From Krischvirus LF73P4, in sequence record OZ035795.1: a DNA stretch of 64,000 nucleotides; one strand, written 5' to 3'. A program made the translations under genes and the position numbers. The notes below the pieces were generated by a model. The model did not search any database, was not told the DNA's origin, and worked only from the letters and a program-made list of their open reading frames with translations. This document shows, piece by piece, positions 1 to 64,000 of the stretch. Numbering within the stretch: position 1 is the first letter of the stretch; each line of letters begins with the position of its first letter.

Positions 1-224
1 GTTGTATTAGTGCAATGAAGCTACTGGATGATCTGGGTATTCCGTATACACTTAAACCAGTATTCAAGCAGGTCGGGGTTGACATTATTCCCGACCGTGA
101 TATGATTGAAGAACTGGCGGGGAGGCTAAACTCAAAGAGCCTCCGGTTTGTATACCCCCAGATATTCATTGACAACGAGCACATTGGAGGCTATAAAGAA
201 CTGAGGGCGATTTATGATTATTGA
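1..224 (+). CDS. glutaredoxin/thioredoxin-like protein (NrdC-like), 5' partial; N-terminus lies upstream of the window
   Basis: Frame is open from the window edge; translation ...CISAMKLLDDLGIPY...YPQIFIDNEHIGGYKEL matches the glutaredoxin pattern (second Cys of the CxxC site, then the PQIFI..HIGG motif). Confidence 0.6.
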   Translation, partial: CISAMKLLDDLGIPYTLKPVFKQVGVDIIPDRDMIEELAGRLNSKSLRFVYPQIFIDNEHIGGYKELRAIYDY

Positions 225-264
225 GAATTTAGTTTCGGTGTTCATTATTGCTTTATTTGCTATA

Positions 265-372
265 ATGGCTTTACCGTTGAAGAAGTGTAAACACTGTAAC
301 GGAACAGGATTGCGTGGTGATGGGTGTTGCGCTCATTGTCACGGATCTGGTAAAGTAAGTATCATTAAGTAA
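265..372 (+). CDS. 35-aa zinc-finger mini-protein with two CxxCxGxG (DnaJ-type) motifs
   Basis: Not in supplied track (<60 aa); ATG at about 265, translation MALPLKKCKHCNGTGLRGDGCCAHCHGSGKVSIIK; an in-frame GTG at about 238 would add a hydrophobic N-terminus. Confidence 0.35.
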   Translation: MALPLKKCKHCNGTGLRGDGCCAHCHGSGKVSIIK

Positions 373-393
373 TTCTTGAGTGAGGAATATATT

Positions 394-681
394 ATGTTAG
401 TACACAATGCAATCGCACACATGGTTTATTCTCGATTTGGGCGCATGGAAGAAATCAATATTACCGATGCAGATTTAGATCTGATGCAAGTCGAAGGCCA
501 GACATATCTGAAAAATAACGGCGTGAATATCGGTAAAGCGCGTGTGCGTGAATTGTTGGTTGAATATATTCTCTCTGAATTTGGCATTAGTGCTTTCGGT
601 GTGAAAGAGATTGCACCTAAGCGCGAAATTTCTGATAAAATGATCAAGAAATGCCAGAAAGCACGACGTAAGGGTTTCTAA
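394..681 (+). CDS. hypothetical protein
   Basis: Track ORF 376..681; internal ATG at 394 preceded by GAGGAA chosen as start. Confidence 0.5.
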   Translation: MLVHNAIAHMVYSRFGRMEEINITDADLDLMQVEGQTYLKNNGVNIGKARVRELLVEYILSEFGISAFGVKEIAPKREISDKMIKKCQKARRKGF

Positions 682-2150
682 TGAAGATTGAAACATTAAT
701 CGCATTGCCAGCGGCGGGGAAAACTGATGCTATACTTTCCCACGTCCTAGAGACAAAAGAAAAAGCGGTTATTGCTTCGCCATCTCGTGTTTTAAGTGAA
801 CAATCTTACAATAAGTTTAAAAGAATGGGCGGTCGTGCTGTCTTGATTGATAGCACCAGACTAAGAAGCCTTAAGACAGTGCAAGCGTCGATAATGCAAT
901 CAGTTAAAGACGGTGCTGATGTGATATTCATTACACATACAGCGTTATCTAATATGGAACGTTCAAAAATGTTTGGTGATTATGCTCTTTACATTGATGA
1001 AGTTCCTCAACTGGTTGAATTTAATGAGTATCCGTTTAAGTCTAATCTTGAACTTATCACGAAGCATTGCGAACCAATCGCCGACGAATCGGAATGCCTA
1101 CAGAACTTAGTTCTAAAAGACTCTGAGAAGGCCGCTATCAAAGAAAAGATAGAAAGTGCAAAGGATGGTACTGATATGATCGATTCTTCTCTTAGAGGGC
1201 TTTATGAGGCGTTATTAGAGAAGAAAATCAACGTTATGGTAAAACATAACGAAGGACACCGGAAGAATGGGTCGAAAATTGTTTTCTTGAACGATAACAA
1301 ACACGGTACGTGGGGAGACTTTAAAAAAGTTACGATAGCATGTGCAAATCTCTTTGATACATATAGTGGGAAGTATCTACGATACTATGCAAATTGCGAT
1401 TTTGTTCCGAGTGCGCTAGAATCCAGACTATATTTCAAAGAGTATAAAAATACAGATAGAGTTAACATCATCCTTATGACGGACTCCGAACGATGGTCGC
1501 GTCACCAGTCAGAAACAAACAATACCTTTGAACGTCTTGTTGATATGGTTAAAAATGAATGTGGTGATGACTTCATTTATACCGTGAATCGGGACCGTGA
1601 AGCGTGCACAAATGGTATTGGTGAGCGGATACCTTACGGATCTTATGGTCTTAACTCTTACATTCATCATAAAAATGTTGCTGTGATGTTCAGCTTTAAC
1701 CCTCAACGATGGGAGATTGATATTTTAAAAGGTCTTGCTAATAGTTGTGATCTCCCGACAAACGAGTTTTTGAAAGCGCGTCATGTGTCTGATTATCTGG
1801 AACCAGCATTTCAATTATGTTTGCGTTGTAACCTGAGAGACAACGAGAGCAAGGAGAATGTTAATCTATATGTTCCTGATTGGGCGTTGGTGGATTATCT
1901 AAAAACGTTTCTACCTAATGCCAATGTAATAACAGACCGAATGATTCCGCTAGAATGTGGTGAGCGTAAAGGGAGAAAATCATTTAAAAAGATGTTCGAC
2001 TTTAACGAGCAAGAGAATGCAAGATTTAACGGATTTAAGTATCGCATGAAGAAAAAAGGAAAAACTCTTGATCCGTCTGACGGCGAATCTGTAGAGATGG
2101 TTAGAGTGTGGATAACTAAGCAAAGAAAGTATAATGGCAATGGGGAATAG
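681..2150 (+). CDS. P-loop NTPase with helicase-like N-terminal motifs, function unknown
   Basis: 489-aa ORF; Walker A-like ALPAAGKT at residues about 9-16, PSRVL resembling SF2 motif Ia, Walker B-like ALYIDEV about 90 residues later; start overlaps upstream stop. Confidence 0.55.
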   Translation: MKIETLIALPAAGKTDAILSHVLETKEKAVIASPSRVLSEQSYNKFKRMGGRAVLIDSTRLRSLKTVQASIMQSVKDGADVIFITHTALSNMERSKMFGDYALYIDEVPQLVEFNEYPFKSNLELITKHCEPIADESECLQNLVLKDSEKAAIKEKIESAKDGTDMIDSSLRGLYEALLEKKINVMVKHNEGHRKNGSKIVFLNDNKHGTWGDFKKVTIACANLFDTYSGKYLRYYANCDFVPSALESRLYFKEYKNTDRVNIILMTDSERWSRHQSETNNTFERLVDMVKNECGDDFIYTVNRDREACTNGIGERIPYGSYGLNSYIHHKNVAVMFSFNPQRWEIDILKGLANSCDLPTNEFLKARHVSDYLEPAFQLCLRCNLRDNESKENVNLYVPDWALVDYLKTFLPNANVITDRMIPLECGERKGRKSFKKMFDFNEQENARFNGFKYRMKKKGKTLDPSDGESVEMVRVWITKQRKYNGNGE

Positions 2151-2190
2151 CCCGAAAGGGTTATTTCCTAAATAATAGCGAGGGTGCGAA

Positions 2191-2724
2191 GTGTCTGATT
2201 ATGTAAACAATAAAGAGCTTTACGAAGAAATTTGCCGTTGGAAACAACGAATTGCAGCAGAAGGTCGGCAAGTGCCAATGAGCGATCAAATCGGCCTGGC
2301 AATTATGCAAATCTCTAAAAATCTATCACGGCGTTTTAACTTTTCTGGCTATAGTCAAACATGGCGCGAAGAAATGATCGACGATGGAATCGAAGCGGCG
2401 GTCAAGGGTTTGATTAATTTTGACGAGACAAAGTATAAAAATCCTCATGCTTACATCACGCAAGCGTGCTTTAATGCTTTTGTACAGCGCATTAAAAAAG
2501 AGAGAACAGCGACAGCCGCAAAATACAAATATTTTGTGCATCATGTATATGACGAACGCGACGCTGATATGTGCCAGATTGCTGATGAGGCATTCATACA
2601 GGACATTTACGATAAAATCAACAACTACGAGGAATCGGTCAATAAACCGAAAGCGCCAAAGGTTGAAGATGTATTGACCGAGGAATTGCCTAGCTTGGAC
2701 CAATTTTATGAGATTGAAAATTAA
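2191..2724 (+). CDS. 55: late-transcription sigma factor gp55
   Basis: 177 aa; ...YVNNKEL...[48 protein letters not shown] matches recalled T4 gp55; GTG start after GAGGGTG. Confidence 0.85.
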
Positions 2725-2941
2725 CATTTCCCGTTTGCTGGAAGAAGCAGAGTTTGAAACTGACCTTGTGCCGTATTTCGCCAAATTATTTTTGAGAGAT
2801 TGCGGCGTTCCGGTGATTATCGATCCGTGCAATATCAAATCACCGGATCTTGAGGTCTTGACGGGTACAATCTCACATAGCTATAATGTATCAGAAGATG
2901 AATTTTCTTTAATCATCGACTATATCCCAGAAGGAAAATAA
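2708..2941 (+). CDS. hypothetical protein
   Basis: 77-aa ORF overlapping the end of gene 55. Confidence 0.4.
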
Positions 2942-2942
2942 C

Positions 2943-3230
2943 ATGACTTACGATGAACAGCATGACCAGATTGCAGTGAATGAAGTAGACAAAGTACAAG
3001 CAGAACTAGAGGCTAAAGCCGCTAAGAAAGCGGAAAAGATCTTGCGTAAGAACTCGCGAGAGATTGCACGCCTTAAGCGGTGGGCGGAACAAGCTATCAT
3101 CGATGATAATCGTGATGCGTATATCTACGCTATCGGAAAGTTACGTGATATCTACAAACAGCCACACACGCCAGAACTGCTTTCTGCTATGTGGATTAGT
3201 ACACGGCAAACGGTATTAAGTATGCTGTAA
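2943..3230 (+). CDS. hypothetical protein
   Basis: 95-aa ORF, Lys/Ala-rich helical N-terminal half; followed by a hairpin and T-run. Confidence 0.45.
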   Translation: MTYDEQHDQIAVNEVDKVQAELEAKAAKKAEKILRKNSREIARLKRWAEQAIIDDNRDAYIYAIGKLRDIYKQPHTPELLSAMWISTRQTVLSML

Positions 3231-3320
3231 TGGCTTTATAAGGGAGACTCTGAAAGGGGTTTCCCTTTTTATTTTTCTGTGATATAGTGAGAGCATCGAA
3301 AACGAAGAGAGGAAGAGACT

Positions 3321-4346
3321 ATGAAAATTTTGCTTTTAGGTGATCTGCATACTGGTATCGGTGGCGATGATCCGTGGGTGCATGAGTATATTCTTGATAC
3401 CATCAAGAAAGCGGTTGAATACTCCAAAGAGCATAATATTAAGACATGGATTCAAACAGGGGATTGGTTTGATTGCCGAAAAGCAATTACCCATGAAACC
3501 ATGAAATTTAACCGTACTAAGGTCATCCCGTTACTGGAAGAGGCTGATATTACTTGTTATATCACGGTCGGGAATCATGATATGTTTAAACGAAACAAGA
3601 TCCAGCCTAACGCACCGCGCGAAGTGTTAAGCCAGTATGATTGCATTAAGGTTATCGATAAACCGGAAACAGTTACCTTTGATGGTGTATCATTTGATCT
3701 GTTCCCGTGGTTTTGTGATGACAATAAATCAGAGGTTTTAGAGTTTATTCAAAACTCATTCAGCGAATATTGTGTAGGCCATTGGGAATTGTCCGGTTAC
3801 TATTTCTATAAAGGGCTAAAATCCGAAGGTTATAGCTCGGACTTCCTCAAGAAATACCGTGAAGTGTTTTCGGGTCACTTTCATACTATCAGTGATGGCG
3901 GTAACGTAACGTATATTGGTACACCATACACACTAACGGCGGGTGACGAAAACGATCCGCGTGGTTTTTGGGTATTCGATACCGATACACACAAAAAAGA
4001 GTTTATTCAGAATGACAAAACTTATCATGTGCGTATCACTTACCCGTCAGATGATAAAATCGATGTAGAACGCTTTAAAGGGCTTAGTGTGCGTCTTATC
4101 GCAACGGTCGCTGATAATGGATTAACTAAGTTAGAAAGCGCGTTAGAGGCCGTTGTACACAAGCTAAAAGTGGTCCATAAACTGGAGAGTAGCGCATCAC
4201 AGGAAACAGGTGTTATTGAAGTTAAAAGCACTATTCAGATGGTCTATGAATATCTGGAAGAACAAAACCTAGAACCGGAAGAACTTGCGGCGGTCAAGCG
4301 TATTTCTGATGAACTTTTAGCCGAAGTAAATAACGCAAAAAGTTAG
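3321..4346 (+). CDS. 47: recombination endonuclease subunit gp47 (Mre11-like phosphoesterase)
   Basis: 341 aa; MKIL.LGD.H.G...D.W; TWIQ.GD.FD.RKAITH; GNHD; GHWEL.G.YFYKG; GHFHT match recalled T4 gp47. Confidence 0.9.
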   Translation: MKILLLGDLHTGIGGDDPWVHEYILDTIKKAVEYSKEHNIKTWIQTGDWFDCRKAITHETMKFNRTKVIPLLEEADITCYITVGNHDMFKRNKIQPNAPREVLSQYDCIKVIDKPETVTFDGVSFDLFPWFCDDNKSEVLEFIQNSFSEYCVGHWELSGYYFYKGLKSEGYSSDFLKKYREVFSGHFHTISDGGNVTYIGTPYTLTAGDENDPRGFWVFDTDTHKKEFIQNDKTYHVRITYPSDDKIDVERFKGLSVRLIATVADNGLTKLESALEAVVHKLKVVHKLESSASQETGVIEVKSTIQMVYEYLEEQNLEPEELAAVKRISDELLAEVNNAKS

Positions 4347-4375
4347 TTGACGCGGGGAGAAATCCCCGTTATACT
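4347..4375 (+). promoter_or_regulatory. sigma70-type early promoter TTGACG-N17-TATACT with GGGGA/TCCCC hairpin in the spacer
   Basis: Hexamers with 17-nt spacing downstream of gene 47 stop. Confidence 0.4.
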
Positions 4376-4400
4376 CTCTAAAAATTGATTGGAGGTTGTT

Positions 4401-4652
4401 ATGATTACTAATGCACTGAAAGAAATCAACGAAGGTTTATCGAAATTCACTAAGATCCATGTATTTGAGGTTGTGCGAGATGGTCAGTATATGCTATCAT
4501 TTCGGTCTAACTATGGTTTGTGGACTCATGACGAAATCCCATTTGATCGTGAAAATATCACCAAAGAGGGGCTAACAAACATCGTATCTCGTAAGGTTGC
4601 TGATATTACCCAGAATGTTATTGCTCGTGGGTCTATGGGGTCTGTACGATGA
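4401..4652 (+). CDS. hypothetical protein
   Basis: Track ORF 4389..4652; ATG at 4401 after GGAGG. Confidence 0.45.
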   Translation: MITNALKEINEGLSKFTKIHVFEVVRDGQYMLSFRSNYGLWTHDEIPFDRENITKEGLTNIVSRKVADITQNVIARGSMGSVR

Positions 4653-4966
4653 AAACACTTGCACAAAAAGTAATGGAATTTAATGCCGCGTTGCCTATGT
4701 TTGCTCGACGCAAGGGGATCTCCGTTGATGTATGGTATTCCAAAGAGCATGAAGAAGTTCGGATGATGGTCGAAAAGCGACTCACCGATACTACTGTTAA
4801 GTGTAAGATTCGCTCTATTCCTCGCGCGGAAATAGAATTTGATGAAAGCTATTACTTTACGCTACGTCATACACTGAAACAAGCAGTGGATGAACTTTTA
4901 GAAGACCTGAAACAATATGAAATTGAACGAGGAACATATTATGAATACGACTATGGTCGCGGCTGA
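4649..4966 (+). CDS. hypothetical protein
   Basis: 105-aa ORF, ATGA overlap with upstream stop. Confidence 0.45.
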   Translation: MKTLAQKVMEFNAALPMFARRKGISVDVWYSKEHEEVRMMVEKRLTDTTVKCKIRSIPRAEIEFDESYYFTLRHTLKQAVDELLEDLKQYEIERGTYYEYDYGRG

Positions 4967-5513
4967 TCCTGATTCGATAGCAATGGAATATTTTATTGAA
5001 TTGGTGCACGCGTACACACTAAAACAATCATATTACAAGAATCCGATCTATGGTTATCTGAAAGCGCGTATTGCTAAAATGTGGGGTCAGCCAGTGGTTA
5101 AGCTGTGGTATGATGACGGCTACCGTCGTTACCTTAAAGTGATTCACCCACAAGAATTGATGGTGACTATGGGCATTGGCGACTTTGTAAAAGACAAAGT
5201 AGAATCCATTATTAAGAGTGTGGTTGGTGAATATAATCCGATTGTATATGGTGCTTTCGTCCAGTGGAAACAATCCAGCAAATATTATTTTCCGAATACT
5301 CCATTGACGCTAACAGGTTGGATCTCTGTCATGCATAGTGGGGTATTCCTGGAAGCGTCAGAGACGATGTATAAAGGGTATATTCTCCCACATCGACTGG
5401 TGAAGTGTGATTATCGCTTGACTGTAGGTGAATTTCGCGATATTCTGGAACAACAAGCGGAAGACCTGCAAGGTGAAATTGAAGAATTTTTAGAGGAACA
5501 TAAACTAAAATGA
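4941..5513 (+). CDS. hypothetical protein
   Basis: Track ORF 4917..5513; ATG at 4941 after GAGGAA preferred. Confidence 0.45.
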   Translation: MNTTMVAADPDSIAMEYFIELVHAYTLKQSYYKNPIYGYLKARIAKMWGQPVVKLWYDDGYRRYLKVIHPQELMVTMGIGDFVKDKVESIIKSVVGEYNPIVYGAFVQWKQSSKYYFPNTPLTLTGWISVMHSGVFLEASETMYKGYILPHRLVKCDYRLTVGEFRDILEQQAEDLQGEIEEFLEEHKLK

Positions 5514-5773
5514 TTCTATCGATGACCTACCTTAGACACAGGGTTATAGAAGGTCTTCGCGAATATCTGGCATTGAATAAAGGGATTTATGTTGATCCCT
5601 TTATGACATATGATCCGGCGACACTGGATTATGTGATCATGTTGCCAGATCGCAGAGACACACTAGTTAAAGTGAAGGCGGCAAGTGTTTACAACATTGA
5701 TGAAGATGTGTTAGCATTTAATATTATGGAATGTGTGATTGCGGAGTGGATTAATGGCAAAGTTAAATTTTAA
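5510..5773 (+). CDS. hypothetical protein
   Basis: 87-aa ORF, ATGA overlap with upstream ORF. Confidence 0.4.
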   Translation: MILSMTYLRHRVIEGLREYLALNKGIYVDPFMTYDPATLDYVIMLPDRRDTLVKVKAASVYNIDEDVLAFNIMECVIAEWINGKVKF

Positions 5774-7436
5774 AACCTTGCGCTATCAAAATATAATGAG
5801 CGTGGGTGCTGAACCTGTTGAGATTCAGCTAGACGGATTCAAAAAGACACTAATCACTGGTGTTAACGGTGCTGGTAAATCAACAATGATCGAGGCGCTT
5901 TGCTTTGTGTTGTTCGGTAAACCGTTTCGTAGTATCAAGAAAGGCCAATTGATTAACAGCGTCAACAAAAAGAAACTGTTAGTCGAAGTCTGGTTTGAAC
6001 TGGACGGGAAAGAGTTTTATATAAAACGTGGTCAAAAACCGGAAGTATTCGAAGTGCATCGCGACGGTCAAAAGATCGACGAGAGCGCAAGCACCAAAGA
6101 CTTTCAGGAATATTTTGAAGGTATCATAGGCATGAACCTAGCCAGCTTCAAACAGATCGTTGTTTTAGGCACTGCTGGTTATGTTCCGTTTATGAGTCTT
6201 CCGGCAGCGGGTCGCCGTAAACTGGTCGAGGATTTGCTTGATATTGCTACGCTAGGCGAAATGGATAAACTGAATAAAGCGTATGTGCGCGAGATTACCC
6301 AGAATATCCAAATGCAGGAAATGAAAGCTAATCACGTTCAGCAACAAATCAACACTCATAAAAAGTACATAGAAGACGCTAGCAAGGCGAGTGCCGAGAA
6401 TCTCCAGCGTTTACAGAATATGTATGATAAAGAGGTAGAATCGGCTAAAGCATTTAAAGCCGAAGAAACGCGCTTGACCGATGAGCTATTGGCTGTTGTT
6501 ATGCCGGAAGATCCTAGCGCGGTATTGGCTAAAATTAATACTGCTATCGCACAGATTGGTGCGCAGATCCAGAACTTTGACCGTGTTATCCATATGCACG
6601 AGAAAGGCGGGATCTGTCCTACGTGCACACAACCGATCATTCAGGGTAATGATCAGACTGTACGCGAACAAAAAGCACAAGCGGAACATAAACTGTTTCT
6701 GATTGACGAGAAACGCGTAGAATACGCCGAGAAAGCAAATTCTTTCCAGGCAGCACAAACTAAGGTCTTGGAAATTAAACGCGCTATAGAGTCACAGAGA
6801 GCGAATTTAACGGCATCTGTAGGTCGTGCTAAACAGATCCAGAAAGCAATGCAGGAATTGCAAAAAGAAAGGGTTGACAATTCCGAAGAACTTGCTAAAC
6901 TGGAACACGAACTGGTAGAGATTACTAATGAAAAATCAAAGCTAGTTCTTGAAAAATATCACCGTGGATTTGTAACAGAAATGTTGAAGGATTCCGGTGT
7001 TAAGGCGTCTATCGTCAAGAAATATATTCCATATTTCAATGATCGGATTGCGTATTATCTTGATATTATGGAAGCGGATTATATCTTTACGCTAGATGAA
7101 GAGTTTAACGAAACAATCAAATCACGGGGGCGTGAATCGTTTTCGTATACATCGTTCAGTCAAGGCGAAAAGGCACGTATTGACCTTGCGATGCTCTTTA
7201 CATGGCGTGATGTTGCTGGTAAAGTATCTGGTACTAATATTTCTTTGTTGGTACTCGACGAAATTTATGATGGGGCTACGGACGTTCAGGGCGTAAAAGC
7301 ACTTGATTCCATCATTGACAAGTTAGATGATAACGTGTATATTATCAGCCATCGTGACCATAACCCTGATGATTTTAGCCGTCATCTCAAGATGGTTAAA
7401 CGTGGGCGATTCACTGAAATGAATGTTAACATTTGA
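5754..7436 (+). CDS. 46: recombination endonuclease subunit gp46 (Rad50/SbcC-like ATPase)
   Basis: 560 aa from ATG 5754; Walker A GVNGAGKST, long coiled-coil middle, CPTC zinc hook, C-terminal ...FSQGEKARIDLAMLF...LVLDE match recalled T4 gp46. Confidence 0.9.
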   Translation: MAKLNFKTLRYQNIMSVGAEPVEIQLDGFKKTLITGVNGAGKSTMIEALCFVLFGKPFRSIKKGQLINSVNKKKLLVEVWFELDGKEFYIKRGQKPEVFEVHRDGQKIDESASTKDFQEYFEGIIGMNLASFKQIVVLGTAGYVPFMSLPAAGRRKLVEDLLDIATLGEMDKLNKAYVREITQNIQMQEMKANHVQQQINTHKKYIEDASKASAENLQRLQNMYDKEVESAKAFKAEETRLTDELLAVVMPEDPSAVLAKINTAIAQIGAQIQNFDRVIHMHEKGGICPTCTQPIIQGNDQTVREQKAQAEHKLFLIDEKRVEYAEKANSFQAAQTKVLEIKRAIESQRANLTASVGRAKQIQKAMQELQKERVDNSEELAKLEHELVEITNEKSKLVLEKYHRGFVTEMLKDSGVKASIVKKYIPYFNDRIAYYLDIMEADYIFTLDEEFNETIKSRGRESFSYTSFSQGEKARIDLAMLFTWRDVAGKVSGTNISLLVLDEIYDGATDVQGVKALDSIIDKLDDNVYIISHRDHNPDDFSRHLKMVKRGRFTEMNVNI

Positions 7437-7653
7437 CAGAGTAACGCAGCCGGAGTTAGAATTGTATACCTTAATCAATCTATATTCCGGTGAAGAATAT
7501 GTAGTTAGTATGGGGGACATGAAAAACAGCATATACAGCGATGCAGACATAACAAAAATGTTGTCTTGTCGTCATCATGAGTTTATGCTGGTCCCCAAAT
7601 TTGATAAACTTGATTACCCTGATGCTGGGGTTGCAACAAACTTTAGAACGTGA
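7423..7653 (+). CDS. hypothetical protein
   Basis: 76-aa ORF overlapping the gene 46 stop. Confidence 0.4.
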   Translation: MLTFDRVTQPELELYTLINLYSGEEYVVSMGDMKNSIYSDADITKMLSCRHHEFMLVPKFDKLDYPDAGVATNFRT

Positions 7654-7683
7654 TATACTGATTTTATTTTGGAGATTAATATT

Positions 7684-8061
7684 ATGACTACTTCCGCAAA
7701 CCTGGCTAAAATTACTGTAGCAGACATTCAGAACAAGAAAACCAGCCTCGAATTTGACCGAGCAATGAACAAGATCCGTAAAGCGTGGGTACTGCAAATG
7801 CCGGAAAGCGAGAAAGCTAAAATGAAGGTTATCCCGCAGCAAGCACGCTTTGAACTGTACGCGCATATTGATGATATGGTGCAAAAAGAATGGATCGCTG
7901 CAATGCGCAAGTATTACGATGATTCAATTGCTAAAGGCGCTAAAACTATTCGAGGTAAAGATATTCTCGAAAAGGGTTATCAGATTGACACTGATGAACT
8001 GCTGATTGAAGCCGCTAGCGTAGTAGTAACTCGTCTGATCGCAATTGCTGATGGGAAGTGA
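7684..8061 (+). CDS. hypothetical protein (occupies the T4 rpbA position between 46 and 45)
   Basis: Track ORF 7669..8061; ATG 7684 after GGAGATTAA; positional inference only. Confidence 0.4.
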   Translation: MTTSANLAKITVADIQNKKTSLEFDRAMNKIRKAWVLQMPESEKAKMKVIPQQARFELYAHIDDMVQKEWIAAMRKYYDDSIAKGAKTIRGKDILEKGYQIDTDELLIEAASVVVTRLIAIADGK

Positions 8062-8065
8062 TAGA

Positions 8066-8443
8066 ATGAAACGTATGAGCTTAAAAGAACAAATGCTATT
8101 CATCCTACAAAATAGTAAATTATGTCATATTCCGTTTGACTATATCAAAGATAATGATGTAATGAACTACCGTCACGGGATAGAGTGTATTGAGTGGTAT
8201 TTTGTCCTAGATAAATTTGTTGATGATGTGATTCGTCGTAAACTTGCGTTTGATGTTCGTGGTGATCTGGTATATCTCGACGGAAAAAAGACCGCAAAGA
8301 ATCCTGTTACTGTCTATGCTCTGCAACAATACTTGACAGCTTACATTGGATTGAAGTATACTCACTCATCCGATAAGGAAGCCGAGAAAAAATTTATCGA
8401 AAGAATGCTAAAGATTCAAAATGAGCACGAAGTAAACCCGTAA
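8066..8443 (+). CDS. hypothetical protein
   Basis: Track ORF 8045..8443; alternative ATGs at 8051 and 8066. Confidence 0.4.
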   Translation: MKRMSLKEQMLFILQNSKLCHIPFDYIKDNDVMNYRHGIECIEWYFVLDKFVDDVIRRKLAFDVRGDLVYLDGKKTAKNPVTVYALQQYLTAYIGLKYTHSSDKEAEKKFIERMLKIQNEHEVNP

Positions 8444-8473
8444 TTAATTGATTAACATGATAAAGGTGATTTG

Positions 8474-9160
8474 ATGAAACTGACTAAAGAAACCATTGCT
8501 ACCCTGAAAAACTTTTCCGCTATTAACCCAGGTATCATCCTGAAAAAAGGAAACGTCCTAATCACCAAAAACATGACAAACGTTGTATATGGTGAAGCGA
8601 CTCTGAATCAAGAACTGGAACACGAAATCGGGATCTATGATCTTAACTCTTTCCTGGGCATTCTGAATCTGGTGGGCGATGAAGCAGATATTACGGTTGA
8701 TAACCGCACCGGAAACATTCGTGTGTCTAATGATCGTCTGAAAATTAATTATCCTGGTGCTAGTGCTGCTGCTATCGTATCACCGAAAGGCCGAGTTACT
8801 CCACCTGCAAGCGATGTAGATTACGAACTGAGCAACGACGATCTGAAACAGCTTATGAAAATGAGCAATCAGCTTAAAGTGGATCGCCTTGAATTTCTAC
8901 CGATTGATGGTCGTCTGATGATCAAAGGCTGGGAAGAGATTGACAAAAATAATCCTAATGAGATGTTTTGTCTTGATATGGGCGAATATACCGGAACCGC
9001 AGACTTCCATTTCTTTATTCGTAAAGATAACATGAAACTGGTTGCTACTGACTTCGGCGATTACAAACTGAGCTTCACTCGCCGTAAGGCTGTATGGCTG
9101 GCAAGTGAAACCGTATCTTATATGATCGCGTGTGACCTTGACTCCAGCTACACCGACTAA
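8474..9160 (+). CDS. 45: sliding clamp gp45
   Basis: 228 aa; MKL.K.T.A.LKNF..IN.GI.LK ... IYDLN.FLGIL.LV.D.A.I matches recalled T4 gp45. Confidence 0.9.
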   Translation: MKLTKETIATLKNFSAINPGIILKKGNVLITKNMTNVVYGEATLNQELEHEIGIYDLNSFLGILNLVGDEADITVDNRTGNIRVSNDRLKINYPGASAAAIVSPKGRVTPPASDVDYELSNDDLKQLMKMSNQLKVDRLEFLPIDGRLMIKGWEEIDKNNPNEMFCLDMGEYTGTADFHFFIRKDNMKLVATDFGDYKLSFTRRKAVWLASETVSYMIACDLDSSYTD

Positions 9161-9192
9161 TATAATGTTTGTGGGGAGTGTAAATACTCCCC
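9138..9192 (+). promoter_or_regulatory. early promoter TTGACT-N17-TATAAT followed by stem-loop GGGGAGT-gtaaat-ACTCCCC
   Basis: Perfect -10 with 17-nt spacer inside 3' end of gene 45; 7-bp hairpin immediately downstream. Confidence 0.5.
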
Positions 9193-9225
9193 GTTTTAAT
9201 GATGTAATTTGTGAGAGGTGATTAT

Positions 9226-10200
9226 ATGCTGAGTGTTAATGAAAATGAGTTTCAGTGGGAACAGAAATACCGTCCGAAATCAATTTCTGAATGTATTCTG
9301 CCGGAAGCAGATAAAAAGATCTTCGCGCAGATTGTTAAGCAAGGCCGAATCCCTTCTATGATCCTGCATAGCCCATCGCCGGGTACTGGTAAAACAACCG
9401 TTGCTAAGGCGCTTTGCGAAGATGTGGGTGTTGATTATCTGTTTGTTAACGGCGCAGATTGTAAGATTGATTTTATCCGCGATGAGATTACACGCTTTGC
9501 GCAGAGTGTATCACTCGATGAAGAAAAACGAGAAAAAGGCAAAGTTGTTATTATCGATGAGTATGACCGAGCGGGGTTGGCTGACGCTCAAAGACACTTG
9601 CGTAGTTTCTCTGAGGCATACTCAAACAACGTGACATTCATTATCACAGCAAACGATCTAGAAGGTATTATCCCAGCGTTACGATCTCGATTTGATCCCA
9701 TCACGTTTGGATCTCCGACTAAAGATGATCAGCTTCGCATGATGAAAGAAATGATCGTCCGGTGTAAAGCAATTCTTGATAAAGAAGGTGTGCCAGTAGA
9801 AGAAATGCGCGTATTAGCGGAACTGGTTAAACAGAACTTCCCAGACTTCCGACGCGTAATGAAACTTTTGGACCGCTACGCTAAACATGGTAAAATTGAT
9901 GCTGGCGTATTGAGCATGGTTATCGAAAGTAGCAATACCGAAGTAACCGATGTGGTGGAAGCACTTAAAACTAAACAGTTTGCTAATGTGCGTAAACTTG
10001 CACCGCGATATACCAATACATACGCTCAATTTGTCAAGAAACTTTATAATGAGTTGTATACTCAAGTTAAGCCAGCTTCTATTATTCGTCTGACCGAGAT
10101 TATCGGTGAAAATAATCAGATGTTTGCGCACGCGGCTGATAAAGAGATTCACATTGTCTTTTTGTTAATGCAATTAATGGTTGAATTGGAGTTCGTATAA
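9226..10200 (+). CDS. 44: clamp-loader large subunit gp44 (AAA+ ATPase)
   Basis: ATG 9226; EQKYRP....ECILP, Walker A HSPSPGTGKTTVAKALC, DE Walker B (IIDEYDR), sensor ...ITAN match recalled T4 gp44. Confidence 0.9.
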   Translation: MLSVNENEFQWEQKYRPKSISECILPEADKKIFAQIVKQGRIPSMILHSPSPGTGKTTVAKALCEDVGVDYLFVNGADCKIDFIRDEITRFAQSVSLDEEKREKGKVVIIDEYDRAGLADAQRHLRSFSEAYSNNVTFIITANDLEGIIPALRSRFDPITFGSPTKDDQLRMMKEMIVRCKAILDKEGVPVEEMRVLAELVKQNFPDFRRVMKLLDRYAKHGKIDAGVLSMVIESSNTEVTDVVEALKTKQFANVRKLAPRYTNTYAQFVKKLYNELYTQVKPASIIRLTEIIGENNQMFAHAADKEIHIVFLLMQLMVELEFV

Positions 10201-10778
10201 TGTTAGGTCAATTTTTCGGTGAAGATGATACACAATTAAACGAGCATGAAATTGCATGGCGCTCTCGTGATTGGGAAAAGGTGTCTGAATTAGCTGACAC
10301 ATTCACCGAGAAAACCGACAATGCATTATTTGCTCTGATGGATCATATCACCTTAGATAAACAGCGCGTTAATGTTGGGAACAATTCTGCATATAACCAG
10401 AGATGGATTAATACCGCTCTTTCCCAGCACGCAGATTGCCTATATAGCGCGTATGTGATGAATTTAATCGGTCATGGCCTCCCAGATCAAATGCATTTTG
10501 ATTATCTCTTACAGAGTATTTCTAAGGGGAAACGATACGGTAAATGGGCTAAACTAACAGAAGAATTGGACCAAAAATTGGTTTTAATGGCAGTGGCGAA
10601 AGCATATTGTGTAAATATGGATGACGCCCGGTTTTATCTCGATTTGGCTAATGAAAAGGGATATATGGACAAGTTATTGAAGCACATTAAACCGTATGCG
10701 ACCGATGAACTTTTGGCGGGTGTTACTAAGAATCAGACAGAAAGGAAACGACTTAAAAAGATTATAGAAAGGTGGTAA
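10200..10778 (+). CDS. 62: clamp-loader small subunit gp62
   Basis: 192 aa, TAATG overlap with gene 44, size and position as in T4. Confidence 0.75.
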   Translation: MLGQFFGEDDTQLNEHEIAWRSRDWEKVSELADTFTEKTDNALFALMDHITLDKQRVNVGNNSAYNQRWINTALSQHADCLYSAYVMNLIGHGLPDQMHFDYLLQSISKGKRYGKWAKLTEELDQKLVLMAVAKAYCVNMDDARFYLDLANEKGYMDKLLKHIKPYATDELLAGVTKNQTERKRLKKIIERW

Positions 10779-10779
10779 A

Positions 10780-11142
10780 ATGATTGAAATTAATTTGATT
10801 AGTCCTGAAAACTTCCTTAAAATTAAGGAGACTTTAACCCGCTGCGGCATTGCCAACAATCGAGACAAGACGCTGTATCAGTCTTGTCATATTCTCCAGA
10901 AGAAAGGGCGCTATTACATCGTTCATTTCAAGGAGTTGTTGAAATTAGATGGTCGTAGTGTTAAAATGACGTGGGAAGATGAATTACGCCGTAATAACAT
11001 TGCAAAACTTCTGGCGCAGTGGAATCTGTGTACCCTGATTGATAGTGATTTTGAAACTACCGAAGTTAATAATTTCCGTGTATTGTCTTTCAAACAGAAA
11101 GAAGAGTGGACGCTGATCGAGAAATATCAGATCGGACGATAA
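10780..11142 (+). CDS. regA: translational repressor RegA
   Basis: 120 aa; MIEI.L..PE.FLK.KETLTR.GIAN..DK.LYQSCHILQKKG.YYIVHFKE matches recalled T4 RegA. Confidence 0.85.
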   Translation: MIEINLISPENFLKIKETLTRCGIANNRDKTLYQSCHILQKKGRYYIVHFKELLKLDGRSVKMTWEDELRRNNIAKLLAQWNLCTLIDSDFETTEVNNFRVLSFKQKEEWTLIEKYQIGR

Positions 11143-11163
11143 GATACTGATGGGATAGGGGTA

Positions 11164-11192
11164 TTGACAAACTAAGTCGATTCCCCTATAAT
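11164..11192 (+). promoter_or_regulatory. early promoter TTGACA-N17-TATAAT upstream of gene 43
   Basis: Consensus hexamers, 17-nt spacer. Confidence 0.6.
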
Positions 11193-11224
11193 GAGTGTCT
11201 TTCGTAAGTGAAGGAGTTTATATT

Positions 11225-13903
11225 ATGTATTTTCTGTCATGTGAGCGAGTGGGTGATAAGATCTACGAGCGTTATATTGATGATGCTGGACAAGAACAAG
11301 AGCGTTACGTTGAATATACGCCAACTTTATTTCATCATGCCGCGCCCGGTATGGTTACGAATTATAAAGATATCTATGGCAAGCCTTGCATTGCTAAAAA
11401 ATTCCCATCTATGAACGAGGCCAACAAATGGCGTAAAAAGATGGGAGAAATGGGGCAGGAGGCACTAGGGATGGATGATTTTATCATCTCCTATCTGTCC
11501 GATACATATAAAGGCGAGATTCGATATGACCGAAATAAAATCCGTGTAGCCTGGGTTGATATTGAGGTCACTGCACCGGAATTTCCTAAACCAGAAGAAG
11601 CGAAATATCCTATCGATGCTATTACGCATTATGATTCCGTACATGATCGTTTCTTTGTATTTGATTTGAAAGGAAAAAACGGTGAAATCTGGGAAGCAAG
11701 CAAGTCTATTCTTCGACCTGATATTGTAGAGCGCGTTGTTTATAACGTCTATGACACAGAAGATGAATTGCTGTTAGAATACATCCGATTCTTTGAGGAA
11801 AACCGACCCGTTGGTTTCACTGGCTGGAACACAGAAACATTCGATATTCCATATATCATTAAACGTATCAGTAATAAGTTCGGAAGTAGAACCGCTAACC
11901 GTCTAAGCCCATGCGGTAAGATTAAATCCCGAATCTCGCAGGATGATTTTGGCAACGAGCGTGAAGCATTTACGATCATGGGGATCGAAAGCCTTGATTA
12001 TATTGACCTGTACAAGAAATTTAGCTTTACGACTCAACCAACATATGCATTAGATTATGTTGCTGAATATGAGACCGGAATCGGTAAGGTTGATTATGAT
12101 GGTCCGTTAAAGAAATTGCGTGATGACAACCATCAACTTTACATCGATTATAACATCGGCGACGTTGATCGTGTGCTGGCGATTGATAAAAAGCGTGGAT
12201 TTATCGATCTTGTGTATAGTCTATGTTTCTATGCAAAGATTAAATTTAACCATGTTTATAACCCGATGAAAGTATGGGATGCTATTATCTTCGGATCTCT
12301 GAAAGCAGAGGGTAAAGTAGTACCGGAAAATAAGATACAGCCTAAGCAGACTTATCCTGGCGCATTCGTAAAAGAACCTGTACCGAATGCTTACCGTTGG
12401 ATGATGAGCTTTGACTTAACAAGTCTGTACCCATCTATTATTCGACAGGTTAATATTTCTCCTGAAACAATCGCTGGATCTTTTGATGCTGCACCGATGC
12501 ACGAGTATATCAATAAAACTGCACCACGTCCGAGTGATGAGTATTCTTGCTCGCCTAACGGATGGATGTATAGAAAAGATATTCACGGTATCGTACCGAT
12601 TGAGATTAAAAAGGTATTCGATCAGCGTAAGCAGTACAAAAACATGATGTTGGCATGTGATCGCAATGCTGAACTCTGTAAAGCGATTCTACACGATGAA
12701 AATCATGTTTATGGGGGAACCATTAGCTATAGCGTTGAAGTGCGTCACGACTTCGATGAAGCGTTTAAATCGATGCTTTCTGAATTGAGCAAAGATGCCT
12801 TAGAGAAATTGCTGGAAGAATGTAAAGACGAGTCGATCTTGTGCAATACAAACCAGCTTTCTCGAAAAGTTTTGATCAACTCCCTTTATGGTGCGTTGGG
12901 GAATCCTAAATTCCGTTTTTATGATCTCCGTAACGCTAGTGCGATCACACTGTTCGGTCAGCTTGCAATTCAGTGGATTGAGCGTAAGATTAACGAATAC
13001 TTAAACGAGCTTTGCGGAACGACTGATTTTGCATATGTTCGTTATTGTGATACTGACTCCGTTTATGTGCTGGTTAACAATGTTATTGATAAGGTTGGCG
13101 GGGAAGACCGTTTCGACGATACCGAAAAACTTGTTGACTTCCTTGATAATTTCGGTAAACATCGAATGGAACCTATTATCGACAAGGGATATCGCGAGTT
13201 ATGCGAGTACATGAACAACTATGAGCACTTGATGTTTATGGACCGTGAGGCAATTGCTGGTCCTCCGTTGAAATCTGCGGGTATCGGTGGATTCTGGACT
13301 GGTAAAAAGCGTTATGCTCTTAATGTTTGGGATATGGAAGGAACGCGCTTTGCTGAACCTAAGCTAAAAATCATGGGCTTGGAAACGCAACGTAGCTCCA
13401 CCCCTAAAGCATGTCAGAAATCACTGAAAGAATGTATTCGCCGTATGTTGCAGGAAGGTGAAGAGTCATTGCAGGAATACTACGGTATTTTTGAGCAAGA
13501 ATTTAGAAAACTTGACTATCTTGATGTTGCTGCGGTATCATCTGCAAACAACCTACAGAAATACAGCGATTCAAACGGGTATCCGATTAAGGGTTGTCCG
13601 TATGCGGTTAAGAGTGTATTGTGTTATAATCGTAATGCTCGAAAATTCGGACTAGACCCGATTCGTGAGGGTGAGAAGGTTATGATTGTACCGCTTAAAG
13701 ACCGAAATCCGTTTGGAGAAATCTGTTTTGGTTGGTTGTCTGGTACTCGTATTCCACCAGAAATTGAATCAGAGGTGTTGAAGTGGTTGGACTGGCCTTT
13801 GTTGTTTAATAAGACTTTCGTCAAACCACTGGAGAACATTACCACGGCTGCAAAGCTGCAATATGAAAAAGTTGCTTCACTGACTGACCTGTTTGACATT
13901 TAA
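11225..13903 (+). CDS. 43: DNA polymerase gp43 (family B)
   Basis: ATG 11225 after AAGGAG; ...ERYIDD.G.E; exo motifs; SFDLTSLYPSIIRQVNISPET; NSLYGALGN; YCDTDSVYV match recalled T4 gp43. Confidence 0.95.
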   Translation: MYFLSCERVGDKIYERYIDDAGQEQERYVEYTPTLFHHAAPGMVTNYKDIYGKPCIAKKFPSMNEANKWRKKMGEMGQEALGMDDFIISYLSDTYKGEIRYDRNKIRVAWVDIEVTAPEFPKPEEAKYPIDAITHYDSVHDRFFVFDLKGKNGEIWEASKSILRPDIVERVVYNVYDTEDELLLEYIRFFEENRPVGFTGWNTETFDIPYIIKRISNKFGSRTANRLSPCGKIKSRISQDDFGNEREAFTIMGIESLDYIDLYKKFSFTTQPTYALDYVAEYETGIGKVDYDGPLKKLRDDNHQLYIDYNIGDVDRVLAIDKKRGFIDLVYSLCFYAKIKFNHVYNPMKVWDAIIFGSLKAEGKVVPENKIQPKQTYPGAFVKEPVPNAYRWMMSFDLTSLYPSIIRQVNISPETIAGSFDAAPMHEYINKTAPRPSDEYSCSPNGWMYRKDIHGIVPIEIKKVFDQRKQYKNMMLACDRNAELCKAILHDENHVYGGTISYSVEVRHDFDEAFKSMLSELSKDALEKLLEECKDESILCNTNQLSRKVLINSLYGALGNPKFRFYDLRNASAITLFGQLAIQWIERKINEYLNELCGTTDFAYVRYCDTDSVYVLVNNVIDKVGGEDRFDDTEKLVDFLDNFGKHRMEPIIDKGYRELCEYMNNYEHLMFMDREAIAGPPLKSAGIGGFWTGKKRYALNVWDMEGTRFAEPKLKIMGLETQRSSTPKACQKSLKECIRRMLQEGEESLQEYYGIFEQEFRKLDYLDVAAVSSANNLQKYSDSNGYPIKGCPYAVKSVLCYNRNARKFGLDPIREGEKVMIVPLKDRNPFGEICFGWLSGTRIPPEIESEVLKWLDWPLLFNKTFVKPLENITTAAKLQYEKVASLTDLFDI

Positions 13904-13947
13904 GATAAAGTGTGTATAATGGCGGGTGTTGGGTGACGATACCCGCC
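13893..13947 (+). promoter_or_regulatory. early promoter TTGACA-N16-(TG)TATAAT followed by stem-loop GGCGGGT...ACCCGCC
   Basis: Hexamers overlapping gene 43 stop; 7-bp stem just after -10. Confidence 0.5.
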
Positions 13948-13964
13948 AATGTGAGAAATATATT

Positions 13965-14153
13965 ATGAGAGACATTGAAAAGATTAAACGTGAACGTGAG
14001 GAAGGCATAGAGCATTTCAAGAAAGTTCACGGAAATCACAGCAACGAAGTATTTGTGACGATCAATGTTGATGCGATGAAAAAGTTAATTCAAGAGCACT
14101 ACAAAGATCGAATAACAATGAAGCAATTAAAGTATTACGGATTAACTGAATAG
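13965..14153 (+). CDS. hypothetical protein
   Basis: Track ORF 13926..14153; ATG 13965 downstream of promoter/stem-loop. Confidence 0.4.
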   Translation: MRDIEKIKREREEGIEHFKKVHGNHSNEVFVTINVDAMKKLIQEHYKDRITMKQLKYYGLTE

Positions 14154-14164
14154 AGGTATTAATA

Positions 14165-15235
14165 ATGTCTGTACTGGAAAAACTGAAAAAGAACTCTACC
14201 CTGAAAACTACTGCGGTACTGTCTAAATCCAGCTTCTTTAACGAAAAAACAAATACTCGCACTAAGATCCCGATGCTGAATATTGCGTTTTCAGGTGATC
14301 TTAAAAAGGGCTTTCAATCTGGTCTGATTTTCTTTGCTGGTCCGTCTAAGCACTTTAAATCAAACATGGGATTAACTTGTGTTAGTGCATACATGAAACA
14401 GAATCCTGATGCGGCGTGTTTGTTCTTTGATTCTGAGTTCGGTATTACACCCGCTTATCTTGAATCTATGGGTGTAGATCCTGATCGCGTGGTGCATGTT
14501 CCAATCAAGAACATCGAAGAACTTAAATTTGAAATCATGAACCAGCTTGAGCAAATTACCCGTGAAGATAAAGTGATCATCTTTATTGACTCAATCGGTA
14601 ACTTAGCAAGTAAAAAAGAAGTTGAAGACGCGATTAATGAGAAATCCGCACAGGATATGACGCGAGCTAAAGCACTTAAAGGCTTGTTCCGTATGGTGAC
14701 GCCATATCTGACTATGAATGATATCCCGTGCATCGCTATTAACCACACTTACGAAACGCAAGAAATGTTTAGTAAGACCGTTATGTCCGGCGGTACGGGC
14801 GCGATGTATTCAGCCAATGAAGTTTTCATTATTGGTCGTCGTCAGCAGAAAGAAGGAACCGAAATTACTGGTTATGATTTTATCCTGAATGCGGAAAAAT
14901 CACGAACCGTTAAAGAAAAATCTAAGTTCCCGATTAGCGTAACATTTAGCGGTGGTATCGATCCTTATTCCGGCTTGCTGGAATTGGCTGTAGAGTTAGG
15001 CTGGGTAGTGAAACCGTCAAACGGCTGGTATTCTCGTTCAATCCTAAATACCGAGACCGGAGAGATGGAAACCGAAGAACGCAAGTTCCGTGCTAAAGAA
15101 ACCAATAGCATTGAGTTCTGGAAACCACTTCTGACAAACGATAAGTTTAACGAAGCAATCAACGATCATTATAAGCTGGGGCAAGTGATCAGCGACGAAG
15201 CAGTTGACAAAGAAATCGAAGATATGTTAGCATAA
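14165..15235 (+). CDS. uvsX: recombinase UvsX (RecA-like)
   Basis: 356 aa; ...KFFNEK...RTKIPM.NIA.SG; GPSK.FKSN; DSEFGITPAYL.SMGVDP.RV.H; CIAINHTYETQEMFSKTVM.GGTG match recalled T4 UvsX. Confidence 0.9.
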   Translation: MSVLEKLKKNSTLKTTAVLSKSSFFNEKTNTRTKIPMLNIAFSGDLKKGFQSGLIFFAGPSKHFKSNMGLTCVSAYMKQNPDAACLFFDSEFGITPAYLESMGVDPDRVVHVPIKNIEELKFEIMNQLEQITREDKVIIFIDSIGNLASKKEVEDAINEKSAQDMTRAKALKGLFRMVTPYLTMNDIPCIAINHTYETQEMFSKTVMSGGTGAMYSANEVFIIGRRQQKEGTEITGYDFILNAEKSRTVKEKSKFPISVTFSGGIDPYSGLLELAVELGWVVKPSNGWYSRSILNTETGEMETEERKFRAKETNSIEFWKPLLTNDKFNEAINDHYKLGQVISDEAVDKEIEDMLA

Positions 15236-15247
15236 CAATGGTAGTAA

Positions 15248-15272
15248 AGGGGCTACGTGCCCCTTTTTCATA
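15248..15272 (+). terminator. intrinsic terminator after uvsX
   Basis: AAAGGGGCTACGTGCCCCTTTTTC: GC stem plus T-run. Confidence 0.5.
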
Positions 15273-15290
15273 TCTAGAGAGGATTATATT

Positions 15291-15608
15291 ATGGATAAGA
15301 AACCAACAAGTTTAGAAGAAGCACACAGCTTGATTCAAGAAGCAATGAAGACAGTTATCCAGGAACTGATAATTGTTGATGAAGAGGGAGAACATCATAT
15401 TGTCTATATTCATAATGTTGAATACGATCCAGACACTAAAGGTATTATGGTCGACTACTCCACGCCGTCAGATCGTGATGTGGTATATCCACACGTCATT
15501 AAGGCGTTAACCGCGCAGATCAAAGAAGCAGAAGAAAAGTTGAAAAAAGAAACTTTCTGGTATAAACTCAAGACCTTTGTTATGCGTGTAGTTGGGGGCT
15601 ATGTATGA
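15291..15608 (+). CDS. hypothetical protein (between uvsX and 41, where T4 has gene 40)
   Basis: 105-aa ORF, overlaps gene 41 start; positional inference only. Confidence 0.45.
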   Translation: MDKKPTSLEEAHSLIQEAMKTVIQELIIVDEEGEHHIVYIHNVEYDPDTKGIMVDYSTPSDRDVVYPHVIKALTAQIKEAEEKLKKETFWYKLKTFVMRVVGGYV

Positions 15609-17017
15609 TTAAAACTATCTTTTCACAGTTGATTTACAATGGCGCATTCTTTACGAATGTATGGCCTCACCTTAAAGCGGACTACTTCACCGAAGACGAA
15701 GAAAAACTGATTTATAAGCTGATTAAAAAGCACGTAGACGAATATTCCAATATTCCTACGCCAACAGCATTACAGATTGCTTTAGACAAGGAGAGAGGCA
15801 ATCAGACAACATATGAAGGGGCGAAAACTCTTCTTGATTCGCTTGAGAATACACCGGAAGACCTTGATTGGTTAATGAAGGAAACCGAAAAATTTATTCG
15901 TGACCGCGCTATGTATAATGCAATGTCACGGGCGCTAGAGATTCAGGCGAACGCACAACTACCAAAAGAGAAACAGAATAAGAAATTGCCTAGTGAGGGC
16001 GCTATTCCTGAAATTATGCAGGAAGCACTATCCATTACGTTTGATTCTGATGTAGGTCATGACTGGTTTAATGACTTTGAAAAACGATTCTTGCTATATC
16101 AGACTAAGGCGAATAAGATCCCATTTAAGCTGCCGATGTTGAATAAAATCACGAAAGGAGGGGCGGAAAGAAAAACGCTAAATGTGTTGCTTGCTGGTGT
16201 AAACGTTGGTAAATCGCTTGGATTGTGTTCTCTTGCTGCGGATTATATGGAATGTGGTTATGATGTATTGTATATCTCAATGGAGATGGCAGAGCATGTC
16301 GTAGCCAAACGTATCGACGCAAACTTGCTTGACATTACATTAGATGAATTGGATAATGGTAATGTTTCTTTTGCGGAATATTCCGCACGCATGAAGCGTG
16401 TTAAGAATAAGAAGATCGGGGATCGTCCGGTTGGAAAATTGATGATCAAGCAGTATCCGACTGGTGGCGCGAACTCCAATCACTTTGAGGCGTTAATGAA
16501 TGAATTGCGACTCAAGAAACAGTTTAAACCTGATGTTGTGATTGTTGACTATCTTGGGATTTGCGCATCGTCTCGCTTGCGTGTATACTCTGAAAATAGT
16601 TACACACTAGTTAAGGCGATTGCGGAAGAACTGCGAGGATTTTTTGTTAAGTGGGATGTTGTTGGTTGGACTGCGGCACAGACTACCCGCGCTGGTTGGG
16701 ATGCTTCCGACCTTAACATGAGTGATACCGCTGAATCAGCAGGTCTTCCGGCTACAGCCGACTTTATGTTGGGTGTTATCGAAACCGAAGACCTGGCTAA
16801 AATGGGCGTCCAACTCATGAAGCAGATCAAGTCTCGTTACGGTGATAAGAACTATTATTCACGGTTTAACGTTGGTGTGAAGAAAGGCAATCAGCGTTGG
16901 TATGAAGTACCAAACCAGATCGCAGATCAGGAGAACGCACAAGTTAAACCACAAAGCGCACAGCAAGCCGAGAAACGCGAAAAACTCGACGAGCTAGCAA
17001 ATACCATGACTTTCTAA
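15605..17017 (+). CDS. 41: replicative DNA helicase gp41 (DnaB-like)
   Basis: 470 aa; KIPFKLPMLNKITKGGAE..TLNVL.AGVNVGKSLGLCSLAADY; DYLGIC; SRYGDKN match recalled T4 gp41. Confidence 0.9.
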   Translation: MIKTIFSQLIYNGAFFTNVWPHLKADYFTEDEEKLIYKLIKKHVDEYSNIPTPTALQIALDKERGNQTTYEGAKTLLDSLENTPEDLDWLMKETEKFIRDRAMYNAMSRALEIQANAQLPKEKQNKKLPSEGAIPEIMQEALSITFDSDVGHDWFNDFEKRFLLYQTKANKIPFKLPMLNKITKGGAERKTLNVLLAGVNVGKSLGLCSLAADYMECGYDVLYISMEMAEHVVAKRIDANLLDITLDELDNGNVSFAEYSARMKRVKNKKIGDRPVGKLMIKQYPTGGANSNHFEALMNELRLKKQFKPDVVIVDYLGICASSRLRVYSENSYTLVKAIAEELRGFFVKWDVVGWTAAQTTRAGWDASDLNMSDTAESAGLPATADFMLGVIETEDLAKMGVQLMKQIKSRYGDKNYYSRFNVGVKKGNQRWYEVPNQIADQENAQVKPQSAQQAEKREKLDELANTMTF

Positions 17018-17026
17018 TAAAATGCG

Positions 17027-17045
17027 CCCTACGGGGCGCTGGTGA
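17027..17045 (+). terminator. stem-loop after gene 41
   Basis: GCGCCCTACGGGGCGC hairpin; weak U-tract. Confidence 0.35.
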
Positions 17046-17067
17046 ATGATTTGATAGGAGATATAAC

Positions 17068-17703
17068 ATGATCGCTAATGCTTTACCGCCAAAATGGATC
17101 GTAAGTCGCTTTTATACTCTCAAGGAAGGTAACGCACCTGATGGTCGTCCGATCCGAGATCTGTTTCTGGAGATGACTACAGCCGAAGCACAGTTTTATA
17201 ATGATCTGACAGACGATAAGCCATTTCTCGTAAATTCGGTGGACCTCGATGGCAATGTCACATCAATCATCACACATGGTGGGGGAGTGAAAAATATTAC
17301 TTCTCTGCGTGATCACGGTTGGGAAATTGCTTGTGTATTTCCTGCGGATGTACGCGGATTCTTTGATGAGGTATCTGATATTAAAGTAAATGCACTGGAA
17401 CCATATGACGAGATCCCACCACTGAAAGAAGAAAAAGAGTTGACACCGGAAGATGTAGATAGTACACTACACCCCGACCTATTTAAGAAGATTAGCGGTT
17501 TATGGACTGTTACCCTGTATCCAACCGCATTAGGTCTAGAATTGGGTATGCCAACTTATTCTGATATTGATAATTGGACTAAGCATATTGATAAAGATGT
17601 TGAAAAACAGCGAAATAATGCTAAAATGCAACTTAAAGAGAAACGCAAAGATCTTGAACGACAACTGAAAGAAACAAAACGTTTGCTTTCTACATTCGCT
17701 TGA
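17068..17703 (+). CDS. hypothetical protein
   Basis: 211-aa ORF between 41 and 61, coiled-coil C-terminus. Confidence 0.5.
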   Translation: MIANALPPKWIVSRFYTLKEGNAPDGRPIRDLFLEMTTAEAQFYNDLTDDKPFLVNSVDLDGNVTSIITHGGGVKNITSLRDHGWEIACVFPADVRGFFDEVSDIKVNALEPYDEIPPLKEEKELTPEDVDSTLHPDLFKKISGLWTVTLYPTALGLELGMPTYSDIDNWTKHIDKDVEKQRNNAKMQLKEKRKDLERQLKETKRLLSTFA

Positions 17704-17733
17704 TCTATAATGAAACTCTAAGGAGACTATATT

Positions 17734-18111
17734 ATGAAAAATATGATTACGCCGGAAGATGTAGCATTCAAAACCGCATTCAACGGAGATATTCTTATTT
17801 TTATCGACGGTAAACACGCCGGAATGATTGAACAGGAAGGTCGCTGGGGTGTTGCTGAACTATATAACGTGGCGGGTGTAGAAGGTCATAAAACAGCACT
17901 TGTTTTCTTGTCGGATAAAGATCAAATGCGTCGAAAAATTGCTGCGCTCTATAATGAAGCAGTATATTTCTACGAACCGTTTCATCGTATTAAAACGATC
18001 TCCCGCGTGACTCGAAAAGATGTTAATGCTTGTGTTATCAAGATTGTAGAGAATCAGGATAAACTGACGAAAGACCAGATTGTTGACTTACTGAAAGAGA
18101 TTATTCTATGA
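17734..18111 (+). CDS. hypothetical protein
   Basis: 125-aa ORF, TATAAT -10 about 25 nt upstream. Confidence 0.5.
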   Translation: MKNMITPEDVAFKTAFNGDILIFIDGKHAGMIEQEGRWGVAELYNVAGVEGHKTALVFLSDKDQMRRKIAALYNEAVYFYEPFHRIKTISRVTRKDVNACVIKIVENQDKLTKDQIVDLLKEIIL

Positions 18112-18284
18112 TTGGATTTAAACAGTTTGTTGAAGAAAATAAACTCAAAGAAGATATGACCGCTGGCGATGCTGGCGGCAATCCTGAGAAGATCGCAGCA
18201 GGTGAAACGAGCGGATCTATTACCAATCGTGGACCTAGTGTAGCGGGTAAAGAAAAACGCAAAAAGGAGAAAGACGGTGCTTAG
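18108..18284 (+). CDS. hypothetical 58-aa protein
   Basis: Not in track; ATGA overlap with upstream stop; MIGFKQFVEENKLKEDMTAGDAGGNPEK... Confidence 0.3.
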   Translation: MIGFKQFVEENKLKEDMTAGDAGGNPEKIAAGETSGSITNRGPSVAGKEKRKKEKDGA

Positions 18285-18291
18285 TATCATC

Positions 18292-18435
18292 ATGTTTATC
18301 GTTGGCTTGCTGTCCGCTATTATCGGTGTTGTTATTTTCGGATTATCTGGACACAAAACAAAAACAGAAAAGTTATCCGAGATCACAATGTATGTTGGTG
18401 TAGTTCTCATTCTGTTGTCGGTGGCGCTTAAATGA
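18292..18435 (+). CDS. hypothetical 47-aa membrane peptide (two hydrophobic segments)
   Basis: Not in track; MFIVGLLSAIIGVVIFGLSGHKTKTEKLSEITMYVGVVLILLSVALK; stop overlaps next ATG. Confidence 0.3.
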   Translation: MFIVGLLSAIIGVVIFGLSGHKTKTEKLSEITMYVGVVLILLSVALK

Positions 18436-18635
18436 TTACGATGAAATGTCTTAAAAGCACATATGCACTTTTTGAAGCCGGAAAAGAATATGAATTTACA
18501 GAACTTGACCCGGTAGGCCGTTTTCGTGTATTCTCTTACACATCGCCAGATGGTAGTGTCTACAAATTTGGATTAGATGAGAACGGAGAGAATGAAAATG
18601 AAAGTGTAGGAACTTTCATGAAATTTGAGCTATAA
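18432..18635 (+). CDS. hypothetical protein
   Basis: 67-aa ORF. Confidence 0.4.
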   Translation: MITMKCLKSTYALFEAGKEYEFTELDPVGRFRVFSYTSPDGSVYKFGLDENGENENESVGTFMKFEL

Positions 18636-18644
18636 GAGGTTATT

Positions 18645-19673
18645 ATGATTTACTACGCAGATTATGAAATAGCGGAAAAAGCCATATACGGCGAACGAAA
18701 TTTTAAACGGTTGCATACTAGCTCATTTACGCTGGTCTGTAGTTGTCCGATCTGCGGTGACTCAAAGAAAAATCATACTCAAGCGCGATTCCGTATCTAT
18801 ACCTATAAGGATAGTTTGCGTTGTGGTTGTTTCAACTGTAACTACAATCAGCCGTTAGGTGAATTTCTCAAACAGTATAAACCGGACCTATTCAGGGAAT
18901 GGCTTATGGAGAGACGGAAGGAACAAGGCGACCACAAGAACACCACGTTCAAGCCACTGAAAAAGGTAGAAAAGCCGGAGATTAAGAAAGTGCAAACATT
19001 GCCTTTCTGCGAGAGATTAGATACTCTTCCGGCTAATCATCCTATAATAAAGTATGTCAGTGATCGTTGCATCCCTCACGATAAATGGGATCTTCTGTAT
19101 TTCACGAGAGAATGGCAAAAGGTAGCAAATCACATTAAGGCTGATACTTTCAAGAACCCACAACCTGAACCGCGTTTAGTGATTCCTATCTTTAACCGCG
19201 AGAACAAGATAGAATCCATTCAGGGGCGAGCATTGAGAAAGGATTACGGAAAGACCAAATATATGACGATTAAAACTCATGAGTTAGCGAGTAAGGTCTA
19301 TGGTCTTGAACGCGCCGATCCGAGTAAGCCAGTGTATTTCTTAGAAGGTCCGATCGATTCATTGTTTATTGATAACGGGTGTGCAATTACTGGCGGTACT
19401 TTGGGATTAGATGAAATACCTTTCCCAGACCAGCGAGTGTTTGTACTTGATGCGGAACCACGGTCTGCCGATACAATGCACCGACTGGAAAAGTTTATCA
19501 ATGCAGGGGAAAAGATTGTATTGTGGGACCGTTGCCCGTGGCATTCTAAAGACGTTAACGCCATGATTCAGGACGAGGGCGCTACACGCGACCAGATCAT
19601 GGAATATATCAAAGAGAACACCGTACAAGGTCTGATGGCTAAAATGCGGTTTATGAAATATTGTAAATTTTAA
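18645..19673 (+). CDS. 61: DNA primase gp61
   Basis: 342 aa; N-terminal zinc-binding CPICGDSKK..H...C..C, TOPRIM-like C-terminal half; follows 41 as in T4. Confidence 0.85.
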   Translation: MIYYADYEIAEKAIYGERNFKRLHTSSFTLVCSCPICGDSKKNHTQARFRIYTYKDSLRCGCFNCNYNQPLGEFLKQYKPDLFREWLMERRKEQGDHKNTTFKPLKKVEKPEIKKVQTLPFCERLDTLPANHPIIKYVSDRCIPHDKWDLLYFTREWQKVANHIKADTFKNPQPEPRLVIPIFNRENKIESIQGRALRKDYGKTKYMTIKTHELASKVYGLERADPSKPVYFLEGPIDSLFIDNGCAITGGTLGLDEIPFPDQRVFVLDAEPRSADTMHRLEKFINAGEKIVLWDRCPWHSKDVNAMIQDEGATRDQIMEYIKENTVQGLMAKMRFMKYCKF

Positions 19674-19687
19674 TTAATGAGGTGAAT

Positions 19688-20206
19688 ATGTCAGAATTTA
19701 ATTCTTGTGCTGGTCTGGTTAACGAAAAAGATATTAACGCGGCTATCGCCGCATATCATCACGCTATTGCAGAAGGTAAAGATCCGTTTCAGGTGATGCT
19801 CGAAATGCAAACTGGTTTGCAGGTTGCATTATCCGAAAAATTTGATTGGGTCCCAAATCCAACTAAGCTAGAGACTTGCGGTGAAATGCTGGATTGGATG
19901 CAACGGATGGATGACGCTATCGCAGACGAAACACGAGAGCTTTACACATCGCTGGGTGGAATGTCCAATGGTAAAGATGCAAGTGCAATCTGGAAAATGT
20001 GGAAAAAGAACCACGGAGAAGCGCGAGCGCGTAAATTCTCTGAACTGTCACCGGAAGATCAGCTTGAAGTGAAATTTGAATTTGTGGACGCGATCCACTT
20101 CATTCTGTCAAAGATGATCCCGCTGGGTATTGACGCTCAAGAACTCTTTATTCTGTACTATCTGAAAAATGCTGAAAACTTCGCCCGTCAAGAACGCGGC
20201 TACTAA
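19688..20206 (+). CDS. 56: dCTP pyrophosphatase gp56-like (MazG-type)
   Basis: 172 aa from ATG 19688; KDP.QVML.MQ; KLET.GE...WM; SPEDQLE.KFE.VD; LYYLKN.ENFARQ.RGY match recalled T4 gp56. Confidence 0.75.
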   Translation: MSEFNSCAGLVNEKDINAAIAAYHHAIAEGKDPFQVMLEMQTGLQVALSEKFDWVPNPTKLETCGEMLDWMQRMDDAIADETRELYTSLGGMSNGKDASAIWKMWKKNHGEARARKFSELSPEDQLEVKFEFVDAIHFILSKMIPLGIDAQELFILYYLKNAENFARQERGY

Positions 20207-20213
20207 AAATTAG

Positions 20214-20272
20214 TTGACACTAATCTATAATGGTTTTATTATGCCTCCCGTCGAAAGATTGGAGGCTTTTTT
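20214..20272 (+). promoter_or_regulatory. promoter TTGACA-N17-TATTAT overlapping terminator-like hairpin GCCTCC-N12-GGAGGC plus T6
   Basis: Hairpin 3' arm GGAGG doubles as Shine-Dalgarno for ORF 20276. Confidence 0.45.
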
Positions 20273-20275
20273 ATT

Positions 20276-20779
20276 ATGCAATTTACACCAGAAGAACTTA
20301 ACATCATTGATGAAGTGATGAACTCTAAAGAAAATATCGATATGTCGATCCTTAATGGATTGATCGAAAAGACTGAGCGGTTAGTGCATCATGAAGCCTT
20401 GTATCGCGGTGTGAGCAAAAGAGAAGGCCGTAAGCTGGATACCTTAATTGTAGGTGATTCTTTCGTTGTAGAGCGTCCTATGAGCTTTACGCCACTGAAA
20501 TCAACAGCAGAGGACTTTGCAACCGATGTTTATGCAACAGGAAAGATTATTGCAATAAAACCTACCAAGCCTTGCATGAATTATTACGAACATGCTATTG
20601 ACCGAGTGGTGTCTAAAGAGTATGACAATCCGACTACTCGACTGTCTTTGTATGCTATGTTGGCAGATGAGCGCGAGTGCATATACAAGACAGGGACGAC
20701 CATGATCCTTGATGAGATCGAGGAAGTTTACGCGTGTAATGGCGAGCTGATAGAGATTTACAAATTTTCTTTAATTTAA
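20276..20779 (+). CDS. hypothetical protein; possible ADP-ribosyltransferase-like R-S-ExE motif
   Basis: 167 aa; LYRG (R44), MSFT (S70), DERE (E132/E134) in the order of ART motifs; weak motif evidence only. Confidence 0.45.
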   Translation: MQFTPEELNIIDEVMNSKENIDMSILNGLIEKTERLVHHEALYRGVSKREGRKLDTLIVGDSFVVERPMSFTPLKSTAEDFATDVYATGKIIAIKPTKPCMNYYEHAIDRVVSKEYDNPTTRLSLYAMLADERECIYKTGTTMILDEIEEVYACNGELIEIYKFSLI

Positions 20780-20840
20780 GTGTTGACAGCACAAACCAGA
20801 TAGACAATAATACACACATACCAACTAAGGAGAATCAATT

Positions 20841-21596
20841 ATGAAACTGTTTGCTTTTAAATCTAACGAAGAATTGGCGCTGGTTGTTTTCCGGCTGAAC
20901 TCTATCATGGCTGGTGCTTCACGTCGCAACAAAGACTTCTCTATGAGCTTAGTCACTGTGCGTAACATTTACCGACAGACTCATTGCGCCTATTCCGGTG
21001 AGGCTTTCGGTGAAGGTGATGATGGACTCTCCTTAGAGCGCATTGATTGCAATCTAGGATATGTTGATGGCAATGTAATTCCGGTTAAACTGAAATACAA
21101 TTCTTTCCGTGGCAATCACACTATCGAATCTCTTAAAGAGATCCAGGAACTAGGAACTAACGGTAAACTTTCTGATGATGAAATTGCCCTACGTGCGAAG
21201 TACATCGAGTGGATCGAACTTAACGAGAATCGCATCAAAAATCAGGAACTGGCAATCGAAGAAAAGAAATTAGCAATCGAGCGCCACAAAAAGCACAACG
21301 AACCTGAGAAAGCAGAGGCAGTCGAGCGAGCTATTAAAAATACTCTCTTCCGTATGGAAGAACGTTATCAGAAAATTGCAGATCTCAAGCAAGCCCTTAG
21401 CGAAATCAACAAGAAAGAAGAAAAACTTAAGGCTATTGCAAACAATACCGAAGTCGTGCTAAAATATACCAGCGTTTTGATTGAATCTCTTTCTAAGTAT
21501 GAGAACTTAACGCCAGCACAAAAAGAACGCGTGAAATACGGGCTTCCGATTGATGCGTCGTGGATTGAATTGATGAAAGCGAAGGTAGGTTTATAA
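20841..21596 (+). CDS. hypothetical protein with degenerate HNH-like segment and long coiled-coil C-terminus
   Basis: 251 aa; HCAYSGE....LSLERIDCNLGYVDGNVIPV resembles a His-Me finger with substitutions; C-terminal 130 aa heptad-rich. Confidence 0.5.
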   Translation: MKLFAFKSNEELALVVFRLNSIMAGASRRNKDFSMSLVTVRNIYRQTHCAYSGEAFGEGDDGLSLERIDCNLGYVDGNVIPVKLKYNSFRGNHTIESLKEIQELGTNGKLSDDEIALRAKYIEWIELNENRIKNQELAIEEKKLAIERHKKHNEPEKAEAVERAIKNTLFRMEERYQKIADLKQALSEINKKEEKLKAIANNTEVVLKYTSVLIESLSKYENLTPAQKERVKYGLPIDASWIELMKAKVGL

Positions 21597-21910
21597 TGCA
21601 TGTATTTGCTGTATGTTATCGTGATAAAGACGGATTCTTTCAATACTCAGTGGACGCGAAGGGTCGCGTCCTAACTTGCGAAACACATGATGCTGCGTTA
21701 GCGTCAATGTGTGATCAGATAGATTATTGTGAGAGTCTATTGGCAGGTGAACCGAAATACAAGGTTGTACCTAAACGAAAATTTGGCATAATCCGGTCTT
21801 CTGAAATTGTTCGGGATGGTATCGAATATAAAATTCCTGAATATGAAAAAGAACGGGTACGGCGAGAACTCAATACTATCTGTGTTCGCAAGGTGAGGAT
21901 TTTAGGATAA
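21596..21910 (+). CDS. hypothetical protein
   Basis: 104-aa ORF overlapping flanking genes by 1 nt. Confidence 0.45.
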   Translation: MHVFAVCYRDKDGFFQYSVDAKGRVLTCETHDAALASMCDQIDYCESLLAGEPKYKVVPKRKFGIIRSSEIVRDGIEYKIPEYEKERVRRELNTICVRKVRILG

Positions 21911-23301
21911 TGAGCAGAGTATTAACTTTCGATATGTTAACAGACGGGCAAAAACATGCTTTTGATGTTCTAATGAAACGCATTGAACAAAAGAAGCATA
22001 CAACTGTCCGTGGTGCGGCGGGTACTGGTAAAACCGCAATGATGAAATTCATTGTTCAGGAAATGGTCCGCCGTGGTGTAACTGGTGTGGTTTTGGCAAC
22101 GCCTACCCACCAGGCTAAAAAAGTTTTGAGTAAAGCGGTAGGTCGTCAAGCATTTACTTTACATGCACTACTGCGACTAAACCCGACCAACTATGAAGAT
22201 ACTCAAGTATTTGAGCAAAAAGATACTCCTAAGCTAGATGATGTTCAGATCATCATTGTTGATGAAGCGAGTATGGTCGATAAGAAACTATTTGATATTC
22301 TCATGAAGAGTATCAACGGTCGAATTGTTGTTATTGCAGTTGGCGATCCGCACCAGTTACGACCAGTTGATCCGAGCGGTGCAACGTCGATCTCTCCTTT
22401 CTTCACGGATGAAAATTTTCAAAACGTGGAGTTGACAGAAATTAAACGATCTAATGCACCGATCATTGATGTGGCGACCGCTGTCCGTAATGGTAAATGG
22501 GTATTCGAAAAGCAGTGCGGCAACGAGGGTGTATTCCATAGCTCAACTCTGCCGGAGTTTATGAAGCATTATTTCGAAACCGTTAAAACGCCGGAAGACC
22601 TGCTAGAAAACCGTATTCTGGCCTACACTAACAAGAGCGTCGAAAAACTCAATGAAATTGTGCGTAAGCGCGTTTATAACACCGATGAACCAGTGATTGT
22701 AGATGAAATTCTGGTTACTCAGGAACCATTGATCGAATATCTGCGAGATGAACGCGGGAAGAAGATTCCCAATGTTATTTTTAACAATGGTGAGATGATC
22801 CGAGTTAAAGAGGTCATCCCGCGCGAATTTACATTACGTTGCACGGGGGTAGATCCGCAACCAGTTTTAGGCTATACTCTGAAAGTGGAAAGCGTCGATG
22901 ATGACGAAGACAAAGAAATCCTAAATCAGAAAGTCGGTTTAGATGCAGTCGGAATCACTACAGATAAACCAGATTTAGTAGAAATCAACATTCTGACAGA
23001 ACAACGTCAGAAGAACATTTTCTCTATCTATCTGAATACGGTCGCCGGACAATATCGCGAAATGAAGAAAGAGAATCCAAAATTTAAACCAGATTGGGAT
23101 TCCTTCTGGACGATGAAGCGTATGTTCTTGAATGTAAAAGCATTACCAGCTTGCACCATTCATAAGTCACAAGGGATCAGCGTAGACCGCGTGTTCCTGT
23201 ATACTCCTTGCATGTGTACAGACAATGTTGACTTTGAATTGGCAATGCAGTTATTATATGTGGGTGTTACCCGTGCGCGGTATCGAGTAGACTATATTTG
23301 A
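21910..23301 (+). CDS. dda: Dda DNA helicase (SF1)
   Basis: 463 aa; F..LT.GQK.AF...MK.I..KKH; Walker A GAAGTGKT; ATPTH.AKK.LSK; KRSNAPIIDVATAVRNGKW; LLYVGVTR.RY match recalled T4 Dda. Confidence 0.9.
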   Translation: MSRVLTFDMLTDGQKHAFDVLMKRIEQKKHTTVRGAAGTGKTAMMKFIVQEMVRRGVTGVVLATPTHQAKKVLSKAVGRQAFTLHALLRLNPTNYEDTQVFEQKDTPKLDDVQIIIVDEASMVDKKLFDILMKSINGRIVVIAVGDPHQLRPVDPSGATSISPFFTDENFQNVELTEIKRSNAPIIDVATAVRNGKWVFEKQCGNEGVFHSSTLPEFMKHYFETVKTPEDLLENRILAYTNKSVEKLNEIVRKRVYNTDEPVIVDEILVTQEPLIEYLRDERGKKIPNVIFNNGEMIRVKEVIPREFTLRCTGVDPQPVLGYTLKVESVDDDEDKEILNQKVGLDAVGITTDKPDLVEINILTEQRQKNIFSIYLNTVAGQYREMKKENPKFKPDWDSFWTMKRMFLNVKALPACTIHKSQGISVDRVFLYTPCMCTDNVDFELAMQLLYVGVTRARYRVDYI

Positions 23302-23311
23302 GGAAATTATT

Positions 23312-23479
23312 ATGATTATGCGAAGTATCCCAGAATTTAATGATGTGACGGTAAGCCGTCACAATGGAACTGTTACCATGTGCTTTAGATGGGGTCTATA
23401 CGGCTGGAACGTGTCCGGCGATAGTGAAGCTGCATGTATCAATAAAATGATCGAGCATTTCACTAAGCGAGGGTTTTGA
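23312..23479 (+). CDS. hypothetical 55-aa protein
   Basis: Not in track; ATG 23312 after AGGAAA. Confidence 0.3.
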   Translation: MIMRSIPEFNDVTVSRHNGTVTMCFRWGLYGWNVSGDSEAACINKMIEHFTKRGF

Positions 23480-23480
23480 T

Positions 23481-23723
23481 ATGGTTGTTATTAATAATGT
23501 GGCTAATGTAATACATCTACAATCAATTGTCGCGTGGAACCGTCAAAAGATTCATTGTGACTATGCACAACATGTAATGAATTTTAACAACAAAGTACGC
23601 GCATACATGGCAACGGAACGACTGTTAACCGATAATTACGGTAACGGGATTATTGATTGTAGCGGTTTCATTCTGGATAAAAACGATCTGGAGTTGTTCC
23701 GGCATATCGCGGAGGATATTTAA
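23481..23723 (+). CDS. hypothetical protein
   Basis: 80-aa ORF. Confidence 0.4.
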   Translation: MVVINNVANVIHLQSIVAWNRQKIHCDYAQHVMNFNNKVRAYMATERLLTDNYGNGIIDCSGFILDKNDLELFRHIAEDI

Positions 23724-23724
23724 A

Positions 23725-24393
23725 ATGCTTCCAGTGGATTTAATGATTGACTTTGAAAGTTTAGGTTATCCGCCCGATGGGGCGGTTATCAATATGGCGG
23801 CAATCGGATTTAAAGAAGATCCGCACAATCCACCTACATTTAAAGAACTGGTCGACAATTCCTTTCTGGTAAAATTTGATATTCCTTCCCAGAAAGGTGT
23901 AAGGGTGTTTGATCATGGTGTGGTTGAATGGTGGAAGAATACCGCCTCAGAAGGTATGAGAAAGCAATTAATCACAAATGGTACGGAAGTATCAACTAAA
24001 GAAGGTTTAGCGCGTTTTAACGCATTCTGTGAAGCCGTAGGGGTAGATCCGGTTAAATCCGTAATGTGGTCACGCGGTAATGCGTTTGATATTCCGTTAC
24101 TAGTTGATATGATCCGCCGTGCACACAATACACGAGAGACGTTCAGCCTTGAACCTGTGCGATTCTGGAATATCCGAGATGTTCGCACCGCCATTGAGCG
24201 TACATTGATGCATCGCGGGATGTGTGAGTGTCCGTTACCAATGGGTACGCTAGATGGTTTTATCGCACATGATGCAATTCATGATTGCGCTCGCGATATT
24301 CTTATGCTAATCTATGCACAACGTTATGCTATGGGTCTGGAAGACCTACCAGAAAATCCAGATCCAAATTCAGTTAAGAAACAAAGGGGATAA
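23725..24393 (+). CDS. dexA: exonuclease A DexA
   Basis: ATG 23725 after GGAGGA; IDFE..G; KFD...QKG.R.F....VEWWKN; FD.P.LVD.IRR; FW..RD.RT; GTLDGF.AHD.IHDCA.DILM..YA.RYAMGLED match recalled T4 DexA. Confidence 0.85.
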   Translation: MLPVDLMIDFESLGYPPDGAVINMAAIGFKEDPHNPPTFKELVDNSFLVKFDIPSQKGVRVFDHGVVEWWKNTASEGMRKQLITNGTEVSTKEGLARFNAFCEAVGVDPVKSVMWSRGNAFDIPLLVDMIRRAHNTRETFSLEPVRFWNIRDVRTAIERTLMHRGMCECPLPMGTLDGFIAHDAIHDCARDILMLIYAQRYAMGLEDLPENPDPNSVKKQRG

Positions 24394-24394
24394 T

Positions 24395-24568
24395 ATGCCA
24401 TTATACGATTATTCTTGTGAAGAACACGGTCAATTTCAGAAAATCCGCAAAATTTCCGAGCGTGAAAAGGCAGAATGCCCTGAATGCGGTAAAGAATGCA
24501 AACAGGGATTGACTGCCCCGCGCGGGATTAATGGCGGGTACTATGATAAAAATGTGCGCGTGTCATGA
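24395..24568 (+). CDS. zinc-ribbon protein (FmdB-like)
   Basis: MPLYDYSCEEHGQF....CPECGK; ATG 24395 after AAAGGGGA, 1 nt after dexA stop. Confidence 0.55.
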   Translation: MPLYDYSCEEHGQFQKIRKISEREKAECPECGKECKQGLTAPRGINGGYYDKNVRVS

Positions 24569-24666
24569 GTCATATACTTGACAATCACTCAATTTTAATA
24601 TGATTGTTGCAGCCGTCTTTGTGGCGGTTGCAGTAAGTTATGGTTATGTTATGAAGAGGTTTAATA

Positions 24667-26490
24667 ATGAGTGAGTTTCGCATTTTATCTGATCGTGAGC
24701 ATGTCCTTAAGCGTGCAGGAATGTATATAGGATCAACAACTTACGAAGAACATCAACGTTTCCTGTTCGGTAAATGGACAAAAATTTCATATGTTCCTGG
24801 ACTGGTGAAAATCATTGATGAGATCATCGACAACTCTGTAGACGAGGCGATTCGCACTAATTTTGAATTTGCCAATGTGATTAGCGTCGATATCCAAAAC
24901 AATATTGTTACGGTAACAGACAACGGTCGCGGTATTCCTCAACATATGGTTACTACCCCAGAGGGCACGCAGATTCCGCAACCTGTAGCCGCATGGACAC
25001 GAACAAAAGCAGGGTCTAACTTTGATGATACCAATCGATTAACGCAAGGGATGAACGGTGTAGGGTCGTCGTTGTCAAATTTCTTTAGCGATTGGTTTAC
25101 TGGTGTGACCTGTGACGGCGAAACAGAAATGACCGTTCAATGTACAAACGGTGCTGAAAATATCACATGGTCATCGAAACCATCAAAATTGAAGGGAACA
25201 AAGGTTACATTTTGCCCAGACTTCGACCACTTCGAAGGTTATATGATGGACAACTCTGTTTTAGATATTGTTCATGATCGTCTGCAATCATTGAGCGTAA
25301 TATTTCCTAAGATCACGTTTAAGTTTAATGGTAAACGTATTGTTAGTAAGTTCAAGGATTATGCTAAACTATACAATGATGATCCGTTTGTCATTGAAGA
25401 TAAAAACTTTTCACTTGCCCTAGTTCCTGCGGTCGAGGGAGAAGGTTTTAAATCAGTATCCTTTGCTAATGGTCTGTTTACCAAAAACGGGGGAACACAC
25501 GTAGACTACGTGACAGATGATCTTTGTGAAGAGATTGTAAAACGAATCAAGAAAGAATATAAGGTTGATGTTACTAAAGCTGCGGTTAAATCTGGATTGA
25601 CCTGTATTCTTATTGTTCGTGAATTGCCTAACCTTCGTTTTGATTCACAGACAAAAGAACGATTGACTAATCCAACTGGTGATATCAAGCGTCATATTGA
25701 TCTTGATTTTAAAAAGCTGGCTAAAGTCATTGCGAAGAAAGAAAACATTATCATGCCTATTATTGCTGTAGTCCTGGCACGCAAAGAGGCAGCAGATAAA
25801 GCGGCAGCGACTAAGGCAGCAAAGGCAGCGAAACGGGCTAAGGTAGCAAAACACGTTAAAGCTAACCTTATTGGAACTGACGCAGAAACTACCCTGTTTT
25901 TGACGGAAGGTGATTCCGCGATCAACTATCTGATCTCTGTACGTGATCAAGATTTACATGGCGGTTTCCCGTTGCGAGGCAAAACTCTTACAACGTGGGA
26001 ACAACCGGAGGCAAAGATCGTTAAGAACGCCGAAATTTTTAACATCATGGCGATCACTGGCTTGCAATTTGGTGTTGATGCATTGGAAGTTATGCAATAC
26101 AAAAATATTGCGATTATGACAGACGCTGATACTGACGGGATCGGGTCTATTAAACCTAGTCTGATCTCTTTCTTTGCTCGTTGGCCTGAATTGTTCGAAG
26201 ATGGACGAATCCGGTTTATCAAAACACCTATTATCATTGCGGAACCAAAGAAAGGTGATGATGTTCGATGGTATTATGACCTAGAAGATTTTGAGAACGA
26301 CCGAGATAATATCAAAGGTTACAACATTCGATATATCAAAGGTTTAGCATCGCTCACAGAATCAGACTATCATCGCGTGATCAACGATCCTGTCATGGAG
26401 ATCATCACGTTACCGGAAAACTATAAAGAGCTATTCGATTTGCTCTATAGTGAAGATTCAGACATGAGGAAGGCATGGATGGCGTCATAA
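24667..26490 (+). CDS. 39: DNA topoisomerase II large subunit gp39 (GyrB-like ATPase), apparently fused 39+60
   Basis: 607 aa; GHKL ATPase motifs (IIDEIIDNSVDEA, TVTDNGRGIP), TOPRIM-like C-terminal part; length exceeds recalled T4 gp39 alone. Confidence 0.85.
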   Translation: MSEFRILSDREHVLKRAGMYIGSTTYEEHQRFLFGKWTKISYVPGLVKIIDEIIDNSVDEAIRTNFEFANVISVDIQNNIVTVTDNGRGIPQHMVTTPEGTQIPQPVAAWTRTKAGSNFDDTNRLTQGMNGVGSSLSNFFSDWFTGVTCDGETEMTVQCTNGAENITWSSKPSKLKGTKVTFCPDFDHFEGYMMDNSVLDIVHDRLQSLSVIFPKITFKFNGKRIVSKFKDYAKLYNDDPFVIEDKNFSLALVPAVEGEGFKSVSFANGLFTKNGGTHVDYVTDDLCEEIVKRIKKEYKVDVTKAAVKSGLTCILIVRELPNLRFDSQTKERLTNPTGDIKRHIDLDFKKLAKVIAKKENIIMPIIAVVLARKEAADKAAATKAAKAAKRAKVAKHVKANLIGTDAETTLFLTEGDSAINYLISVRDQDLHGGFPLRGKTLTTWEQPEAKIVKNAEIFNIMAITGLQFGVDALEVMQYKNIAIMTDADTDGIGSIKPSLISFFARWPELFEDGRIRFIKTPIIIAEPKKGDDVRWYYDLEDFENDRDNIKGYNIRYIKGLASLTESDYHRVINDPVMEIITLPENYKELFDLLYSEDSDMRKAWMAS

Positions 26491-26491
26491 T

Positions 26492-27055
26492 ATGAAAAGT
26501 GCGAAATTTTGGAATACTGAAATTCAAGAGGAATTAAAACGAAGATTTGGACACACGGAAGGTGTTCTATATCACAAAACAAATAGTCCGTCTTTTAATG
26601 GTCTGCCAGAGGGATATTTCTACCAAGTCGGTGATAAAGTAAAAACAAAAAAGTTAAATTACGGTCATTTGGCAATAGATGTTTACAATAAGGTTAAAAA
26701 GAGAACATCTACATATCTTGTACATAGAATTGTCTGGTTTCTTGAATATGGAACACAGGTTAAGGTAATAGACCACATAGACGGGAATCCAGAAAACAAC
26801 AATCCACCAAATTTACGGGAGGCAACACAACAACAAAACATGTACAATAAAAAGAAAATGGACGGGTGCACGAGCATATATAATGGTGTTACTCATCGCA
26901 AAGGATCTAGCAAAAGACCGTGGCAAGCACAAATAAGGATAAACGGATACAGAAAATACATAGGATCGTTTGCTACTCAGGAGGAAGCCGCTAGAGCATA
27001 TGATGAATATGCAAAAATTCATCATGGGGAGTTTGCATCTTTAAATTTTAGTTGA
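26492..27055 (+). CDS. HNH-AP2 homing endonuclease
   Basis: 187 aa; HNH segment HRIVWFLEYG...IDHIDGNPENNNPPNLREATQQQN followed by AP2-like YNGVTHRKGS.RPWQAQIRINGYRKYIGSFATQEEAARAYDEYA; starts 1 nt after gp39 stop. Confidence 0.75.
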   Translation: MKSAKFWNTEIQEELKRRFGHTEGVLYHKTNSPSFNGLPEGYFYQVGDKVKTKKLNYGHLAIDVYNKVKKRTSTYLVHRIVWFLEYGTQVKVIDHIDGNPENNNPPNLREATQQQNMYNKKKMDGCTSIYNGVTHRKGSSKRPWQAQIRINGYRKYIGSFATQEEAARAYDEYAKIHHGEFASLNFS

Positions 27056-27091
27056 CACACAAGGGAGATTCTCTATAATGGGAGTCTCCCT
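27052..27091 (+). promoter_or_regulatory. early promoter TTGACA-N16-TATAAT with AGGGAGA/TCTCCCT stem around the -10
   Basis: Immediately after HNH gene stop. Confidence 0.5.
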
Positions 27092-27113
27092 TTTCTTTTA
27101 TGAGGATTTAACG

Positions 27114-27413
27114 ATGAGCAAAAAGAATAACATGATGATGAGTATGGCAAAGTTCATGGAAGCAGACCTGATCAAAAATACAGTACAGCATGAACGCCAG
27201 CGAGAAGCCGCAGTGATTGCAGAACAAGGTTTTCAGGTTATCCGCAATCCACCTAAAGATACGATTAAATCGAAATACAGAGACGATCTGAAAGACCATG
27301 AAGTACGGGAACTGGTTAATGATCTGCGTGACATTGCCATCAAATATCATGGTTATCAGTGCTTACGAGAACTGATCGCAGAGCGAGTAATGGATGCCCT
27401 GAAAAAAGATTAA
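27114..27413 (+). CDS. hypothetical protein
   Basis: Track ORF 27078..27413; ATG 27078 lies inside the -10 hexamer, ATG 27114 after GAGGA preferred. Confidence 0.45.
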   Translation: MSKKNNMMMSMAKFMEADLIKNTVQHERQREAAVIAEQGFQVIRNPPKDTIKSKYRDDLKDHEVRELVNDLRDIAIKYHGYQCLRELIAERVMDALKKD

Positions 27414-27420
27414 AAATCTG

Positions 27421-27455
27421 TTGACGCTGGATCGGGGATATATCATAATGTCCCC
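27421..27455 (+). promoter_or_regulatory. early promoter TTGACG-N17-CATAAT with GGGGA/TCCCC stem around the -10
   Basis: Hexamers and inverted repeat seen directly. Confidence 0.45.
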
Positions 27456-27479
27456 ATCGAAAACAAAAGGTTGACTTAT

Positions 27480-27674
27480 ATGAAACCGTTTAAGAATGAA
27501 GAAACTCAAAAATTTTGTGAAAAAATTGCAGAAATCTACTTGACAGGGGAAAAGGAAAAAGCTAATATTATGTTCAAAGAGTCGGTTTCTATGATGAAAG
27601 TAGCACGCTGGGAACTGATCGCAATGCAAGACCAAATTCGTTATCTAGTAACAAAGGAGAATCAAAATGCGTAA
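27480..27674 (+). CDS. hypothetical protein
   Basis: Track ORF 27471..27674 (TTG); ATG 27480 after AAAAGG. Confidence 0.4.
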   Translation: MKPFKNEETQKFCEKIAEIYLTGEKEKANIMFKESVSMMKVARWELIAMQDQIRYLVTKENQNA

Positions 27675-27861
27675 CCATTACATCGAACTGGCAAGCCGTA
27701 AAGTTTCAGACCTGAAAGGCGTAATTGCTTACTATGAAGAAGTCCTGAAAAACGAAATTGCGGAGTGGGAACGTAAAGAATACAGCAAGTGCTTAGAGAA
27801 AAGCCGCGCTGAACTGGTTGACGCAGAAGCCCATCTGCAATGGGTGATTGAAAATGTATAA
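27667..27861 (+). CDS. hypothetical protein
   Basis: 64-aa ORF overlapping upstream stop. Confidence 0.4.
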   Translation: MRNHYIELASRKVSDLKGVIAYYEEVLKNEIAEWERKEYSKCLEKSRAELVDAEAHLQWVIENV

Positions 27862-27871
27862 GGAGTAGAAA

Positions 27872-28129
27872 ATGAGTCGAAGTTTTGATTTTCTGATCGC
27901 CAAGTGTCATCGAGAAAAGAAATCGATGGACCTGTTTATGAAATGTTTGAGGTATGAATATGCACACCTTCGTAAACACAAAATTGATCCGCAAGTTTCC
28001 TACGAAAACATCAAGAAATATGCGAAAGAAGTGATTGACAACGATTGCACCGTGACATATAATGCGTTTATTGATTTATGGGCGTGGGATGTAATCTACG
28101 CAGAGATGGACAAAGAAGATTTTAATTAA
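27872..28129 (+). CDS. hypothetical protein
   Basis: 85-aa ORF. Confidence 0.4.
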   Translation: MSRSFDFLIAKCHREKKSMDLFMKCLRYEYAHLRKHKIDPQVSYENIKKYAKEVIDNDCTVTYNAFIDLWAWDVIYAEMDKEDFN

Positions 28130-28143
28130 GTGAGGATTATATT

Positions 28144-30252
28144 ATGAAAATGCATATCGATAATGAAGAAGTATTTGGCAGTGACCTGAGCGGTGCGGTT
28201 GATTTTTCACTGAAAGCAAGTAGCAAGGCTTTTATGGTGCTTTCTAAGAACACTTATCAATATTGTGAGCGTGCTTGCGTCCGTGAGTATTCGTGCAATG
28301 CTACCGACACTCACAAAGAAGCCGGAACCTTAGATCGTCCGTTTGATATTCATTTACCGACTGCAATCGAACCGTATTTTTCTGTGCGTGATTATGGTAC
28401 GGGTATTCCGTCTAAGAAAGAATTAGAACAACTGTTTACGGTTTACTTTGAATCAACAAAAGACCAGACTAATGATTATATCGGATCTTTTGGTTTAGGT
28501 GCGAAGTCTGCTTATAGCTATACTGACACCTTTACAATCGTAAACTACTACAATGGTCGCGCTTATGGCTTTACTGCATTTGTGCAAAACTCTATGCCGA
28601 AAATGGTGCAGATTTTCGACGAACCGACCTATGAAGACAACGGTCTGAAAATCACTATTCCGGTGAAAGAAAAAGACATTCAGACATGGCATCGAGAAGC
28701 ACAATTTGTACTTCGTCATTTTGGGGAACACAAACCTAATATCAATGCAATCGAAATTAATTATTTCCCTAGCTTTGATAATTATTATGTTTGCAATGGG
28801 CGTGATAACGATTCCTATGTAGTATATGCAATCATGGGTAAGATCCAGTATCCGATCCCGTATGAATATGTTCGCGGAACATGGTTAGAAGCTGTAAACC
28901 GCCAGCACCAGACCATTTACATTAATTTTGATTTGGGTGATCTGGACCTGATGCCATCGCGCGAAGAAGTTCACTTGTCAATCGAGACTAAAGCGAACAT
29001 CGAAAAACGTATTGCAGAAATCAATGAAATGATGTTGGAAAAGGTTAAAGAAAAGATCGCCAACATTAAAACAGAGCGTAAACTTGCGCAATTTATGAGC
29101 GAGTATTCATCGACTCAACGCAATATTATTAGCAAGATGGGTAAGATCGGGCAGTGGGATGATCCGGTAGCAATCTATAATAAGTTTGTGAATGCGGGTA
29201 AAGATTCGCCTAGTGACGTAGAAGGTCAGGTGTATACTCTGTATCGTACTCGTCACACAATCAGTAAATTGCGCCCTGCTTTCGTTAGCAGTCAATACAA
29301 CATTACGCATTTTGTATGGATGCATAAAGAAGATATTCTGTGTGTAATTGATGATACCGATAAACCGAAACTGCGTGCACTGACTCTTAACGGCATGGTC
29401 CAGGAATACGGAATCAATAAAAAGGTACTGGTGTTCCGTCAGCGCAACGAAAAACATATGGAGACTTTCGAGTACATCAAACAGTATTATGATGAATCTG
29501 AAATGACCGTGATTAAGGTATCAGAGGCCGATGATCTGCGTGCTAAAGCAGTTAAACCGGAAAAGACCGAGCGTACACAACGTGAAGCGACTCCCAAGCT
29601 GCCTAACGTGTATATCATGGAAAAGATTGGTGACAGTTGGCATAAAACCAGCCATCACATGAAAGCGGCAGAGATTCGCGAGTTATCAGGCTTGCACATG
29701 TTCCGCGTAGGTGATGCATTCGAAAGCCGTAGTCGTAAATCGATCTATAGTGAAAATACATTACACACGGCGCTTGACTACTTCGGGGTAACAAAGTATA
29801 TTATTACTCGAAACGAGACACAAAAATATCTCGTTGACGAACAATTGGAATGTGCGCTAGAATTTGTTCGCGGTAAGCTGGCTGGTCTGGCTAAGAAGGT
29901 TAAGACCAATCATCTGGGGTATGGCGAATATCTGGGTGTGATCACTATGTTGTTTCATGACGATGAACTAGAACGCTGTGTTCCAGAATTTATTGACAGA
30001 CTGTACGGTCGTCATTATAATAAAGAGGTTTCCAAGTTACTCCTTCGTACTCGTTGGATTATGGACGAAGAAACTAAAAAGATCTGTGATGAAAAATTCA
30101 CGGCAGCAAACGAACGAATTAAAGCAGTTTGTGCGAAGTTTAAAGAGAATAGCCCGTTACTGTATGATATTGTAGATAACTGGTATCGTATTCTGCATAA
30201 CGACAAACGCGCACAAGACTTTATGAAACTGGTTAAGAATGTTAAATTTTAA
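28144..30252 (+). CDS. rIIA: rIIA protein (histidine-kinase-like ATPase fold)
   Basis: 702 aa; NDYIGSFGLGAKSAYSYTDTFTIVNYY and the Bergerat-fold segment match recalled T4 rIIA; followed by rIIB. Confidence 0.85.
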   Translation: MKMHIDNEEVFGSDLSGAVDFSLKASSKAFMVLSKNTYQYCERACVREYSCNATDTHKEAGTLDRPFDIHLPTAIEPYFSVRDYGTGIPSKKELEQLFTVYFESTKDQTNDYIGSFGLGAKSAYSYTDTFTIVNYYNGRAYGFTAFVQNSMPKMVQIFDEPTYEDNGLKITIPVKEKDIQTWHREAQFVLRHFGEHKPNINAIEINYFPSFDNYYVCNGRDNDSYVVYAIMGKIQYPIPYEYVRGTWLEAVNRQHQTIYINFDLGDLDLMPSREEVHLSIETKANIEKRIAEINEMMLEKVKEKIANIKTERKLAQFMSEYSSTQRNIISKMGKIGQWDDPVAIYNKFVNAGKDSPSDVEGQVYTLYRTRHTISKLRPAFVSSQYNITHFVWMHKEDILCVIDDTDKPKLRALTLNGMVQEYGINKKVLVFRQRNEKHMETFEYIKQYYDESEMTVIKVSEADDLRAKAVKPEKTERTQREATPKLPNVYIMEKIGDSWHKTSHHMKAAEIRELSGLHMFRVGDAFESRSRKSIYSENTLHTALDYFGVTKYIITRNETQKYLVDEQLECALEFVRGKLAGLAKKVKTNHLGYGEYLGVITMLFHDDELERCVPEFIDRLYGRHYNKEVSKLLLRTRWIMDEETKKICDEKFTAANERIKAVCAKFKENSPLLYDIVDNWYRILHNDKRAQDFMKLVKNVKF

Positions 30253-30263
30253 GAGGTGATATT

Positions 30264-30395
30264 ATGACTAAACTGACCGCTATCCAGAAAGAAACCATCC
30301 GTAAACAATACGCTCGCGGCTTGACTAAAGGCGAACTGGCACGAATCTATAATGTATCAGACCGCACAATCCGCAAGGTTGTAGAAGCAAAATAA
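30264..30395 (+). CDS. 43-aa helix-turn-helix mini-protein, paralogous to the rIIB N-terminus
   Basis: Not in track; MTKLTAIQKETIRKQYARGLTKGELARIYNVSDRTIRKVVEAK; G.T..ELA....VS.RT..RV pattern shared with rIIB residues about 30-55. Confidence 0.45.
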   Translation: MTKLTAIQKETIRKQYARGLTKGELARIYNVSDRTIRKVVEAK

Positions 30396-30457
30396 TTCTG
30401 GTATAATGATGTGAATCGGGCGGCGATAGTCGCCCAACTAATAGAGGAATGAATACT

Positions 30458-31450
30458 ATGACTAAAGCAAAAATCACCGTCTCTGACCGTAACGTTCAAT
30501 GCCTGGATTCTGCGAAACAAATCAAACTGGCTAAACAGTGGGGCGAAGGTAAGTTTACTACCCGCGAAGCACTTGCGGCAGCATTTGGTGTATCTCGTCG
30601 CACTGCCTCCCGTGTATTACTGATTCAGAAAGACGCAGTAGCGGAAGGTCGCAAGGCACTAGAAAAACGTAAAGCACGCCGTAAAACCAGTAAAGGAAAA
30701 GGCGGTGAACGCGCAAAAAAGCCCGTGACTACTTCCTCAAAAATCGTAGCCATAGCCTCAACTAAGTTTATTACTATTACATGTGGTGACATTGTTTATA
30801 CTGCTGATCCATCACATGTTAACTTTAATGAAGCACTGGAAGCGATTAAACATAATGATTTCATCAAAGCTATTACGCTGATTGACATTAAGAAAGCGGT
30901 TGAAGTATATTATCACGGCGCTTTCCGTATCGAAAATGGTATTGTGTATTATCATAATATTGTTCTTGATAATAATCTGACTCGTCGAGTTGTGGAGTCG
31001 ATTAAAGAGAATAAGCCATATACGCACTATCTGAACTTCTTTGAGAAGTGCAAGAAAAACCCTAGCCGTAAGGCCGTAGATCGTCTATTTGACTTCTTAG
31101 AGCACAACGACATTGAGATCGTGGAAGATGGTTGTTTCTATGCATGGAAACGTGTTGATGTTGATTATAAAGATTTCTTTACGCATACGTTTGATAATAG
31201 CCCAGGTCGCACGGTTAAAATGAAGCGTAAAGACGTGGACCCAGATGATGATCGCACTTGCTCTAATGGCCTCCACGTTGCAGCGAAACACTATATTCCG
31301 CACTATGGCGGTGGACGAGGCCGAATCATTAAATGTAAAGTTGATCCGCGTCACGTTGTAAGTATCCCGAAAGATTATGCGAATGCCAAAATGCGCTGTC
31401 ATCGTTACTATGTGGTTGAAGATGTAACCGAAGGTTTTAGCCATTACTAA
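30458..31450 (+). CDS. rIIB: rIIB protein
   Basis: Track ORF 30449..31450; NPSRKAVDRLFDFL..NDIEI.EDG.FYAWK; TFDN.PG..VKM.R..V; C..GLHV..K.YI.H.G; VSIP.DY..AKMR...Y.VVEDVTE.F match recalled T4 rIIB. Confidence 0.85.
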   Translation: MTKAKITVSDRNVQCLDSAKQIKLAKQWGEGKFTTREALAAAFGVSRRTASRVLLIQKDAVAEGRKALEKRKARRKTSKGKGGERAKKPVTTSSKIVAIASTKFITITCGDIVYTADPSHVNFNEALEAIKHNDFIKAITLIDIKKAVEVYYHGAFRIENGIVYYHNIVLDNNLTRRVVESIKENKPYTHYLNFFEKCKKNPSRKAVDRLFDFLEHNDIEIVEDGCFYAWKRVDVDYKDFFTHTFDNSPGRTVKMKRKDVDPDDDRTCSNGLHVAAKHYIPHYGGGRGRIIKCKVDPRHVVSIPKDYANAKMRCHRYYVVEDVTEGFSHY

Positions 31451-31464
31451 CAGAGGAATTAATT

Positions 31465-31791
31465 ATGGTTGATATGAAAGTTACTTGCGAAAGTGCACAT
31501 GTTGAAGTTGAAAGTAGCCAATATTCATTGCGTCCGTCCGGTCGTGTTACTGTGACTATGGATGATGTTGATTTGGTTAATAATGTTAGTGTTGAAGATA
31601 TCGTTAATGAGTATGATCATAGCGAACTGCTAGACGCAATTCCTGAACATGTTGTTATCCAGCACGTAGTAAGCAATAATGATCCATCGACTTTCATTAA
31701 AGAATATGGCGCTGATGAAATGCTCGATGAAATTGGCGAAAAGATTGTTATTGCATGGCTTGAAAACAACGGTTATACTGTAGAACAATAA
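31465..31791 (+). CDS. hypothetical acidic protein
   Basis: 108-aa ORF followed by GC-rich hairpin. Confidence 0.45.
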   Translation: MVDMKVTCESAHVEVESSQYSLRPSGRVTVTMDDVDLVNNVSVEDIVNEYDHSELLDAIPEHVVIQHVVSNNDPSTFIKEYGADEMLDEIGEKIVIAWLENNGYTVEQ

Positions 31792-31836
31792 TCAACATAG
31801 GCCGCTTTGCGCGGCCTTTCTTAGAGGGAATACATT

Positions 31837-32130
31837 ATGACAGTCACGGTTATTACCAAATACGACGACGAAAATGTGATTTACGGTGATGTGGTTGTTG
31901 TTCACGGTCGTAGCATGAAAGTTACTGGCAATTGTAAAGATGGTGCTATTATTTGCGGTGAATTGGTGAGAACAGTCAATCCTATCACCGACGAACAAAA
32001 GCGAGTCATTATCAGAAAACTTAAAGACAGTGGATATTGTAACGTCGTGGTGATTCAAGAAAAAATTGAAGTAGGCCAATTATACACAAATCAGAAAACA
32101 ATTCCGGTATCAATGGTTAAAGGCGGTTAA
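31837..32130 (+). CDS. hypothetical protein
   Basis: 97-aa ORF. Confidence 0.45.
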   Translation: MTVTVITKYDDENVIYGDVVVVHGRSMKVTGNCKDGAIICGELVRTVNPITDEQKRVIIRKLKDSGYCNVVVIQEKIEVGQLYTNQKTIPVSMVKGG

Positions 32131-32132
32131 TA

Positions 32133-32495
32133 ATGCTAGGTCATTCTAAAATAGAAGATTGCTCATTCAGAGCAATGAAAGATGATTTTTCGGTCCTGTA
32201 CGCGTCTATCCGAGAGTTGTTTGTAGATTTTAAGCAATTCAGAGAATACAAAGGAGTTAAGATGCGGGAGTGGGTATTCTGGCCTTTCTATATCATTACT
32301 CTGTTTTCTATGGTATTTTGTTTTGTCGGGATCACTATCGCTAGTTTTGTCACTTGCGTTTTCCTGATTATCAGGTGTATCATGTTTGCTTTGATTGCTG
32401 CCCCGTTTATTGTGTCAATCCTTCCGTTAAAATGGCTATTGGATTGGGCTGATAAATCTGATAAAGTAAAGAATGTGATTTGTAAGCGTGTATGA
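32133..32495 (+). CDS. hypothetical integral membrane protein
   Basis: 120 aa; two long hydrophobic segments (FWPFYIITLFSMVFCFVGITIASFVTCVFLII and IMFALIAAPFIVSILPL). Confidence 0.45.
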   Translation: MLGHSKIEDCSFRAMKDDFSVLYASIRELFVDFKQFREYKGVKMREWVFWPFYIITLFSMVFCFVGITIASFVTCVFLIIRCIMFALIAAPFIVSILPLKWLLDWADKSDKVKNVICKRV

Positions 32496-32502
32496 GGTGA
32501 AG

Positions 32503-33849
32503 ATGAATAAATCAGTTACTTACCGCAGCCTTGAAAGCATTGTACATAATGAAGCTAAGGAATATGCGATCTATTCTGCCGAGGAACGCGGGATTCCTCA
32601 ATTAGTAGATGGGCTTAAACCAGTGCAACGCTTTGTTATGGAATGTGCTTTGCAAAAGAGTAAAGGCGACCGTAAGAAATTCCGTAAGATGGCAGATATT
32701 GGATCTGGTGTTGCTGAGTTGGGTTATCACCACGGGGAAACTAATGCCGTAGAAGCCGGATCACTCATGGCGAATACATGGAGCAATAATACTCCACTGC
32801 TTGACGGTCAAGGTAACTTCGGATCTCGTTTAGTCCAGAAAGCAGGTGCAGCACGTTATATCTTTGCTCGTGTGCATGAAAACTTCTTTAAAATCTATAA
32901 AGATATGAATTGCGCACCTAAGCACGAAGATCTGGAACACATCCCGCCAGCGTTCTACTTGCCAGTTGTGCCAATGGTATTGGCTAATGGTATTAGTGGT
33001 ATTGCTACAGGGTATAAAACTGACATTTTACCGCATTCACTGGAAAGCCTCATTGAATGCACAGAGCTAGCACTTGCCGGAAAACTGGATAAAGAACCTA
33101 GTGTTCAATTCCCGAAATTCACGGGTAAAGTTATCCCGCGAGATGATCGCGATGGTGTGATTCTTGAGGGTACATATGAACTAAACGGCAAGACTAAACT
33201 GACAATATCAGAAGTTCCTTATAAGTTCGACCGTGAAGAATATGTAGCGGTACTGGATGCACTGGAAGAAAAAGATCTGATTGTATCGTATAATGACCGT
33301 TGCTCTAAGGACGGATTCAGATTTGAAGTAACACTGAAACGCGATTATTTCAAAAGCGAAGATGAATCCGCTCGACATGAGCAAATCATGAAGGATTTTA
33401 AACTAACGCAGTTAGTAGCCCAGAATATCGTAGTGGTTAATGAACGTGGTTTAGTAGAAGTATTCGAGAAAGCGAGCGATCTGATCCGTCGATTCGTCGA
33501 AATCCGATTAGGGTATGTTGATAAACGCATTGAATTGATGCAAGCGGAAACGCTGGAAGCATACAATTATGCAATGGCTAAAGCCGAATTTATCGATCGC
33601 GTAATTAAGGGCGAAATCGAGCTACAGGGCAAGAAAAAGGCCGAGGTAATGCAATCCATCAATGGACATGAAAAACTGCGTCCATACGCCGATAAGCTAG
33701 TTTCTATGCCATTGTATAGCGTTACTCAAGAAGAGTATGATCGACTGGTCAAAGATGCCAATAAACATCATAGTGAATATGAGTATTGGACAAAGACGAC
33801 AGCAATGAAGGAATATAAGAAAGATCTTAAAGAACTTAAGAAGGGTTGA
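32503..33849 (+). CDS. 52: DNA topoisomerase II medium subunit gp52 (GyrA-like)
   Basis: ATG 32503 after GAGGTGA; DG.KPVQRFV, GDRKKF.K.A.I.G.VA.LGYHHGE, LLDGQGNFGSR.VQKA.A.RYIFARV match recalled T4 gp52. Confidence 0.9.
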   Translation: MNKSVTYRSLESIVHNEAKEYAIYSAEERGIPQLVDGLKPVQRFVMECALQKSKGDRKKFRKMADIGSGVAELGYHHGETNAVEAGSLMANTWSNNTPLLDGQGNFGSRLVQKAGAARYIFARVHENFFKIYKDMNCAPKHEDLEHIPPAFYLPVVPMVLANGISGIATGYKTDILPHSLESLIECTELALAGKLDKEPSVQFPKFTGKVIPRDDRDGVILEGTYELNGKTKLTISEVPYKFDREEYVAVLDALEEKDLIVSYNDRCSKDGFRFEVTLKRDYFKSEDESARHEQIMKDFKLTQLVAQNIVVVNERGLVEVFEKASDLIRRFVEIRLGYVDKRIELMQAETLEAYNYAMAKAEFIDRVIKGEIELQGKKKAEVMQSINGHEKLRPYADKLVSMPLYSVTQEEYDRLVKDANKHHSEYEYWTKTTAMKEYKKDLKELKKG

Positions 33850-34055
33850 TTATGAAAGAATATCCAGAAGGCGGTTATATTGCATTTGTGTACAACAATA
33901 AAAAGATTGTGCCAATGGTCGTTGAGACTATGGAAGAAGCCAACCGGATCACTATTGAATCTCTGAATAAGTTAGCAGAGATAACAAACACACCAGAACA
34001 CAGAGCAACGATAGACTATTTGATGAAAGAATTTTTGGAGGGAAAGTATGACTGA
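33846..34055 (+). CDS. hypothetical protein
   Basis: 69-aa ORF, ATGA overlap with gene 52. Confidence 0.4.
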   Translation: MIMKEYPEGGYIAFVYNNKKIVPMVVETMEEANRITIESLNKLAEITNTPEHRATIDYLMKEFLEGKYD

Positions 34056-34440
34056 ACGACGCATCACTTCAAATGGTTTGGGTACTCATCATGCCTGGAT
34101 GGTTAATCCAGACAAAAATCCTTATAAACTTTACGATACAACGATTAAACCGTGGAATAATGACGTATGGAAATCATCACCATCAATTAATCCGATGACT
34201 GATCCGAGACCGATTAGCCCAATGGCGGACCCAGTACAGATCAAGCCGTTGCCTTACCAGATAACGACGAATAGCATAGCCAACAAACAAGAAAATGATA
34301 TTGATATGATCTACGAGATGATTAAACTTTGGCGTGATGTTTATCTGGGTGTTCTATGCAACACAGATAAAAGTGCACATGCGGCAGCGGTGCTGGCATC
34401 TCATGCAGTAGACGAAGCCAAAAAGAAATTTAGTAAGTAA
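34048..34440 (+). CDS. hypothetical protein (Pro-rich middle)
   Basis: 130-aa ORF followed by intrinsic terminator. Confidence 0.45.
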   Translation: MTERRITSNGLGTHHAWMVNPDKNPYKLYDTTIKPWNNDVWKSSPSINPMTDPRPISPMADPVQIKPLPYQITTNSIANKQENDIDMIYEMIKLWRDVYLGVLCNTDKSAHAAAVLASHAVDEAKKKFSK

Positions 34441-34450
34441 CTGACTATTA

Positions 34451-34519
34451 AGCCGATCCTTGTGGTCGGCTTTTTTATTTGAAAAGTTGTTTGACTTCCA
34501 TAATCCAGCATTGCATAAT
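34451..34519 (+). promoter_or_regulatory. intrinsic terminator (AAGCCGATCC..GGTCGGCTTTTTT) followed by promoter TTGACT-N17-CATAAT
   Basis: GC stem plus U-tract after ORF 34048..34440; promoter 10 nt downstream. Confidence 0.5.
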
Positions 34520-34550
34520 ACACACAGTGAAACAAAAAGGAGATTCAAAA

Positions 34551-34757
34551 ATGAAAGTACGTTGCATTGAAACAGATCACATCAATTATAGCTTTAGTGT
34601 TGGGTGTGATTATGATGTTGATGTATTCACGGACAATAGCGGAAACACATTTGATGTAGTTCATGGTGACTATATTTGGTTTTACTTTGACAAACAACAA
34701 CTTACTGCAACCAAACGAAACGGTGATCCGGTAGCAAAATTTGAAATAATCGAATAA
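34551..34757 (+). CDS. hypothetical protein
   Basis: Track ORF 34479..34757; ATG 34551 after AAAGGAGA downstream of promoter. Confidence 0.45.
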   Translation: MKVRCIETDHINYSFSVGCDYDVDVFTDNSGNTFDVVHGDYIWFYFDKQQLTATKRNGDPVAKFEIIE

Positions 34758-34763
34758 AGTCTA

Positions 34764-34823
34764 TTGACACCAGAACAAGGGAGTAGTAACATACTCCCAT
34801 ACCAAACAAAAGGAGAATCAAAG
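34764..34823 (+). repeat. PeSL-like cassette B: TTGACA-N17-TAACAT, stem-loop GGGAGTA-gtaaca-TACTCCC, RBS AAAGGAGAATCA
   Basis: About 60-bp module, near-identical to cassette D. Confidence 0.6.
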
Positions 34824-35096
34824 ATGAACAACGAAAACAGCAAGGTGTTAGCAATTGCCGATAAAGTAGGTTACTGGAAATGCTGGGATGATATGGAGAA
34901 ATTAGGCGGTCGCTATCTCGATAACTTAGAGTTGCATTATTGCCAAGCGCGTAATGCAGAAGTTGCGGGAGTAGCAATCGAAGATATTCCGTCTAAAGTC
35001 TTCGGATTCTCTAAAGATGATACTCTAGAATATGTTTTCAAGGCTGTTATGGATCAAGCATGGGAAGACGCAGAGACACGCGCTCTTGATTGGTGA
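34824..35096 (+). CDS. hypothetical protein (downstream of repeat cassette B)
   Basis: Track ORF 34764..35096; ATG 34824 after AAAGGAGAATCA. Confidence 0.45.
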   Translation: MNNENSKVLAIADKVGYWKCWDDMEKLGGRYLDNLELHYCQARNAEVAGVAIEDIPSKVFGFSKDDTLEYVFKAVMDQAWEDAETRALDW

Positions 35097-35100
35097 TAAT

Positions 35101-35271
35101 ATGAACTGGTATAAAATTTGGAAAAATCAGGTGGAGGCTTATCTAGGGTATAAGCCCACCGACGAAGAATTACTTGAAGCAATGTACGAAGACGGAATAA
35201 ATCCGAAAGTAGCCGCGCAAGAATACGCGGAATGGATGAAGGTCGAAGATAACATAAAGGGGAAACTATGA
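35101..35271 (+). CDS. hypothetical 56-aa protein
   Basis: Track ORF 35032..35271; ATG 35101. Confidence 0.35.
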   Translation: MNWYKIWKNQVEAYLGYKPTDEELLEAMYEDGINPKVAAQEYAEWMKVEDNIKGKL

Positions 35272-35468
35272 AGAAAATGATTGCAATTGCTTTGCTGGCT
35301 AGTGCATGTACTGTAAATGCTAATACCGCAGCGATGGTCGCGGCTGTAACTGCCGCAAATGCTTCCGTTATGGCATCGCAAGAGGCAGCACGCCAGCAAG
35401 CACAACAAGAAGCCCAGCGAAAAGCGCATGAGGCGACGAAAAAATTTCACGAAAATAACAAAAATTAG
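35268..35468 (+). CDS. small secreted protein or lipoprotein
   Basis: 66 aa; MKKMIAIALLASAC|TVNA: signal peptide with lipobox-like LASAC (or AxA cleavage); Ala/Gln-rich mature part. Confidence 0.45.
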   Translation: MKKMIAIALLASACTVNANTAAMVAAVTAANASVMASQEAARQQAQQEAQRKAHEATKKFHENNKN

Positions 35469-35530
35469 TTGACTCCAAAGGTCATCGGTAGTATTATACT
35501 CCCATACCGAAACGAACTGGAGGAATTAAA
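35469..35530 (+). repeat. PeSL-like cassette C (diverged): TTGACT-N17-TATTAT, GGTAGTA..TACTCCC, RBS GGAGGAA
   Basis: Same architecture, one stem mismatch. Confidence 0.5.
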
Positions 35531-35773
35531 ATGGTTAAAGTTAATGTTATCGAAGTTGCACTGTATGACGCTGGTATCTTCCTGAATGAAAAAGAAGCTG
35601 CCGTTCTCGATGAACTGAAAACTGTTTTTGTTCCTGTAGTAGAAGACGTAGAAGCAATCAAAATCGCTTCTCGTAAACTGTCCCGCGAAGCATTCGATAT
35701 GATTGATCCGGTTTTCAAAGTTATGCACGAATGCGCGGTTATGATGACCGAAGAAGAAGCGAAAAATTTCTAA
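35531..35773 (+). CDS. hypothetical acidic protein (downstream of repeat cassette C)
   Basis: 80-aa ORF after GGAGGAA. Confidence 0.45.
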   Translation: MVKVNVIEVALYDAGIFLNEKEAAVLDELKTVFVPVVEDVEAIKIASRKLSREAFDMIDPVFKVMHECAVMMTEEEAKNF

Positions 35774-35780
35774 AAACTAG

Positions 35781-35838
35781 TTGACGTAAAGATAAGGGAG
35801 TAGTAACATACTCCCATACCAAACGAAAGGAGAATCAC
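35781..35838 (+). repeat. PeSL-like cassette D: TTGACG-N17-TAACAT, stem-loop GGGAGTAGTAACATACTCCC, RBS AAAGGAGAATCA
   Basis: Shares with B the run AAGGGAGTAGTAACATACTCCCATACCAAAC.AAAGGAGAATCA. Confidence 0.6.
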
Positions 35839-36051
35839 ATGAAATCTATCGAGCAAGTAGTAACAGAGTTTATGAGCTACGAAGGAAACCGCATCTTTGG
35901 ACGTTCTCAAGTTCGCGAGATCGTAGAAGAAGTTGCGGGAGAGTTTGCGGAATCTGGTCACGTTATCACGCAAGAACGTAAAGAAGAAGCAGTAAGCCAG
36001 ATCATGGCTATGCAGAAAATGCGTATTAATGCACGAGCGGGTAAAAATTAA
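35839..36051 (+). CDS. hypothetical protein (downstream of repeat cassette D)
   Basis: 70-aa ORF after AAAGGAGAATCA. Confidence 0.45.
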   Translation: MKSIEQVVTEFMSYEGNRIFGRSQVREIVEEVAGEFAESGHVITQERKEEAVSQIMAMQKMRINARAGKN

Positions 36052-36062
36052 AAAATAGTTGT

Positions 36063-36124
36063 TGACACAGGATTAAGGGAGTAGTAAGATACTCCCATCA
36101 AGACAAAACATTGAGGAATATATT
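36063..36124 (+). repeat. PeSL-like cassette E: TTGACA-N17-TAAGAT, stem-loop GGGAGTAGTAAGATACTCCC
   Basis: Same module upstream of DUF1311 ORF. Confidence 0.55.
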
Positions 36125-36883
36125 ATGAAAAACATTATCGCTGCTATCGTTCTTTCCGCTACTGCTTTCGGTGCTAATGCTGCGTCCTTTGATTGCGCTA
36201 AAGCTACTACCAAATCAGAGAAGTTTATTTGTGCTAATGAGTCTATCTCCGCACTGGACTCTAAACTTCATGAAGTGTATGTTAAGGCTGTTAAGATTGA
36301 TCCGTCTCTGAAACAAGAGCAACGAAACTGGAATAAAACTGTTCGTGATACAATGATCAATATCGGGCAGATTCAGCCACTGGAGGCTGTATACAACGCT
36401 CAAATCCAAAACTTGATGAATGTATTACCTAAAGAAGAAACCGCGTCAGAAAGCGATTCAGAGACTTCTGCGAAGGTTGAAGAAGAACAACCGAAACAGG
36501 AAGCAAAAGTGGTAGAAGAACCGAAGGTCGAAACTTTTACCTATCAATGCACCGTTCGTTATGAGTGGAGTATGAAAGATGGAATTTCCACAAAAATTAA
36601 AGAAGCGCCACTGTATGCCAAATATGGAAATCAACCAGGAGATCTTAAAGTAACCATTAAAAATGGGAAGATGGTTGATTTTGTATACATTGATGAATAC
36701 AACGTACACAAAGCAAACGTACAAGAAACCGTTATGACTAAAGGCGGGTTTTATAAGAATGTTGGCAAGAAAGATCTATATGAATACTCCGTTTTCGAAC
36801 CAAACGACGGAACTATTCGATTCGAAAAACGTCATCCTACATTCGGTGGCGCAATTGATGTAGATCAATACGTTTGCAAGTAA
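36125..36883 (+). CDS. secreted DUF1311/LprI-like protein (putative periplasmic lysozyme-inhibitor fold)
   Basis: 252 aa; signal peptide MKNIIAAIVLSATAFGANA; then SFDCAKATTKSEKFICANESISALDSKLHEVY.......Q.W pattern typical of the DUF1311 N-terminal domain; downstream of repeat cassette E. Confidence 0.5.
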   Translation: MKNIIAAIVLSATAFGANAASFDCAKATTKSEKFICANESISALDSKLHEVYVKAVKIDPSLKQEQRNWNKTVRDTMINIGQIQPLEAVYNAQIQNLMNVLPKEETASESDSETSAKVEEEQPKQEAKVVEEPKVETFTYQCTVRYEWSMKDGISTKIKEAPLYAKYGNQPGDLKVTIKNGKMVDFVYIDEYNVHKANVQETVMTKGGFYKNVGKKDLYEYSVFEPNDGTIRFEKRHPTFGGAIDVDQYVCK

Positions 36884-36894
36884 GAGGTTAAATT

Positions 36895-37182
36895 ATGAAA
36901 TTCAATAACATGAAGATCACAAAAGATTGGTGGGATGCGATGCGAGATACTCCAGAAACCAAATTGAATGAGACCACAACAACAATACAAGTTGATTACG
37001 AAGATCCGAAAGACATATACAGAGAGATTTTAATCAGAGATCTTATAAAAGCTGGAAACTATCAAACACCAGATGGCCTTATTGACATGATGGTTAAAGG
37101 TCTGTATAGTGGTAAAAATACAGATATTTTACCGTGGTACGAGGGATATTTTAAAACATATCGTGACCACAACCGAAAATAA
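36895..37182 (+). CDS. hypothetical protein
   Basis: 95-aa ORF. Confidence 0.4.
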   Translation: MKFNNMKITKDWWDAMRDTPETKLNETTTTIQVDYEDPKDIYREILIRDLIKAGNYQTPDGLIDMMVKGLYSGKNTDILPWYEGYFKTYRDHNRK

Positions 37183-37205
37183 TTTGTTGACGTGAGGATT
37201 ATATT

Positions 37206-37397
37206 ATGGTAATTTTTAATCGTGATGGTATTATAGTTCGACAGCATCCATTCCTTGAATACTATCAGGTTGAACAATGGGGATATGGAGATTGCAACCG
37301 CTCATACGGTCAAAGCTGGGGATACCGTACAGTTTTTGAATCAACTAATATTGACAAAGTACGACAGAAAGTTTTAGAACTTCTTAACGATAAGTGA
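37206..37397 (+). CDS. hypothetical protein
   Basis: 63-aa ORF. Confidence 0.35.
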   Translation: MVIFNRDGIIVRQHPFLEYYQVEQWGYGDCNRSYGQSWGYRTVFESTNIDKVRQKVLELLNDK

Positions 37398-37407
37398 GGA
37401 TTACATC

Positions 37408-37776
37408 ATGGAAATTCAAAACAATTACGAAAAATGTGTTATTATCAATGATTTGCAACGTCAATTGCATCATTACGAAACCGATTATAAAACAGCAACC
37501 AAAACCGGAAAGTTGAAAGTGTGGGAAGTATGGTATAACCGAAACTATCTGGGAAGTATCCACAAACTTGATCGCAGTGATGTTTATACAATGCATGTAG
37601 GCGCTTGTGGTGAATCGGATGTAGCATCTAATTTCATGGAAGCACTTGCATTCTATGTAGAATATCTGGTAGACTATATCGAGTTGGAAGAGGAAGTGGT
37701 AGAATTGCTTCCTCCACCGGAAGAAGCGCCGGAAGCAACGATCCTGAAAGCATTAAAGAAAATCTTTGTTAAGTGA
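37408..37776 (+). CDS. hypothetical protein
   Basis: 122-aa ORF. Confidence 0.45.
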   Translation: MEIQNNYEKCVIINDLQRQLHHYETDYKTATKTGKLKVWEVWYNRNYLGSIHKLDRSDVYTMHVGACGESDVASNFMEALAFYVEYLVDYIELEEEVVELLPPPEEAPEATILKALKKIFVK

Positions 37777-37784
37777 GGTGAACT

Positions 37785-38117
37785 ATGAAAAATGTACTGA
37801 TTGTGTGGGAACTGATTCCAGAAACTACTGAATTATACATGGTACAGGTTGATAATAAAGAATTTGAAATTCTGAAACGCGTCAACTGCAAATATATTAA
37901 CATTGATGACATGACCCCAGAAATGGACTATGTAAACTATGCTCTCATGCAGCCTAGTTGGATTATGGATGAAACCAAAGCAGACGCCGAATCGCTGGGT
38001 GTACCGGAAGAAGTATTAGCGAAATGGCATCAATTCAAAGTTGAAATAAAAGAGGGCGAACCGTTTATTCCTAGCGGTATGATCGATGCGGTGATCGTAA
38101 CAGGTTTTCATCTGTAA
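37785..38117 (+). CDS. hypothetical protein
   Basis: 110-aa ORF. Confidence 0.45.
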   Translation: MKNVLIVWELIPETTELYMVQVDNKEFEILKRVNCKYINIDDMTPEMDYVNYALMQPSWIMDETKADAESLGVPEEVLAKWHQFKVEIKEGEPFIPSGMIDAVIVTGFHL

Positions 38118-38129
38118 GGAGATTATACA

Positions 38130-38462
38130 ATGTTTAACTATGACAAATATGAATCATGGAAAGCGACCGAATTGAAAGAGGCAGCGCGGTTAATCACACC
38201 GCGTCTTTATCCGGTGTTGTTTAGCGCCGATAAAGTAACAAGGGAAGTAAACGAGGCGCTATCGGTTTTAGGCTATCTGATCGATAAAGTAGAGAAAACA
38301 TCGGTATTCACAAATAGCGTAGAATATACCCGGTATCGAGTGTTTTTAGATTCCTTGCTCGTTGTCATTAAAGCACTAAATGATCATAACTACACCATGA
38401 ACATGACGAAAATAATCGACGAAGCAAGAATTATGACAGAGAATATTTTCGGTAAATTTTGA
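38130..38462 (+). CDS. hypothetical protein, paralog A of a tandem pair
   Basis: 110 aa; C-terminus ...DEARIMTENIFGKF aligns with 38571..38900. Confidence 0.45.
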   Translation: MFNYDKYESWKATELKEAARLITPRLYPVLFSADKVTREVNEALSVLGYLIDKVEKTSVFTNSVEYTRYRVFLDSLLVVIKALNDHNYTMNMTKIIDEARIMTENIFGKF

Positions 38463-38570
38463 TTATGAAAGATGATGAATCATTGAAAATTGCACTGGTT
38501 ATGCTATTACAAGGTATAGAATTAGCAAACCACGAAAAAATGTTGACACAACAGCGTGAAATTATGAGAG

Positions 38571-38900
38571 GTGATTATGATCGAGTTTGAAATTGACAAC
38601 TTTCACGAAAAAGCAGAAGACTTAACCAAAATTTTGATTAGTCGAGGTGCATATAATACGAAAGATATTATAAAAGAAGTTAATGTAGCGATGGACGCGA
38701 TCCAAAAGGAATTTAAACATATTTCAGCGATTGGAGAAAATGGTCATCTTGAAGATGTTGAGCTGGTAGCACTGCGACGCTATTACTTCTTTGTTGATTG
38801 CATCATTGATCTAGCTAAAAATTATAGTCATTACATGAAAGATATTGTAAACGATGCACGTAAGTTGGCAGAGAATGTTTACGGGAAGTTTCCAGAATGA
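38571..38900 (+). CDS. hypothetical protein, paralog B of a tandem pair
   Basis: 109 aa; C-terminus ...NDARKLAENVYGKFPE; shared EVN..A...........Y.F.D..I.....Y...M..I...AR...EN..GKF. Confidence 0.45.
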   Translation: MIMIEFEIDNFHEKAEDLTKILISRGAYNTKDIIKEVNVAMDAIQKEFKHISAIGENGHLEDVELVALRRYYFFVDCIIDLAKNYSHYMKDIVNDARKLAENVYGKFPE

Positions 38901-39145
38901 AATTAGAACAAGCGATTGTATACTTTGAGATGGGCTATGATATTGCTCGTGTAGAGTGGGAAGATGGTGATTTTGTCCGATTGATTGATCTTCCAGAAAC
39001 AGCTATTGCACTGGTCAAAGTAGAAAACGGCATACAACGAAATTACGCGTTTTCTGACGAAGACAAACAAGCCGATGACTGGTACGCTACATGTTTTCAT
39101 CATACAGCGTCAAAATGCGATTCAGGCGCGTCTATGCGTCAATAA
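38897..39145 (+). CDS. hypothetical protein
   Basis: 82-aa ORF; last gene of plus-strand block before convergent terminator. Confidence 0.4.
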   Translation: MKLEQAIVYFEMGYDIARVEWEDGDFVRLIDLPETAIALVKVENGIQRNYAFSDEDKQADDWYATCFHHTASKCDSGASMRQ

Positions 39146-39159
39146 ATGCGTCAATAAAA

Positions 39160-39190
39160 AAGAAGGGGAGGCCGAAAGGCTTCCCCTTTA
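39160..39190. terminator. bidirectional terminator between convergent plus-strand block and holin t
   Basis: AAAAAAGAAGGGGAGGCCGAAAGGCTTCCCCTTTA: GC stem flanked by A-run and T-run. Confidence 0.6.
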
Positions 39191-39192
39191 AG

Positions 39193-39849
39193 TTATCTAA
39201 TCCTTCCGAGGATTCTGGCAGATTGATTGCAAAGAGTATCTAAATTCTCAATGTCAATATCCGGTTTATTCTTCCATGCAATGGAGATACTACCAGAATA
39301 GACATTATCGAGATTGAATATAGGGCAAGAATACATAAACCCTATATCGATACTCTCTAATTTCTTTTCTCTTGATGGAATATACTGGAAATCTTTATCG
39401 GTAAAATATGATTTACCTAAAAGATGCCTACGATATTCTTCACTCGTTTTATTGATAGGGAATCCGCCTAAATTTTTTTCATCGATTGTATGCGGTAACT
39501 TTCCTTCATATGCCACCAAATCAACAAAATAGTTTAGGTTTTTCGGACGAAAACTAAAAACAGCAGAAAAATCGGCATCAGCCGACACATGAACTATCTG
39601 TAACTGCTCCTGTGCTGCATTATCAAAATTGCGGTCTTTCTCTACCTGGAGAACGTGAGCATAAGTCTCATAACGAGTCTCTTTATAAAGCGCAAATAAC
39701 TCGTTTTTACTATAAACGACAAATGCTAATATAGACAACACGACGGCAGCAAAAACACGAAGTACGAGCAACTCCGTGCTTTTAGTTGTGAAAATAGCGC
39801 GCAGGACATTTGAGATAGCAAAGTCTTTCCCTTTTTCAGAAACTTGCAT
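39193..39849 (-). CDS. t: holin T
   Basis: 218 aa; N-terminal TM segment; YETY; EQLQIVHVSADADFSAVFSFRPKNLNYFVDLVAYEGKLP; MYSCP.FNLDN.Y.G.I; ARILGR match recalled T4 holin. Confidence 0.85.
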   Translation of the reverse strand: MQVSEKGKDFAISNVLRAIFTTKSTELLVLRVFAAVVLSILAFVVYSKNELFALYKETRYETYAHVLQVEKDRNFDNAAQEQLQIVHVSADADFSAVFSFRPKNLNYFVDLVAYEGKLPHTIDEKNLGGFPINKTSEEYRRHLLGKSYFTDKDFQYIPSREKKLESIDIGFMYSCPIFNLDNVYSGSISIAWKNKPDIDIENLDTLCNQSARILGRIR

Positions 39850-39882
39850 ATAATGCCCTAAGATAACTATGACAGTGTACTC

Positions 39883-40122
39883 TTATTTAGGTAGTTGACT
39901 ATCACTATTTTTATTTTGCTCGTTGCTATCTTCTGACTGATCTTTATTAAACTCCTTATAAAGTTCTTCCACAAAACGATCATCAATTGGCGTATTGGTA
40001 TAAGCCGCAAGACGACGAGCGCAATAGAAGAAAATTTTAGTGAGCATCTTTTCACTAATTAACTTTGACAATAGTTTCATTCCGAAATTAGACAAAGCAC
40101 CAATGACGATATTATAGACCAT
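39883..40122 (-). CDS. hypothetical protein between gene 38 and t
   Basis: 79-aa ORF with AAGGAG RBS on minus strand; hydrophobic/amphipathic N-terminus, acidic tail. Confidence 0.4.
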   Translation of the reverse strand: MVYNIVIGALSNFGMKLLSKLISEKMLTKIFFYCARRLAAYTNTPIDDRFVEELYKEFNKDQSEDSNEQNKNSDSQLPK

Positions 40123-40185
40123 AGCCGTTTCTCCTTAGTAGTTCCCTTCCGTGGGAGTTTTCCTTAATTCTTTTTATAATTGCGT

Positions 40186-40968
40186 CTAAACAGCCGGTCC
40201 GTAAATAGCTCCGCGATTTTGCCACGTTGGAGAAGACCCTATAACAGCATATCCAGAATCGCCGCCATTATATTCAGATCCTTGACCACGAATATTACAT
40301 CTACCTCCTGCGGCGCCTACCTCACCACCGCTTCCACCATTATAGATACCGTTCACGGACCCCGAACCGGGCGCATAAAGAGTACCAGCAGTTGCGCCTG
40401 ATTGCATATCAATAGATCCGCCCGGCGCACCAAACGGACGCCCACCGCCACCGCCAAAGGTTAATCTCATTTGTGAAAAAGGAGAATAATACCCGCCACC
40501 GCCACCGCCACCGCCACCTGCAATAGCTCCACCATTATTAATTCTTAGTCTCCCACCAATATCATTTTGAATACAATGCCCCCCGGCTGATCCAGGACCA
40601 TTGCTACCGCCATTCCCGCCACGACCATACATCGTTACGCCATGTATATTCAACTGAACATATTCATTCGGTGTATCTCCGTACATAAAGAATAAAGGAA
40701 CATCTTTAGAATATGATACTAAATCTCCAGTGATATTAAACACTATAGGTGTACTACCTGCTTCAAAGCATCTATCACGGAACCACTGACCGTTGAAGTT
40801 ATGGTCTGCACCAAGTGTATGAATAATTTCTCGCGAGCGACCTGCAAATTGACTCATCCAGCAAGGAACACCCAATCTTAATTGACCAGCCGCTTGACTC
40901 ATCCATCGTTGTCCTGTTTCATTTGCGGCTGAACTTCCAATCCAACCAGGAACACCAACTACTGCCAT
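40186..40968 (-). CDS. 38: tail-fibre adhesin gp38 (T2-type, glycine-rich motifs)
   Basis: 260 aa directly downstream of gene 37; conserved N-terminal part then poly-Gly blocks ([30 protein letters not shown]) separating short variable segments. Confidence 0.75.
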
Positions 40969-40976
40969 AATTTATA

Positions 40977-41002
40977 CTCCAAAGGGGGCAACGCCCCCTT
41001 GT
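40977..41002 (-). terminator. hairpin between gene 37 and gene 38
   Basis: AAGGGGGCAACGCCCCCTT palindrome in 36-nt intergenic spacer. Confidence 0.35.
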
Positions 41003-41004
41003 TG

Positions 41005-43785
41005 TTAGAATTTAAAATATTTACTAATTTTGCGAGCAATTTTAGTAAAGAAAGGAGTTTTCAATTCTTTAATTTCTTCACTCATTTCCTGAATAGCCTT
41101 AATTAAAAGAGCATTCACTGCCGAGTTAGAAATTGTCAGAACATCAGATCCATCAACTTCAACTTTAGATACAGCTTCCGGCAATTCTTTTTCAAGATCC
41201 TGAGCAATAATACCAGCTTCACGTTTAATCACACTACGATCTTTAATAGACTTAACTTTATCGTAAGTATAAACTTTCAGACGGCATACTTTTTCAAGTG
41301 CTCCGTTTTCTAACTCTTCTTTATTAATCTTAAGACGGGAGTCAGAACGAATATACACATCGCTAAAGCTACCATTTCCTGGTGTATAAAAGAACCCATC
41401 ATGATGGAATTCAAACACAGCTTGTGGGTGTCCAGCATCAGGAGAAGCCTCCGTGGATCCGACACGAATGATTGCTTGCCCCCACTGTGATGGAATACGA
41501 CGCATACCAAAGTCAACAGCGGTGCTATATCCTTGATTGGTTATAACGCTTCTTGCTTTAAGAATAGGATAATAACTATCTTGACCAACATAACCATGAT
41601 CAACGAATAATGGAGCTTCTACTCGCCATTGGTTGCCCCAATCACCTGGTTGTCTGGCAACCCAACTTGCACCATTGATATACATACGATCGCGGTTAAC
41701 GTTAACCATTAAGGTATTTTGCGGGTTTAAAGATATCTCGCCAGAATTTGTAATATAAATTGCAGAATTACTAGCATAACTAAAAAACCCTAATCCGTTA
41801 TCAGCGCCTCCTTTCCCTATATACCAATTATTATTACCATCACAACTACCCAACAAATAAACCGAATCTCCAGATGACGGAGCATTCAAAACTATTGCGT
41901 CCGAACCACGATTAACAGTTATTTTATCGGAAGATTCTATTTGACCAAAGAATTTAGTTTTAATTGCACCAGTCGCTAAAGTACGTTCAGTGGAAAAATG
42001 AGCGCCTTTGCTATCTTCTAACTGAATAATGTTATCACGAGCGTTATTGCTATCACCCCAATGGTTAAATTTAAAATAATCTCGTGATCCTAAACGTCCG
42101 GCGTCAAAAGTCATCAAGCCTTTCATGTTAATATCACCACCAAAAAATGCGGTGAGAGAATCACGTTTTAATTTTAAAACGTTAGCACCACTAGTACCAC
42201 CCAAAGTAACATCACCAGTTCTTAATTCATAACGGAAAGGTCTATTTGTATTAAAGTTTCCATCTTGATCATTTTCGTCGGTGGAAAGAATATAAAGACT
42301 CTCTCCATCATTACGTAAAAATGCACCAAATTTTCCGCCATACATACGGAATGCATTCAACGAGCGGAATTTAACTTCTGTTTTAAATGTGGTAGTGTTA
42401 TTAAGGTTAACAGTAGAGTTAAAGTTAACTGCGCCATTAAAATCTTGTTTAGCAGTCCAAGTATGTGATCCGTCTTCAAGAACAACACGGCGAACTGTAC
42501 AAGTTCTATTTCCCGGATTACCAGCAACACGAACGACAAAATAACGGTAGTTTGTCTGGGATACAGTACCACGCCAAACCTGAACAGTACGCCCTGTGCC
42601 AGTGTGTTCGCTAGGACCGACAGAAAACATAACCAAGTTTCCGTCAATCGCACCCCAATCCATATTTGCTGGCATGTTCTTTATTTTGTTCAAAGGAACA
42701 CTAAACATACTACCAGGGACAAAATCAAAGGTTTGCCAGTCTAGCTCCGCTAATTGAGATTTAACACCACCCATACCCAGAGTGATCGGCATAGAATAGG
42801 ACGTATATACTTCGTACCAATTTCCCCAGATGTTATTTGTCATCGCACGTTCAAACACGCGAGATCGCGTAGTTGCACCCGTTCCTGCGGTAGTGAAACG
42901 TTGGAAAATAGCGGCACCGGAAGCACGCTGTTTAACCTCAAGCAATCCGGTCATCTCAACCGGAACACCTTCTGCAACTGGACGGTTAATAACGGCATCA
43001 GTCCCTAAAATGTTATACAAGCCAGGAGAACGAAAATTATTAAGATCCCCGTCATAGAATGTGTTTGGAGTAACCATACCTACTTGTTGCCACGGTCCCC
43101 AATTCGGAGCTTCTGGATCCCATGCACCAGCAAGACAACGAACATATACAACACCCATTCGGGTAGTATAACGTTGCGTGCGAGAATAGTTACCACCTTC
43201 ATAAATTTCTAAAAGACCTTGCGCGAGACCACCTTCTTCTGGGTAATTTCGAGAAAATGATGCAATGGAACTTAAACTATTTCGCCATAACCCAAAATGA
43301 GAAGCATCACCTAAAGTATTCAAGTCTAGTGTAGTTGATAGTGGACGTGTGCCAGTTTGAATATTGCGCCACGGACCCCATGGACCATCTACGCCATTCC
43401 ATTTAGCAGACAAAGAACGGATATAAACGTTACCAGACCGAACAGTATAACGCTGAGTGCCAGCAAATTGACCAGCCACAAATACTTCTAATACACCTAC
43501 AGCATTCTCTTCTGGGAATTTATTTGCTGGCTGCGCATTTGTTGAAGTTGATTTAGACCAAACGCCAGTAAATTTACCAGTAGGTCCATAATTATCTAAA
43601 TTTGCATCAGATGGCAACTCACCGCGAAAGTGTCCCAAAGTAATTACATTATTGCTGTCATCTTTTGTATATAGTTCTCGATCCGCTAGGTTAATAGCAA
43701 GTTCACCCGGAGTTAGAATATTCGCATCCGGCTTGCGACCTGCCGTACTTGTTCTTTTAAATTGGATTCTCTGTAAATCTGCCAT
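41005..43785 (-). CDS. 37: long tail fibre distal subunit gp37 with C-terminal intramolecular chaperone domain
   Basis: 926 aa; N-terminus MADLQRIQFKRTSTAGRKPDANILTPGELAINLADRELYTKDDSNNVI matches recalled gp37 N-terminus; C-terminal ...RSDSRLKINKEEL... carries the SD.R.K motif of S74-type auto-cleaving chaperone domains. Confidence 0.8.
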   Translation of the reverse strand: MADLQRIQFKRTSTAGRKPDANILTPGELAINLADRELYTKDDSNNVITLGHFRGELPSDANLDNYGPTGKFTGVWSKSTSTNAQPANKFPEENAVGVLEVFVAGQFAGTQRYTVRSGNVYIRSLSAKWNGVDGPWGPWRNIQTGTRPLSTTLDLNTLGDASHFGLWRNSLSSIASFSRNYPEEGGLAQGLLEIYEGGNYSRTQRYTTRMGVVYVRCLAGAWDPEAPNWGPWQQVGMVTPNTFYDGDLNNFRSPGLYNILGTDAVINRPVAEGVPVEMTGLLEVKQRASGAAIFQRFTTAGTGATTRSRVFERAMTNNIWGNWYEVYTSYSMPITLGMGGVKSQLAELDWQTFDFVPGSMFSVPLNKIKNMPANMDWGAIDGNLVMFSVGPSEHTGTGRTVQVWRGTVSQTNYRYFVVRVAGNPGNRTCTVRRVVLEDGSHTWTAKQDFNGAVNFNSTVNLNNTTTFKTEVKFRSLNAFRMYGGKFGAFLRNDGESLYILSTDENDQDGNFNTNRPFRYELRTGDVTLGGTSGANVLKLKRDSLTAFFGGDINMKGLMTFDAGRLGSRDYFKFNHWGDSNNARDNIIQLEDSKGAHFSTERTLATGAIKTKFFGQIESSDKITVNRGSDAIVLNAPSSGDSVYLLGSCDGNNNWYIGKGGADNGLGFFSYASNSAIYITNSGEISLNPQNTLMVNVNRDRMYINGASWVARQPGDWGNQWRVEAPLFVDHGYVGQDSYYPILKARSVITNQGYSTAVDFGMRRIPSQWGQAIIRVGSTEASPDAGHPQAVFEFHHDGFFYTPGNGSFSDVYIRSDSRLKINKEELENGALEKVCRLKVYTYDKVKSIKDRSVIKREAGIIAQDLEKELPEAVSKVEVDGSDVLTISNSAVNALLIKAIQEMSEEIKELKTPFFTKIARKISKYFKF

Positions 43786-43852
43786 TTTATAAAATCCTTA
43801 ACGGTTGTTAGAATAATATTATTTAGAAAAGCGGGGATTATCCCCGCTAGAA

Positions 43853-45343
43853 TTAGAAAGTACCAAAATCAATTACCGCATTAAGCGGAACAGCGCCAAC
43901 ATCATCAGGAGTTGGTTTGTGTCCTTCGTGGTATAATTCAAATGTATCGGTGTCCTGAGTATTGTTGCGTGATTTAACGAAAATAATTTTAGAATCATGT
44001 GTGATGCCTAGTTTCTCGTGCGCTTTAATATCACTAACACGATGAATCATTGCTGTGCCATCTAAGCTATTAAGTCCAGCGTAGCAATTATCACCATTAT
44101 AGTTAGCTTTTGCGGTACGAACGCCGTTTGCAGCGGGAACTGTCAAAGCACCTCTCATGGTATCGCCAGTCACATTAACATAGCGAGCATCAGCCAATTT
44201 ACGGTGATCTACATAGTTCCATGCGGTCCATGATTCATTAGAACAAGAACGCCAGCACATCGGATGATCAATAGATTCAGGATAGTATACCTGAACAATT
44301 CGACGAGTACCGACCGCATCTTCTGGGCGATATACCATCAAAACGCCGTTATAATAGCTATCAGACGGTTTATTAGTACCTGATCCAGCATTTTCCACAC
44401 GATAGATACCGCGATTAATAAGAGTGTTCCAATCAACGTTTCCAATGATTGTTGGATTTGCTACCATTGATTTTTTCTCAAAGTAGCTCAAACGAACCAA
44501 TTCATTAGGACCAGCAGGATCGTTTGTCGCCAACATTCTAGGCGCTTGCAAGTTACCTTCCATAATATCACCAGCACGTTTAACCTGTGCATCATTGGTG
44601 ACATTACCTAGTCCAACATCGGCTTTAGTCGGTTTATTGTTGGTGTGGTAGAATCTACCTGCCTTGCCATTAACAGAAATTGTCGGCTCGTTTTTGCTAC
44701 TGAATGCCAAAGTATCAAGACTATTTCCAAAATAAATGGCATTAGAATCGAAAGCAATGAAACCACGATCCCGCGCAAGTATTTTCGAATTAACATCAAG
44801 TTTAAATGTAGCCGTGTTTAAATTATACGTTCCCGTGAGAGTATCACCGCGACGAGACACCAAATCCAAATCATTGTTTGTCGGCTTATTAACAGGACTA
44901 TAGACGCGTTGACCAGTGTCTTTAATGGTTGTCCCTTCGATGGTCCCTTTAGTTTTAAAATCACCTGTGGTAGTGTCAATATAAGCCATGATAACATCAT
45001 CACGAGCATTAACAAAACCAATAGATTTCCACGAATGCAAACCCCAACTTACACCATCAAAGTTAGCCGCATCGCTCTTTCCTTTAAAGATCCCGTTCTT
45101 TTTGGTTTCTCCACCGGATGCGCTACCTACGCTTAAACCTTCCTCAAAATGGACCAGTTTCTGAAATGTACCACCCTCAGATGCACTAACAGCATCAAAA
45201 TCGGCAGCCGAAGGTTTATCAAAAGCGGTATAGATTTTATGACCTTTATAGAAAAGCTGATCACCCGCTGGCTGGATCGTCAAGTTTCCTTGCGTCCAAA
45301 TGGGAGATCCGCCTACAGTAGATCCATGTTTCAAATCTGCCAT
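43853..45343 (-). CDS. 36: long tail fibre connector gp36-like protein
   Basis: 496 aa upstream of 37 on minus strand; N-terminus MADLKHGSTVGGSPIWTQGN resembles recalled gp36 N-terminus; longer than recalled T4 gp36. Confidence 0.55.
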   Translation of the reverse strand: MADLKHGSTVGGSPIWTQGNLTIQPAGDQLFYKGHKIYTAFDKPSAADFDAVSASEGGTFQKLVHFEEGLSVGSASGGETKKNGIFKGKSDAANFDGVSWGLHSWKSIGFVNARDDVIMAYIDTTTGDFKTKGTIEGTTIKDTGQRVYSPVNKPTNNDLDLVSRRGDTLTGTYNLNTATFKLDVNSKILARDRGFIAFDSNAIYFGNSLDTLAFSSKNEPTISVNGKAGRFYHTNNKPTKADVGLGNVTNDAQVKRAGDIMEGNLQAPRMLATNDPAGPNELVRLSYFEKKSMVANPTIIGNVDWNTLINRGIYRVENAGSGTNKPSDSYYNGVLMVYRPEDAVGTRRIVQVYYPESIDHPMCWRSCSNESWTAWNYVDHRKLADARYVNVTGDTMRGALTVPAANGVRTAKANYNGDNCYAGLNSLDGTAMIHRVSDIKAHEKLGITHDSKIIFVKSRNNTQDTDTFELYHEGHKPTPDDVGAVPLNAVIDFGTF

Positions 45344-45376
45344 AAAGTAACCTCAAAAATTAGTTATAGTTCCGAG

Positions 45377-45384
45377 TATTTATA
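45377..45384 (-). promoter_or_regulatory. T4-type late promoter TATAAATA (minus strand) upstream of gene 36-like
   Basis: Plus strand reads TATTTATA about 34 nt upstream of the minus-strand start at 45343. Confidence 0.45.
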
Positions 45385-45553
45385 GAATGTTAACAAAATA
45401 TCGCTTCGCGACGTGCCGTAGGCACTGACTACTTTTTAACCGAAACAAATTTTCTATTATTCTAAAGATCTTTCTTCGTTTTGGTTATGTTTTAACCAAT
45501 AACTATATTTTTATACAGTAATAAATAAAACGGGTACTATACGAGGACTTCTT

Positions 45554-45808
45554 ATGACAGAAGACATTTTGTTAAAACTCTATGATCGTCTGGATAACGA
45601 ATTAGCAACATTGCGGGGTGAAGTTCTCTATTTGTCTAAATGCAATACAGATCTGCTTAAGCAGATTGCAGAAAGGGATGATCAAATAAAATCCCTTTCA
45701 GGTGCATTACGTGATCGCGACAAGGCATTAGAGATTTTACAGCGTGTTACCAATAAGGAAGAATTAAAAGACTTCTTACATGGTTATGCTCATGCCATCG
45801 ATCTATAA
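45554..45808 (+). CDS. hypothetical coiled-coil protein
   Basis: 84-aa plus-strand ORF between two minus-strand blocks; preceded by 210-bp AT-rich spacer, followed by bidirectional terminator. Confidence 0.4.
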   Translation: MTEDILLKLYDRLDNELATLRGEVLYLSKCNTDLLKQIAERDDQIKSLSGALRDRDKALEILQRVTNKEELKDFLHGYAHAIDL

Positions 45809-45811
45809 TAA

Positions 45812-45838
45812 AAAAGCCCGTCAATGACGGGCTTAATG
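45812..45838. terminator. bidirectional terminator between ORF 45554..45808 and gene 2
   Basis: AAAAAAGCCCGTCAATGACGGGCTTAATGTT. Confidence 0.55.
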
Positions 45839-46660
45839 TTATGCATCCTTCCAAACTTTCCTTGCGTCGTATTTCTTGCCTTTTGACATAAACTGATATG
45901 TAGGCATATAGATAATATTGCTCCAGTCTTTCGGGCTAATCTCAACAAGTTTTGTTTTAATGTGTCCCGGTAGATATGCTTTGATCATGTGATCACTTCC
46001 ACGCATACCTTTTACATCGCTCCATTTGATTTTTAAGCGTGTTTTATTGCTCAAGGTAGGAGTAGATGCATATTGCTTTAAAAGTGCCTCTAAAAACTGC
46101 TGACGGGCTTTAGGCGTTACATAGTGTAAGTTAAGACCCAGCATTACAGTATTACCCGCCTTTGTCTTAGAATCACCCAGACAAATGATCAGCGGGAAAA
46201 CATCCCAATATGGTAAAGTGTCTTTATACTTCGCATCATACATAAAGGTATAGATTCGCCCTACTTGCGGTTTTACAATCTGGTGTCCCTTTATTCCCGC
46301 TTTTATTGTTTTAGTAAACCACTCCTGTGATTTTTCTTTAGGACGACTCTTTGATACAGCACGCATAGACGCACGAAAATCATTAATCATCATCATTGCG
46401 CGTTGCTGCTTATTGAGACCCTTTGCACCTTTCCCTTTTAGTTTTTCAACTTCTATTGCTGTTTTAATTTCGCTGGCATAACGAGACATACTTTTAGTGA
46501 AAGTCGCATAGGCTATTCCCTTAGAATCTGCAAATGCTTTAGCTGTCATGCCTTTGGCTTTTGCTTTCGCAAATTCTACACCCAATTCGACCCACTGTTT
46601 AGACTTTCTTTTTTGGGGAGACGGCTTTTCGTCTTCTGTGATTATTTCAAATACGCTCAT
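45839..46660 (-). CDS. 2: DNA end-protector protein gp2-like
   Basis: 273 aa, adjacent to gene 4 on the same strand as in T4; size matches recalled T4 gp2; basic N-terminus. Confidence 0.6.
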   Translation of the reverse strand: MSVFEIITEDEKPSPQKRKSKQWVELGVEFAKAKAKGMTAKAFADSKGIAYATFTKSMSRYASEIKTAIEVEKLKGKGAKGLNKQQRAMMMINDFRASMRAVSKSRPKEKSQEWFTKTIKAGIKGHQIVKPQVGRIYTFMYDAKYKDTLPYWDVFPLIICLGDSKTKAGNTVMLGLNLHYVTPKARQQFLEALLKQYASTPTLSNKTRLKIKWSDVKGMRGSDHMIKAYLPGHIKTKLVEISPKDWSNIIYMPTYQFMSKGKKYDARKVWKDA

Positions 46661-46671
46661 AATATTATCCT

Positions 46672-47145
46672 CTATTTGTTAAGCCCTTTAAAGCCAAACA
46701 CTTTCTTTAATGCATGTTCGGTGATGATCTTAAACTCCATGTTATGCTTTTGGCATAATTTCACGGCAGCTAACCATTTTTCAGTATTTTTTGTGTATGT
46801 CCATACTTCATGCATATATCGTTGCTTTGTCTTCGCGGTCATTCTTTTTGGCTTTTCCGGTGGCCTTGTCTCTTTAGCTGGTTTAACTTCCCATAAATGC
46901 TCCTTGCCATCATCAAACTTAACGTAAAAATCCATAAAGTATCTGTGTCTTTTTCCGTCTGTTGATGACTCATAAGGAATTACTACGGTCTCAGATCCCC
47001 ATTTTGCAACTCTAGGATTGCGGTCTAGCCACTGCATGATCCATCTTTCCCAGCTTGAACGGTATGTGATCTTACGTATATCCCCTTTATACTTTTCCTT
47101 ATTCTCAGGAACATACTTGCCCTTATAAGTGTTAGATCCTCCCAT
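46672..47145 (-). CDS. 4: head completion protein gp4
   Basis: 157 aa; MGG.NTY.GKY.PEN..KY.GDI.KI.YRS.WER ... EVKP.KE..PP.KPKR matches recalled T4 gp4. Confidence 0.7.
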   Translation of the reverse strand: MGGSNTYKGKYVPENKEKYKGDIRKITYRSSWERWIMQWLDRNPRVAKWGSETVVIPYESSTDGKRHRYFMDFYVKFDDGKEHLWEVKPAKETRPPEKPKRMTAKTKQRYMHEVWTYTKNTEKWLAAVKLCQKHNMEFKIITEHALKKVFGFKGLNK

Positions 47146-47160
47146 TTTAGCACCCTTTAT

Positions 47161-47168
47161 TATAAATA
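47161..47168 (+). promoter_or_regulatory. T4-type late promoter TATAAATA upstream of gene 53
   Basis: Exact octamer about 33 nt before ATG 47201. Confidence 0.55.
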
Positions 47169-47200
47169 CATAATACTATTTATCAATTGAGGGTGCTAAA

Positions 47201-47755
47201 ATGCTCTTTTCTTTCTTCCCTGCCATTGAATACAATGGCAAGATGATTACTGACATTGTGCGCAATTACCGCGCATATTTCAACGCAATAATTTCTGATT
47301 ATAACATACAAACATATTACATTCAAGGTAGTCCACGACCGGAACAAGTTGCATATGAAGTATACGGAAACCAGCAACTTTATTGGATCTTGCTGATGCT
47401 TAATGACGTATACGATCCGTTTCATGACTGGATCACTGATCAAGAGACAGCATATGAATCAGCCGAACAGCGATATGCAAATGTAGGAGGAAATCAAGTA
47501 TTATACCACGTTGATATTGACGGAAACAAGTATTGGAATCTTACCGAATATCCGAAAGGATCAAGCAATTGGTATGATAAAGGGGATATTCATCACCGTT
47601 ATTTGCAGTTTCAGGGTGCATTATCGGCAGTAGACACACTGGAAGATGCGATCCTCCGTAATGAGGAACGACGCAAGATCAAGATCATAGATCCTACACA
47701 AATTAAACAATTTATTAACGCATTCATTCGAGAAATGGAAAAGGCTGATGTGTAA
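47201..47755 (+). CDS. 53: baseplate wedge protein gp53
   Basis: 184 aa; MLFSFF..IEY N-terminus and position before gene 5; late promoter TATAAATA about 35 nt upstream. Confidence 0.7.
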   Translation: MLFSFFPAIEYNGKMITDIVRNYRAYFNAIISDYNIQTYYIQGSPRPEQVAYEVYGNQQLYWILLMLNDVYDPFHDWITDQETAYESAEQRYANVGGNQVLYHVDIDGNKYWNLTEYPKGSSNWYDKGDIHHRYLQFQGALSAVDTLEDAILRNEERRKIKIIDPTQIKQFINAFIREMEKADV

Positions 47756-47766
47756 GGTGATTAATT

Positions 47767-49566
47767 ATGCTAATGTTTAATAACTCCGTTAAATGGTTTA
47801 CCGGAATTGTAGAAAACAGGGAAGATCCATTAATGTTAGGCCGAGTTCAGGTTAGGATTCATGGTATACATCCCTCGCTATCCGCACACGGTGACATTCA
47901 AGGTCTTCCAACCGAAGATCTACTATGGATTACGCCAGTACAAGATATTACAAGCGCGGCGATCTCCGGTATAGGTCAAAGCCCTACTGGTATTGTTGAA
48001 GGTTCAATGGTATTTGGTTTGGCTTTAGATGAACGTTATTTAAACTGCGTTATTCTTGGTACTATTGCCGGACAATATACAGAGAAACCACTCACTACAG
48101 AAGGTTTTTGCGACCCTTCTGGTGCATATCCTCGTTATATTGGTAATGATGTTAATATTCTTGCTCGTGGCGGTATTAACCCAGAAACCGGGCAAACAAC
48201 AAAACCTGATAGTGTCTATATTCGAGATGAAAACACTGGAGTTGCAGTAAATCCAGACGACGAGCCATTAGATCAAATTCCGGTTGATGATAATCCTGAT
48301 TTTACAATAGAAAAAATGCTGCGTGGCGATGAGGGGTATCGCGAGAAATGGTATCTTGATTCAGAAGGATATCCGACAATAGGCATCGGGCATCTGATCA
48401 TTTATAAGAAAACCAGTGATCTTGGTATTATCAATAATGAACTTTCTAAGCTGGTAGGGCGTGAAGTTACAAACGGAAGACTTACTGCCGAAGAAGTTAG
48501 TAAAGTATTTGCTGACGATATAGAAAAGACTCGTCGTGATATGCGCAAACATCCACGAATTGCACCTGTCTATAATAAATGTAATGCCTCACGTCGTATG
48601 GCATTAGAAAATATGGCGTTTCAAATGGGTGTTGGTGGATTGGGTAAATTTAAGAATAGTCTTGCTGCGATGTTAGCGGAAGAATGGAAACAAGCCTATG
48701 ATGGATTACGTCAATCTGTATGGGCTAACCAAACTCCAGGACGATCCAGCCGTGTTTCTAAAATTATTTTAACTGGTAACTTAGAATCATATGGCGTAAT
48801 TGCTCCAAAGAAAGAGGAATCAATTTCGGATGATCCGCGAGCACGTTTAAGAAATGCCCGTATTGCTGCCTATAAGACGCAGAGAGCAGAAGAAGACCCA
48901 GAAGCACCGTTTACCCCACAAGACACACGAATCATGTTTAAAGAGCCTAAGAGTTCGTATTCTGCAAGGTATCCTTATAACCATGTGTACGAGTCAGAGA
49001 GCGGTCATATTATCGAGATTGATGATACTCCTTCTCATGAGCGATATCATCGTAAACATCCTTCTGGTACATTTGAAGAAACCAGACCGGACGGAACGAG
49101 GGTAGAAAAGATTGAAGGTGATGACTATTTGATCGTTAAGCAAGGCCGCAAAGTCAACGTTAAAGGCAATCTGCAAGTTGTTGTTGAAGGTGACGCGCAA
49201 GTTTATTATATGGGTAATGTAATGCAAACCGTTGATGGTAACGTCACGGAATTTATTCGTGGCAATGTTAATCAGACCGTTGAGGGTACAGCTAATATGC
49301 ATGTTGTAGGTGATGTTACCGCACAGCTTGACGCTAATTTGACGGCTAACGTCAAGGGTAATGCTGAATTAATGATCGAGGGTAACACTACCGAAACAAT
49401 TAAAGGTAACTATGATTTAACCGTTGAGGGTAATTTTAATATGACCGTCAATGGCACTAAATCAGATCAGGTTAATGGTGACTGGTCCCGTAATTGTGGT
49501 GCAAGCGTTAAAGATATTGCATCTGGTACAGTTAAAATTGATGGTAGCCGTATTGATCTTGGGTGA
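47767..49566 (+). CDS. 5: baseplate central spike/lysozyme gp5
   Basis: 599 aa; N-terminal OB domain, central lysozyme domain (EGYREKWYLDSEGYPTIGIGHLI), C-terminal V.G....-type beta-helix repeats (VKGN, VEGD, VDGN, VEGT, VKGN, IEGN, VEGN, VNGT). Confidence 0.9.
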   Translation: MLMFNNSVKWFTGIVENREDPLMLGRVQVRIHGIHPSLSAHGDIQGLPTEDLLWITPVQDITSAAISGIGQSPTGIVEGSMVFGLALDERYLNCVILGTIAGQYTEKPLTTEGFCDPSGAYPRYIGNDVNILARGGINPETGQTTKPDSVYIRDENTGVAVNPDDEPLDQIPVDDNPDFTIEKMLRGDEGYREKWYLDSEGYPTIGIGHLIIYKKTSDLGIINNELSKLVGREVTNGRLTAEEVSKVFADDIEKTRRDMRKHPRIAPVYNKCNASRRMALENMAFQMGVGGLGKFKNSLAAMLAEEWKQAYDGLRQSVWANQTPGRSSRVSKIILTGNLESYGVIAPKKEESISDDPRARLRNARIAAYKTQRAEEDPEAPFTPQDTRIMFKEPKSSYSARYPYNHVYESESGHIIEIDDTPSHERYHRKHPSGTFEETRPDGTRVEKIEGDDYLIVKQGRKVNVKGNLQVVVEGDAQVYYMGNVMQTVDGNVTEFIRGNVNQTVEGTANMHVVGDVTAQLDANLTANVKGNAELMIEGNTTETIKGNYDLTVEGNFNMTVNGTKSDQVNGDWSRNCGASVKDIASGTVKIDGSRIDLG

Positions 49567-49574
49567 GGTAACTA

Positions 49575-50141
49575 ATGGTTGAAATTCTTCCGATGAGTTC
49601 AAAATTGGAGGATATCAGCGAGCGAGAAATCTTTGAGGTGGTGTTCTCTTATAAAGCAACGCCACCGGATGCAAATACCACATACACGATTAAAGAGTTT
49701 AAGATCAGCGAGTATCGCCCTAATAAGGGCGTTACCGTTGAAGAAACTAAAATATCTGGTGAGTATCGGGATAGTTTTTCGCTTGGCGCGGATTCTCTTA
49801 AATATATAACGAAAGATAGAATTAAAAAATCTGCCGGAAGTTTTGATGATTTACCAGATCCAACTACCGCAGATCTATATTATTTTAACGCTCCTACACG
49901 TCTACAGGAGGTTTATACTTATAAAGTAACCCTAACCTATATCCAATCTGTTTCAGAGTCTTCTGGTGGTTCTGATGAAGGAAATAGTGGTGGTTCCAAT
50001 AGCCGAGAGGGTGCTGGTGAAACTAATCCGCCTCCGGTAGTAACCGAGCACACAATAGAGAAAGTTTATACTCAAACCGTTTTTGGAAATTGGGATGTGT
50101 GGGCGCAGCAACTAAGAGATTATGTACATAGGGGTGTTTAA
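49575..50141 (+). CDS. hypothetical protein (gene 5.1 position)
   Basis: 188-aa ORF between 5 and 5.4; Gly/Ser-rich linker. Confidence 0.5.
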
Positions 50142-50434
50142 TGGCTGGATTATCCTACGATAAAGCTAAAACTACAGGGCACGGAAACTACCCACCTACG
50201 GTAATTAATGCAACTCAATCTAAGGTATTTGTTGAGGGTATCCCTGTATTAGTCGAAGGAGACCCAATTACACCACATACAAAAACAACAAAGCCTTATG
50301 ATACACACGGGGGAACTACGGTCGCCAGTACCCCGAAAGTATTTGTTACCGGAAAGAAAGCAATTCAAATGGCAGATCGTATTAGCTGTGGCGATACCGT
50401 CGCTATGGCATCACCGAAGGTATTCATAAAATGA
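50141..50434 (+). CDS. 5.4: PAAR-repeat spike tip protein gp5.4
   Basis: 97 aa; three PAAR-like repeats ([29 protein letters not shown]) with Cys/His metal ligands. Confidence 0.7.
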
Positions 50435-52335
50435 CAAAGCAAAAGATTACACAAATTCCTGATATTTTTAATGCTGCTACGTTTGATGAAATTAAAAGCG
50501 CATTAACAGACTGGATGAGAAACCAGGAAGAATTTAAAGATTTTGATTTTAATGGTGCTGGCATTAACGTATTGATGGACTTGCTCGCATATAACACTCT
50601 GTATATTCAGCAATTCGCTAACGCCGCGCTATATGAATCTTTTATCAGAACGGCAATTAAGCGTAGTTCAGTTGTTCAAGCCGCGCAAGATTTAGGATAT
50701 TTGCCAGCAAGTAAAACTAGTGCATCGACCACAATTATGTTGCACGTATCACATCCGCGAAATCCGGCAAGTATTCGAATCCCACGAGGAACTAAATTTA
50801 TTGCAAGTGTGGATCGCCAGACTTCTTACCCATTTGTTACTACAGAGGACGTCGTAAGCGTTTTAGGTTCAAATGGTTTATATACGCCTATGCTTAAAGT
50901 CGCACAAGGTCGTATTGTTCGTACAGAAATGTTATTTGATCCGAAGAAACAAATTCTGATCCGTGATCCTGATATTGACCGCGCTCAGGTTAAGTTGTGG
51001 GTAGATGGTGCTGAATGGAAAGACTGGACGCGAGAAAGTATTGTTAATGCAACTGGCGCTAGTAATATTTTCTATATGCGTGAAACCGTAGACGGACATA
51101 CTGAAATTTTCTTTGGTGAGGGTGAATCAACTTTATCTGCCGCTGGCGGTGCACTGGAAGCAAATTATATTGGTGGACTTAAGCCGTCAACTGGTGCTAA
51201 TATTGTTATCGAATATATCAGCACTAAAGGCGCGGAAGCAAACGGTTCAGTTAATTTCACATACGCGGATACATTGGCATCAATTTCTATTGTTAAAATT
51301 ATTGAGAATCCGACAAATGATCGTGATTATGTCGGTGCAGATGGTGGTGGTGATCCTGAATCAATCGAACGTATCCGTGAACTTGCTCCGGTAATGCGTG
51401 AATCTCAGCGTCGTTGTGTGACTGCTTCCGACTATGAGGCTTTTGTGTCTAGCCGTTTTGGTAGTATTGTTCAGGCGGTACAATGTTTCACCGACCGAGA
51501 AAAACCGGGTTATGCTTTTGTTGCTGTTAAGCCTAAATCTGGCTTGCGCTTGACAACCGTTCAAAAAGAAGATATGCGGGATTATCTGGCAAAATATAAC
51601 CTTGCCCCTATCACGCCGAGCATCATTGACCCTAACTATCTGTATATTAAACAGAATATTAAAGTTTCCTATTCAATCAACGACTTGTCAGAATCAGAGC
51701 AGTGGTTGCGCGGTGCGGTTATTGATCAGATTGATGCATATTATACCGACGAAGTGGAAATTTTTAACCAGACATTTAGTAAGTCTAAAATGCTTGCTCG
51801 TATTGACAAAGCTGATGTATCTGTGATAGGTTCTAGTGCAGAAATCGAGATGGTGCGAGAGATCGACAACTTCTATAAAGCACCGATGGCGGGAATCAAG
51901 TTTTTAAACCAGTATAAGAGCGGAATCAAGTCTAGTTCATTCAACTTCGAAAAGGACGACAAGCAATATCCGATCCATTATGTAAGTACAGAAATGAACA
52001 AAGAATCCGGTTTAGCTAAATTGCTGGTTGGACCTTTCCCTGTTGATTCTACAATCGCTTTACCGCACTATTCCGGCACTGATTTTGATAAAGAGATTAT
52101 CGACGGTGCGGACCTATACTTTGAGGTTGGAGAGGTTCAGCATTATGAAGACCTTATTTCATGGGATCTGGGTAAACTGAATATCAATAGCGATCGCTTT
52201 ACTGGTTCATATATTGAGTTGACAGCTAAACCGATTGCTGATAACATTTTTACTAAAGACGGTTCTTTGATCGTGTTTGAAAACGATCTCCGTCCTCAGT
52301 ACACAACTATTAGTCTGGAGGCAATTGCTCAATGA
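50431..52335 (+). CDS. 6: baseplate wedge protein gp6
   Basis: 634 aa (T4 gp6 recalled as about 660), position 5.4->6->7, overlapping starts. Confidence 0.8.
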
Positions 52336-55300
52336 TTAAAGCGCCTAGTGTAACTAGCTTGACAATAGAAAAATTGTCTGCTAATCAGGCGTATATCACA
52401 TGGGATGACGTAGGCGAAAACTTCTTTTATTTTGTGGAGTTAGCCGAAACCAGAACACGAGACGGGGAGATCATCCCCGTCGATGAGTTAAGCTGGGTAA
52501 ACCTGGGATATACTGCCGACCAAAACTGGTTTGAGGATAAAAACCTTTTTCCAGAATATTATTACAAGTTTCGTGTAGCAGTAGCCGCAGAAGGATTTGA
52601 ACAAAGTAAATGGGTTGAAACAGAAGAGTTTCAGACATTTAAAACAAACGCATATAATTTTTCTATGATGCGAGAGTTCAACCTTGCAAACGAGTTTATA
52701 AAGGAAAAATTTACATACGATAATCGAGAGTATGTCAAGTTTAATACTGACCTGATTCAAGCATCATTAATGAAGGAAGATTTTGTCTTTAGTCCTGAAT
52801 ATGCAAACATGACAAATATCTCAAACTACATTGTAGTGGATGAGAACTTTCATGAAATACAGGATCACATAGAAAAAGTTTGTACTGATATAAACCGCAC
52901 TATGTTAGCGGAAATGAACGGTGTTTTGTACCTTTTCGAACGGTTCCAGCCGATCGTGAAAGTGTCAAATGATAAAGGCCAATCATGGAAAGCATACAAG
53001 GCTTTTAATGACCGTGTAGGGAATCCGGTTTCCCGTACATGCGTTTATCAGTCTAAAACCACTACTTACGTTTTAGGATATGACCGAATCTTTTACGGAC
53101 GACAAGCGAGCGATACTCGATGGAGCGCGGACGATGTTCGATTTAGTGATGATACGATCACTTTTGCAAAGGTCGGTGACGAAAACGATTTAGGCTTTGA
53201 CGTTGAGGTCTTTGGTGTATTTTCCAGATTAACAGGTGATACCACAAAATACGCCGAAGCTATGGCGTGTAGTGATGACTATTTGTGGGTTGGTGCTAAA
53301 GATGTTATTCGCAGGATTCGTCTTAAGAATACTCCTGTTGATACCGTACAGGGTTCGCCTACGTTTGGAGAAAAAATATTCGATCCTGATGTTATCCGAG
53401 TAACAGGAAATGATAAAGCTGTCATTCAGAAAATGGATGTGATCGACGGTAAATTGCTTGTATTTGTTACGGGTGAAGTTAAACAGCGTTATCAAGATCC
53501 AACTAAACCAGAAAACGTTGTTCCGTCAGATGATGCGGGTGTATACTTAATAGGGAGTGATGGTCTGTCTTTTCAGAGAGTATTTGGCAACACTCCGCAG
53601 GAAAGGGAATATATTCAGCATGGGTTCAGTAATATGTCAACCAATGGTGATGAGGTGTTCATAAGCCATTATAATCATCACTTCGAAAGCATTTTACCTG
53701 ATCCAGAAACTGCCGAGAAATATGAATTGGGCGAAGCTGTAAAATATTCTCAGGAGCCAACTTATCTAACTGATAAGAAAATACATCAAACTACTTTCAG
53801 AGCAAGTTATGATGATTTGCGTATTTGGGAGTTAGGACCGCAAGCGTATTATAACGAGGCTGATTATACATGGATGCGTCGAAACGGTGTCCGTGTGTGG
53901 ATCACAAATGATAATCGCCCGTTGGTTGTTTATCCAGAAGTTGTCTATACGCAGGAAGTTGATACTTCCGGCATTCTTGATAAAAACAGAATTAACCGTG
54001 AAGTTTATGATAAAGGGACCGTGACCTGTTATCTTAACAATGTTAAATTTGAAGGATTCAAACAATATGCATCCGGTGTAATGTTCCATAAAAACACGGG
54101 AGAGATCATAGGATTCTATCAATTTAACTATCGCGTTCGTGATCAGGTTGGTGTATATTGGAAACCTACAAATGTAGCATTTGTTGCTGAATTGCAAAAT
54201 CAGGTTCGAGAGGTTCCCTGGGTTCCGGTTCACTACGATCGAGAACAAGACCCAGATTTGCGACCTTTACTGAATAAGATGACACCGGATAGCTTTTTAC
54301 TTGAGAACGAAAATTTCAGAAAATTCTCTGAATATTATCTGCAATTCTTAAGTGATGGTTCTGGAACATATTATAATAAACTAAAAAATCTGATTAAAAA
54401 CAAATATCCACGCGAGCAAGATGCATATGAGTATCTTTGGTCAGAGATGAACAAACGAAACATCTATGCAGATAAAAACAAGCGAGATGCGGTCGTAAGA
54501 TTCTTTGAATCCCGCAAATCAGATTTTTATTCCACTAAGGGCGTGGAGGCTTCTTATAAGTTCTTGTTTAAGTTACTTTATAATGAAGATGTGGAAATTG
54601 AGGTTGAATCACAAGCCGGACTAGAGTATGATATTGTTGTTAGTTCAACGAACATTGACGAGGATATCGTAGGTCGCACGATTTATACCCCGACCGGACG
54701 GGCTAACGTGACTTATCTTGAAAGGGAATATGAAGGTGGACGTCTACGCTGGCGAGTAACCATTCATAACCTGATCGGGCGGTTCGAAGAAGGTCAAGTG
54801 ATCAAATCAGAGAAAACAGCGTTTGAAGGGATGATCCTTGTTGGTGTACGTGGTAAAGAGTTGCTGAGTAGTTCAATCGACTATATCAACCGATCACGAA
54901 GCCAATACACCATGAAGATTAAAAGTGCATTGCCAGTTTCGCGCTATGCAAATGATGTAATGCGATTCGTTCATCCTGTCGGCTTTGGGTTTATCGGTGT
55001 TACCCTGCTTACGATGTTCATTAACAGCGGGTTGAGCATGAAGCACACCGAGACTATAATTCAATCTCTGAAAAATTATAAGTTTGACAGCGGATTGCCT
55101 AGCGTGTATCCTGATCGGGTGGCAGACCTTGATGTTGATGGAAATATTAAGATTGACCCACTAACAGGGAAACCATTATACTTAACGTCACCGACAATTG
55201 GCGAAGAGTTCCCTGTTCCTCCTGAATATGATCAGGAGAACAGCGAATTGTTCCACGGACTTAAAGCAAGCGAACGAAGATTTGCAATGAGTCCACTGTT

Positions 55301-55418
55301 TGACCAGTCGGCGGTAACATTCTCTATGTTCCGTGAACTTGTAGATAAAAGGTTGAAGGATAATATAGGGAATCCACGCGATCCGAAGAATCCGACACAG
55401 AGGAAAATTAATGGCTAA
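52332..55418 (+). CDS. 7: baseplate wedge protein gp7
   Basis: 1028 aa (T4 gp7 recalled as about 1032), synteny. Confidence 0.8.
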   Translation: MIKAPSVTSLTIEKLSANQAYITWDDVGENFFYFVELAETRTRDGEIIPVDELSWVNLGYTADQNWFEDKNLFPEYYYKFRVAVAAEGFEQSKWVETEEFQTFKTNAYNFSMMREFNLANEFIKEKFTYDNREYVKFNTDLIQASLMKEDFVFSPEYANMTNISNYIVVDENFHEIQDHIEKVCTDINRTMLAEMNGVLYLFERFQPIVKVSNDKGQSWKAYKAFNDRVGNPVSRTCVYQSKTTTYVLGYDRIFYGRQASDTRWSADDVRFSDDTITFAKVGDENDLGFDVEVFGVFSRLTGDTTKYAEAMACSDDYLWVGAKDVIRRIRLKNTPVDTVQGSPTFGEKIFDPDVIRVTGNDKAVIQKMDVIDGKLLVFVTGEVKQRYQDPTKPENVVPSDDAGVYLIGSDGLSFQRVFGNTPQEREYIQHGFSNMSTNGDEVFISHYNHHFESILPDPETAEKYELGEAVKYSQEPTYLTDKKIHQTTFRASYDDLRIWELGPQAYYNEADYTWMRRNGVRVWITNDNRPLVVYPEVVYTQEVDTSGILDKNRINREVYDKGTVTCYLNNVKFEGFKQYASGVMFHKNTGEIIGFYQFNYRVRDQVGVYWKPTNVAFVAELQNQVREVPWVPVHYDREQDPDLRPLLNKMTPDSFLLENENFRKFSEYYLQFLSDGSGTYYNKLKNLIKNKYPREQDAYEYLWSEMNKRNIYADKNKRDAVVRFFESRKSDFYSTKGVEASYKFLFKLLYNEDVEIEVESQAGLEYDIVVSSTNIDEDIVGRTIYTPTGRANVTYLEREYEGGRLRWRVTIHNLIGRFEEGQVIKSEKTAFEGMILVGVRGKELLSSSIDYINRSRSQYTMKIKSALPVSRYANDVMRFVHPVGFGFIGVTLLTMFINSGLSMKHTETIIQSLKNYKFDSGLPSVYPDRVADLDVDGNIKIDPLTGKPLYLTSPTIGEEFPVPPEYDQENSELFHGLKASERRFAMSPLFDQSAVTFSMFRELVDKRLKDNIGNPRDPKNPTQRKING

Positions 55419-56406
55419 TGAAAATAGTGTGATCTATCGCTCAATCATTACTAGCAAATTCAGAACAGAAAAACTTCTGAACTTCTATAATTCTGTAGGC
55501 GATGGAGCAAATCAAATTACAATTTATGGAACGTTTGGACGTTCGGAGCCGTGGTCAGAAAACGAAAAAGAGGTGGGCTTTGCCCCACCTTATCCGACCG
55601 ATTCAACGGCTGGTGTTGTTGACATGTGGACCCATATGATGGGGGCGGTTAAGATTAACAAATCACTTCTTGATGCGGTTATCCCTCGTAAAGATTGGGG
55701 TGATACCGGACAGGATAACCCGCGCACGTTCTTTATCAATGACATTGTTGTCGTAAACTCAGCACCATATAACCGTACAGATGTTGGTAGCGGCTGGATG
55801 GTTTACCGTGTAACTGATGTTCCTGATCGCGGTTACTGCTCGATTTCAAGCATTGACGCTAAAGTAGAGTGTTTGAAGTTGGGCGGAAAGTGGACACCTA
55901 CCCATGAATCAATTGCGCCACCTGTAGGAAAGGGCGATTCTATTGATATGGGTGATGGGTATCGTTGGGAATATCTGTACACAATTCCGCCTGATGCGGC
56001 GATCAACCGTTGCACCAATGAACATATTGTTGTACCGTTCCCCGATGAACTGCGACAAGATCCGGCGCGTTGGGGCTATGACAATGTGATCACCTGGTAT
56101 AATGACTATAATCTGCTTTATCGGCTGAAAGTAGTAACTTTGCGTTTTCAGGCTTATATGGACTCTGCGCAATTCCCAACTACCGCGTTAGTGGGTAATA
56201 CTGGTTTCCGTCAGTTAAGCATTATCCTTAACCCATTGGAAAAGAAAGCACGCCCTAGCGATCCAGACGTTAAAGCGGTTAAATATAAGTACCGACCGCA
56301 AGACTTAGAGCCACACTCAGGAGAAATGATCTACATGGAAAACCGACAACCTATCGTTCGGTCATTAGATCAAACAGAACTTGTTTCTGTATTGTTTGAG
56401 TTCTAA
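55411..56406 (+). CDS. 8: baseplate wedge protein gp8
   Basis: 331 aa (T4 gp8 recalled as about 334), synteny; followed by intrinsic terminator. Confidence 0.75.
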   Translation: MANENSVIYRSIITSKFRTEKLLNFYNSVGDGANQITIYGTFGRSEPWSENEKEVGFAPPYPTDSTAGVVDMWTHMMGAVKINKSLLDAVIPRKDWGDTGQDNPRTFFINDIVVVNSAPYNRTDVGSGWMVYRVTDVPDRGYCSISSIDAKVECLKLGGKWTPTHESIAPPVGKGDSIDMGDGYRWEYLYTIPPDAAINRCTNEHIVVPFPDELRQDPARWGYDNVITWYNDYNLLYRLKVVTLRFQAYMDSAQFPTTALVGNTGFRQLSIILNPLEKKARPSDPDVKAVKYKYRPQDLEPHSGEMIYMENRQPIVRSLDQTELVSVLFEF

Positions 56407-56417
56407 GTGTATGATTT

Positions 56418-56458
56418 TAAAAGCCAATTCGAGAGAGTTGGCTTTTTCCATTTTTGGT
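56418..56458 (+). terminator. intrinsic terminator after gene 8
   Basis: AAAAGCCAATTCGAGAGAGTTGGCTTTTTCCATTTTT. Confidence 0.55.
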
Positions 56459-56459
56459 G

Positions 56460-56487
56460 TTGACAATATTATTTGGTAAGGTATAAT
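56460..56487 (+). promoter_or_regulatory. sigma70-type promoter TTGACA-N16-TATAAT inside the baseplate gene cluster
   Basis: Consensus hexamers about 30 nt upstream of ORF 56517, just after gene 8 terminator. Confidence 0.55.
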
Positions 56488-56516
56488 GCTCACATCTAAA
56501 CAACGGAGGATAAATT

Positions 56517-56774
56517 ATGGCACGTCGTAAATTTACAGATAATTGTGAAGCAATTCAGGTATCCCCTTGCGGTTGGTATGTGATCGCGAACGGTGAAAAG
56601 ATCGGAGAGATCATCGATCATACTCATTCATCACTAGCCGATTACACCGATGAACTATGGGAGGGTATCAACTTCATGAATGACACTAAACGATTCAAGA
56701 CTATCGACGAAGCTATCTATTTTGTGTATAATCCAACTTTCGGTATGTGGGGAACTAGAAAATGGCACGCGTAA
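56517..56774 (+). CDS. hypothetical protein, first gene of inserted early cassette
   Basis: 85 aa, starts MARRK; RBS GGAGGA; two Cys (DNCEAIQVSPCGW). Confidence 0.5.
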   Translation: MARRKFTDNCEAIQVSPCGWYVIANGEKIGEIIDHTHSSLADYTDELWEGINFMNDTKRFKTIDEAIYFVYNPTFGMWGTRKWHA

Positions 56775-57091
56775 ATATTAAACTGCATTATACAATGGGT
56801 AAACCAAAACATCCAATGCATAAAGTGTTTTGGGGCTTGCATCTTCAAGAAAAATGGCATGATAACTATTGGTTTTGTGACCATGATAAGAAGTGGCATT
56901 CTCAAGATGAAGTTAATGCGATGATGGAACATGGTATAAAATTTAATTACTCTAATTATGACCATAGCATTACTTGTATTCGAAAATTGAAACGGTTTAT
57001 TCGAAAGAATCCGCAATTTAAAAACTTTGTGTTCTTTATGTCTCATGTTTATTTGGGGCATAGCGTTACCGTAACAGCAAAGGTTAAATAA
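56762..57091 (+). CDS. hypothetical His/Trp-rich protein, second gene of inserted cassette
   Basis: 109 aa, starts MARVN; His/Trp-rich segment HYTMGKPKHPMHKVFWGLHLQEKWHDNYWFCDHDKKWH; overlaps flanking genes. Confidence 0.5.
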   Translation: MARVNIKLHYTMGKPKHPMHKVFWGLHLQEKWHDNYWFCDHDKKWHSQDEVNAMMEHGIKFNYSNYDHSITCIRKLKRFIRKNPQFKNFVFFMSHVYLGHSVTVTAKVK

Positions 57092-57930
57092 TGGCACGAC
57101 TTTCTAAACAAGAGCAAAAATTACACGATCGGGCGATGGAGCTAATCAATTCAGATCGCCCATTGACCTATGAAGAAAAAGAATTTTGCTATAACAACTA
57201 TCATGGCGATGGGCTAGGTGGTTCCGGTGCATTCTTTACCCCAGAAGGGCTTGCCTGGGATTTTACCATTGATGCACACTGCACCGGAAAAGTATTGGAC
57301 CTTTGTGCTGGGATCGGTCGTTTATCTTTTTGTATGTTGCATCGCTGTAAGCCAGAAAAGATCGTATGCGTCGAACTCAATCCAGAATTTGCGAGGATTG
57401 GCAAGCGACTATTACCGGAGGCAGAATGGATCACCAGCGATGTATTCGAATTTGAGTCAAACGAGAAATTCGATGTTGTAATTAGCAATCCACCTTTCGG
57501 GAAAATCAATACAACCGACACAAAGGATGTATTTGAGTACACTGGCGGCGAATTTGAATTTAAGGTTATGACATTAGGCCAGAAGTTTGCCGATGTAGGT
57601 TATTTTATTGTTCCTACTGGTTCCGCTGGTTTTGCCTATTCCGGTAGACCTTATTATGATGGATCAGTGAAGTCTAATAAATATCTAAAATGGAGCAAAC
57701 AAACTGGTTTGGTGACTTATGCCGGATGTGGGATCGATACATCAATCTATCGCGATGAATGGCACAGTACCAACGTTTTAACAGAAGTGGTTGAGGTTCG
57801 GTATTACGAGAAAGAAGCCGTAGAAGCGCCTAAATCGCGTCCTAACGAACAAATAGAAGAAAGTAAGGAGATTACCTTACCGGAACAAGAAACAGCGTCT
57901 GGGACGCTCTCAGACTTGTTTGACATTTAA
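57091..57930 (+). CDS. putative N6-adenine-specific methyltransferase (gamma-class motif order)
   Basis: 279 aa, starts MARLS; motif X-like AFFTPEG, SAM-binding motif I VLDLCAGIGRL, catalytic motif IV VVISNPPFG in that order; followed by intrinsic terminator. Confidence 0.55.
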   Translation: MARLSKQEQKLHDRAMELINSDRPLTYEEKEFCYNNYHGDGLGGSGAFFTPEGLAWDFTIDAHCTGKVLDLCAGIGRLSFCMLHRCKPEKIVCVELNPEFARIGKRLLPEAEWITSDVFEFESNEKFDVVISNPPFGKINTTDTKDVFEYTGGEFEFKVMTLGQKFADVGYFIVPTGSAGFAYSGRPYYDGSVKSNKYLKWSKQTGLVTYAGCGIDTSIYRDEWHSTNVLTEVVEVRYYEKEAVEAPKSRPNEQIEESKEITLPEQETASGTLSDLFDI

Positions 57931-57939
57931 TTATAAGCC

Positions 57940-57968
57940 GTCCTCCTGGGCGGCTTTTTTGTATGTAT
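57940..57968 (+). terminator. intrinsic terminator after methyltransferase gene
   Basis: AAGCCGTCCTCCTGGGCGGCTTTTTTGT. Confidence 0.55.
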
Positions 57969-57970
57969 TT

Positions 57971-57978
57971 TATAAATA
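57971..57978 (+). promoter_or_regulatory. T4-type late promoter TATAAATA upstream of gene 9
   Basis: Exact octamer about 28 nt before ATG 58006. Confidence 0.55.
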
Positions 57979-58005
57979 ATACATCATAACATGAGGAATT
58001 AAACA

Positions 58006-58860
58006 ATGGCACAAGTTCCAAAGAAAAGAATAGACACAGGTACGGTCGGCAATCCATCGACTGGCGATATCTTATATGATGGCGGTAATAAAATTAACGA
58101 TAACTTTGATTCAATATATGACGCATTTGCTGATCAACGTCTAAAAGAGATTGATCATGGTGCTGGTCGAATGGTTATTCATGCCACGGGATACTATCAG
58201 AAACACCCACGACAAAGCTATGCAGGATCGGCGGTAGAGATTGGTAGCTTACATGATATTGACACAACTCAAGGCGCATTAATAGCAATTCTTCCTAAAG
58301 CTAAAGTTGGTGAGGGTGTTGTGTTCATAAATAGTAACGGTAGCTTTTCGGCAACAACACCACTAAACATTAGAACTCAAGCAGGAGATTCTATTAGCGG
58401 GTATTCCGGTGACGCGGTAATAACTCAACCTTTCTCAAAAGTCACCGTCTGGTGTACTGCCGTCGAAGGTAGTAGAGTTACCTGGCGGCTGGGCATCGAA
58501 AGTATGTTTACCGACACAACCACACCACTAGATAGGACAGTTAATGTAACTGGAGTTGCAACCAACGTTGCTATTGCAGCAAAAACAGAATATGTATCAA
58601 TTAAACTATTAACAACCGCTAGCAATACGACGGGTTCAAAAATGCGCTCAAGCGAAACTCTATTGATGATTGATGCCAGAGCCGGAAAAGTTTACGCGAC
58701 AGAATATGCGGTTTTACAGAAAACAGAAGACGAATTATACACGGTTCGTTATTTCATTGGTTCCGGCGATAAAGTATATGCAGAGTATAAGGCTACTGGC
58801 GAAAATATTCGTTTAGCAGTTAAAGCCACAGACACTATTAAAATCGGGGTTGCTACATGA
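58006..58860 (+). CDS. 9: baseplate wedge protein gp9 (long tail fibre socket)
   Basis: 284 aa; PKK.IDTG..GN.STGDIL.DGGNKIN..F..IY.AF.DQR; HATGYYQKH match recalled T4 gp9; late promoter upstream. Confidence 0.85.
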   Translation: MAQVPKKRIDTGTVGNPSTGDILYDGGNKINDNFDSIYDAFADQRLKEIDHGAGRMVIHATGYYQKHPRQSYAGSAVEIGSLHDIDTTQGALIAILPKAKVGEGVVFINSNGSFSATTPLNIRTQAGDSISGYSGDAVITQPFSKVTVWCTAVEGSRVTWRLGIESMFTDTTTPLDRTVNVTGVATNVAIAAKTEYVSIKLLTTASNTTGSKMRSSETLLMIDARAGKVYATEYAVLQKTEDELYTVRYFIGSGDKVYAEYKATGENIRLAVKATDTIKIGVAT

Positions 58861-60659
58861 AACAATTAATTAATATCGGTAACGTTGTAGATGACGGTAC
58901 TGGTGATTATCTAAGAAAAGGCGGTCAAAAGATCAACGACAACTTTTCTGAACTTTATACTAAGCTGGGGGACGGCGATACCCCCCACGCATCCGGTGCA
59001 TGGAAAACGCATACAGCGCCATTATTAAAGCCTAATTTTGGTGATGCGTGGGCTATCAATACAACAAACAACGCGGTGTCGGTAGAGCTTCCTAAAGGTG
59101 GAGTTGGTGATTATAACAAGACAATTAAACTTCGTGATGTTTGGCGCTCGTGGGCGTCTCATAACGTAACACTTAAGCCAGCACAAGGCGATACAATTAA
59201 AGGATCACCAATTGACCGAGAATTGTATAAAGATTTTATGGATGTTGAACTGGTTTATTGTGCGCCTGGGCGCTGGGAATATATCGAAAACAAGCGAGTT
59301 GACACGATCACCACGTCTGACCTAAGCACAGTAGCTAAGGAAGTTTATATTGCCACAGAAGGGCAAACAGATTTCCCTAATGTATTTGGTTCTAACACAT
59401 ATAACACTCGAAATGTTGAAGTATATTATCGAGGAAACCTTTTATATTATGGTAAGTCTTTTAGTAATGACTCTAACTACGGTTCAATTGGTGAGGATGG
59501 ATCACTTGTTGAACTTGATGGCAAAAGCATAAAACTTCGTTTTCCTTGTTCGGCTGGGGACACCGTTCAAATTATTACATACATGGACGGAATTGCATCA
59601 TTCCGATCTAGTTATATCACACACACAATTAGAGTGTATGATACCGGAATGACAGCACTAGAAACTATTCCGGGTGAAGTGTGGGTAGGTGATTTATCGA
59701 CGAAAAAAGAATTTACCAATGCTGATTTGGGAGTTAGTAAACGTGATATAATTAACCCAAATTCATTTGAGTTATTAATAAATGGTACTCAAATGATTAA
59801 AGCTGGTGATGCTGATCTTCCTTCGTTTGTCTGTGAAGGTGCTGACGGAGAAACCGAAGAGAGTTGCGCACTTGCTGGCGGTCAGTGGGTACAGTCTGGA
59901 GAAGATTATTCACTGGTATTTGATGAGAATAGCATTGTAACAGGGATTAAATTAGCTAAAGCGTTGGACAATAGAGATACTATAACAATTCGTTGGTTTA
60001 ATAACGATATCGGAACTCTATTAGAATGGGATGGTGTCGGCGGAATTAAAGAAAAAGCAGACAAGATTTATCTCAATAACGAAGACGAAGTTAATTTAAC
60101 AAAACAAATTGAATATACAGACTTCCAGAATCCTAGTCAGAAAAACACTCGTCCGGCAGAAGAGTATTCAGGTCGAATTATGGATATATATTCACTGTTT
60201 GATATTTTTCATCCGGTCGGCACGATATACGAAAACGCACATAACCCAGCTAACCCAGCGACCTATATGGGGTTTGGTATCTGGGTTCGGTATGCGGAAG
60301 GAGAATTTCTTGCTGGTTGGTCTTCCGATGCCAGCGACCAGAATTTTGCATTAAACAATAACGATCTTGATATTCATGGACAACCTACACACACCGCTGG
60401 TGGTACTGGTGGTGAAGTTGCCTATCAAATCAAGAAAGATATGATTCCTGAATTACAATCCAGCGATCGTGTTTTGGTGAAAGACGATACAGGGTCAATT
60501 ATCATTGGTGGCTGTCAAGTTGATCCTGATGCGGCAGGTCCAGCGTTTACGAAATATAGAGAGGATATCGTAAAAGTTAATTCTGGAAATGCTGATCCAT
60601 CAATGATGGGTATTCTTCCTCCATATCGCACCGTTCATCGCTGGTTAAGGGTAGGTTAA
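58857..60659 (+). CDS. 10: baseplate wedge protein gp10
   Basis: 600 aa (T4 gp10 recalled as about 602), synteny 9-10-11-12. Confidence 0.8.
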   Translation: MKQLINIGNVVDDGTGDYLRKGGQKINDNFSELYTKLGDGDTPHASGAWKTHTAPLLKPNFGDAWAINTTNNAVSVELPKGGVGDYNKTIKLRDVWRSWASHNVTLKPAQGDTIKGSPIDRELYKDFMDVELVYCAPGRWEYIENKRVDTITTSDLSTVAKEVYIATEGQTDFPNVFGSNTYNTRNVEVYYRGNLLYYGKSFSNDSNYGSIGEDGSLVELDGKSIKLRFPCSAGDTVQIITYMDGIASFRSSYITHTIRVYDTGMTALETIPGEVWVGDLSTKKEFTNADLGVSKRDIINPNSFELLINGTQMIKAGDADLPSFVCEGADGETEESCALAGGQWVQSGEDYSLVFDENSIVTGIKLAKALDNRDTITIRWFNNDIGTLLEWDGVGGIKEKADKIYLNNEDEVNLTKQIEYTDFQNPSQKNTRPAEEYSGRIMDIYSLFDIFHPVGTIYENAHNPANPATYMGFGIWVRYAEGEFLAGWSSDASDQNFALNNNDLDIHGQPTHTAGGTGGEVAYQIKKDMIPELQSSDRVLVKDDTGSIIIGGCQVDPDAAGPAFTKYREDIVKVNSGNADPSMMGILPPYRTVHRWLRVG

Positions 60660-60660
60660 T

Positions 60661-61305
60661 ATGATTTCTAAAACACGTTCTAAAGCAAGCGTATTTTCTA
60701 GCGACGCAGCATTCATTTCATACGATCCGGGGTCGAAAGACCCCATTATTGGTGACATTCGCCCAATTGGTGGATTAAACGTAGACCAATCTCGCAAAGG
60801 TTCTTTTATTAACAACGTACAATCAGCCATTGATGATTTGTATAGCATTTCTATGCTTAATGTCGGTGATGTATTGGTAACTACAAATTCAACTCCACCG
60901 GAAGCGGCGGGACAAATAGAAACTCTTTCTTTCACTGGAACGGTAACAAATAAACACGATCCAGCCGCGACAAAAGTTGTAATTGAAGTTTTGGGTTATC
61001 CATTTGTTGTTAATGTTGGAACATCGAATGTTGCATTATGCGAAATGGTCACAACAAAATTTACTGAATTGAAAGACAAAAGTATCTTATTCTCTAGAGT
61101 TGAGAGGAAAGGTACTGGCAACGATAAAATAGAGATTCAGTATATTGATTCAAATGCACACGAAGCAACGGTCGTAGAAAAATATGGTATTAGCGTTCGT
61201 GGGGAAATAAATTCCCCTGCTCGTTATGGTTATGGTGCATGGTCCAGAATGGGAACGGAAGAAAAATTTGGTTCAACACTATTTTATTTTAAGCGTATTG
61301 CGTAA
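60661..61305 (+). CDS. 11: baseplate wedge protein gp11
   Basis: 214 aa (T4 gp11 recalled as about 219), synteny. Confidence 0.75.
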   Translation: MISKTRSKASVFSSDAAFISYDPGSKDPIIGDIRPIGGLNVDQSRKGSFINNVQSAIDDLYSISMLNVGDVLVTTNSTPPEAAGQIETLSFTGTVTNKHDPAATKVVIEVLGYPFVVNVGTSNVALCEMVTTKFTELKDKSILFSRVERKGTGNDKIEIQYIDSNAHEATVVEKYGISVRGEINSPARYGYGAWSRMGTEEKFGSTLFYFKRIA

Positions 61306-61315
61306 GGTGTAAATT

Positions 61316-62719
61316 ATGAATAACACTATTAATCACGTAAAAGACGATGCACAGTATGTTAAGTTTGACCCTACCGGAAATTGGCCTAGCAATATAAAAA
61401 ACGTACAAGCGGCATTAGCCGCTATTCAGGGGTTTGCTATTGCAGGTCTTCCAACGGCAACCGAAGAAACAGCGGGTATTGCTGAAATTGCTACTCAAAA
61501 AGAAGTAGATGATGGGTTGGATGGAACTAAAATTGTTACCCCAAAAACATTGGCTGTTAAGCTGTCAAGACCGGACGCAACAAAACTTGTCAAAGGGATC
61601 ACTCGCTATGCTAATAACGATGAAGCTATGGGCGATACTCCAAATATTGCAATTGGTCCTGATACATTAACCCATGTATTCGAGAAGAAGAAGGCAACGG
61701 AAACCGTACAGGGTACAATTAAAATCTGTTCTATGGATGCGGCAAAAATCGGTAGTGATGACACTATGGCGGTTACGCCTAAAAAGATGCACGCTGCTAT
61801 TGCTCAGATTGTTCCTGGATTGATCCCAGAGCAAAATACCGCTTCCGAATCCCGTGAGGGTCTAGTTAGGCTGGCAACAAGCCAACAAACGCTTGCTGGT
61901 ACTATCAGAGAAGGATTTGCCGTTAGCCCATATGCATTTTCCAACGCAAGAGCCAATGAAAATCAGGCGGGTACTGTTAAAATTGCGTCATCCCAACAAA
62001 TGATTGACGGTAATGACAACACAGTAGTAGTATCAGCACAAAAATTTGCGAACACTAAAGCAACCACTGGACAATTCGGTGTTGTTAAGCTAACAGATAA
62101 TCCCGGTTCCGGTGAAGCAAATGCTGCGTTATCTGCAAATGCTCGTGTATTGCCTCTAAGCGGTGGTGTCGTTACTGGTGATGTGTATCGTCATAGTGGA
62201 GGTGACGGAAACCAGTTTACCACTAAAAACGAAATGGATGCATGGTGTATGCCAATTGGTGCAATTATTCTAACTGCATTCAACAGCAATGATCATGGCG
62301 CATTTAAAATTTGTAACGGGCAATGGTTGAATAAACACCAATATCCTACGCTATTTGCTCGCATCGGATTTACATATGGTGGTGACGGTGGAGATCATTT
62401 CGCTGTTCCAGATATGCGCGGTCTTGTTGCTCGTGGGTGCGATTGGGGAAGAGGTTTAGACCCAGGTCGTGGATTTGGTACTTATCAAGACGACACCATG
62501 CAACATATGACAGGTAACTTCCCTGTAGCTAACCGTTGGCGCGGTTGGACTGGTGGTGCATTTGCCATCACAGGTGGTCAATGGAGCACGAACTATAAAA
62601 ACGGTGGTGGTGATGATTGGGGTAGTATTGTTAACTTTGACAGCGCAAGACAGGTTAGAACGTCTGGCGAAACTCGCGTTAAAAGCCTTGCATTAAACTA
62701 CGTTATAAGGGTACAATAA
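61316..62719 (+). CDS. 12: short tail fibre protein gp12
   Basis: 467 aa; YVKFDPT...P....NVQAA.AAI; repeats G..K..S; C-terminal CMPIGAII...; VPDMRGL.ARG; LNYVIRV match recalled T4 gp12. Confidence 0.85.
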   Translation: MNNTINHVKDDAQYVKFDPTGNWPSNIKNVQAALAAIQGFAIAGLPTATEETAGIAEIATQKEVDDGLDGTKIVTPKTLAVKLSRPDATKLVKGITRYANNDEAMGDTPNIAIGPDTLTHVFEKKKATETVQGTIKICSMDAAKIGSDDTMAVTPKKMHAAIAQIVPGLIPEQNTASESREGLVRLATSQQTLAGTIREGFAVSPYAFSNARANENQAGTVKIASSQQMIDGNDNTVVVSAQKFANTKATTGQFGVVKLTDNPGSGEANAALSANARVLPLSGGVVTGDVYRHSGGDGNQFTTKNEMDAWCMPIGAIILTAFNSNDHGAFKICNGQWLNKHQYPTLFARIGFTYGGDGGDHFAVPDMRGLVARGCDWGRGLDPGRGFGTYQDDTMQHMTGNFPVANRWRGWTGGAFAITGGQWSTNYKNGGGDDWGSIVNFDSARQVRTSGETRVKSLALNYVIRVQ

Positions 62720-64000
62720 TGATCGAACAATTAAACATTCGAAAGATCCCTAACGTCGATGGTGTCCCTGGAGAGGGACAACATTCTATTAGCTGGATTA
62801 AAAATGGTGAATGTCTAAGCGCAGCAACCACAGAAACAGGACACGAGGGGACGCTTAACCGCGCCCCTTATGCGATTCAAGAAAATATTGTTCGTTTGGA
62901 TGAAAATTCTAAGACAACGGTAACAAAAGTTAACGAAGTTGTTACAGCAGTTAATGATATTAAAACTACTTTAGGCGCGGTTGCTGATGGTAGTATTATT
63001 GATATTGTCAATCAAACTATTGCAAAGGTTGAGTCTGTAGAAGAAAATTTAGGAGAAACTTCAAGGACATTACAAACCACAGTAGATGAACTGGCGGAGA
63101 CAGGAAAGAAAATTGGTGTTCGTCCGGCAGCAGATCCGAGTACACGAACAATATATGATGATATTTCTTTCATCAAACAAGAATTGGGCGCTTTCCCTAA
63201 CTTCAATATCAACGGTTATCCAGATCCAGGTAGTTCCGGTTCCGGTATCAAATATAGAGTTATCCAGAATACGGAAGCATTAAACAACCACGGTCAGCGA
63301 ATCCGCCAACTAGAAAACGACTGGCAAGATTCTGACGTTGGAGAGCTAACAGAACAAGTTAACAAAATGCGAAGCGAGCTAGGAGACACATCACTAGCAA
63401 CACAGGACAATGTTTATCTTCGTCTTCGCACAAACACTCGCAATATCGCTAGTATATCAAACGAAGTTCAGGAAGTAAAGAAAGCGATTCTATTTGAATC
63501 AATTCCCGATATCGGGACTAAAGTAACTAAGCTACAATCTGATTATACACAGCTTAATGATGAAGTCAACGGCTTTGACGCTGGTATCCGTCCTCGTTTA
63601 ACTCTTCTGGAAAATAAGATCGGCAATCCTCAAGCCGCTGGAAGTATTGATTATCGATTGACCAATCAAGAACTGGAATTTGTAGATCTTAAATCTATTG
63701 TCGGTGTCAGTGGTGCTGATGGCCTACGTGGTGAGGTTGCACGAATCTCTAACACAGTTGGTACTGACAGTGAGCGTCATACTATCGCAGGTCGTCTAAA
63801 AATTGTAGAAAACACACAGGGACGACTAGAAGCTAGCGTACAGGATATCGAGCAAATGATCGGCGATCGAGATTCCGGTCTAACCGCCGGGGTTATTAAG
63901 CTGTCAAGCGACATGTACGGCAATCCAGAAGGAAGCACGCAGCTTGAACAAGATGGGATCGTGAAAACTGTTAAGGCATTGAGCACATCAAATGCAAGCA
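62719..64000 (+). CDS. wac: fibritin (wac), 3' partial; continues beyond window
   Basis: ATG overlaps gp12 stop (TAATG); MIEQLNIRKIPNVDGVPGEGQHSISWIKNGE.L matches recalled T4 fibritin N-terminus; coiled-coil heptads to window edge. Confidence 0.8.
   Translation, partial: MIEQLNIRKIPNVDGVPGEGQHSISWIKNGECLSAATTETGHEGTLNRAPYAIQENIVRLDENSKTTVTKVNEVVTAVNDIKTTLGAVADGSIIDIVNQTIAKVESVEENLGETSRTLQTTVDELAETGKKIGVRPAADPSTRTIYDDISFIKQELGAFPNFNINGYPDPGSSGSGIKYRVIQNTEALNNHGQRIRQLENDWQDSDVGELTEQVNKMRSELGDTSLATQDNVYLRLRTNTRNIASISNEVQEVKKAILFESIPDIGTKVTKLQSDYTQLNDEVNGFDAGIRPRLTLLENKIGNPQAAGSIDYRLTNQELEFVDLKSIVGVSGADGLRGEVARISNTVGTDSERHTIAGRLKIVENTQGRLEASVQDIEQMIGDRDSGLTAGVIKLSSDMYGNPEGSTQLEQDGIVKTVKALSTSNAS

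Follow-up and report, generated by a model that had tools for sequence, protein, structure and literature searches.

In bacteriophage T4, the replicative helicase gene 41 and the primase gene 61 are separated by a run of five small genes (dmd, 61.4/tifA, sp, 61.2/adfA and 61.1). This slot has been termed the 'anti-TA island', and three of its products, Dmd, TifA and AdfA, are proven anti-toxin factors (PMC9391042). The same interval of phage RB49 (NC_005066 / AY343333) is already annotated with dc2, dc1, 61.1, ORF018c and ORF017c, and these five genes entered GenBank some 20 years ago. The names dc1 and dc2 probably come from work by Desplats in 2002. Here we analyze the corresponding region of Krischvirus LF73P4 within a window of 64,000 nt (the whole stretch of DNA studied, record OZ035795.1), which belongs to an RB49-like phage with 98.8% DNA identity to RB49 and in which all genes considered lie on the + strand. 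Positions 17068-18635 almost certainly constitute the RB49-type filling of a variable accessory slot between genes 41 and 61 of T4-like phages (Straboviridae).

Layout of the 41-61 interval and its counterparts

From the end of gene 41 (17017) to the start of gene 61 (18645) there is a gap of 1,627 bp that holds five small, intact genes, as the initial annotation had described for a stretch of about 1.6 kb:

15605..17017, + strand: gene 41, replicative helicase, 470 aa, upstream flank (Pfam DnaB_C 3.5e-11, phrog_19 2.8e-128)
17024..17039, + strand: GC-rich hairpin GCGCCC-UACG-GGGCGC, directly 3' of gene 41
17068..17703, + strand: dc2, 211 aa (RB49 name)
17440..17468, + strand: candidate sigma-70-like promoter TTGACA-17-TACACT inside dc2 (sequence scan)
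17600..17627, + strand: candidate sigma-70-like promoter TTGAAA-16-TAAAAT with TG, inside dc2 (sequence scan)
17683..17711, + strand: candidate promoter TTGCTT, 17-bp spacer, TATAAT, spanning the dc2 stop, 22 nt before the dc1 ATG
17734..18111, + strand: dc1, 125 aa (annotated Dc1 in RB49; phrog_16174)
18108..18284, + strand: 61.1, 58 aa, ortholog of T4 61.1 (phrog_1823 5e-24)
18277..18435 (GTG, 52 aa) or from ATG 18292 (47 aa), + strand: two-TM hairpin membrane peptide, RB49 ORF018c (phrog_18360)
18432..18635, + strand: 67-aa acidic soluble protein, RB49 ORF017c (phrog_9181)
18645..19673, + strand: gene 61, primase, 342 aa, downstream flank (phrog_47 1.8e-90)

The flanking gp41 and gp61 are 57% and 51% identical to their T4 counterparts, and the interval resembles the T4 island in slot, direction and size (~1.6 kb, five small early genes). 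Gene 61.1 is present in both and is the only gene that they have in common by sequence; in T4 it abuts gene 61, whereas two genes intervene here. The initial annotation had taken genes 41 and 61 to be adjacent in T4, had placed the T4 61.x cluster downstream of gene 61 and had read the five genes as an insertion. Both statements on T4 were mistaken, since the T4 cluster lies in this very interval, and the impression of an insertion is a product of the wrong map, so that the finding as first written matters little. Relative to RB49, the gene set and order are identical, DNA identity across 41-61 is 98.6-98.8%, the proteins are 96-100% identical and the differences are point differences only. 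The cluster is present in all 58 Krischvirus records, each of its five genes being conserved in 57-58 of them; to these records dc2, dc1 and the membrane peptide are restricted among phage records, their other homologs coming from metagenomic relatives. The cluster is thus made up of ordinary accessory genes that were already known and is not a new insertion.

The contents of the slot were also compared in CC31, Acj61, an Aeromonas phage and a KVP40-like phage. Gene 61.1 is the sole resident shared by every lineage examined, and the slot is at its simplest in KVP40-like phages (41-61.1-61) and in the relative L009 (41-dc2-61.1-61), which has no dc1. Throughout the RB49 superclade dc2 stands immediately 3' of gene 41 and dc1 before 61.1; dc1 and 61.1 are usually kept in uncultured and metagenomic relatives. 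Neither dc2 nor dc1 occurs in T4, CC31, Acinetobacter or Aeromonas phages, which have the same primosome, and T4 and CC31 keep sp in the slot. The membrane peptide and the 67-aa gene were added recently, between 61.1 and 61, and only in the branch of RB49 and the divergent relative L005. In some Krischviruses an HNH endonuclease gene follows the 67-aa gene and precedes gene 61. Just past genes 61-56, the relatives L009 and L010 carry Tad2-like (over the Pfam cutoff) and Mom-like genes; a Tad2-like tblastn match in our own window (48907-49041) was judged spurious, being weak (E 8e-4 within the window only). It was also observed that dc2 is strictly tied to gene 41, even where gp41 is only 67% identical, which would fit a replication-related role too.

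Expression signals and selection

The hairpin at 17024..17039 has no T-run on the + strand and was therefore rejected as a terminator; it is better described as an intercistronic stem-loop. For RB49, no terminator is predicted from uvsX/40 through 56/modB (Nolan 2006). The two candidate promoters inside dc2 coincide with early promoters predicted in RB49, the first with Pe:12270 (RB49 12220-12270, window 17426-17476) and the second with Pe:12110 (window 17586-17635) (Nolan 2006). Before the 125-aa ORF, the initial annotation had noted a promoter with a MotA-box-like element. The TATAAT (17706-17711) and TTTGCTTTC (17682-17690) are both there, but the reading as a MotA-dependent middle promoter was rejected. 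The Mot box consensus, (a/t)(a/t)(a/t)TGCTTtA, stands 11-13 bp before TAtaAT (quoted in Nolan 2006), whereas here TGCTT occupies 17684-17688, the box would end at 17690 and TATAAT begins at 17706, a spacing of 15 bp, or of 17 bp if TTGCTT is read as a -35 hexamer. RB49, moreover, has neither a motA ortholog nor the middle-promoter consensus (Nolan 2006, citing Desplats 2002). As RB49-type phages have no MotA, the element upstream of dc1 is better read as a candidate sigma-70 early promoter. It falls under the scanner threshold, its -35 matching at 3 of 6 positions. The TATAAT is kept as TGTATAAT in L005, although the surrounding non-coding DNA has changed; the -35 part lies within conserved LLSTFA codons, so its conservation tells little.

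Each of the five ORFs has a good Shine-Dalgarno sequence or a coupled start. The ATGA stop/start overlaps by which the mini-ORFs were said to be chained were found at 18108-18111 and 18432-18435, while the junction of 61.1 with the membrane peptide is of another kind, either a 7-nt gap to ATG 18292 or an 8-nt overlap of GTG 18277 with 61.1. RB49 is annotated with the ATG start (47 aa). The GTG start, giving 52 aa, seems better supported and is the more likely on sequence grounds, since an AAGGAG (18263-18268) lies 8 nt upstream of it and JSE and GEC-3S have an ATG at the aligned position.

The five genes are under purifying selection, with dN/dS of 0.07-0.42 that persists even where dS reaches ~1-3, and they diverge much faster than genes 41 and 61 (dN/dS 0.01-0.05). 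Every genome compared has all five ORFs intact, with dN/dS below 1, which argues that they are more than chance ORFs. In keeping with the initial annotation, the mini-ORFs proved conserved among relatives and carry no assigned housekeeping function there. Alleles have been replaced in the membrane peptide and dc1, where dS is 0.3-1.0 against 0.05 in flanking genes. Dc2 is 25-45% identical across relatives in which gp41 is 67-87% identical.

The encoded proteins

Scans of the five ORFs and the region with Pfam, NCBIfam, PADLOC and Rfam returned nothing beyond noise, and neither Dc2, Dc1 nor 61.1 has a paralog within the window. The 211-aa and 125-aa proteins were first listed as being of unknown function; no function could be given to them or to the other three products, but both genes already bore the names dc2 and dc1 in RB49. 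The prediction for Dc2 is an N-terminal barrel of SH3-like type (~10-104), then a disordered acidic linker in which the motif PPLKEEKELTPEDV is conserved, and a C-terminal part comprising a small module and a long helix (172-210). The AF2 model had a pLDDT of 44.5 on a shallow alignment and of 71 (moderate confidence) after distant homologs were added, and fold searches with it returned weak SH3-like matches and uncharacterised phage proteins, and nothing else, the small beta-barrels considered for the N-domain being of the SH3-like, Tudor and FeoA kinds. In an exhaustive HMMER run of the Dc2 profile, the two large matches (P0042 and P0043) were set aside as repeat artefacts, in which 'VNDSDVDG' cadherin-like and ankyrin repeats align to one short motif.

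Profile searches of the PDB gave nothing significant for Dc1 or Dc2, and Dc1 has no Pfam, PDB or profile match. The dc1 gene has a strong Shine-Dalgarno sequence (AAGGAG) upstream and a dN/dS of 0.07 against L005. Homologs of Dc1 that are 36-67% identical occur in L005, L007 and L010, each directly 5' of 61.1, and in phage FL15 dc1 is annotated as two split ORFs.

The two hydrophobic segments reported for the 47-aa peptide are present, at residues 1-26 and 32-52 in the 52-aa numbering, with a basic loop, GHKTKTEK, between them; TM segments are likewise predicted for RB49 ORF018c (Nolan 2006). The peptide is restricted to Krischvirus and L005 and exists as two alleles with 63% identity and dS ~1. 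The T4 superinfection-exclusion proteins Imm and Sp are small membrane or periplasmic early proteins, and the 52-aa peptide is likewise an early-region product with two membrane segments; it shares no sequence similarity with them and has no signal peptide. The likeness is one of possible mode and not of family. The 67-aa protein is 97-100% conserved in Krischvirus and 81% in L005 (dN/dS 0.15), and homologs with 46-60% identity occur in small-ORF arrays of T1-like Drexlerviridae (siphoviruses).

The 61.1 product belongs to the T4 gp61.1 family, matching phrog_1823 over residues 1-56 (E 5e-24) with 49% identity to T4 gp61.1; RB49 labels it 'similar to T4 61.1'. Its gene lies 360 nt upstream of gene 61 and occupies the same interval in T4, CC31, the Aeromonas phage, the KVP40-like phage and metagenomic relatives. 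By tblastn it matches 1,505 phage records, mostly at two places each, the second being gene 23. The family profile matches residues 59-101 of T4 gp23 in the PDB (E 3.2e-9), and tblastn against annotated major capsid genes gives E down to 1e-7. On these alignments, 61.1 is a free-standing copy of about residues 55-101 of the gp23 major capsid precursor, spanning the maturation cleavage site. It aligns with gp23 (PDB 6uzc, 7vs5, 5vf3) at 44-49% identity, and both have a hydrophobic-x-Glu at the cleavage site and the motif AGD.G...IAxGxTxGA(I/V).N.GP. Unlike gp23, gp61.1 has no HK97-fold body and nothing equivalent to residues 1-54, and it ends in a Lys/Arg-rich tail at the point where gp23 continues with MVRRAIPNL. 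In CC31, Acj61 and KVP40-like phages the protein is longer (154-159 aa) and has an unrelated domain at its N terminus. The 'major capsid protein' labels that 61.1 bears in some GenBank records are over-annotation, given its 58 aa and a match to gp23 59-101 only.

For 61.1 alone, this match raises the possibility of capsid mimicry, in which the peptide would bind the portal, the scaffold/protease or the chaperonin (timing head assembly), undergo cleavage and packaging, or act early on as a decoy for a capsid-sensing host system. We regard this as possible but doubtful. The significant gp23 homology speaks for it, as do a P3-hydrophobic/P1-Glu pair aligned with the gp23 LTE|A site in all five lineages inspected (the Glu being invariant), the presence of 61.1 in ~1,500 genomes and its place in one operon with the head-assembly gene 40. 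Yet 61.1 sits among early genes and head assembly is late, and five lineages, the number in which 61.1 was compared with its own gp23, do not suffice to reveal co-variation. Also counted against mimicry is that Lit is activated by the Gol region of gp23, which lies immediately C-terminal of the copied segment. The combined proposal that 61.1 mimics the N-terminal segment of gp23 with a retained gp21 cleavage motif, and that Dc2 and Dc1 may represent novel counter-defence proteins in the Krischvirus counterpart of the T4 anti-TA island, is likewise tentative and rather improbable. If mimicry were true, it would represent a previously unrecognised layer of T4 biology: 61.1 might be an early decoy for capsid-sensing immunity, might regulate the prohead protease or portal or be its substrate, or might be packaged as a DNA-binding peptide. 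The match itself gives a concrete, testable idea for a gene that has since at least 2006 been listed as a conserved ORF without an assigned function.

Possible roles of the cluster

The reading that we favour for the cluster as a whole, and that we place slightly above even, is that of an RB49-type filling of the variable slot, expressed early and encoding small binding proteins with a host-interaction or counter-defence role. The five genes would be expressed early, through read-through from upstream and from sigma-70-type promoters within or just past dc2, with no involvement of MotA, and the ATGA and GTG overlaps would couple their translation. The products, none of which has a recognizable catalytic domain, would be small non-enzymatic binding proteins, Dc2 joining its predicted barrel and acidic disordered linker to a coiled-coil helix. 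Their most likely role would be a conditionally useful host interaction, neutralising defence toxins or effectors in the manner of T4 Dmd, TifA and AdfA. The membrane hairpin peptide would probably act at the inner membrane, for instance by excluding superinfecting phages or by countering a membrane-acting defence.

The functional part of this reading, counter-defence or host interaction, has in our judgement close to an even chance. The anti-toxins of the T4 slot, together with the Tad2-like and Mom-like genes downstream in relatives, make it a reasonable guess. The T4 proteins have demonstrated anti-toxin activity, whereas the Krischvirus genes are likened to them by position. Compared with Dmd, TifA, Sp and AdfA, the Dc2, Dc1, membrane-peptide and 67-aa sequences gave best BLASTP E values of at least 0.2, and hhalign probabilities for Dc2 and Dc1 against the T4 proteins did not exceed 1.6%, indicating no similarity; Dc2 and Dc1 did not resemble each other either. 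The cluster therefore agrees with the T4 anti-TA island proteins in position and not in homology. Since none of the four proteins has a sequence, profile or fold link to known anti-defence or host-takeover proteins, the functional assignment follows from position and gene style only, and it is on position that the initial annotation's suggestion of such a role stands.

An unlikely alternative is that Dc2, Dc1 and 61.1 serve the gp41-gp61 primosome as accessory subunits or regulators peculiar to a lineage, acting for example in helicase loading or primase stoichiometry. Their placement would suit this, with dc2 directly 3' of gene 41 in every lineage found, dc1/61.1 before gene 61, and 61.1 between or beside 41 and 61 from KVP40-like phages through T4, as would co-transcription with replication genes, no terminator being predicted between. 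Tight co-evolution is, however, not apparent in the divergence of Dc2 relative to gp41 given above; phages with the same primosome lack dc2 and dc1, L009 has no dc1, and the gene is annotated as split in FL15. That the small ORFs lack any function, being remnants or hitch-hikers left in a recombination hot spot by exchange and homing-endonuclease traffic and kept by linkage alone, is very improbable, for although slot contents vary among lineages, an HNH gene neighbours the cluster in some Krischviruses and alleles of the membrane peptide and dc1 have been replaced, all five ORFs are intact in the genomes compared, constrained even at high dS, provided with translation starts and conserved in nearly all Krischvirus records.

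Krischviruses are used in phage therapy collections. Since their slot corresponds in position to the T4 island from which Dmd, TifA and AdfA came, counter-defence screens could sensibly and cheaply include dc2, dc1, the membrane peptide and the 67-aa gene.

Composition and conservation of the 41-61 interval

The gap between helicase gene 41 and primase gene 61 of Krischvirus LF73P4 is occupied by an ordinary, genus-wide accessory gene set that had been annotated previously and that lies in a known variable slot. The five plus-strand ORFs that the initial annotation described in a gap of about 1.6 kb are present as described, and the gap, from the end of gene 41 (17017) to the start of gene 61 (18645), measures 1,627 bp.

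Small ORFs between genes 41 and 61
17068-17703, + strand: dc2, 211 aa
17734-18111, + strand: dc1, 125 aa
18108-18284, + strand: 61.1, 58 aa
18292-18435 (ATG start, 47 aa) or 18277-18435 (GTG start, 52 aa), + strand: membrane (TM) peptide, ORF018c
18432-18635, + strand: 67-aa ORF, ORF017c

A DNA search with positions 15605-19673 matched 58 records, all of them Krischvirus (Straboviridae) phages with E. coli or Shigella as hosts, including RB49 at 98.8% identity (window = 29696 - RB49 position). The order around the slot is uvsX, 40, 41, the five small ORFs, 61, 56, modB, srd and dda. The cluster is real and conserved but not new, since the RB49 records (NC_005066, AY343333) already label it dc2, dc1, 61.1 ("similar to T4"), ORF018c and ORF017c, and the JSE record annotates the same genes under identical names.

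Its presentation as an insertion relative to T4 stemmed from an incorrect T4 map, in which 41 and 61 were adjacent and the 61.x cluster lay downstream of 61. The T4 record reads, in the direction of transcription, uvsX, 40, 41, dmd, 61.4, sp, 61.2, 61.1, 61, dam and 56, placing the 61.x cluster in the same 41-61 interval as the five ORFs, at about equal size. Only the 58-aa ORF is common to both phages (phrog_1823 match, 5e-24; 49% identity to T4 gp61.1), and Nolan 2006 lists 61.1 as one of the ORFs without assigned function that were conserved throughout the T4-like genomes compared there.

All five ORFs are intact in the window, RB49, JSE, GEC-3S, Whisky and a divergent metagenomic contig (L005), and tblastn with each gave hits to 57-58 of the 58 Krischvirus records. 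In comparison with L005, whose synonymous sites are almost saturated, the dN/dS values are 0.28 for dc2, 0.07 for dc1, 0.18 for 61.1, 0.42 for the TM peptide and 0.15 for the 67-aa gene; within the genus, genes 41 and 61 yield 0.01-0.05. Intact frames and these ratios mark the five ORFs, on comparative grounds, as coding genes under purifying selection, but with looser constraint or a higher pace of change than in the replication genes. In phage FL15, dc1 is annotated as two ORFs (L014:2330-2422 and 2419-2703; span 2330-2703), the cause being a frameshift or else a sequencing error; if the split is real, dc1 is dispensable in that phage.

Slot residents across lineages and the similarity of 61.1 to gp23

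An exhaustive HMMER search of 1.84 billion proteins with a Dc2 profile returned only seven true representatives of the family, including those on uncultured relatives of RB49; two large hits were rejected as repeat artefacts.

Contents of the 41-61 slot (percentages, identity)
CC31: 41, hypothetical ORF, sp-like, three hypothetical ORFs, long 61.1, 61
Aeromonas phage (GomatiRiver_11): 41, 61.1, hypothetical ORF, 61
KVP40-like vibriophage: helicase, 61.1, primase
Acj61: run of small ORFs, long 61.1, 61
L005, uncultured (partial gp41 87%): 41, dc2 45%, dc1 67%, 61.1 64%, TM peptide 34%, 64-aa ORF 81%, 61 81%
L007/L008, uncultured (gp41 79%): 41, dc2 35%, two unrelated ORFs, dc1 47%, 61.1 48%, 61
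L009, uncultured (gp41 74%): 41, dc2 25%, 61.1, 61
L010/L011, uncultured (gp41 67%): 41, dc2 28%, one unrelated ORF, dc1 36%, 61.1 40%, 61

Because gene 41 lies immediately 5' of dc2 in every Dc2-homolog contig that could be read, gene order identifies dc2 as the gene that, in the RB49 superclade, anchors the slot beside gene 41; dc1 usually precedes 61.1. The TM peptide and 67-aa genes are recent additions between 61.1 and 61. Homologs of the latter (46-60% identity) occur in small-ORF arrays of T1-like Drexlerviridae, which points to a small accessory gene exchanged horizontally. In Whisky (L015:3247-3810), KMB43, TB34, SAP and Cognac, the 67-aa gene is separated from 61 by an additional ORF of 187 aa, which the window lacks and which related records annotate as an HNH homing endonuclease.

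The only resident present in every lineage examined is 61.1. As a tblastn query, the 58-aa protein matched 1,505 phage records, most often with two hits per record, and a major capsid protein annotation is attached to many of the features hit. Searched against PDB, a profile built from six 61.1 sequences recovered T4 gp23 (E 3.2e-9), with profile positions 4-46 corresponding to gp23 precursor residues 59-101 (residues 4-36 of mature gp23*), and residues 13-51 of 61.1 are 49% identical to residues 62-100 of RB49 gp23. An alignment of five lineages reveals a motif common to both proteins, AGD.G...IAxGxTxGA(I/V).N.GP, and places a hydrophobic-x-Glu with invariant Glu in every 61.1 (KLKE|DM in the window, FIKE|DM in T4) at the position of gp23 maturation cleavage (LTE|AEIGGD, the boundary taken from 456-residue mature chains in PDB). 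The consensus of the gp21 protease is L/I-x-E. On this sequence evidence, gp61.1 has its homologous counterpart in residues ~55-101 of the gp23 precursor, the segment spanning the maturation cleavage site. Past the common segment the proteins differ, gp23 running on into MVRRAIPNL and 61.1 ending in a Lys/Arg-rich tail. In CC31, Acj61 and KVP40-like phages, 61.1 is longer (154-159 aa, phrog_2086) and has an additional domain at the N-terminus.

We found no discussion of this resemblance in the literature searched, where gp61.1 is mentioned in gene tables only; the resemblance opens to testing an ORF long known to be conserved but without an assigned function. The "major capsid protein" label on 61.1 in some GenBank records is an over-annotation. 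RB49 gene 23 itself lies at L004:5279-6865. The extra domain of long 61.1 (CC31, L018:3207-3671; Acj61, L019:3177-3656) spans ~100 aa and has no Pfam match; in the KVP40-like vibriophage, a 159-aa 61.1 is listed between helicase and primase.

Gene starts and expression signals

The initial annotation had the mini-ORFs chained by ATGA overlaps, which holds for dc1 and 61.1 (18108-18111) and for the TM peptide and 67-aa ORF (18432-18435) but not for the junction of 61.1 with the TM peptide. The ATG at 18292, the start used there and in RB49, lacks a Shine-Dalgarno sequence. The TM peptide is probably a 52-aa product starting at GTG 18277, because this codon has AAGGAG 8 nt upstream and an 8-nt overlap with the 61.1 stop, aligns with the ATG start annotated in JSE and GEC-3S, and adds five residues conserved in kind. 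Each of the remaining ORFs has either a coupled start or a ribosome-binding site that can be recognised. Two hydrophobic segments were rightly noted: in 52-aa numbering, stretches 1-26 and 32-52 flank a basic loop, and Nolan et al. 2006 likewise predicted two for RB49 ORF018c. The peptide has two alleles; the JSE/GEC-3S type is 63% identical, and its dS of ~1 against ~0.05 in flanking genes indicates allele replacement by recombination.

Promoter-like sites
17683-17688 (TTGCTT), 17-bp spacer, 17706-17711 (TATAAT), + strand: candidate sigma-70 promoter
17440-17468 and 17600-17627, inside dc2: coincide with early promoters predicted in RB49 (Nolan 2006)

A MotA-box-like reading of the element preceding dc1 is moot, since RB49 has neither a motA ortholog nor a middle-promoter consensus (Nolan 2006); a weak sigma-70 promoter is a good reading of the element. 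L005 keeps the TATAAT, as TGTATAAT, with the non-coding DNA after it changed (+27 bp). Conservation of the -35 part is uninformative because it sits within the conserved LLSTFA codons of dc2. No terminators were predicted from 40/uvsX to 56/modB in RB49 (Nolan 2006), and a hairpin directly after gene 41 (17024-17039; perfect 6-bp GC stem, UACG tetraloop) has no T-run on the plus strand. We infer that the cluster is co-transcribed early with the replication genes and is also served by internal promoters. The same hairpin scores as a terminator on the minus strand, where there are no nearby genes.

Dc2 and the possible role of the cluster

Dc2, Dc1, the TM peptide and the 67-aa protein have no matches in Pfam, NCBIfam, PADLOC or PDB sequences, and an Rfam scan of the region returned no elements. 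An AF2 model of Dc2 computed with distant homologs added to the alignment (pLDDT 71) has a beta-rich domain at the N-terminus (residues ~10-104, pLDDT about 80-86), an acidic disordered linker (105-132) with the conserved motif PPLKEEKELTPEDV, then a small module and, at the C-terminus, a long helix (172-210). Searching BFVD with this model gave 35 hits at E <=1e-3, all uncharacterised T4-like phage proteins, other Krischvirus proteins included.

Residents of the T4 slot include Dmd (anti-RnlA), TifA (anti-ToxN) and AdfA (anti-DarT); the slot has been termed an anti-TA island, and its other genes "attractive anti-toxin candidates" (PMC9391042). Neither BLASTP nor profile comparison linked the four LF73P4 cluster proteins other than 61.1 to Dmd, TifA, Sp or AdfA. 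Just downstream of 61-56, Tad2-like genes (28 bits, Pfam cutoff 25) occur in two uncultured RB49 relatives, L009 and L010, and L010 also has a Mom-like gene (L009:10465-10746; L010:12108-12380 and L010:11255-11884). Tad2 is anti-Thoeris, and this neighbourhood has the look of a counter-defence cargo hot spot. The five genes, presumably early, are small, fast evolving, lineage-restricted, partly exchanged horizontally and devoid of catalytic domains. Given the T4 anti-TA slot, these neighbours and this gene style, we put at roughly even odds that the cluster is a host-interaction or counter-defence set, a reading from position and gene style, not homology. Its products would be conditionally useful binding proteins, and the membrane hairpin would act at the inner membrane. 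The main rival, a primosome-accessory role, is suggested by the strict 41-dc2 linkage, but Dc2 diverges fast and most T4-like phages lack dc2 and dc1. The value of the cluster lies in sharing its position with the T4 anti-TA island and in the 61.1-gp23 resemblance.

Between the window and GEC-3S or Whisky (L013, L015), Dc2 differs by 13-14 non-synonymous against 4 synonymous changes (dN/dS ~1), and in a wider alignment variation falls mainly in or beside the disordered linker (residues ~100-136), which fits relaxed or diversifying selection there. The relative bearing the Mom-like gene also has an N6/N4 methyltransferase; at that place the window has no counterpart of these Tad2-like, Mom-like and methyltransferase genes. 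A 27-nt direct repeat (17432-17458 and 17738-17764) is 78% identical and includes an exact 13-nt core, CCGGAAGATGTAG. One copy encodes LTPEDV within the linker of Dc2, the other ITPEDV at the N-terminus of Dc1; the repeat could be chance, a common peptide motif or recombination microhomology.

Follow-up and report, generated by a model that had tools for sequence, protein, structure and literature searches.

The locus at positions 20,214 to 20,779 of Krischvirus LF73P4 DNA (sequence record OZ035795.1) raises two linked questions: whether its 167-aa open reading frame (ORF) encodes an ADP-ribosyltransferase (ART), and whether a hairpin holding the only Shine-Dalgarno (SD) sequence of this ORF couples its translation to the origin of the transcript. 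Both had been proposed in a preliminary description made from the sequence letters. The window analyzed here is the whole stretch of 64,000 nucleotides in which the locus lies. The genes that define the neighborhood are as follows:

20204-20206, + strand: stop codon TAA of gene 56, within the part 20204-20213
20276-20779, + strand: ORF of 167 aa with an ATG start, a predicted Mod-family NAD+-dependent ADP-ribosyltransferase (RB49 "modB")
20841-21596: Srd homologue, between the mod ORF and dda
21596-21910: Dda.1/Y01A-like ORF, between the mod ORF and dda

The ORF had been placed between gp56 and Dda, and this holds, but it is not directly adjacent to dda, as the last two genes of the list intervene. 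The gene order 61-56-mod-srd-dda.1-dda is that of RB49 and T4, so that the early-region synteny of the Mod family (56 ... mod-srd-dda.1-dda) is present. In T4 the order reads 56 ... modB-modA-srd-dda.1-dda, which agrees with the earlier remark that T4 encodes ModA and ModB in the equivalent neighborhood. While T4 carries a modB-modA tandem, mod is a single copy here, with one tblastn place in each listed Krischvirus record. The gene is already labeled modB or ADP-ribosylase in public records (RB49 and dozens of Krischvirus records), and its annotation is left unchanged by our results.

The enzyme assignment had rested on three short motifs, LYRG, MSFT, and DERE, which are indeed present as L42-Y43-R44-G45, M69-S70-F71-T72, and D131-E132-R133-E134, and which stand opposite LWRG, VSAS, and DEQE in the alignment with ModA. 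It is now also backed by homology, since the protein matched PHROG 832 "RNA polymerase ADP-ribosylase" (E = 9e-21) and BLASTP gave E = 1e-10 against T4 ModB and 7e-7 against T4 ModA. In a 24-sequence family alignment that takes in T4 ModA and a T4-ModB-like sequence, R44, G45, S70, F81, E132, and E134 are invariant, and F71 is nearly so. The codons of the R-S-ExE signature are located as follows:

20405-20407, + strand: codon of R44, the R of R-S-ExE, invariant and aligned with R73 of T4 ModB
20483-20491, + strand: codons of S70-F71-T72, the S-x-S/T motif by alignment; residues 69-72 form a beta strand in the model
20669-20677, + strand: codons of E132-R133-E134, the ExE motif, with both Glu invariant, directly before strand 135-137

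In T4 ModB, the R73A substitution abolished both ADP-ribosylation and RNAylation (PMC10468400). Local Pfam-A and NCBIfam scans of the ORF gave no meaningful match, which is uninformative because the genuine T4 ModA and ModB also went unmatched there. PF26816 (Mod_ADP_RT), which is newer than the local Pfam copy, is a precomputed assignment on homologues at 98%, 74%, 62%, 49%, 40%, and 38% identity. Since phmmer against PDB sequences returned 0 matches even at E <= 10, a fold search was needed. The AF2 model, for which an alignment with the T4 sequence left out was submitted, had a pLDDT of 93.4 and a pTM of 0.86. The preliminary description had called for a comparison of the predicted fold with ART structures, and the model matched only R-S-ExE ARTs: all 50 of the 50 PDB matches listed by Foldseek were ARTs (Certhrax, CDTa, iota Ia, VIP2, C3, ExoT, HopU1), and the TM-scores to phage Mod proteins in BFVD were 0.85-0.93. 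The modeled three-dimensional fold is that of the ARTC/R-S-E clade. From sequence and model together, the ORF is a Mod-family R-S-ExE ADP-ribosyltransferase with predicted catalysis.

The assignment to ModA or ModB is less sharp. In a neighbor-joining tree, the window protein fell into a separate short-Mod clade with metagenomic relatives, the deep nodes having less than 50% bootstrap, and its identity to RB69 ModA and ModB was alike (27-29%). BLASTP and TM-scores were slightly better to ModB-type proteins. The label "ModB" over-states the case, and a more fitting one would be "Mod-family ART, ModA/ModB unresolved". Candidate targets are R265 of the RNA polymerase alpha subunit (ModA-like), or S1, EF-Tu, and trigger factor, together with RNAylation with NAD-capped RNA (ModB-like). 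The window protein shares with T4 ModA and ModB a homologous sequence, R-S-ExE at aligned positions, the ART fold, and the early-gene context beside srd, dda.1, and dda. It differs in having 167 aa compared with 207 and 200 aa in T4, and the N-terminal extension is absent; it is 33-40 residues shorter and about 23-33% identical, depending on the alignment. Bacterial R-S-ExE ART toxins (Certhrax, Vis, C3, iota Ia/CPILE-a, VIP2, HopU1, ExoS/T) are only 8-21% identical to it, and unlike them it lacks translocation or binding domains and would act as a phage early protein inside the infected bacterium. The enzyme would serve early host takeover, modifying host transcription and/or translation proteins with NAD+ as T4 ModA and ModB do.

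Upstream of the ORF, a promoter and a hairpin are fused into one compact element, whose parts are as follows:

20204-20213, + strand: A/T-rich stretch AAAATTAG, after the gene 56 stop and before the -35 hexamer, with a possible UP-like function
20214-20219, + strand: -35 hexamer TTGACA of a sigma-70-type early promoter, from the promoter scan
20237-20242, + strand: -10 hexamer TATTAT, with no gap before the 5′ arm of the hairpin
20243-20248, + strand: folded 5′ arm of the hairpin, GCCTCC, in the discriminator region of the promoter
20249-20250, + strand: predicted transcription start, C20249 or G20250, 7-8 nt past the -10 hexamer
20250-20259, + strand: folded inner stem GUC/GAU with a GAAA (GNRA) tetraloop at 20253-20256
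20261-20266, + strand: folded 3′ arm of the hairpin, GGAGGC, with GGAGG at 20261-20265 as the only SD
20267-20272, + strand: U6 tract, a predicted terminator tail and the SD-AUG spacer

Every element named in the preliminary description was found where it had been placed, including the promoter ahead of the hairpin, the T6 run behind it, and the GGAGG arm as the sole ribosome-binding site (RBS). Its 6-bp GC stem is present as the outer helix GCCUCC/GGAGGC but does not end there: the hairpin comprises six outer pairs (five of them G-C), a C.U mismatch, three inner pairs, and the GAAA tetraloop. It folds at -15.0 kcal/mol (z = -4.0), and 0 of 200 shuffles folded as well. The U6 tract is followed by AUU and then by the ATG at 20276, before which there is no other purine-rich RBS. 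The spacing from GGAGG to AUG is 10 nt, the long end of the well-working range. By sequence and fold, a GC-rich hairpin with a U-tract directly after it has the form of an intrinsic terminator; a consensus terminator scan missed it because the hairpin interior was counted as a 12-nt loop. An Rfam scan of 19600-21000 gave just two sub-threshold chance matches and no known RNA family.

The promoter, TTGACA-17-TATTAT, agrees with the consensus at 11 of 12 positions, has a 17-nt spacer, and was the joint best match in a 7-kb scan. The sequence TATAAT at 20226-20231 was rejected as a -10 box, being only 6 nt from TTGACA and without a -35 of its own. The usual distance from the -10 hexamer to +1 is 7-8 nt. 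With the 5′ arm directly behind the -10 hexamer, the predicted +1 falls inside the hairpin, and since this arm fills the discriminator region, it is predicted to be absent from the RNA made by the promoter itself. RNA from this predicted start would be unstructured (-2.3 kcal/mol, z = +1.5), while in the read-through RNA the whole GGAGG is paired in both the predicted minimum free energy and centroid folds. A literature search found no genome-wide start-site dataset for T4 or RB49.

The combination is rare in the window. The pattern TTGACA-N16-18-TANNNT-GCCNCC occurs once, compared with 0.00 expected from shuffles. When ATG starts of ORFs of at least 40 aa were scanned over the 64 kb for hairpins of at least 5 bp with at least four G-C pairs, mod was the sole start with its SD core in the 3′ arm. 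Among 76 SD-bearing starts, two others have a fully paired SD (4401, + strand; 40968, - strand), in weak A-U/G-U helices rather than a GC stem. Outside the window, a DNA pattern scan of viral contigs for a GC hairpin with a GGNGG 3′ arm, a T-run, and ATG gave at least 120 matches, mostly in unrelated phages, and 37 of the matches listed were followed by an ORF of at least 50 aa. The layout with a terminator arm as SD is common there and is not confined to the mod gene.

The nearest published counterparts are the promoter-early stem-loop (PeSL) cassettes of RB49 and phi1 (Arbiol et al., 2010, PMC2839356; Comeau et al., 2014, PMC4122927), which belong to the same phage group. [quoted passage not shown] The mod element resembles them in its AT-rich tract, a promoter close to the near-consensus TTGACA-N17-TATAAT form, and a stable stem-loop followed by SD and ATG: the tract AAAAATTAG lies upstream of a near-consensus sigma-70 promoter, and the stem begins at the very next position past the -10 hexamer, while the SD and ATG stand at its 3′ end. 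It departs from the consensus stem G(n)-loop-C(n) (PMC4122927), as the C-rich arm comes first (GCCTCC...GGAGGC), whereas the window holds at least nine other PeSL-like elements, nine promoter-associated stems having the G-rich arm first. Two further differences are that the mod 3′ arm is itself the SD, with the U-tract after it, and that the element lies between conserved genes (56 and mod/srd), not among ORFans. Promoter and terminator activity was demonstrated by lacZ fusions for other PeSLs only, and one such stem-loop, different from that of mod, equaled rrnB T1 in termination (PMC2839356). Neither paper discusses masking of translation, and the word "translation" is absent from PMC4122927. 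As judged from its sequence, the mod promoter-hairpin fits an atypical PeSL with reversed stem polarity.

Taken together, we favor, with a probability of roughly 0.7, the reading that this RB49-like Krischvirus carries a single Mod R-S-ExE mono-ADP-ribosyltransferase, predicted to be active, behind an atypical PeSL signal that would gate it through its own promoter. RNA polymerase arriving from genes 61/56 would transcribe the entire hairpin and either terminate there or produce a read-through RNA with its sole SD, GGAGG, base-paired. Transcripts from the mod promoter would start about 7 nt past the -10 hexamer, inside the hairpin, and hence lack the 5′ arm, escape self-termination, and expose the SD. 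With the hairpin placed in this way, only the transcript of the mod promoter is probably translatable, which would make Mod synthesis depend on how active its own immediate-early promoter is. Efficient termination would leave little read-through RNA to mask, and this counts against gating.

To follow the element beyond the window, six relatives with 38-74% protein identity were compared, giving seven loci in total. The diverged relatives came from an exhaustive representative search and exact-sequence contig look-ups; a word-index homologue search had yielded only three proteins and a viral-contig protein scan only three loci. All seven loci have a -10 hexamer, a gap of 0-2 nt, a hairpin (-13.6 to -18.9 kcal/mol), and a run of U5-7, and the internal-promoter geometry of the window (-10 ending at 20242, arm at 20243-20248, start site predicted) is kept in 7 of 7. 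The -35 hexamer TTGACA is invariant in five relatives (L003, L004, L007, L008, L010), and the GNRA form of the loop is kept, since the loop of L004 is GAGA. The gene upstream of mod varies among the loci, being the gp56 dCTPase, a Mom-like gene, or an N6/N4 methyltransferase. In the six loci whose 3′ arm is the SD, 93% of the stem cells pair, compared with 33-58% when the partner is slid. Compensatory stem changes occur among the five relatives of this kind, this covariation resting on 6 sequences: alignment columns 10/30 pair as U-A (three), C-G (two), or A-U (one), and the changed pair turns the SD into GGGGG or GGUGG. In the most distant relative, L010, the promoter, hairpin, and U-run are kept and a separate SD, GGGAG, follows; the SD-in-arm layout is therefore not obligatory. 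The earlier suggestion that the hairpin could couple translation to transcript origin gains support from the predicted start within the hairpin and from these compensatory changes.

Hairpin gating by an internal promoter has a precedent in T4, where translation of e, soc, 49, and I-TevI takes place only on RNAs from promoters that lie within a hairpin masking the TIR (PMC3014915). In long transcripts from upstream, a helix covers the SD and/or AUG of these genes, while a promoter in the 5′ part of the helix gives a shorter RNA, free of the inhibitory arm, on which translation proceeds (PMC3014915). The mod locus is similar in that its SD is paired in the predicted read-through RNA. It differs in that the internal promoter of the T4 genes is late (gp55, TATAAATA) and delays expression, whereas that of mod, and of T4-type modB, is a sigma-70 early promoter; the late-promoter motif TATAAATA is absent from the mod promoter. 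An early internal promoter would confine expression to the immediate-early period. The mod hairpin is additionally a predicted terminator, unlike those of e, soc, 49, and I-TevI.

The T4-type mod genes themselves carry a related structure. In T4, RB69, MX01, STP4-a, Marfa, X20, and PEi26, a hairpin of -18 to -23 kcal/mol stands at the first or only mod copy, with shuffle z values of about -5 to -7.5 for T4, Marfa, X20, and PEi26. Its 5′ arm overlaps the -10 hexamer of the gene's own early promoter, its 3′ arm pairs with the SD and AUG, and a masking structure of this kind is absent at most neighboring genes. We tentatively propose, at somewhat less than even odds, one rule for the Mod ARTs of T4-like phages, of which the hairpin studied here would be one implementation. 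Under this rule the RBS of the first or only mod gene is hairpin-locked, and the 5′ arm of the hairpin is buried in the -10/discriminator region of mod's own early promoter. The rule would span eight genera or more (Krischvirus plus Tequatro-, Mosig-, Dhaka-, Gelderland-, Marfa-, Winkler-, and Kanagawavirus). No description of such a rule was found in the literature, and the conservation of the hairpin at mod genes is possibly the sole unreported element of this analysis.

The strongest competing explanation is that the hairpin does no more than end transcription of the gene 61/56 unit as an intrinsic terminator and that genome compaction has left the SD in its arm with no selected gating. In its favor, a GC stem with U6 behind it is the classical form of a terminator, efficient termination is documented for PeSL stem-loops (PMC2839356), unrelated viral contigs often show a terminator arm used as SD, and L010 kept the hairpin with a separate SD. 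Against this, the T4-type mod hairpins of seven genera pair the SD and AUG and overlap their own -10 hexamer without having a U-run, so the predicted masking of the mod start is conserved independently of termination. In addition, the stem changes that weaken the SD to GGUGG or GGGGG are tolerated where pairing is kept. We regard a terminator without gating as unlikely.

Somewhat less probable still is that the hairpin is conserved mainly as a recombination module at the DNA level, a PeSL "mobile regulatory cassette", rather than for control at the RNA level. In RB49/phi1, modular shuffling and the formation of mini-circles are mediated by PeSLs (PMC2839356, PMC4122927), and among the relatives the promoter-hairpin stays with mod whichever of three genes lies upstream. 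Yet recombination homology requires neither base-pair covariation nor a fixed gap of 0-2 nt between the -10 hexamer and the stem, and the mod stem, whose polarity is opposite to that of the G-run/C-run PeSLs of the window, would for this reason be a poor homology partner for them. A role in recombination would in any case be compatible with gating by the mod promoter and not exclusive of it.

It is improbable that the GGAG sequence acts as a RegB processing switch, by which the unstructured mod RNA would be quickly inactivated and the hairpin RNAs protected. RegB, a conserved enzyme of T4-type phages, RB49 among them, cuts GGAG in the SDs of early genes (PMC3014915), and the SD of mod would be single-stranded only in the predicted promoter-proximal transcript, but the relatives with GGGGG or GGUGG lose the RegB motif and keep the hairpin. 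It is hardly credible that the protein has an ART fold but is degenerate or non-catalytic and serves some other role: its shortness, low identity to T4 ModA/ModB, and lack of a local Pfam or NCBIfam match speak for this reading, but T4 ModA and ModB go unmatched as well, the catalytic positions are all invariant, the model is confidently an ART, and the missing residues are N-terminal, outside the catalytic core.

The preferred reading, a Mod enzyme gated by its own promoter, links two literatures, those of the PeSL promoter-terminator cassettes and of the hairpin-gated late genes of T4, a gain of modest value. It also matters to those who express or engineer modB for use in RNAylation, since clones that carry upstream sequence would be silent in translation. 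Mod enzymes are highly toxic when cloned (PMC2988021). The findings suggest that in many T4-like genera RNA structure restricts these toxic enzymes to a short immediate-early period. If the rule proposed for Mod ARTs is true, only immediate-early, promoter-proximal transcripts would give rise to toxic Mod, and none would come from delayed-early or middle read-through RNA crossing the gene. T4 ModA down-tunes UP-element-dependent early promoters, and if the enzyme studied here did the same, its synthesis would amount to a self-limiting pulse.

The segment at 19600-22000 shares 98.8-99.3% identity with RB49 and further members of Krischvirus (PHB13, E26). The RB49 annotation names the corresponding genes as 61 (primase), 56 (dCTPase), modB, srd, a hypothetical ORF, and dda. 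Profile searches of the neighboring genes were consistent with this annotation:

19682-20206, dUTPase_2/NTP pyrophosphohydrolase
20276-20779, + strand, mod ORF (167 aa)
20841-21596, + strand, Srd (PHROG 1400, E = 3e-73)
21596-21910, Y01A/Dda.1 family
21910-23301, Dda helicase

The preliminary description had placed the ORF between gp56 and Dda, but Srd and the Dda.1-like ORF separate it from dda. A second promoter, TTGACA-17-AATAAT (20783-20811, + strand, 11/12 match), begins 4 nt past the stop codon of mod and drives the srd gene. Since it has no hairpin (local fold -2.7 kcal/mol), mod transcripts should continue into srd, dda.1, and dda. The N-terminal part of the Srd homologue (around residues 20-100) also matched PHROG 4592, "decoy of host sigma70", as well as the HNH/endonuclease VII PHROGs 3118 (2e-12), 3322 (2e-10), and 1035 (6e-5), a similarity hinting that Srd is derived from an HNH-type domain.

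The ORF had been proposed as an ADP-ribosyltransferase (ART) based on three motifs, L42-Y43-R44-G45, M69-S70-F71-T72, and D131-E132-R133-E134, and this assignment was borne out by PHROG 832, "RNA polymerase ADP-ribosylase" (E = 9e-21), by BLASTP matches to T4 ModB (33% identity over 113 aa, E = 1e-10) and T4 ModA (24% over 159 aa, E = 7e-7), and by the register of the ModA alignment, which paired LYRG with LWRG, MSFT with VSAS, and DERE with DEQE. Precomputed annotations placed Pfam PF26816 (Mod_ADP_RT) on homologues with 98%, 74%, 62%, 49%, 40%, and 38% identity. The local Pfam and NCBIfam copies returned nothing for the mod ORF, which is uninformative because T4 ModA and ModB were likewise unmatched there. 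An exhaustive profile search yielded 23 representative homologous proteins, and M1, R44, G45, S70, F81, E132, and E134 were invariant in an alignment of 24 sequences, among them T4 ModA and a T4-ModB-like protein. R44 aligned with R73 of T4 ModB, a residue needed for ADP-ribosylation and RNAylation alike (PMC10468400).

The AlphaFold2 model (23 input sequences) had a pLDDT of 93.4 and a pTM of 0.86, with R44 and S70 predicted on strands and the ExE motif directly before strand 135-137. In a Foldseek search against the PDB, all 50 matches listed were ART toxins with the R-S-ExE catalytic signature, while among viral models the TM-scores were 0.91-0.93 for modB-type proteins and 0.85 for a ModA. 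The predicted fold is therefore of the ART type, and the refuting outcome named in the preliminary description, a non-ART fold, did not occur. Judged by sequence and predicted structure, the protein is already known and correctly annotated as belonging to the Mod ART family; its activity is predicted. The tblastn searches placed a single mod gene in the listed Krischvirus records, but two each in T4, RB69, and MX01. In a neighbor-joining tree whose deep nodes had bootstrap values below 50%, the window Mod and its metagenomic relatives formed a separate clade of short Mods (161-176 aa), and RB69 ModA and RB69 ModB were equally close to the window Mod (27-29% identity). The GenBank name "ModB" is a best-hit label, and the sequence does not reveal target specificity.

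Upstream of the mod ORF, the following elements were found:

20214-20219, + strand, -35 hexamer TTGACA
20237-20242, + strand, -10 hexamer TATTAT, 17 nt from TTGACA
20267-20272, + strand, U6 tract, with AUU and then AUG downstream

The hexamers jointly matched 11/12 positions, the joint best match in a 7-kb scan, in which weaker promoter-like matches were not commoner than in shuffles. Directly 3' of the -10 hexamer, the RNA would fold as GCCUCC-C-GUC-GAAA-GAU-U-GGAGGC, in which a mismatch separates six outer pairs from three inner pairs capped by a GNRA tetraloop (-15.0 kcal/mol, z = -4.0; 0/200 shuffles as stable). All elements of the earlier reading, a promoter followed by a 6-bp GC hairpin and T6, were present, although the stem extends beyond 6 bp. 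The GGAGG of the 3' arm was indeed the only ribosome-binding site, there being no other purine-rich element 5' of the start codon. The observation, including the buried Shine-Dalgarno (SD) sequence, is confirmed with two corrections, to the stem length and to the position relative to dda. Across all ATG starts of ORFs of at least 40 aa in the 64-kb window, a strict scan found the SD core within a GC hairpin's 3' arm at mod alone; fully paired SDs at two other starts (4401, + strand, and 40968, - strand) lay in weak A-U/G-U helices. The composite pattern of promoter and arm occurred once in the window versus 0.00 expected. No Rfam family matched the mod region.

Transcription normally starts 7-8 nt 3' of the -10 hexamer. 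With the last base of this hexamer at 20242 and the 5' arm at 20243-20248, the predicted start (20249/20250) lies inside the hairpin. From the sequence and the predicted folds, we infer the start site, termination, and masking as follows. RNA started at mod's own promoter would be missing the 5' arm, would not terminate itself, and would leave the SD free; the predicted transcript was near-unstructured (-2.3 kcal/mol, z = +1.5). RNA arriving from genes 61/56 would carry the complete hairpin and U-tract and would terminate, and GGAGG would be paired in any read-through copy. The T4 genes e, soc, 49, and I-TevI provide a precedent: their translation starts are masked in long early transcripts, and translatable RNA comes from a promoter situated within the helix (PMC3014915). 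The logic is shared, but the internal promoter is early at mod, not late. The mod element most likely works like these classic T4 hairpin-gated starts. Near 40968 (- strand), at the start of a 260-aa gene, the SD UUUGGAG pairs into a stretch that prolongs a terminator-like GGGGGC...GCCCCC hairpin (-18 kcal/mol), and a TATAAAT motif resembling a late promoter lies between hairpin and AUG. This may be a further case of a promoter within a hairpin, here of the type classic for late genes.

Promoter-early stem-loops (PeSLs), defined in phages RB49 and phi1, comprise an AT-rich tract, a near-consensus sigma-70 promoter, and a stable stem-loop, then SD and ATG, the stem-loop acting as a terminator or attenuator of upstream transcription (PMC2839356). 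A survey of the window revealed at least nine other promoter-associated GC stems:

4347, 9138, 11164, 13893, 15204, 27052, 27421, 34764, and 36062, + strand, PeSL-like elements

Each of the nine combines a near-consensus sigma-70 promoter with a GC stem-loop that lies between the hexamers, overlaps them, or follows shortly after, and the G-rich arm always comes first, in agreement with the published stem consensus G(n)-loop-C(n) (PMC4122927). Several stems were near-identical, with GGGAGTAGTAA[CG]ATACTCCC at 34764, at 36062, and also 5' of the start at 35839. The mod upstream element is a member of this published class, but of unusual polarity, with the C-rich arm first, and only this polarity permits the 3' arm to be used as an SD.

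Six further loci were obtained by exact-sequence look-up, with Mod identities to the window of 74%, 74%, 62%, 49%, 40%, and 38%. All six have a strong promoter (9-12/12 positions), a gap of 0-2 nt from the -10 hexamer to the hairpin, a hairpin of -13.6 to -18.9 kcal/mol, and U5-7 thereafter. Depending on the locus, the gene 5' of the cassette encodes gp56, a Mom-like protein, or an N6/N4 methyltransferase; in two of the more distant relatives it is not gene 56:

L009:72-746, locus with a Mom-like gene (PF25680)
L010:497-1126 and L010:1626-2432, locus with an N6/N4 DNA methyltransferase

Because the upstream gene differs between loci, the promoter-hairpin element travels with mod. In L009 and L010, Y01A/Dda.1 and Dda lie downstream as usual and srd is absent, a layout consistent with PeSL-bounded shuffling. 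In five of the six relatives, as in the window, the 3' arm is the only SD; there it reads GGAGG, GGGGG, or GGUGG, and the 5' arm co-varies as GCCUCC, GCCCCC/GCCCUC, or GCCACC. In a six-sequence alignment, 93% of stem cells were paired versus 33-58% at slid registers, and one stem pair varied among U-A (3), C-G (2), and A-U (1), a small covariation sample. The most distant relative, L010, kept the promoter, hairpin, and U-run and has a separate SD farther 3'; placement of the SD in the arm is therefore not obligatory but a derived compaction.

Unrelated viral contigs commonly contained a T-run and an ATG behind a GC hairpin whose 3' arm is GGNGG, with at least 120 matches. Among the matches listed, 37 preceded an ORF of at least 50 aa, and five of these had adjacent promoter-like hexamers, only one of the five being a Mod. 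The overlap of terminator arm and SD alone is ordinary genome economy. A -10-like box abutting a GCCNCC...GGNGGC hairpin, T-run, and ATG was found before non-Mod ORFs in unrelated viral contigs:

L102, - strand, match at 1028
L027
L028
L130

The promoter-abutting design therefore recurs beyond mod genes. One example, before a 237-aa ORF, reads GTTTACA...TACAAT-GCCTCC...GGGGGC-TTTTTT-ATG.

An analogous design was present at the first or only mod gene of T4, RB69, MX01, STP4-a, Marfa, X20, and PEi26:

L001:4620-4700, - strand, T4 modB leader
L011:1444, L012:790, L013:1411, L134:554, L135:512, and L136:551, further T4-type mod leaders

All carry an early promoter of the T4 type (GTTTAC-17/18-TATGAT or close variants), whose -10 box contributes to the 5' arm of a hairpin of -18 to -23 kcal/mol (z of about -5 to -7.5 against shuffles, computed for T4, Marfa, X20, and PEi26). 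The 3' arm pairs both GGAGG and the AUG, and there is no U-run. Neighboring starts (srd, dmd, modA.2, and the second modA-type copy) were mostly unstructured, the sole exception being PEi26 srd, which has a stem but one that leaves the SD unpaired. No description of hairpin gating at mod leaders was found in T4 reviews or the ModB paper, within incomplete literature coverage, and the apparent family-wide link of hairpin gating with mod genes may be the sole new element here. Across eight genera (Krischvirus and Tequatro-, Mosig-, Dhaka-, Gelderland-, Marfa-, Winkler-, and Kanagawavirus), and independently of termination, it therefore appears to be a conserved feature that mod has its translation start masked by a hairpin rooted in its own early promoter.

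Follow-up and report, generated by a model that had tools for sequence, protein, structure and literature searches.

The target of bacteriophage T4 Srd is the catalytic, N-terminal half of E. coli RNase E; Srd binds there and stimulates cleavage by the enzyme, leading to faster host mRNA decay (Qi et al. 2015, as summarized in PMC4980113, PMC7430671, PMC13232886, and PMC9409239). RapZ offers a functional analogy only. This E. coli adaptor, through which RNase E is activated towards GlmZ, likewise contacts the catalytic half of the enzyme and stimulates cleavage. However, its fold is unrelated, and it serves a single sRNA, whereas the effect of Srd extends broadly over host mRNAs.

PacI (PDB 3LDY/3M7K) is a bacterial restriction enzyme, unlike the phage protein Srd. 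It belongs to His-Me "group 20" (Jablonska et al. 2017), which is predominantly viral (PMC5714182). Among HNH enzymes, PacI is exceptional in lacking a catalytic His. An Asp and an Asn coordinate the metal, and an omega-loop Tyr serves as general base or nucleophile (PMC4081073, PMC5714182, PMC3384342). Its catalytic residues were named as Arg93, Tyr100, and His42 (PMC13139853), and another paper lists "H, DR and CxxCN" (PMC11529989). Inactivated His-Me domains are also known; Smad MH1, Enpp, and the yeast Tcd C-domain have lost their active-site residues (PMC5714182, PMC13139853).

The srd locus of Krischvirus LF73P4

The analyzed window is a 64,000-nucleotide stretch of Krischvirus LF73P4 (OZ035795.1). 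The ORF list and the sequence indicated that its ORF 20841..21596 on the plus strand is real; it starts with ATG and encodes 251 aa. The antisense ORFs beneath it in the list are all of 91 aa or shorter, and none was supported. With near certainty, this ORF is srd, and the phage is a T4-type coliphage of the RB49-like group (Krischvirus). Its product matched PHROG 1400 "Srd anti-sigma factor" with E 2.8e-73, and residues 8-248 aligned with profile positions 2-250 of 251. The tblastn search found Srd matches in 1168 phage records. The identity was 99.6% to the srd product of Escherichia phage JSE and 98.8% to that of Phi1, and 32% to T4 Srd, with 97% of the length aligned. The gene had been recognized and annotated previously. 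Coordinates of all features are collected in Table 1.

Table 1. Features of the srd locus in the window and of the encoded protein
Feature	Coordinates	Strand	Remarks
T4-type primase	18645..19673		srd neighbor
gp56/MazG-like pyrophosphohydrolase (dCTPase-like)	19682..20206		srd neighbor
ModA/ModB-like (ADP-ribosylase-like) ORF	20276..20779		PHROG 832, E 9e-21
Sigma-70-type (early) promoter-like site, TTGACA-17-AATAAT	20783..20811	+	upstream of srd; 11/12 matches
Shine-Dalgarno sequence AAGGAG	20827..20832	+	8 nt 5' of the srd ATG; read from sequence
srd CDS	20841..21596	+	ATG start, 251 aa plus stop; PHROG 1400 "Srd" match
Two N-terminal helices, residues 9-45 (H9-28, H37-45)	20865..20975	+	model; aligned to PacI 28-60
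Beta-beta-alpha-Me core, residues 46-92	20976..21116	+	strands 63-67, 79-83; helix 84 to ~90-92
C49, invariant lone Cys (PacI C63)	20985..20987	+	alignments
E66-R67, PacI D92 (metal ligand) and R93 (in place of the canonical catalytic His)	21036..21041	+	
Y74, PacI Tyr100 (general base/nucleophile)	21060..21062	+	Tyr in 197/200 domain copies
N78, PacI N104, middle (structural) Asn of H-N-H	21072..21074	+	alignments
N87 (PacI N113, metal ligand) through R90 (PacI K116)	21099..21110	+	alignments
Linker helix, residues 95-105	21123..21155	+	poorly conserved; model and conservation
Hairpin arm 1, residues 112-151	21174..21293	+	model and conservation
Hairpin arm 2 (longer), residues 155-221	21303..21503	+	model and conservation
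Conserved C-terminal tail, residues 222-251	21504..21593	+	two short helices; model and conservation
dda.1 (Pfam Phage_Y01A)	21596..21910	+	syntenic neighbor; start overlaps srd stop (TAATG)
Dda helicase	21910..23301		srd neighbor

The 6.5-kb neighborhood was 99% identical to Krischvirus (RB49-like) genomes. The gene order in the window is primase, dCTPase-like, ADP-ribosylase-like, srd, dda.1, and dda. The T4 order is modB-modA-srd-dda.1-dda, and a matching order was also found in JS98 and Klebsiella phage Roth17. The srd gene thus occupies the position typical of its family, between a mod (ADP-ribosyltransferase) gene and dda.1-dda. The first-pass annotation had placed the ORF where T4 carries srd/modA-type host-takeover genes. 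Synteny bore this out, and the claim was understated, since the gene is srd itself. A difference is that T4 has both modA and modB, whereas the window phage has a single mod-like gene upstream.

The LF73P4 protein and T4 Srd are orthologues of the same length class with shared synteny. Both carry the N-domain motif (C-A-Y-S-G, L-E-R-x-D, G-Y, G-N-V, N-x2-R), and both have the hairpin plus a G-x-P-L tail. However, the sequences are only 32% identical, and their hairpin arms cannot be aligned in detail. The promoter-like site upstream of srd is a consensus match only, and the region as a whole showed no enrichment of such sites over shuffled sequences. The downstream neighbor dda.1 may be co-translated with srd.

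Fold and putative active-site residues of Srd

The first-pass annotation had compared residues about 48-85 with a His-Me/HNH core in which the second Cys and the D-H pair were replaced by S and E-R. The motif that it quoted, HCAYSGE...ERIDCNLGYVDGNVIPV, is located at residues 48-82. PHROG, hhalign, and Foldseek all confirmed the resemblance, which is far above background, and the two substitutions were recovered as S52 and E66-R67 in a profile alignment with the Gme HNH nuclease 4h9d. In this alignment, "sidR" of the family stands opposite "TMDH" and "CaYtg" opposite "CHYCG". The finger extends over residues ~9-105, and we assign it with high confidence as a PacI-type His-Me (beta-beta-alpha-metal) finger.

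The 3D structure was modeled using AlphaFold2 with a 63-sequence alignment. The full model had a pLDDT of 94.8 and a pTM of 0.74, with helices at residues 9-28, 37-45, 84-90, 95-105, 112-151, 155-221, 225-232, and 241-250 and strands at 63-67 and 79-83. The N-domain modeled alone had a pLDDT of 86. The top Foldseek match was PacI 3ldy (prob 0.99, TMq 0.55). The hhalign comparison of the Srd-type domain profile with the PacI family alignment covered 92 columns and gave a probability of 96% and E 4.1e-9; when PacI was represented by its sequence alone, the values were 86% and E 5.5e-6. Srd matched the PHROG families "HNH endonuclease", "endonuclease", and "endonuclease VII" (E 2e-12, 2e-10, and 6e-5, respectively), and the PacI sequence matched the same three. 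As in PacI-like (group 20) folds, the beta-beta-alpha-Me core follows a helical, HTH-like N-terminal part. Residues 9-45 are the counterpart of this part in PacI and contain the conserved A26, R29, K31, and F33. The core (residues 46-92) has the motif Q-T-H-C-A-Y-S-G ... E-R-I-D-x3-G-Y-x2-G-N ... N-x2-R.

A motif match by chance, within some small alpha/beta domain, is an extremely unlikely source of the HNH resemblance. Several searches agree with a chance match. Pfam and NCBIfam scans of Srd and 25 relatives found no HNH and no other significant family. None of the canonical Pfam HNH families (HNH, HNH_3, HNH_4, Endonuclease_7) matched Srd at E<=1, and HNH_4 was touched by only 2 of the 25 relatives (E 0.077). 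The single-sequence phmmer search of Srd against PDB sequences returned coiled-coil noise only, and the domain-family profile gave marginal matches, with E 0.04 for 4h9d, 0.08 for PacI 3ldy (whole domain), and 0.13 for the Cas9 HNH. However, the E-values against the PHROG nuclease families, the hhalign E-value against PacI, and the first rank of PacI in Foldseek show a resemblance far above chance.

The finger is followed by a long helical hairpin with antiparallel arms, which takes up ~110 residues (112-221). The first-pass annotation had described a fusion to a long, heptad-patterned coiled coil, and the hairpin fits this description. Its long helices pack against each other with a detectable, moderate heptad periodicity (period 7 in helix 1, p ~0.011; period 3.5 in helix 2, p ~0.016). 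The arms are the least conserved part of Srd and contain many indels, and family members range from ~190 to 344 aa in length. Because its sequence and length are variable, the hairpin looks like a spacer or stalk.

The C-terminal tail carries the motif [RK]-F-E-N-L-S/T ... K-x-G-L-P-L-D-T-S ... L-L-K, and G234 was present in all 54 ungapped sequences. The tail probably packs near the N-domain, as the hairpin brings the chain back to its origin. Aligned as LPIDASW, the tail motif resembles LPLDSAT of sigma-70; the match is not significant and may be the source of the srd name.

Profile alignments paired Srd residues with PacI residues as follows: C49 with C63, E66 with D92, R67 with R93, D69 with D95, G73-Y74 with G99-Y100, N78 with N104, N87 with N113, and R90 with K116. 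S52 occupies the position of the second Cys of HNH enzymes, and E66-R67 occupy that of the D-H pair, with R67 in the place of His. The active-site pattern of group 20 was found in Srd, with an Arg after the acidic ligand, a Tyr in the loop, an Asn in the helix, and no catalytic His. Srd and PacI thus share whole-domain homology that covers the N-terminal helices and the beta-beta-alpha-Me core, and also [DE]-R-x-D, the omega-loop G-Y, and N...N-x2-[KR]. E66, R67, Y74, and N87 are assumed, from their aligned positions, to cluster in space as they do in PacI.

Conservation was analyzed first in an alignment of nine diverse orthologues and subsequently in one of 63 sequences. C49, G53, R67, G73, Y74, N78, and N87 were invariant in the orthologue alignment, and A26, F33, Q46, T47, A50, Y51, S52, F56, E66, G77, V79, V82, and R90 were at least 90% conserved. 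The mean frequency of the top residue was 0.62 for core residues 25-92, 0.22-0.25 for the hairpin, and 0.41 for the tail. Among 200 domain copies, Arg was found at position 67 in 195, Tyr at 74 in 197, Asn at 78 in 198, Asn at 87 in 197, and Glu or Asp at 66 in 197. In the 121 clusters with the Srd architecture, R67, Y74, and N78 were each present in 120, N87 in all 121, and E66 in 119.

Srd differs from PacI in its lack of zinc sites. PacI has two Cys4 sites (C5/C8/C26/C29 and C63/C66/C109/C112); both are absent in Srd, and only C49 is kept. The three zinc-partner positions of C49 are occupied by S52, V82/K83, and Y86, and there is no N-terminal zinc ribbon. PacI His42 has no His counterpart; it aligns, in the sequence alignment only, to K31. 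Of 121 Srd-type proteins, 78 have Lys at this position, and stand-alone forms have Ile or Leu. PacI Asp92 is replaced conservatively by Glu, and Srd bears a 145-residue helical extension. Two changes are specific to the Srd-architecture clade: Asp to Glu at the metal ligand (119/121, vs. mostly Asp elsewhere) and Lys to Arg at position 90.

These data bear on the claim of the first-pass annotation that the domain is a domesticated or inactivated nuclease. The missing canonical His and Cys4 knuckle agree with it. "Inactivated" is doubtful, because Srd keeps the PacI-equivalent E66, R67, Y74, N78, and N87 near-invariant (99-100%), and a decaying site would differ. Aligned with active HNH enzymes, the canonical site is not intact, but in PacI terms it is largely intact. 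Judged from the alignments, the change from D-H to E-R is a signature of the PacI branch and not a mark of inactivation. In Smad MH1, the Enpp nuclease-like domain, and the yeast Tcd C-terminal domain (9HMO/9HMP), neither the Tyr/His nor the metal ligands remain, whereas Srd retains the PacI-equivalent Tyr and metal ligands. Catalysis by Srd is conceivable on this basis.

A literature search linking Srd with HNH returned nothing relevant, and it found no description of a fold or nuclease-like domain for Srd. The fold-level description given here, a zinc-less PacI-type finger followed by a variable hairpin and a conserved tail, appears to be unpublished.

Relatives of the zinc-less domain

Residues 1-105 were searched with HMMER against 1.84 billion representative proteins at E<=1e-3. 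The search yielded 421 proteins. They had three architectures: stand-alone proteins of ~100 aa, proteins with two tandem copies (P0111, P0123, P0133, and P0119), and the Srd architecture. The zinc-less D-R-x-D...G-Y...N...N-x2-K domain was found in phages of Synechococcus, Ralstonia, Caulobacter, Streptomyces, Rhizobium, and Xanthomonas and also in crAss-like phages. The labels of these relatives are inconsistent and include Srd, sigma decoy, HNH endonuclease, endonuclease, endonuclease VII, and hypothetical. A Pfam scan of the multi-domain relatives for partner domains gave nothing significant. In the T7-like Ralstonia phage DU_RP_I, a relative annotated as "endonuclease" is fused to a zinc ribbon and encoded between exonuclease and lysozyme genes.

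PHROGs 3322, 1035, and 3118 comprise stand-alone and tandem phage proteins labeled "endonuclease", "endonuclease VII", or "HNH endonuclease", such as gp18 of Ralstonia phage DU_RP_I. They have the zinc-less domain in common with Srd and reached E-values down to 1e-19 in the scan of the representative proteins. They differ in lacking the hairpin and tail and in having mostly Asp at the metal ligand and Thr at position 52. A second Cys is often present at position 82/83, and some of these proteins carry N-terminal zinc ribbons or two copies of the domain. By analogy, the tandem copies would mimic the PacI homodimer. The relatives suggest that the ancestor was a nuclease to which T4-type phages added a hairpin and a tail, giving rise to Srd. 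An ancestral role in cleavage is suggested by relatives that are tandem-paired and found at genome positions typical of nucleases. To our knowledge, the proteins of these three PHROGs are experimentally uncharacterized, and we found no report of cleavage by any protein of the zinc-less clade.

Proposed role of Srd in the infected cell

Most GenBank records, as well as PHROGs 1400 and 4592, carry an anti-sigma label, by which Srd would be an anti-sigma factor or a decoy of host sigma-70/sigma-S and act on RNA polymerase. The name srd itself stands for "similarity with rpoD", and the only stretch aligned with RpoD is the tail motif LPIDASW, opposite LPLDSAT at sigma-70 530-536. A role of this kind is very improbable. 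Pfam gave no match to a sigma-70 region at E<=1. BLASTP against E. coli RpoD gave a best E of 3.7 in this single comparison, and hhalign of the family profile against E. coli RpoD gave a probability of 0.2%; both comparisons rejected the similarity that the gene name implies. The fold of Srd is a nuclease fold plus a hairpin, not a sigma domain, and fold searches returned nucleases and hairpins. In addition, stimulation of RNase E is the only published experimental function of Srd that we found cited.

Orthology, synteny, and the conserved motifs indicate that the RNase E-stimulating role is probably conserved in LF73P4 Srd. As the overall best explanation, we moderately favor an RNase E-activating Srd with a PacI-type pocket that engages nucleic acid. 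Srd would be an early, promoter-proximal host-takeover protein. By orthology with T4, it would bind the N-terminal, catalytic half of host RNase E and, early in infection, accelerate the decay of host mRNA that depends on this enzyme. Its PacI-type pocket (Glu/Asp, Arg, loop Tyr, Asn, and Asn) would still bind a metal and a backbone phosphate. The pocket might engage RNA or RNA-loaded RNase E, which would make Srd a RapZ-like adaptor or activator. RNase E would do the bulk of the cleavage, and Srd itself would be non-cleaving. The hairpin would set distance and geometry and return the tail towards the N-domain. We put forward only tentatively, as a possibility that falls short of even, that the N-domain is a metal- and phosphate-binding pocket engaging RNA or RNA-loaded RNase E without cutting.

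Three points stand against the overall explanation. The identity of LF73P4 Srd to T4 Srd is low, as given above. The tandem pairs and nuclease-typical genome positions of the relatives suggest that the clade originally served in cleavage. The near-perfect conservation of catalytic-type residues suits an active enzyme at least equally.

Such an enzyme would be a zinc-independent, tyrosine-dependent PacI-type nuclease that introduces nicks into the RNA (or DNA) of the host. Since cleavage by His-Me nucleases leaves a 5'-phosphate, its products would enter the RNase E pathway that senses 5'-monophosphate ends, and the outcome would resemble "stimulation of RNase E". Four of the five PacI catalytic positions (E for D, R, Y, and N) plus the structural Asn are kept in 99-100% of sequences that are otherwise 25-35% identical, and this set is missing from the dead His-Me domains Smad MH1, Enpp, and yeast Tcd C-domain (PMC5714182, PMC13139853). 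The tandem-duplicated relatives, with their likeness to the PacI homodimer, and the "endonuclease" in the exonuclease-lysozyme slot of the Ralstonia phage also speak for a nuclease. We nevertheless regard an active Srd nuclease as rather unlikely, because Srd has neither of the Cys4 zinc sites required by PacI, the His42 position is Lys, Ile, or Leu, and the metal ligand has switched from Asp to Glu in Srd-architecture proteins. Moreover, cells defective in RNase E reportedly do not show the destabilization caused by Srd, and a test RNA with a 5'-triphosphate is reported to have still needed RppH (Qi et al. 2015). This reported dependence on RNase E and RppH opposes entry sites with 5'-phosphates made by Srd. 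As far as we found, cleavage is known for no member of the zinc-less clade. A wider version, in which Srd and its phage-borne clade are working zinc-free, tyrosine-dependent nucleases and a cut made by Srd, or a covalent Tyr-RNA intermediate, at RNase E leads to the collapse of host mRNA, is improbable.

It is also unlikely that Srd is a dead nuclease domesticated purely for protein binding, with its former active-site face contacting a host protein, either RNase E or a different one, and without involvement of nucleic acid. The canonical His and the zinc knuckle are indeed absent, and T4 Srd and the N-terminal half of RNase E are reported to co-purify. The binding reuse of His-Me domains also has precedents in Smad MH1 and Enpp (PMC5714182). 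It is the residue conservation that disfavors a purely protein-binding relic. A protein interface is unlikely to hold the exact PacI set of metal ligands, Arg, Tyr, and Asn invariant, and the identical set occurs in stand-alone and tandem relatives from phages of widely differing hosts (Streptomyces, Synechococcus, Caulobacter, and Ralstonia). The conserved basic R29 and K31 on the N-terminal helices suit the binding of nucleic acid.

For the phages concerned, the analysis has several implications. The widespread label "anti-sigma factor / sigma-70 decoy" is without support from sequence or fold. The zinc-less PacI-like phage family is large, with more than 400 clusters at 50% identity, and is modeled by neither Pfam nor NCBIfam. 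If Srd were a working nuclease, it would be the catalytic partner of the degradosome and not a passive activator. For the favored RNase E-activating Srd, the conserved Glu-Arg-Tyr-Asn-Asn pocket offers a direct mutational handle on how Srd activates RNase E.

Conserved residues and relatives of the N-domain

C49 in the zinc-less PacI-like N-domain of Srd was invariant (200/200 domain copies), despite the loss of all three former zinc partners. At the position of E66, the metal-ligand site, Glu was present in 119 of the 121 Srd-type proteins, whereas PacI and the stand-alone and tandem relatives mostly have Asp there. The representative search returned four relatives, P0111, P0119, P0123 and P0133, carrying the D-R-x-D/G-Y/N/N-x2-K domain twice in tandem, and some of them had Cys-rich N-termini ahead of the domains. 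They form a single-chain pseudo-dimer, recalling the PacI homodimer. In the same search, the Srd N-domain was matched in four stretches of P0180, a giant of 3982 aa, the best being residues 1641-1706.

Gp18 of the T7-like Ralstonia phage DU_RP_I, annotated as an endonuclease, combines an N-terminal CxxC...CxxC ribbon with the zinc-less PacI-like domain. Its gene is flanked by exonuclease and lysozyme genes; this location is a core-gene position and not a homing-endonuclease insertion. The relatives P0026 (344 aa) and P0063 (182 aa) were both given a longest contig of 18,183 bp. They may represent a long and a short Srd-like paralogue encoded on one metagenomic phage contig.

Tail motif and family annotation

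LPIDASW (residues 235-241) is the best-conserved motif of the C-tail, and its family form is G-L-P-L-D-T-S. It was also the sole stretch that hhalign aligned to sigma-70, against LPLDSAT (530-536), at a statistically insignificant probability of 0.2%. The gene name, "similarity with rpoD", may have been derived from this tail motif. The annotation of the family is inconsistent across records: some GenBank records label srd orthologues as "HNH endonuclease", whereas others use "anti-sigma factor", "anti-termination protein" or "hypothetical"; the orthologues of Konradin and Roth17 are among the examples.

Coordinates of the features discussed
Feature	Location	Strand	Length
Promoter-like site TTGACA-17-TATTAT of the mod-like ORF	20214-20242		
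mod-like ORF	20276..20779	+	167 aa
Codon of C49	20985-20987		
Codon of E66	21036-21038		
LPIDASW	21543-21563		
TAATG	21594-21598		
dda.1	21596..21910	+	
srd orthologue, Acinetobacter phage Konradin	L002:1450-2403		
srd orthologue, Klebsiella phage Roth17	L003:1501-2256		
gp18, Ralstonia phage DU_RP_I	L007:2947-3396		149 aa

Genes flanking srd

Window positions 18000-24500 were 98.6-99% identical to phages Skers, FL38 and Delraymugoa. The alignments fell into two pieces, which in these phages together extend over roughly 178 bp more sequence than in the window; a small indel relative to these phages lies within the 6.5-kb stretch.

Upstream of srd, the mod-like ORF matched PHROG 832 (ModA/ModB, "RNA polymerase ADP-ribosylase"; E 8.8e-21) and no Pfam family. 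The window has one such gene, whereas T4 has two (modA and modB). By eye, LYRGV, MSFTP and ERECIY in this ORF look like the R, S and E-x-E motifs, respectively.

Downstream, the srd stop codon overlaps the start of dda.1 in TAATG. Dda.1 belongs to Pfam Phage_Y01A. The order srd-dda.1-dda is also kept in T4, JS98 and Roth17, which makes dda.1 a possible functional partner of Srd.
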